In this document: piece by piece, positions 1-20,000 of the stretch
Position numbering within the stretch: position 1 is the stretch's first letter
How the letters are laid out: each line of letters begins with the position of its first letter
Assembly: GCA_021432655.1 (NCBI GenBank)
Contig: MU271445.1
Location: 44,579 to 64,578, forward strand
DNA from: Atractiella rhizophila
Taxonomy: Eukaryota
Reading direction: 5' to 3'
DNA: 20,000 nucleotides
The notes under the pieces: generated by a model
Databases searched by the model: none
What the model was told of the DNA's origin: nothing
The model's input: the letters and a program-made list of their open reading frames with translations, nothing else
Made by a program: the position numbers and the translations under genes

Positions 1-235
1 GCAGGATTGGCGTATATTAACTAGGAGCTGAAGATACTATCAACAGTGAGTTATCAAATCTTGATAAGGATAAAGGAGTTGTGTTGGAGTGCTGTATTTG
101 GAAACTGTAAACAAGTCTCTACACCAGGCTATGTACTAAGTCACGGAAGAAAGTCCATAGGCTTTCTTCTTGGAATCTCTGTTTACAGTACACCCTTGTG
201 ATATTGTCAGACAGTCTTTTGGACTGCTTTATCGC

Positions 236-3200
236 ATAGCAGCTTCCACTTTCGTCGTTGAAAAACTCAATGATATGAACCACGCAACATGGTCCGAAGA
301 AATCTTTGCCTTCCTCCAGATGAAACGAGCAGGTAGAATCATTCTTGGAGAAGCAACTTGAAGTGGAGAGAGACAGACAGATTGAGATGAGCGAAAAGAA
401 GCAGCCATAGGATATCTATGTCTTTTGATTGAGAATAGTCAGCGACATCATATCACTGACCTCACGGATCCGAAGCTCGTTTGGGAAAAGCTAAGAAATC
501 CGTGTCAAGCCTGAATGCAATGCTCGATTTAATGCTTTTGATGATCTTCTCGATATTCGCAAGACGGCAGAGATGTCAATGGAACAACTCATTATGAAAG
601 TCAATAAACAAATCAGTCTCATTCAAAAGCTTCGTCCAACCGGTTATACCTTGGCAAAGATGGATAACGAACTTGCGATCATGACCCTCCTCTGTTCCCT
701 TCCCTTATGATTGCAGAGGTGGAAGATGCGTTTAGGCAAAGGGAAGGAGAAAAGAAGAGGTCAGAAGCAAAGTCAGAAATGGCTATGCATGTCCAACCAT
801 CCTTGAAGAAGCTGCCTACGACTATATCGAATAAACCTCCTACAAGCATCAGTTGCACATTCTGTGGATGCAACAATCATACTGAAGCAGAGTGTCATTG
901 CAGAAAGAAGGCCCAAGATACCTTCAAAAAGGAACCAGAGGAAAAGAAAGGATGGCAAAGGCAAAAGTTGCCAGTGGCTCAAAGGAGGAACCATCATCTG
1001 GTGACTCCGAGGAAGAAAATAAAGAAAAATTGAAGGTGGTGAAGGCTAGAAAGACTGCCAGAGTACGAGCATTACTTGTGAATGGAGAGAAGACAAAGGC
1101 TGATGTAAGATGGACGGTAGACACTGGAGCCACACTCCTATGATGCCTCAATGCCATTGGATTCAGAATGATTACCAGAACCATCGCATCCCGATCGAAC
1201 TTGCAGATGGAACCATCATCTACTCCGAAGGAAAAGGATCGATATATTTCTGTTCAAACAAACAACCTACAAAGCCAAAAGTTATCAGAAATGTTCTCTA
1301 CGTTCCAAAGTTAAAATCAAATCTCCTCTCAATCTTCTCCCTAAAACAATATGTAATTGTTAAGGATCTGGTTAAAGATATGCACACGGATAACAAGACA
1401 GGATTTCCTGAGATGTGTGAAAGTTGCATCAAAGGAAAACAACATTGCCATCCATTTCCCAAATTGTCTACCAGCAGAAGCTCACAAGTTCTTGAGCTTG
1501 TTCATACCAATTTGAAGGGACCTATACTGGTTAGGACTGCAAGGGGATTTCGATATTGGATGGCGTTTGTAGAAGACCATTCCCAATACCCGTGGGTACG
1601 CCTTCTCCGAAAGAAAAGCAAAGCATATCAAGCTTTTCGTGACTTCAAGGCAATGGCAGAGAAGCTGACTAGGCAGCAGCTTAAGAAAATCAGAGATGAT
1701 GTGGGGGGAGAATACTTCCTCCCTTGAATTTGACGCATTTCTCAAGGAATCCGGAATCATTCATTAGCAGACTGCTACAGCATCTCCTCAACAGAATGAT
1801 GTTGCTCAACGTATCAATTGAACTCTTGAAGAATGAATCACTTCAATGCTCTTGGAGTCTAGTCTACCACCCAGCTTTTGGGGTGAAGCACTTGCTAATC
1901 TTGTTCACATTATCCGAAGACTGCCAACACGGGCATTGATGGATACAACTACACCATATGAAGTACTCTTCAAGAGAAAGCCTTCAGTATCACACCTCTG
2001 AGTGTTTGGATGCACTGACTATGTTCTTATTCCCAAAAAGGATAGACGTCCTTTTGAGTCAAAGGCTGCAAAATACATTTTTCTGGGATATGAAGAAGGT
2101 GTAAAAGCATGGAGATTCTGGAATCCAGATAACCAGAAGGTGATAGTCAGTCGTGATGTGATCTTCGATGAGTATTCGAATCGTAGATCGATAGCTCTTG
2201 AACAAACATCTCCAACGGCAGATGTCCCTGATCTGTCTAAAGGCAAGCCTGTTGAACTTGCCCAGGACGAAGATGAAGATCAAACATCTAGATCAATTCC
2301 TACCCTCTTGCCACAAGAAGAGTTCCCCATAGCCAATACTCTAGAGCAAGATAGAGATAAACCTTAAGTTGCAGTTAGGCCTCAAAGACAGCATCAACCT
2401 ATTCACAGGCTAAGCTATGATGGTTCTACGCAACACAACGTTGAGGTGTCTATGCAAGCTGGTGATTCAGCTGCAGGAGAGAAGCTGTTGCACTGGGCTA
2501 TGAATTCTATTGTTCCATCCTCTTATATCAAAGCTGCTAAAGACCCTAAATGGGTGGGAGCTATGGACATAGAACTGGCATCTCATGAACGGACCAAATG
2601 TGGGAACTGCATCCTCGACCAAAGGAAAAGTCAGTCGTTGGTAGCAGATGGGTGTATTCTGACAAGATACTACCTGAGGGGGGGACAAAGCCTAAGGCTC
2701 ATGTCGTGGCACTAGGGTACAGTCAAATCCCTGGAATAGACTACGATAAAGTCTTTGCACCAACAGCACAATCGGCAGCCATCCGTGCCATTTTGTCCCT
2801 GGTAGCCATTGAAGATCTCGAGTGTGAGACAATGGATGCAGTCACTGCTTGCCTAAACAGTGATCTAGAAGAAGAAGTCTTTGTGGAACCTCCTCCTGGT
2901 CTAGATGTTCCCGAAGGCATGGTGTTGAAATTGAAGAAGTCACTTTATGGCCTTCATTAATCAGCACATTGCTGGAACAGAGACCTTGATAAGACACTTG
3001 TTGAGGATGGTCTATCTTGCTATCGCAACACGCCTTGAAATAGCTTGGGTTGTGGATCACCTTGGGAAAATTTCTTTTAATCCAGGGCCTACGCATTAGG
3101 AGGCAGTCAAGAGAGTTTTACATTACCTGCAGACCTCGAAACATTATTGTTTGGAATATGGCCTACAAAGTGAAGGGGACTCCCGTCCCTTTTTCTGTGG

Positions 3201-3444
3201 GTACACAGATGCAGATTATGTAGGAGACTTAGACACACAACGATCAACATTGGGTTTTGCCTTCTTCTTAGGCAAAGGACTGATCAGTTGGAGTAGCGAT
3301 TTCAGATACTGTCCCACAACAGAAATGATTGCAGACATCTTTACAAAATCATTAGAAAAAGGAAAACATGAATATCTCTGCAGTTTACTATCTTTGGTGT
3401 CAAAACCAAGCACTGCTTCATCAAGTGGGAGAACAACTTCTTAG
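236..3444 (+). mobile_element. Degenerate Ty1/copia LTR retrotransposon gag-pol (frameshifts, stops, internal deletions; non-autonomous)
   Basis: Copia domain order in fragmented ORFs: gag N-term (EKLNDMNHATWSEEI), zinc knuckle CTFCGCNNHTEAEC (CX2CX4HX4C, ~854-895), protease WTVDTGAT (~1111), integrase CESCIKGKQH / LELVHTNLKGP / IRDDVGGEY, HL*VFGC..YVLIPK and IFLGY..SRDVIFDE, RT (VGSRWVY, GYSQIPGIDY, KKSLYGL), RNase H (GYTDADYVGD, RSTLG, MIADIFTKSL). Confidence 0.95.
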
Positions 3445-3499
3445 TTTTTGATTTTTATGAGTTTTTTGATTTTGCGATTTCAGCATCACTGTTTTGTCG

Positions 3500-3625
3500 A
3501 GTAGGAGTGTTGGAGATAAGCGACAAACTGTGACAACTATGGTCACATGAGTGCCCTGCGATGCCCCGCAATGCAAGCAAGTGACAGCGACAAAGTCAGT
3601 TTAAGGAGCAACGGGTCACATGATC
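3500..3625 (+). repeat. Polypurine tract plus start of a putative 3' LTR (right boundary not defined)
   Basis: Purine-rich AGTAGGAG (3500-3507) is directly followed by TGTTGGA at 3508, the typical copia PPT/LTR junction, 63 nt after the RNase H stop. No matching ...CAACA end is found before the next gene. Confidence 0.6.
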
Positions 3626-3728
3626 AAGTTCCAAATTTCGTTGTTCTGAGCCGTGTAATTCCGTTCGTTTCTTACTCCATCCATCCATTACCCACTCATC
3701 CCAATCGTCCCTGCAGTAACAAGCAACT

Positions 3729-5113
3729 ATGGAGGATGAATCCACATTCACTCTGCGCCTGGCATTCTCCCAAGGGTCTTATTCATCTCTCCTCACATAT
3801 CCATACTCCTCCCCAACTCCAACTCAGCAACTCTACCACGCTCGTGCACTCCTTGCATTGACACCTCCCAAAATTCCTGAAGCGCTCGATCTCGTATCCG
3901 GAATTGATACACCAGATGCAAAAGCGCTCAAACTGCTTTCTAGTGCTTTGAGAGGGGAGGACGTGTCAGCGAGCGCAAAGGCGCTTCTTGAAGGCCTAGA
4001 GCCAGTTGAAGGGCGAAGAGCGGACGGTGAAAGGATGGTGAGAACGCTATGTGCGTCCGCAAGAGCTTTGGTTGGGGGTGAGGAAGGGAAAAAGGAGGCG
4101 TTAACTTGGGCACGGGAAGGCGAAAATGAGGAGGATGAAGAAGCGTGAGTATTGTCGTCGCAAAGCACTTTGATGTGGGCAAGAGGGATACGTGACTTAA
4201 AAATGTCGCCACATCGTTCGCGCACGTTCAGTGTGCAATGTAGATCTTGAACGCCTTCTTTGTCTGTGCCTAGCTCGTGGCTATATGGTCTAGGTCATTA
4301 GCTTGCACTTCGCCCAAATAAAACGACCCTTCTTTGCTCTGCGATGATGTGCTTCATTTCTTCGAGCTATTTCTCTTCCTGACTAGATTCTGACAACGAT
4401 CTTGGATCAGGGTGTCTCTGGCTGTAACTGTTCACCTCCTCCTCAATCCACCAGCAACTTCCGCCGCAGCTTCTCTCGTCTCTTCAGCGAAGTATCAAGA
4501 TTTTGCAGCAGATTCAGCCTTTTCACAAATCACGAAGGCGCGGTTGGACTTGTTTACTGGCCCAGCGGATAGTTATCAATCTGGTGCGTCGAGCTTTTGT
4601 ATTACTGTCACCCAGCGGTAAAAGCTCACGAGATATTTGTCGCAGCTTATTACGGGTTTGAAGAAGCTGGACAATCTAGCGGTAGCAAGTGTGGGAGGGC
4701 CATCGCGCAAGCCGCCCAAGGCAGATGGGTCGAAGCTGAGCAGGCGCTTACCATCGGTGATGACGTTTGTCTTCTTTTCGTTTTATTCAAGTCCAAGGGA
4801 CCTGCTGACACTTAGGCGCAGGCTACGGCAGATCAGCTTGCTAACGCAATAGCAATAGGACTCCCGAGCGGAAAGAAGTTGGAGGACGTTGAGAAGCTCT
4901 TCGAGTGAGTTTTATGCTTGATGCCTGCGATCATCCCGCTTGAATGCAAACCATCGATCCTAACGCACTCTGAGATCTCTGACTAACATGTTCCGGTCTT
5001 CTAGGAAACTCAAAACTGTGCAGCCATCGCACGCTTTGCTACAAGACTTCGAAGAAAAGAGCAAACTTTTTGATGCAGCGGCTGCAAGATATGGCTCTGC
5101 GGTTGAAGTCTAG
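3729..5113 (+). CDS. SEC28: Coatomer subunit epsilon (COPI), 5 exons: 3729-4144, 4411-4583, 4646-4764, 4816(or 4822)-4904, 5005-5113
   Basis: GT-AG splicing gives one continuous frame with epsilon-COP-like motifs: LRLAFSQGSY, LYHARALLAL, YQSAYYGFEE, GRAIAQAAQGRWVEAEQAL, DQLANAI and C-terminal PSHALLQDFEEKSKLFDAAAARY. Confidence 0.88.
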
Positions 5114-5512
5114 ATGCATTCGTCCATTCATCACATACAAAGAACAAATCCATGTGCATTCTCCAATATCTTGGTACTTTGAGGGTGCAACGTAGATCCT
5201 GGTAGATCCATCGTGGCCACAAGCGTGCATCCGATCCCTCTCCATCGATGATCCTCCCACAGTTATTATCCGGGCCCGCTATGATCTCATAAAACTCCCT
5301 GAAATTTTTGGCAAGGAACCATTTCTCGAACGCTACTACAGTAGAAACGTTAGAGGCTGGGATTAAACTATAAGGAAGGCAGTGAGCGTTTGGTCGCCTA
5401 CTCTCTGCGACAAAGCTGAGCATTTAACATCAGTCTCGTTGGGTTCCTCGCTCACGGCCATAGCGTCCATGGCTGAATCTTGAAATCAGGTCTGACACTT
5501 GCTCGCCACATT

Positions 5513-7893
5513 ATGACTTTGGCCGCCCTTACACAAGCACACACTGACGAATACTCCCGAAGAAGCCCAGAAAACCGAAGCTCAAGTAGCTCGGGCGATT
5601 CATCAAGACCTCCTCCAACCTTCTCTTCCCTCCAATCCATCCCCTCAAGCATGCATTTCAGCGATCACAAGGCCGGACTCGCCGATCCCAATCAGAACAT
5701 TGATTGGCTTAGCGATGGTGGAGATGTGGATGATTTTGACGAGCTCCCTCTCCCAGAGGTCTCCTTGCCTTTGGGACAATGGACTACGCTCGTGCGTTTC
5801 TTCTCCTCCAATCTTGTGGGAAGGGAACATTGTGAAAGGGTCATGTATTAGCCCATCGTGAACGCCTGTGCCAACTTCTCACTACCGGACCCCGAAACTA
5901 CTGCTTGGGATCCTACTTCCCTGCGGGCTCAGTATCAATCATCCCGACAAGCGACCAGGGCTTCGTCTCCTCAGTCGATCTTTAAGCCTCGCCCCAAGCA
6001 GTTGGTGGAGCTAGAGAAAGAAATATCTCTTACGGAGAACCCAAGCCTCCATTCCGAGTCAGCAATTGTGGACGATCACCACGACGAAGATGAAGACGAC
6101 TTGCTCATCCCTTTCTTCCTTGCACTCCCAAGAGACCAGAACCCCATTCTTCCGTCTGCCCCACCGACGCCGCCTCCACCAGCATACGATCCACTTGCCC
6201 TTCTCGAGTCAAGCTCGTCCTCTCTTCCTCCCGCGCCACAGGTGAAGGCTATTTCTCCACCTCAGCTGTGGCAGCAGCCTATTGGCTATCTACGACCGCC
6301 AGTCGTGCGCGCATTGCTCGAAGTACGTTGACAGCGCAATCTCACCATATGTAATCACTAAATAAGCGGATCATGCAGGACAACGAGAAGATGCGACAAA
6401 TGAAGTGCAAAACTTGTTGGTCCTTCATTGCAACTCCCGAGAGAGAGGAAGGAGAACGCGAGAGGGAGGAGAGGCACAAAAAGGAACTAGAAGAGGAGGG
6501 CTCCCGCTCCGTCAGTCGCATGTCCTTCAGTCGCTCGGCAAGTCGGAGAAGTTCCGCGGCAGGCAGCGGTTTTGGATTGCAGAGGACCATTTCGAGGAGA
6601 GGAAGCCACAGCACCCCTGCGATTCAGCAAAGCACAAGCTCCAGTGTTTCCTCTGCTTCTAACTCTGCAGGTCCTAGCTCCCCTATCCCATCATCGGCCC
6701 ACCTTCCTTCAATGGCTTTGTCTCCTCTCGCTCCCATGACGCCAGCCTCATCGAATCTCCCCACCATACCACAAAAGACGCCGTTGATCCGCCCCCAACC
6801 GGTTCCTCACCAAACGACGGCGACCTCTCAGCCGCACGGCTCAGAATATTTCAATGACATCGGAGATCCTTGCGACCCAAAGGGAATCGTCGCCATGGCT
6901 TTCGCTGACTGGATCAATGGGTTCGAAATTGTCACCTCTCCTGCCGGAGAAGAGTCTCTTGTTTACAATACTCCGGAAAGTCTGGTCGGAAGGGAGGCGA
7001 TGGATTCTCGCACAGAGCACATCGACCGCGTTGTGAGGAACTGGAAAGCGCAGGGAAAGTTCTCGGACCCTTTGAGCGGGTGGAGGGACGAGTCCTACAC
7101 AATCTATGCACCAGCTAAGAATCAGAAGGACGATGAGATGGAGGATAGTGCAGCGGTCCTCGGAGGTGGGGAAGTGGCTTTCAAGATGGAACGGGCCGCT
7201 TGCGCTTTGTTCAGTTTCGCGACTTTCGGAGTACACCTCAATGGGTGGACTGTGGACGCAAATGGGACGAAGAAACTGTGGGTTCCTAGAAGGACGAAAA
7301 CGAAGCAGACTTGGCCTGGATATCTCGACAATACCGTGGCTGGAGGGATCACCTTCGGAGAAACCCCAACCGCAGGTATGCCAGGCCTTCCTAGAGACTT
7401 ATTCATCTGAATTCTTGTTTTCTAGTGATGATACGTGAATGTGCTGAGGAGGCATCACTCCCACCTTCATTTGTTCGCAAATACATCAAGCCTGCGGGTC
7501 TCATCTCTTACATCTACCGCACGAAATCAGGCTGGATACAACCTGAACAGCAGTTTATCTACGACCTAGAATGGCCCTCTGCAACTTCAAACACTCACAA
7601 TTCCTTCAAGATTCCAACTCCAACCACCAACCCTGCAGACGGAGAAGTCGAGAGTTTCGAACTCATGGACTTAGGTACGGTTATGCAAAAAATGTTTGAC
7701 GGCGGTAAGTGTATAGATTGTTCTCAACACCCGATCGAATTCTGATGAGAACTGTGCAGAGTTCAAGCCTAATTGTGCGCTTGTCGTCGTCGACTGGCTC
7801 ATTCGAAAAGGCATCCTGTCCAGCGAGGGAGACTCGAAATACGCTCAAGTATGCCGAAAGTTGCGAGGAAGCTTAGCTCTTCCTAGCATGTAA
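5513..7893 (+). CDS. Nudix hydrolase of the YJR142W / Tnr3 N-terminal / DUF4743 family, 5 exons: 5513-5791, 5852-6322, 6379-7375, 7426-7704, 7760-7893
   Basis: The Nudix box is assembled across intron 3: GGITFGETPTAVMIRECAEEASL (GX5EX7REUXEE). Family motifs include GWRDESY, MERAACALF, GVHLNG, LWVPRR..KQTWPGYLDNTVAGG, DGEVESF and EFKPNCALVVVDWLIRKG. All introns are GT-AG and in phase. Confidence 0.9.
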
Positions 7894-7903
7894 ACAACGA
7901 TCT

Positions 7904-8251
7904 TATCTTCTGTTACTCTTCCCTCTCTGTCACCATTTGCCAAACTTTGTTACTCCGAACATCTGCTTGTTTATCATTTGTTGAAGTTGAAGTTCTCCTG
8001 TCCAACAAAACAAGATCCCTAATCAACTTGGATCACCCTCAATCAGTAAATATCAGCTATTTGAAGATAGATCCCTCTCATTCGGTTTCAGATAGAAGAC
8101 AGAAATCATCAACGTCTCTAATTGAGTTTCAGATAACCTGCTCTAAAGCCTTAATCTTGTACATGTTCTTTTCTTCTTGTAGAACAATTTTTCATTCCTT
8201 ATATTCGTCCCTGTTCGCTCCTTCTGTTAAGGTTGTGACAATCTCCTTCAT
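7904..8251 (-). pseudogene. Possible decayed or alternative-genetic-code coding relic of unknown origin
   Basis: AT-rich island. The minus frame from ATG 8251 reads protein-like (MKEIVTTLTEGANRDEYKE*KIVLQEEKNMYKIKALEQVI*NSIRDVDDF...) with 5 TGA and 1 TAG internal stops. The stop-free 105-aa plus-strand ORF 7947-8264 has antisense-shadow composition. Confidence 0.35.
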
Positions 8252-8275
8252 TCCGAATCAATAATTCTAAATACA

Positions 8276-11052
8276 TTACCCCTTTCTATAAATTTCATCA
8301 GCCACGGCAAGCACATCCTTCATACCCTTAGTCTCATGCACTCTTACAATCTCTGCGGCACCGCTCCCGACTGCAGCAGTAACAGCAGCGGCTGTAGCCC
8401 AATCCCTCTCCGCCGGCGGGCCCTTAGGACGGCCCACAACTTGTCCCAAGAAGCTCTTTCTGGATGGCCCAAACAAGACGGGCAAGTTGGCGAGGAGCTG
8501 AGCATCCTTATCCGAGCCTAACTCGTTCTCTCCGAGACCATCTCTCGACCTGCCGACGGTGGAGGACAGGTTTCGGATAAGGTGGATAGATGTCGTGGCT
8601 CCGCCTTTCGCGAATCCGAGGCCAGGGTCGATGATTATGTTCCAACGCTTGATACCAGCATCCAACGCATCCCTTACACGTTCCGCCAACTCCTTCTTCA
8701 CTCCTTTCACGATCCCACCCTGCTCGTCATAATCCGCCAAAGATGCCATAGTGCTCGAATTCCCCCTCATATGCATGAGAACAATGGGACAATCGAGTTT
8801 TTTCACAGTCTCCAACATCTTCTCATCCCCTCTTCCTCCTGTCACATCATTCACTATGTTCGCTCCCGCCTCTACACAGGCTCTAGCGACGGACGCTCTG
8901 AAAGTGTCGATGCTGATGGGGGTTCGTACACCCTCCCTTCTCAACTTGTGGATGAGGGGCAACACCCTATTGAGCTCTTCTTCCTCTGACACCTCCTCCG
9001 CACCTGGCCGGGTGGAGTATCCCCCGAGGTCGAGGATGTCTGCTCCGTTGGAGATGTGCTCTAGACAGATTCGGTGGTTGCGATCGAGGTCTTTATATTC
9101 GGAGGGAGACCCGTCGGAGAAGGAGTCAGGGGTAAGGTTGATGATGGACATCAGAAGCGTTCGACGAGGTGGGAGGGCGAAAGTTAGGTTGGACGGGTAA
9201 GAGGGGGAGGATGTGTCAAGGGGCAGGTAGCGCGTTAGGGAGGAAGAGGTGGAGGCAGAGGATTTGATGAGGGCAGAGAGGAGGTCACTTGGTGTTCGAT
9301 CGCCCAATACCCCGATTTGACGGTCGGGGATGATGCTAAGAAGCATACCTCAGTGTCATCCAAGAATGTCAGGTGGATGCTCACTCAGCCAACGGACGAA
9401 GGACGAACTCCCTCTCCGTCATCCGCTCATGCGGGATCTTGAGCCACATCTCATTCCCGCCTTCGTCGACCTCATCCGTCCGCAACTGAAAGCTCTCGTC
9501 GCCATAGAGGAGGATGTCGAGGTCAAGGATACGAGGTCCGTTTGGCTTATAGGAGGATTCGGAGTCTGGAGTTGTTGGACGCGAAGAGAACGGAGAGGGA
9601 CGTCCGAAGGAGCGTTCGATTTGTTTGAGATAGGAGAGCAAAGCGGGTTGGGAGAGCGTGGTGGATATCTAGTTACGATTTACTATTTAATCAATCCAAT
9701 TCAAGGAAAGAAAAAATTGAGTATAGGAAGCCTACCTTGATGACGGCATTGAGGAAACGAGGTTGGTCGGTGACATACATCGGTTCGCTTTCATACAACC
9801 CGCTCGTCTCCTCCACCTTGACACGATCGTCCGCCTCCAACCTCTTCAGCGCGTTCCTCACATTCTCATACCTCTCACCCAAATTCGTGCCTAGCGCGAT
9901 AAAAGCCTCCTTCCTCCTATCCCACCTCTCCGTATACGTCTCCGTGTACGCCGTTGAGCTTGTGCTGAATGTCCTTCTCCCCGTTCCCCCAAATAGAGAA
10001 CGAGAGCGCTGAGACTCGGAAAAGAGCTCTTGCCGTGTCCGAAACATCTCCACGCTCGCTCCTGGCGTTGAAGAACTGGAGGACGGAACGGAGGGGATTG
10101 GGAAGGACCAGAGCACGGCGGAGGGCTTTGTGGCTCTTATTCGCGCTCGTGAGACGTCCCATTGGGTTTGTGAGGGCGAAAGGACGTATTTTTGGAGGGA
10201 GAGACAGAGAGATTCGATAGTGAGTGGGTGGAGCGTTTTGACGTGCTGCTCCACAACATCAGCGACATTCGACTCGACTTGGCTCGACACGATTCTGATT
10301 CAGCTCGATTCAACTCGACTCTACTTAACATGATTCTTATTCGCCTCGATAGTATCCAGTCCACTCCAGTCAAGTCGAGATGAGCCAAGTGTAGAAGGAT
10401 GGCTCACCTCGGTGAGTCCCTTAGCGAACGCTCGAAAGTCTAAATCCTCCGCCTGCTCCTTAAAGCCTGTCGTCTTCTCAGAGACCCAGACATCCGCATC
10501 GACCACGACTTCCTGTTCCTCCTCCCTCTCCTTCTCCCTCAAACCGATAATCGTCTGCGCGCTCAAAGCCCTGAACGCCCAAAAATCGTTCCGCCTATTC
10601 CTCGTCCCCAGCCTCCTTTCTGGCCGTGCCTTGGACGGGAACTGGTGATAATCCTCCCTCCCTCGCACCGCGCACCAACCGACGAGTGATCGACTTCCGA
10701 ACTTGAGCGCGCGGAGGTGCCAGAGCTCGATGTGCACGGGTCCGGAGATGTGACGACTGAAGAGGGCGAGGGAACACATCTCTTCACCGAGCTCAGAGAG
10801 GGAGGGGAAGGAGGAGGTGGAAGAGACGGTACGTTGGAAGAGCGCGGAAAGGGCGGAGTAGTCGCTGCTGCTTGAGCTAGGCCCGTCGAGCGTGTCGGTG
10901 TGGGCGATGGCGGAGGTGGCGCTGGAGGCGAAGTGGAAGTTGAGGAGGATGGGATGCGGTTTCGTGTTCTGATCAGCGGCTGAGGACCAGAGGGTCGAGG
11001 GCAGGTTGACGGTGAGGAAGAGGTTGTTGACTGATGTCGAATCGGACAACAT
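8276..11052 (-). CDS. FOL1: Trifunctional folate synthesis protein (DHNA-DHNA-HPPK-DHPS), 4 exons: 11052-10408, 10245-9736, 9668-9385, 9335-8276
   Basis: DHNA motifs IIGLREKEREEEQEVVVD, TIESL, TKPSA. HPPK motifs AFIALGTNLG, YESEPMYVTDQPRFLNAV, GPRILDLDILLY, IPHERMTEREFVLRPLADI. DHPS motifs IINLTPDSFSDG, GGYSTRPG, ISIDTFRA, LMHMRG, IIDPGLGFAK, GPSRKSF, IVRVH. The GT-AG introns are in phase. Confidence 0.97.
10267..10392. repeat. Degenerate pentanucleotide repeat (CTCGA/TCGAC-like) with an inverted arm, inside FOL1 intron 1
   Basis: tcgac tcgac ttggc tcgac acgat ... ctcga ttcaa ctcga ctcta (10269-10323). ACTTGGCTC 10277-10285 is the exact reverse complement of GAGCCAAGT 10382-10390. Confidence 0.75.
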
Positions 11053-11415
11053 GCAGAACTTGAAGCACAACTCAAAGGTATTATCGCTTTATCAGTGTAA
11101 CATGTAAATATGTAATAGTCCTATAATAATGTTTTTTGGGAGATTTTGTTCCAATCCTGATGTAGGTGAGTCATGGCCAATCATGATACTATTACTACGA
11201 GTTACGAGTACGACCACTTGGACAATAGATTATTCTTGCAATCCTCGTTAACCCTTGTTATTGTAGAATTTCTGCGCAATAGAAGAGTAGAACGGTAATT
11301 TGCCGGAAAAGCAAAAGATTGATCGCCGGAGCGCTCTGCTACGTTAACAGCCACGACGTGATAAAAGCCGGAACGCGACTCGAAGGGTTGGTGTCAAACG
11401 ACCTCATTTCAAGTT
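11053..11415. promoter_or_regulatory. Probable bidirectional promoter region between divergent FOL1 and DUF829 genes
   Basis: 363-bp gap between head-to-head ATGs. AT-rich with TATAATAAT at ~11122 and GCCGGA three times (11302, 11325, 11367). No specific sites can be assigned. Confidence 0.5.
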
Positions 11416-12420
11416 ATGGCAGCCGACCCTCCTGGATCAGCGAACGCGAGAGTAGCCAAAGAACCTCCTCCTTCATTCCAAGAGATCACACCTACGACCC
11501 TTTACTTTCCCACGAATCACGATGGGAGGATACCAAGTGACGAGCCTTCGATCATCTTGATATTCGGTGTGTACTGTACATCTCTATCGCGCTATACCTG
11601 ATGCTTATATGTCTCTTTGTTACTGTGCGCAGGATGGATGGATGCCCCACGACGTGCGCTCCTCAGCTACGTCTCCCTCCACCGTAGCCTCTTCCCTCGT
11701 TCACCCATCCTGCTCTTCACCACCTCCGCCTCCTTCTTCTTCCTCAGCCAAGCAAAGAAGCGATCCCAGCTCCTGCCCCTTCTCCCATTCTTCTTCGACT
11801 CCGTGGACCCCTCCAGAACTTACCTCCACCTCTTCTCCAACGGCGGGTGCGCAAAATACGCCTTATTCTCCAACCTGCTCCGCGATCACAAGTCTCAAGG
11901 GTTCCCAGTCGAGGGAAGGAGCAAGTTCGAACCCGTAGCTACGATCTTCGATTCGTGCCCAGGAAGCAGCGGTACCCTCCGCTCCTTCGTACATGCCTTC
12001 TCGGCACCCTTCTCCAAGTCCCTCCTCCTTCTCAAAATCGGGGTAAAATCCCTCCTAGTTTTCGTCTACATCCTCCTCCATACGCTCCGTCTCCTCCTCC
12101 GTTTGGTCGGTCGCAGATCTCAAACCCCAGTCGATATCCTTCGCGCCGCGCTCAACAAGAGGGGTCGCCTCATGCGACGCTTGTATATCTATTCGGATAA
12201 GGACGCTCTCGTACCTGCCGGAGAGGTGGAAAGACATGCGAAGGATGCTACCGATGTGGATGAGGAGAGGAGGGTGAAGTTGTGGAGGTTGGAGGGGAGC
12301 GAACATGTCGCGCATGCAAGGAAGGAGCCAGGGAGGTATCGGGAGGAGGTGAAGGGGTTTTGGGTGGAGTGTTGTGGTGCGGAGAAGAAGGAGTCCGATG
12401 AAAGTGACGCAGATGGTTGA
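11416..12420 (+). CDS. DUF829 / TMEM53-like alpha/beta-fold protein, 2 exons: 11416-11566, 11633-12420
   Basis: Spliced IILIFGWMDA, plus HLFSNGG, IFDSCPG, RLYIYSDKDALVP, SEHVAHARKEPGRY: the characteristic DUF829 motif series. Confidence 0.88.
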
Positions 12421-12704
12421 TCGTCTTCCTTGCTCATGGTGGTTGCTTCTGCTTCCTTCTCAGAAGCGTTCTCACTGCAAAAAATTGTTTCAGCGGGTAC
12501 TCAAGCTTAGAGAAGTAGAAGGCGTCGACCTGTTTCATGAGTATTTATTTTTTAGGATACAAAGTAGTTAATATAATGCTATTCCATCCTATTGTAGCTC
12601 TCGCAATGCCGCCCTAGAACAAATACATCCGTCTTGTTGACATGAGTCTCAATGGAAGGGTCTGTTGCACGTGAGTGGGGTGATCATGAGCTAACGAAGA
12701 AGAG

Positions 12705-13624
12705 ATGTCTCGACCTGACCCTCCGCCTCATCATGATTCCACTCCAGCTACAAGCACTACGCGCACCCAAACAATCTTCCAATCATACAAGGACTCCCTA
12801 AACAAAGCGTATGACCGACGGGAGCGACTGATCAAGACCTCTCGCGACGTGACCATCCATTCGAAGCGGCTCATCTTCCACCTCCACCGCGTCAAGTCTT
12901 CCCCACCGACTGACGTCTTTCGTGGCGCTTTGGAGCAGACACAGAAAATCTACGGGTTGTGGAGGCACGTAGGGGAGGAGGTGGAAGCTGCTTGTGTGGA
13001 GGAGGACATGAAGGGGATGGAGTGGAGATTTGGTCATGCTTGGAAGAGCGGCCTGCAAGAGTTCGTAAGCTCTTTGTCTTTATACTTGCTAGGTTGTATG
13101 AAGAGTTTTTGTTTATGTGCGGAAGATAGAGAGTCAGCTCCTCTACCATTGGCTTTTCCTCCTCTTGCGGCCTTCGAATCCAGACATAGCGGCTTATCCT
13201 CCTCCTCCAATACGACCCTCTCTTCCTCCGAACATACTGCTCACCCCGACAGATTGGATGGAAGGCATGGCAGATTTTACGGGTGAGGTCATGAGGCTAT
13301 CAGTAGCTGGATGGGGAGCTGATTTGAAGGGAGTAAACATGGCTGACCTCGTCAGAGCTGTGTTGGGAGGTCTGTCGTTTCGCTCTTCTCCCAACCCTTG
13401 TGTTCTAATGTTGTTGATGGTGCAAGAAATGCTGAAACTTGAACCGAGCGTTCCGAAGAAAGACAGGGATAAGCTCGTGATGGTTAAGCAGAATCTGAGA
13501 AAGATTGAAGAAGGTAAGTCTGGGTGTTCGCCGCTTACTCTGCCTGCGAGTTTCTCACGCAATTGTTCGCGGCACAGCGCGTTACAATGCCGAAATTAGG
13601 AAGGCTGAAAATGTCCAGCCATGA
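12705..13624 (+). CDS. TSNAX: Translin-associated factor X (TRAX, C3PO endoribonuclease subunit), 4 exons: 12705-13064, 13126-13369, 13427-13513, 13578-13624
   Basis: DRRERLIKTSRDVTIHSKRLIFHLHR, spliced GLQEFIES, DWMEGMADFTGEVMR, and spliced C-terminus KQNLRKIEEARYNAEIRKAE. Intron 2 is inferred (57 nt, stop-free). Confidence 0.88.
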
Positions 13625-13941
13625 GGAGAGCTTACGAAGACAAGCGGATCAGATGGGATGGACGAGGATGACTGAAGAACTCTGTCTGAGTTCCTATTTC
13701 TTGTAGGATGCCGTCAAATAGTTTAGTATCACCACCATAAATCGCAACATATATTCCGCAACTTCACTGAAATCGGCAGAAGAGCAATTGACATGGATGA
13801 AAGAAAGAAAGTGAATAATGTCGTGTCGCGACGCGCTGCGCCAAGTGGAAGGCCGGCGGCACATGAAAGTATGAAACGGGACAAGGCGTTGCAACTGTGA
13901 ATAAAAGTGCATAGCGAACGACCAGGAACTGAACGACCAAG

Positions 13942-16900
13942 ATGCCCTTCCCAGACCTGCAGCCGCCTCTCAACACCTTTACTGTGGGCTTGGGCGGCCT
14001 CACGGAGCTCACAAAGACCACGGCGAAGCATTTTCTGATGCCCTCTCACTCTCAAGACCTGTGCCCCTCCTCATTCCTTTCTTTCTAGAAGCTGAGTAGC
14101 TGGACAGGCCGGCGAATAAGGAGTTTGCTTATGATGCAGCATTCCATGTTATGCGAGGTGATTCCTCTCTTTTCGAAGGGAGGAGAGCTGAAGGAATCCA
14201 GATTTCAATGAACGGCTCGCACGACATACTGTGGAAGATGTACAGCGCTTTTCAGAGGCCTATGTGCCATCTCCTCCTTGTGAGTCGAATCTTTGCACTC
14301 CCTCTCAGCTACTCTGAAGAGCCTTGGTTGTCCAGGGATTCTCGTCCTCAAAACGATCATCTCTGCTGAGTCTTGTAAGGATGCGGACAACTACATTGTG
14401 CAAGCCATTGGAGAAGAGGACATGAACAAGGTCTTTGGTGGAACTCAATGGTGGAGGCGACGTCTCATCAATGGGGTTGAAGCAGAATGGATATCAATGA
14501 AGCGGTGCGGCTTCCTCTAGATTAACCAAGTCGATGGCTGAGGGAATCTTGGAGCAGGGACTGGAAAGGGCCGGATCTGCCTCAAGATTCGTCAGCCTCA
14601 TTGGACGATAACGAGCCTATGAGTCCGACGGGAGGGGAGGGTTTCGAATTCTTTTCACGCGTCCTCGGCTCTCGCCGTCAACATCCGCCGCAACCAGCAC
14701 CAGCAAACCCACCAGACTCAGTTCCCCTCCAAGGTTCGAAATCAGCGCCGCCAACGACGCCTTCTTCTCCCCCTACCACTTCTTCCAAACTTTCGCGTAG
14801 ACCCTCAATTGGGCAAAAGCTCTCCTCTTTCATGCGGAGGACGTCTAACGCAAGTCAGCATCCGAACCTCCCGCAAAGTACGATCACGACACCGAATACC
14901 AGTTCTCAGGATGAAAAGAAGCTGCCTAGTGGAATCGAAGCGGCTAGAGAGCAGCAATTGCCAAAGGCTGAGCGGACGGAGCATGATGAAGGAGAGTACG
15001 AGGAGCATTTGGACAGCATGCCTGTCATTCTGTACATTCAGTAGGTCATTCCTGCCATGTCTATTCTCGTTTGCTGAAAGGCAGACAGCGTGAGCTGCTT
15101 CTGCTTCTTCTTCCTTGACCTGAACGAGAGAAACAGGGAGGTGGTTTCTACTGGGGAGATATCAATACTCACAGGCAAGCATACCTTCTGCGGTCCTTTC
15201 CTTTCCGTTGTGACCACTTTTCTATTGGCAGATATACCATCTGGCGACATGCGCGCAAGATGGGAGGGCGAGCATTCGCCGTTCGCTATCGGCTGGCACC
15301 ACAGTTCCCTTTCCCTTGTGCTTTGGCAGACGTCCTCGCCGCGTATCTATACCTGATTCGCCCACCGAAAGATGCCAAACATCGTGCCATCGACCCGAAC
15401 AAGATCGTAATTGCAGGTGACTCGGCTGGTGGAAACCTCGCTCTAAATCTTCTCTGCGTGCTACGAGATCTAGACCTCCCCCTTCCTGCTGGAGGAGTCC
15501 TCATAAGCCCTTGGTGCGACCTCACTCACTCTTTTCCATCCGTCATCGCGAACGCAGACACGGACTTCTTGCGTATGTTACACTGTTTCAGTTCAGTTTA
15601 AAGTGACGAAATGGTGTACAGCACACTACGGATTCGTCCACAAGCCCTCCGCTCTATGGCCAGTGCCGTCGCTGCCCCATCCCCATCCAGAGAGCAAACG
15701 ATTCCGACCTATCGTCAGTGAATCAATCCGCCCGAAGAAGGGCGATAAACAGCGACCTGACGAAGCTACTGGAGAGGAGAAGGCAGACGATGACGGCCTC
15801 CTCAAGGTCATGATTGACGGTAAAACGATCGAGCTCTCCGAACAGATTCAAATGTATGCCACAACAGAACAACTGTGTTATCGATATGTGAACCCATTGA
15901 TGCAGCCTAGTTTGGGAGGTAAGTTGGATGATATCGATGGAAGCCTGCCGATAGACTGTCACAGGATTACCTCCTTTGCTCATCACCTGCGGTGATAAAG
16001 AACGCCTGCGGGATGAGATCATATATGTGTGTTCTTCAGCCACCTCAATGAGAAGGGCTAAACAACAGAGTAGCTTTCGCATAGGGCCTCAAACCCCTCG
16101 AAGTATCCCATTCGCCAATCTCTTCTAGATGCACAGGCAGAATACACGCAGAAGGCAGTACAGTATCGCCCAACAGACATCCACCTACAAATCTACGACG
16201 GCGTATGCCACGACTTCATCCTCTTCTCATTCACTACCCCTGCCAAATACCTCTTCCGGAGCGTCGCTAGCTTCACAAAATGGGTGCAAGCAGTACCCGA
16301 CACCCCTGTACAGACCGAAGAGCCGAATAATGGAGGAGTCGCTCTCAGTAGGAGACTTAGCGTCCTCAGGCTCGACAAAAAGGTCGAAGGACCAAGAAAC
16401 AAAGTCAGAGGATTGGATAAGACGTTCGCCCTTTCGTTGTCTGCATGCAACAGAAGTTGACCAGAGGCATAGCATCTATACCTCGTTGCAGCCATTCCAC
16501 GTACGTTCTTCCCCTCTTCTGAACAGCAATATTAATCCACATGTCCAGCGGCCAGTTTTTACTAATCACATGATACGAGAGCGGATCAATACATTCGGTG
16601 TGGTGCGGCCATTGGAGGCAGAAGAGGACATTGCTGTTTTACAACGACCGGTCGAGGAAGTGGGAGCCATACAAGAAGGGTAAGTGTATTGACATTGAAT
16701 ATCGGCGCATTATTGAAACATATTGGATAGCGCAATAAAGATGTACCTTGACGGATTTCGGCATCGAGACTCGAAGTACAAGTCTACTCTACGACGACTG
16801 GAGAGCGAAGTGGCAAAGAAGGAGAAGAAAGCTACAGCCGCAACGGAATCATTATTCCGACGGCGGAAACAGCCACCGCCGGACGACAACTTGACAGGAA

Positions 16901-17091
16901 TTACCAAGATACCAGGCCAACATCCGCCTCCTGGGTCGTTAGCTGGCCGAAGGAATACTGCTGACGCGAGAGAACTCATCAAAAGCTTCGAGGCACACAA
17001 GAACATGCCCATACACCCTCTTAATCTTTGGAGTGAGATTCACGACATCGGCGCCCTGGGGGATCGTCCCCCCAGACAAGAAAAATCTTGA
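13942..17091 (+). CDS. HSL-family (Abhydrolase_3) lipase/esterase, 14 exons: 13942-14060, 14108-14157, 14202-14279, 14336-14504, 14558-15040, 15089, 15137-15174, 15232-15572, 15622-15918, 15965-16026, 16074-16423, 16473-16500, 16549-16679, 16731-17091
   Basis: ILYIHGGGFYWG (needs the 1-nt exon), YRLAPQFPFPCALAD, nucleophile motif GDSAGG, LISPWCDL, GLPPLLITCGDKERLRDE, LQIYDGVCHD. I checked the phase of all 13 introns by hand (12 GT-AG, 1 GC-AG). Confidence 0.9.
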
Positions 17092-17593
17092 TTCATTACA
17101 ATCAGTATGTTCATCTCAGGGATTATGGATCAGGACGCCAACATGCATTCTTTCTGCTAGACTCGAGCCATAGCTTACCGGCTCAAACATCCTACTACTG
17201 ATTTTTGGTAGATATTGCTCCTGTGAATGTGATATTCGGATATGTCAATAATCTATCCTGTCAATGAAAAGCGAATCAGATTGCATTTCATGGCTGAACG
17301 TCGCATATTGGCTCGAGGGGTCGTTCAACCGACCTGCACTTGCGTTCATGACTTGACATCGTCGATTGTTGTACCAGAGAGGTGTAGGTTGGTGACGGAT
17401 ACTCAGGCTAGTTGAACTGCCGAAACCAACGAGGCACGTAGCTTAGCCTGCATTTCGCGTTTGTTTGCACCACTTGCCCTGGATTGTGCGGGGTTTGACA
17501 GATCGTTATAAAAGACGATCTCAACACTCAAGTTTTGCCCATACCACTTTTTCATCATTTGGGACTGTCCTAAGCGATCCTTGCCGGTGCACG

Positions 17594-18868
17594 ATGGTTA
17601 CTATCAGGTTTTGGAAGTACGACCCTGGCGGGTCTGCTGATAAACATGGCAGAGATGCTGGCATCTCCAGGTGTTGTTATGCTTCCGAAGTTTGGTCGTA
17701 TCTTTTGTAAGCCTCCTTTCCGTATCATAACCCAACGTAACTTGTCACCTCAGTTGCATTCTGTCAAACGAAAGGAAGGCTCCCCCAAGGTCTCGACTTG
17801 TTGAAAGATGGATCTGTGGCTACTTGCGGAGGGTCCGATTGCGCCTCCGCCACTGCACCAGCTTCAAAGCCTCCCGCCACCAGATCTATATCAAAAGCAA
17901 CCTTGAGAACCAATTCCTCATCATGGATAACCACTTCCAGTATTCAGGAGTGGATACAACTCTTGACCCCCTTTATATCCAGCCGTCTCGTCTTCTTTTC
18001 ACAGGTCAGTGCAACTTATATTTCCAAGGTTGCTAATGCTCGTTTAGATCCTCACCGCTATCACCACATAATGAACTACCTCAGATTCGCTCAGTTTCTT
18101 TGCGCCCTTGGTAAGTACCGTGGTCCATCCACACAGACATGAATGTTTGGTGCAGTTGGACAAAGTCCAGACGTTTCGGGCACGACAGCGATTTCACAAT
18201 CGAACTACCAATGCCTTGACCTTCCCGCATCCTCTAACCTTTCGCTCCATGCCACTACGAACGAACGAACGGCAGTGGAAGAGAGTTCCCAACAGAACAA
18301 AGATCCTGTGCCAGAAATCGGTCACTTCCAGCTCAACCAAACGTCCATGGTATCGGACTCCCCTTCTTTGCCCCCGCTACTACATCCTACAATTCATCAA
18401 AATGCATTCATGGTCAAGATCCGAGCTCATCAGCGAGTCCCGGGATATATCCAGTTGGGTCAGGGTGAAGACCTCTTCCTTCGAGTAGAAGGGTCTCGCC
18501 TTGTTCCTCTTTCCGCCAGCAAATACTCCCCTTGGGATGTAAACCATATCCTTCTTTCACAGCACCGGTATCCGTGCGTTCGCTTTCGTAAGGAGAAGGT
18601 CTACCCTTGGTCCAAGACGAAGGACGCTAGGAGTGCATGGGTATTCGGCGTTGTTTTCGCACATAACCAGTGTACTTGTCGGAGACCTTTTCAATGGTTT
18701 CATTCAGAATACATTCGTCCAATGGATGCTGTGGAGGAAGACGAACATCTAGGATCGAGACCGTTCGTTCGACCAGCAGAGATGCTTATACATTTGAAAA
18801 AATGCAGCTTGTCCGATTTATTGCCAGGTTTCGTCAAAATTCTCTCAGCCATCTCTGGAACACGTTGA
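17594..18868 (+). CDS. Hypothetical protein, probable exons 17594-17706, 17754-18004, 18048-18110, 18156-18868 (3' structure uncertain)
   Basis: Three 43-47 nt introns with good donors (gtaagc, gtcagt, gtaagt) and YAG acceptors join four separate ORFs into one frame. No family recognised. A further intron 18828-18922 could replace the C-terminus. Confidence 0.6.
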
Positions 18869-19269
18869 CGTAATGACATTCTACTAAATTGTTTCGTGAC
18901 CCTCCTTTTCCCTTTTCGCCAGTAATTGCCTGTTTCTCTTCTCCTTTCTCAGAAATCAGTTCCAAAATCCAAGTTGTCTCTTCCTGATGAACTCTTCTTA
19001 CGACCTGTCTCTTTATGTCATACGTGCTCAGCTTGCTGGATTTCCATCACTATTCTAACACATTTACAGCGCCGAAGAGAGTGTGGCACAATAACCACTA
19101 GCAGGGCTGCTATCCTAAAGCAGGCAGTTCAAATTTCTCGATCAACTCAGACTCGGACTTCGTAGTGTTGCCAGTCGCCGCACGCATCGATCTCATCTAC
19201 TATCCTTCCAGCAGCTTCCAGTCAGTCTCAGTGAGGGCCGGATACGATCTTGATTGCTTAGCCATTCAG

Positions 19270-20000
19270 ATGAACGACTCCATAGCTGGCCCGTCAGCGC
19301 CGACGTCGTCCTTGCTGACTCAAGCCCTTACATATGCTCTTGAGGCTAAAGAGCGTGGCAATTCTGCAATCAGGGAGAAACAATACACGGCAGCTTTGGA
19401 CGCATACGAAGAGGCTTTGGGGGATCTACCGGAAGATTTTGGCAATGAAAAGGTCGAGTTGCAGGATATACAGAAGAAGTTGAAGGATGTTAGGATGATA
19501 CTGCATGCGAACAGAGCTCAAGGACTGCTTAAATTGGTGAGAATTCTCTTCCTTCGTCACTTCAATACTTTCATTCTTTGGTGAAACACCATTTTTGCAA
19601 AATAGGATCTCTTGCTTAGATCTTGCTGCTTTTACCTGCTAATTCTATTTTCGCGTTCATAAAATTCTACCTCACAGGAGCGATATGCTGAAGCTGTCGA
19701 AGCGTGTACCCTTTGTGAGTTGATTCAAAGTCCATCAGATTTAAGAACTGACGTCTATCCTGCAGCACTTCGGGACGACGATACTTTCGTAAAAGCCATC
19801 CATCGGCGCGCAATAGCCAATAGCAGCATTGGGACCTGGTCATCCTTAGTCTCAGCACAGGAAGGTGTGTATCCTGCGTTTGTTGAGTCCTGCAAATTGA
19901 TGCTTTCAACAATAGATTATACAAGACTATTGTCCCTCCCCTTGTCGTCAGGCAGACCGAGCGATGCGCAAATCCAAGCGAAACTGCAGGCGTTGGAACC
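19270..20000 (+). CDS. TPR-repeat protein, TTC1-like (3' truncated by window); exons 19270-19536, 19678-19714, 19766-19864, 19916->20000
   Basis: TPR motifs AKERGNSAIREKQYTAALDAYEEAL, ILHANRAQGLLKL|ERYAEAVEACTLSL, FVKAIHRRAIAN and WSSLVSAQEDYTRL. GT-AG introns are in phase. Confidence 0.82.

Follow-up and report, generated by a model that had tools for sequence, protein, structure and literature searches.

How is the reading frame of a fungal esterase gene kept across a 96-nt interval whose two flanking exons do not fit together? The question is raised by a locus in the root fungus Atractiella rhizophila, within a stretch of 20,000 nt that was analysed as a whole and is referred to here as the window. 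On the upstream side, the coding sequence breaks off within a His codon, and on the downstream side it resumes with the Gly codons of an HGGG motif. Removal of the 96 nt between them leaves the two frames one base out of step, with the upstream codon starting at 15039 and the downstream frame at 15137. A first-pass annotation, made from the letters alone, had proposed that the base needed is supplied by an exon of a single nucleotide. On the evidence set out below, C15089 is a true spliceosomal one-nucleotide exon, the sixth of 14, lying between two ordinary short GT-AG introns, and we put the probability of this reading at about 0.93.

Splice signals around the single base

The letters from which the proposal started are all present. 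Exon 5 ends in ATT CA at 15040 and is followed directly by gtaggt (15041-15046), further on come gacag (15084-15088), the C at 15089 and gtgagc (15090-15095), so that AG-C-GT occupies 15087-15091, and finally aaacag (15131-15136) stands before GGA GGT GGT TTC, which begins at 15137. Joining CA directly to GGA is out of frame by one base, as had been stated. It had also been claimed that the 96 nt divide into introns like the others of the gene, and the resulting lengths of 48 and 47 nt do fall within the 44-57 nt of the gene's 11 other RNA-supported introns. Similarly, the branch-like motif read in each half can be placed, as CTGAA at 15074-15078 in intron 5 and as TTGAC (15115-15119) and CTGAA (15120-15124) in intron 6. 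CTGAA lies 11 nt (intron 5) and 13 nt (intron 6) upstream of an ACAG acceptor, and three further introns of the gene have this pentamer 10-26 nt upstream of their acceptors.

Of the 24 C's in 15041-15136, C15089 alone is preceded by AG and followed by GT or GC. Only one canonical flank is present at C15068 (GT after, CT before) and at C15095 (AG before, TG after). When the 96-nt interior was shuffled 200,000 times, a central AG-Y-GT with halves of at least 40 nt arose in 2.9% of the shuffles, and in 1.3% with C as the pyrimidine; AGCGT itself occurs 31 times in 40,000 positions (the window, both strands).

Splice solutions were then enumerated, with GT/GC..AG introns of at least 35 nt and with the downstream FYWGDINTH frame kept open. 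There are 28 canonical solutions, four with one intron and 24 with two, and a single one of them gives an ungapped, ortholog-like protein, namely 15041-15088, C, 15090-15136. The one-intron solutions remove or replace the strand that precedes the HGGG motif. The other 27 solutions were rejected, as one C is the only inserted letter in the RNA.

Evidence from spliced and unspliced contigs

A run search listed 20 public runs, X1 to X20, and the contigs of X1 to X4 were aligned to 13942-17091; the shares of X5-X20 are small, and the results below come from the first four. The evidence consists of assembled contigs and not of raw reads, and contigs lose rare forms. X1 and X2 behave as DNA, in that their contigs are unspliced: record 7 of X1 spans 14327-17091 and record 14 of X2 spans 14598-15891, with 0 gaps in both, and no inserted or deleted letter is listed for these runs between 14172 and 17091. 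X3 behaves as RNA and has a contig of 2504 nt, at a depth of 187.4, which carries all 12 of the listed joints. X4 shows four of the 12 joints, and its spliced contig is 343 nt long with a depth of 3.3. This run belongs to a different study and has its own SNPs, and it is therefore another strain, a close relative diverged by a few percent. X3 has no study on record, and since it has four differences from the window in common with X1 and X2, all three runs may derive from one source.

Both spliced runs join 15040 to 15137, skipping 96 nt with GT..AG ends, and both have exactly one letter, a C, between the two sides, which are aligned over 35 and 38 letters. The aligned pieces of X3 record 17 and X4 record 20 stop at 15040, which is the end of exon 5. 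The DNA has g at 15041 and again g at 15136, therefore the C extends neither exon. The prediction that one C completes CAC, the His codon of HGGG, is thus supported by the RNA of both runs, and in X4 the C at the joint is seen to be conserved, at the RNA level, in a close relative. No CA|GGA joint, no other frame-restoring joint and no assembly indel, which are the outcomes that the first-pass annotation had named as contrary to its proposal, were observed in the X1-X4 contigs.

An error of assembly or sequencing could produce the same mismatch of frames if a base were missing at one exon edge, in which case the 96 nt would be a single ordinary intron. The interval does exist as a GT..AG unit of 96 nt, the loss of a base would account for the frames being out of step, and four single-base differences (14807, 14849, 15415 and 16158) separate the window from the X1, X2 and X3 contigs. 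However, these variants are common to all three runs, and neither X1 nor X2 has a gap or a spliced joint in its DNA contig across 15040-15137, therefore no base is missing from the assembly. Furthermore, an intron of 96 nt would be an outlier in this gene, at about 1.7 times the length of its longest other intron (57 nt). Such an error is considered extremely improbable.

The contigs show that one C stands between the exons, but do not identify it. What the aligner gives is a single skip of 96 nt together with a letter, and we infer from splice-site rules that the retained base is C15089. It could instead come from a non-canonical micro-exon at one of the two C's with one canonical flank, C15095 or C15068, from a non-canonical single intron, or from the insertion of a C at the RNA level. 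All of these alternatives require a non-canonical splice site, whereas C15089 requires nothing unusual. An exon at C15068 would in addition need an intron of 27 nt, far under the 44-57 nt of this gene, and C-insertion editing is not known in basidiomycete nuclear mRNA. As such, an origin of the C from elsewhere appears very unlikely. A stwintron or zero-length recursive site (ratchet point) was rejected, as one C remains in the RNA.

The half-spliced joints 15040 to 15089 and 15089 to 15137 are found in none of the X1-X4 contigs, where none would be expected.

The corrected gene model

When the RNA-supported exons are joined, the esterase gene comprises 14 exons and 13 introns, with a coding sequence of 2508 nt for 835 aa, an open frame and a single terminal stop. 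Exon ends were set by resolving the joints of the X3 contig to GT/GC..AG ends, and the features around the single base are collected in Table 1. Intron 7 has the sole non-GT donor among the gene's 13 introns. Its joint is reported as 15171 to 15229 with three ambiguous letters, and one of the four possible placements is canonical, which is the placement given in the table.

Table 1. Position of the esterase coding region in the window and of the features on either side of the one-nucleotide exon
Feature	Position	Strand	Description
Abhydrolase_3 (family IV / HSL-like) esterase coding region	13942..17091	+	From the joints of spliced contig X3
Exon 5	14558..15040	+	483 nt; ends ATT CA, phase 2, the first two bases of the His codon
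Intron 5	15041..15088	+	48 nt, gtaggt...gacag; out of the X3 and X4 spliced contigs, in the X1 and X2 DNA contigs
Exon 6	15089..15089	+	Single C; completes the His codon of HGGG (CA+C) at its third position
Intron 6	15090..15136	+	47 nt, gtgagc...aaacag
Exon 7	15137..15174	+	38 nt; codes GGGFYWGDINTH and two bases of Arg; skipped in the deposited model
Intron 7	15175..15231	+	57 nt, GC..AG (gcaagc...ggcag)
Exon 8	15232..15572	+	341 nt; core of the Abhydrolase_3 domain, with the GDSAG nucleophile elbow

The assignment to the family comes from the read-through translation of 15137-15598, which matches PF07859 (Abhydrolase_3) with an E value of 9.8e-27 and 94.5 bits, the cut-off for a match being 25 bits. 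The GxSxG nucleophile elbow is present as GDSAG. The HGGG oxyanion-hole motif is found in the RNA-based model with the one-nucleotide exon only, and is missing from the deposited protein (P0001). In the C-terminal part of that deposited protein, stretches that may hold the catalytic Asp and His can be picked out by eye.

The deposited protein and its homologues

A homologue search with exon 8 (15233-15571) gave 3474 candidates and 1897 proteins at E <= 1e-10, of which the best 120 were listed. The top match is P0001, 100% identical, which is deposited as 'alpha/beta-hydrolase [Atractiella rhizophila]' with 822 aa. Among the matches listed, it is followed by rusts and other Pucciniomycotina at 70-79% identity, and then by Agaricomycetes. 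P0001 reads ILYI, a Gln and then directly YTIWRH. Therefore, the public model connects 15040 with 15232, and neither the C nor the 38-nt exon is part of it. The first-pass annotation had remarked that standard gene predictors miss exons of one nucleotide. The joint drops 39 nt in frame, and with them HGGG is lost. The RNA-based model and P0001 agree over the N-terminal 299 and the C-terminal 522 residues, and the sole difference between them is Q in place of H plus 13 residues.

The orthologues have the longer form. They read LYIHGG, about ten more residues and then THR-Y.IWR, ungapped. In the 119 other listed homologues, GG is preceded by H in 102 cases, by W in eight, by P in two and by F and T in one each, and the HGG motif is broken in five of the 119 models. 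P0001 matches PF07859 with an E value of 1.1e-30, and its match begins at position 22 of the profile, compared to position 1 in the orthologues P0007 and P0025. P0007 in turn matches solved family IV esterases (e.g. 9izt, 3fak and 1evq) and the HSL structure 8zvq. In family IV esterases, the HGG(G) motif is described as forming the oxyanion hole (PMC8767022), and because of this role inclusion of the C and of exon 7 should be needed for esterase activity.

The deposited 15040 to 15232 joint is most likely an artefact of the gene predictor. It could also be right for a substantial share of the transcripts, if exons 6 and 7 were skipped together under regulation to leave a protein with no oxyanion-hole motif. 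The skip of 39 nt is in frame, as encoded by the public protein, and an artificial one-nucleotide exon in potato invertase is reported to be skipped in 33% of transcripts (PMC4674806). However, the X3 and X4 contigs hold no such joint and have the inclusion form, at a depth of 187 in X3, which bears on the main form only, and the inability of gene predictors to place exons of one nucleotide explains the deposited model without any RNA. The joint is in none of the X1-X4 contigs, which drop rare forms and so do not show its absence. Regulated skipping of this kind is held to be very doubtful, and the suggestion of the first-pass annotation that skipping acts as an off switch is not supported by the contigs.

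A concrete annotation error is exposed in the public protein of this gene, which lacks the oxyanion-hole motif and 13 residues and would pass as a dead enzyme, whereas the transcript encodes an intact one. In addition, the case provides a signature that can be searched for and that is applicable to fungi with short introns: pairs of exons with incompatible frames that enclose an 'intron' of roughly double the ordinary size.

Related loci in metagenomes

A scan of metagenomes matched 574 stretches, among which 290 relatives were recognised and the best 80 kept. The best locus has 73% identity, and there is no close relative among the best 80 of the 290. An AG-N-GT at the same position was found in 0 of these 80 loci, none of which is a close relative (73% identity or less). 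In 71 of the 80 kept loci, some of which may be transcripts, no intron breaks the motif immediately upstream of the query exon. Introns in or beside the motif occur in the other nine, all at positions that differ from those in Atractiella.

These nine loci are of several kinds. A 13-nt micro-exon is needed in one (L002), where it belongs to the sole GT-AG solution found, and in three others (L074, L075 and L079) a micro-exon of 13 or 16 nt that carries HGG is required in 10 of 10 solutions per locus. In L008, L054, L067, L076 and L078, the second Gly codon is split by a phase 1 intron. By eye, the last four of these also have a possible donor after ..ER/HR, which is the position of intron 7 in Atractiella, and from these sequences the intron that follows the ..HR codon seems to be old. 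With introns in or beside the motif in nine loci, this stretch is therefore intron-dense in basidiomycete-like relatives. The pair of introns that flanks a single C is found, among the kept loci and the runs, in Atractiella and its close relative X4 only.

A probable mechanism for inclusion of one nucleotide

Inclusion of C15089 would need no unusual machinery. Each flanking intron has its own donor, its branch-like CTGAA and its ACAG acceptor, and removal of both brings together CA, C and GGA, to give His-Gly, the start of HGGG, with the frame kept. Recognition would probably be by intron definition, given that the gene has introns of 44-57 nt throughout; about 50 nt is in the size range where splice sites pair across the intron, and an exon of one nucleotide is beyond the reach of exon definition.

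Removal of the two introns would presumably be sequential. Only 13 nt separate the branch-like A of intron 5 (15077) from the donor of intron 6 (15090), a distance over which two spliceosomes probably cannot assemble together. Either order would be chemically possible. If intron 5 were removed first, the three bases that precede the donor of intron 6 would change from AGC to CAC. The usual exon bases before a donor are C/A-A-G, to which CAC is nearer than AGC, and this is a slight argument in favour of the 5'-to-3' order. Intron-defined and sequential splicing, as put forward in the first-pass annotation, is a reasonable inference. The authors of work on Arabidopsis APC11 also argue for the removal of introns one after another (PMC4674806).

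A more elaborate proposal goes further. Introns 5 and 6 would be sister copies, the second having arisen one base away from the older one, in a stretch where the introns of basidiomycete relatives lie at several positions. Their removal would be strictly ordered and of a recursive type, and if the first step failed, 39 nt would be lost in frame, to give a regulated, catalytically dead isoform, which is the off switch of the first-pass annotation. Of the gene's 78 intron pairs, that of introns 5 and 6 ranks in the top two for similarity, and a common origin is weakly hinted at by their letters. We regard this extended proposal as unlikely, and ordinary splicing of two short introns around C15089 is the preferred reading.

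Comparison with known one-base exons

One-base exons have already been published, and the esterase case is a further example, in Atractiella. The single-base exon of placozoan mitochondrial cox1 is reportedly flanked by self-splicing introns, so its mechanism would not be spliceosomal. This exon of one base pair is described as having been shown by deep RNA sequencing, and it belongs to an organellar gene, whereas the Atractiella esterase is nuclear (PMC5436844). The expectation of the first-pass annotation that exons of this size are very rare has held, with the addition that they are known from plants, Fusarium and Coprinopsis. A literature search over titles and the openings of abstracts found no published description of this Atractiella case.

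The proposed mechanism also resembles that of ratchet points and stwintrons, in which two reactions take place on adjoining sites and probably not simultaneously. Those systems are described as leaving no nucleotide behind, either at AG|GT or where an inner intron interrupts the donor, whereas the Atractiella esterase keeps one (PMC4674806, PMC12403724).

In plants, a constitutive one-nucleotide exon is reported for Arabidopsis APC11 (PMC4674806), and such exons in APC11 and VPS55 are reported across land plants (PMC8831610). As in Atractiella, a single base stands between two spliceosomal introns and the exon is missed by annotation (PMC4674806, PMC8831610). Furthermore, the authors propose intron definition and removal of the introns one after the other, as is envisaged here (PMC4674806). 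The plant cases differ in that they concern other genes with longer introns and are conserved across land plants, and in that they are supported by reporter assays and RT-PCR, compared to assembled contigs in Atractiella (PMC4674806, PMC8831610). The identity of the base is reported to have been shown irrelevant for the plant exon (PMC4674806, PMC8831610).

Among fungi, the long-read annotation of Coprinopsis cinerea is reported to include 13 one-nucleotide exons, which belong to 13 genes (PMC12230235). These are likewise nuclear one-nucleotide exons of a basidiomycete that were recognised from transcripts, and their omission is described as breaking the gene models. Coprinopsis belongs to the Agaricomycotina and offers a genome-wide catalogue, whereas Atractiella belongs to the Pucciniomycotina and offers a single gene; an orthologous esterase might be among the Coprinopsis genes with one-base exons (PMC12230235). 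The present case brings an RNA-backed one-base exon to a third fungal lineage, the Pucciniomycotina, and joins the few on record. Here a pyrimidine is retained, in an exon that lies inside a catalytic motif.

A further fungal example is the P450 gene CYP621A of Fusarium, in which a one-nucleotide exon is reported as AG-G-GT inside an apparent intron of 139 nt and is confirmed by public reads (PMC12940212). The two differ in lineage and gene, an ascomycete P450 compared to a basidiomycete esterase, and in the base itself, which in Fusarium is a G (AGGGT) in the middle of a Gly codon and in Atractiella is a C in the third position of a His codon (PMC12940212). The Fusarium authors suggest that G may be favoured as a one-base exon, and the pyrimidine of Atractiella does not fit this suggested preference (PMC12940212). 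The Fusarium exon is described as kept in at least 20 Fusarium orthologues, and that of Atractiella is seen, at the RNA level, in one close relative (PMC12940212). In both, however, a nuclear gene of a fungus hides AG-N-GT in an apparent intron of about double length, the single base completes a codon of a conserved motif, and an exon missed by the gene models is confirmed by public RNA (PMC12940212).

Splice features of the esterase gene

Two splice features of the Abhydrolase_3 esterase gene, outside the single-nucleotide exon C15089, are listed below. The intron that opens with a GC donor is the only one of the gene's 13 RNA-supported introns with a non-GT donor, and the second small exon is already included in the deposited 822-aa protein model (P0001).

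Splice features of the esterase gene apart from the single C (X3, the spliced RNA contigs)
Feature	Position	Strand	Details
Intron after the 38-nt exon	15175-15231	+	GC donor, gcaagc...ggcag
Second small exon, 28 nt	16473-16500	+	X3 joints; flanking introns of 49 and 48 nt

The two introns around the single C, 15041-15088 and 15090-15136, rank by global alignment score among the top two of the gene's 78 intron pairs (6.0, against a median of -2 for intron pairs), and this likeness gives a weak hint that the pair may have arisen by duplication.

Variation among the DNA and RNA data sets

The DNA contigs of the two unspliced sets, X1 and X2, follow two variant paths over 14111-14356, with depths of about 91-126 and 185-238, marked by 5-6 differences and by one inserted C near 14168-14171. 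Such a split is suggestive of a pair of alleles or nuclei; the contigs of these sets follow a single path downstream of 14327. Single-base differences from the window are common to X1, X2 and X3 at 14807, 14849, 15415 and 16158, so those three sets and the window do not agree letter for letter.

The HGG motif in orthologues and metagenome relatives

Among the 120 homologous proteins listed of 1897, eight Sporobolomyces-type orthologues (P0011, P0012, P0014-P0017, P0019 and P0026) carry W for H before GG, and P0050 carries F. In one metagenome locus, L015, the W is contiguous in the DNA or RNA, so the replacement of this 'invariant' His seems to be a genuine change in the lineage rather than an error of the gene models. 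In four agaric gene models (P0070, P0076, P0085 and P0113) the reading breaks down precisely at HG|GGYYFG. In the related loci L054, L067, L076 and L078 a phase 1 intron interrupts the second Gly codon there, so the four models are probably further cases of misannotation at this intron.

Micro-exons are also predicted at the motif in metagenome relatives. Among the best 80 of 290 relatives, the closest (L002, 73% identity) needs a 13-nt micro-exon within 2327-2477 to encode its HGGAYYWG stretch, and in the sole GT-AG solution found it is flanked by introns of 70 and 68 nt. In L074, L075 and L079, which represent one organism met in three metagenomes, the HGG codons lie in a micro-exon of 13 or 16 nt within the region of about 2310-2469, and a 34-nt intron follows it.
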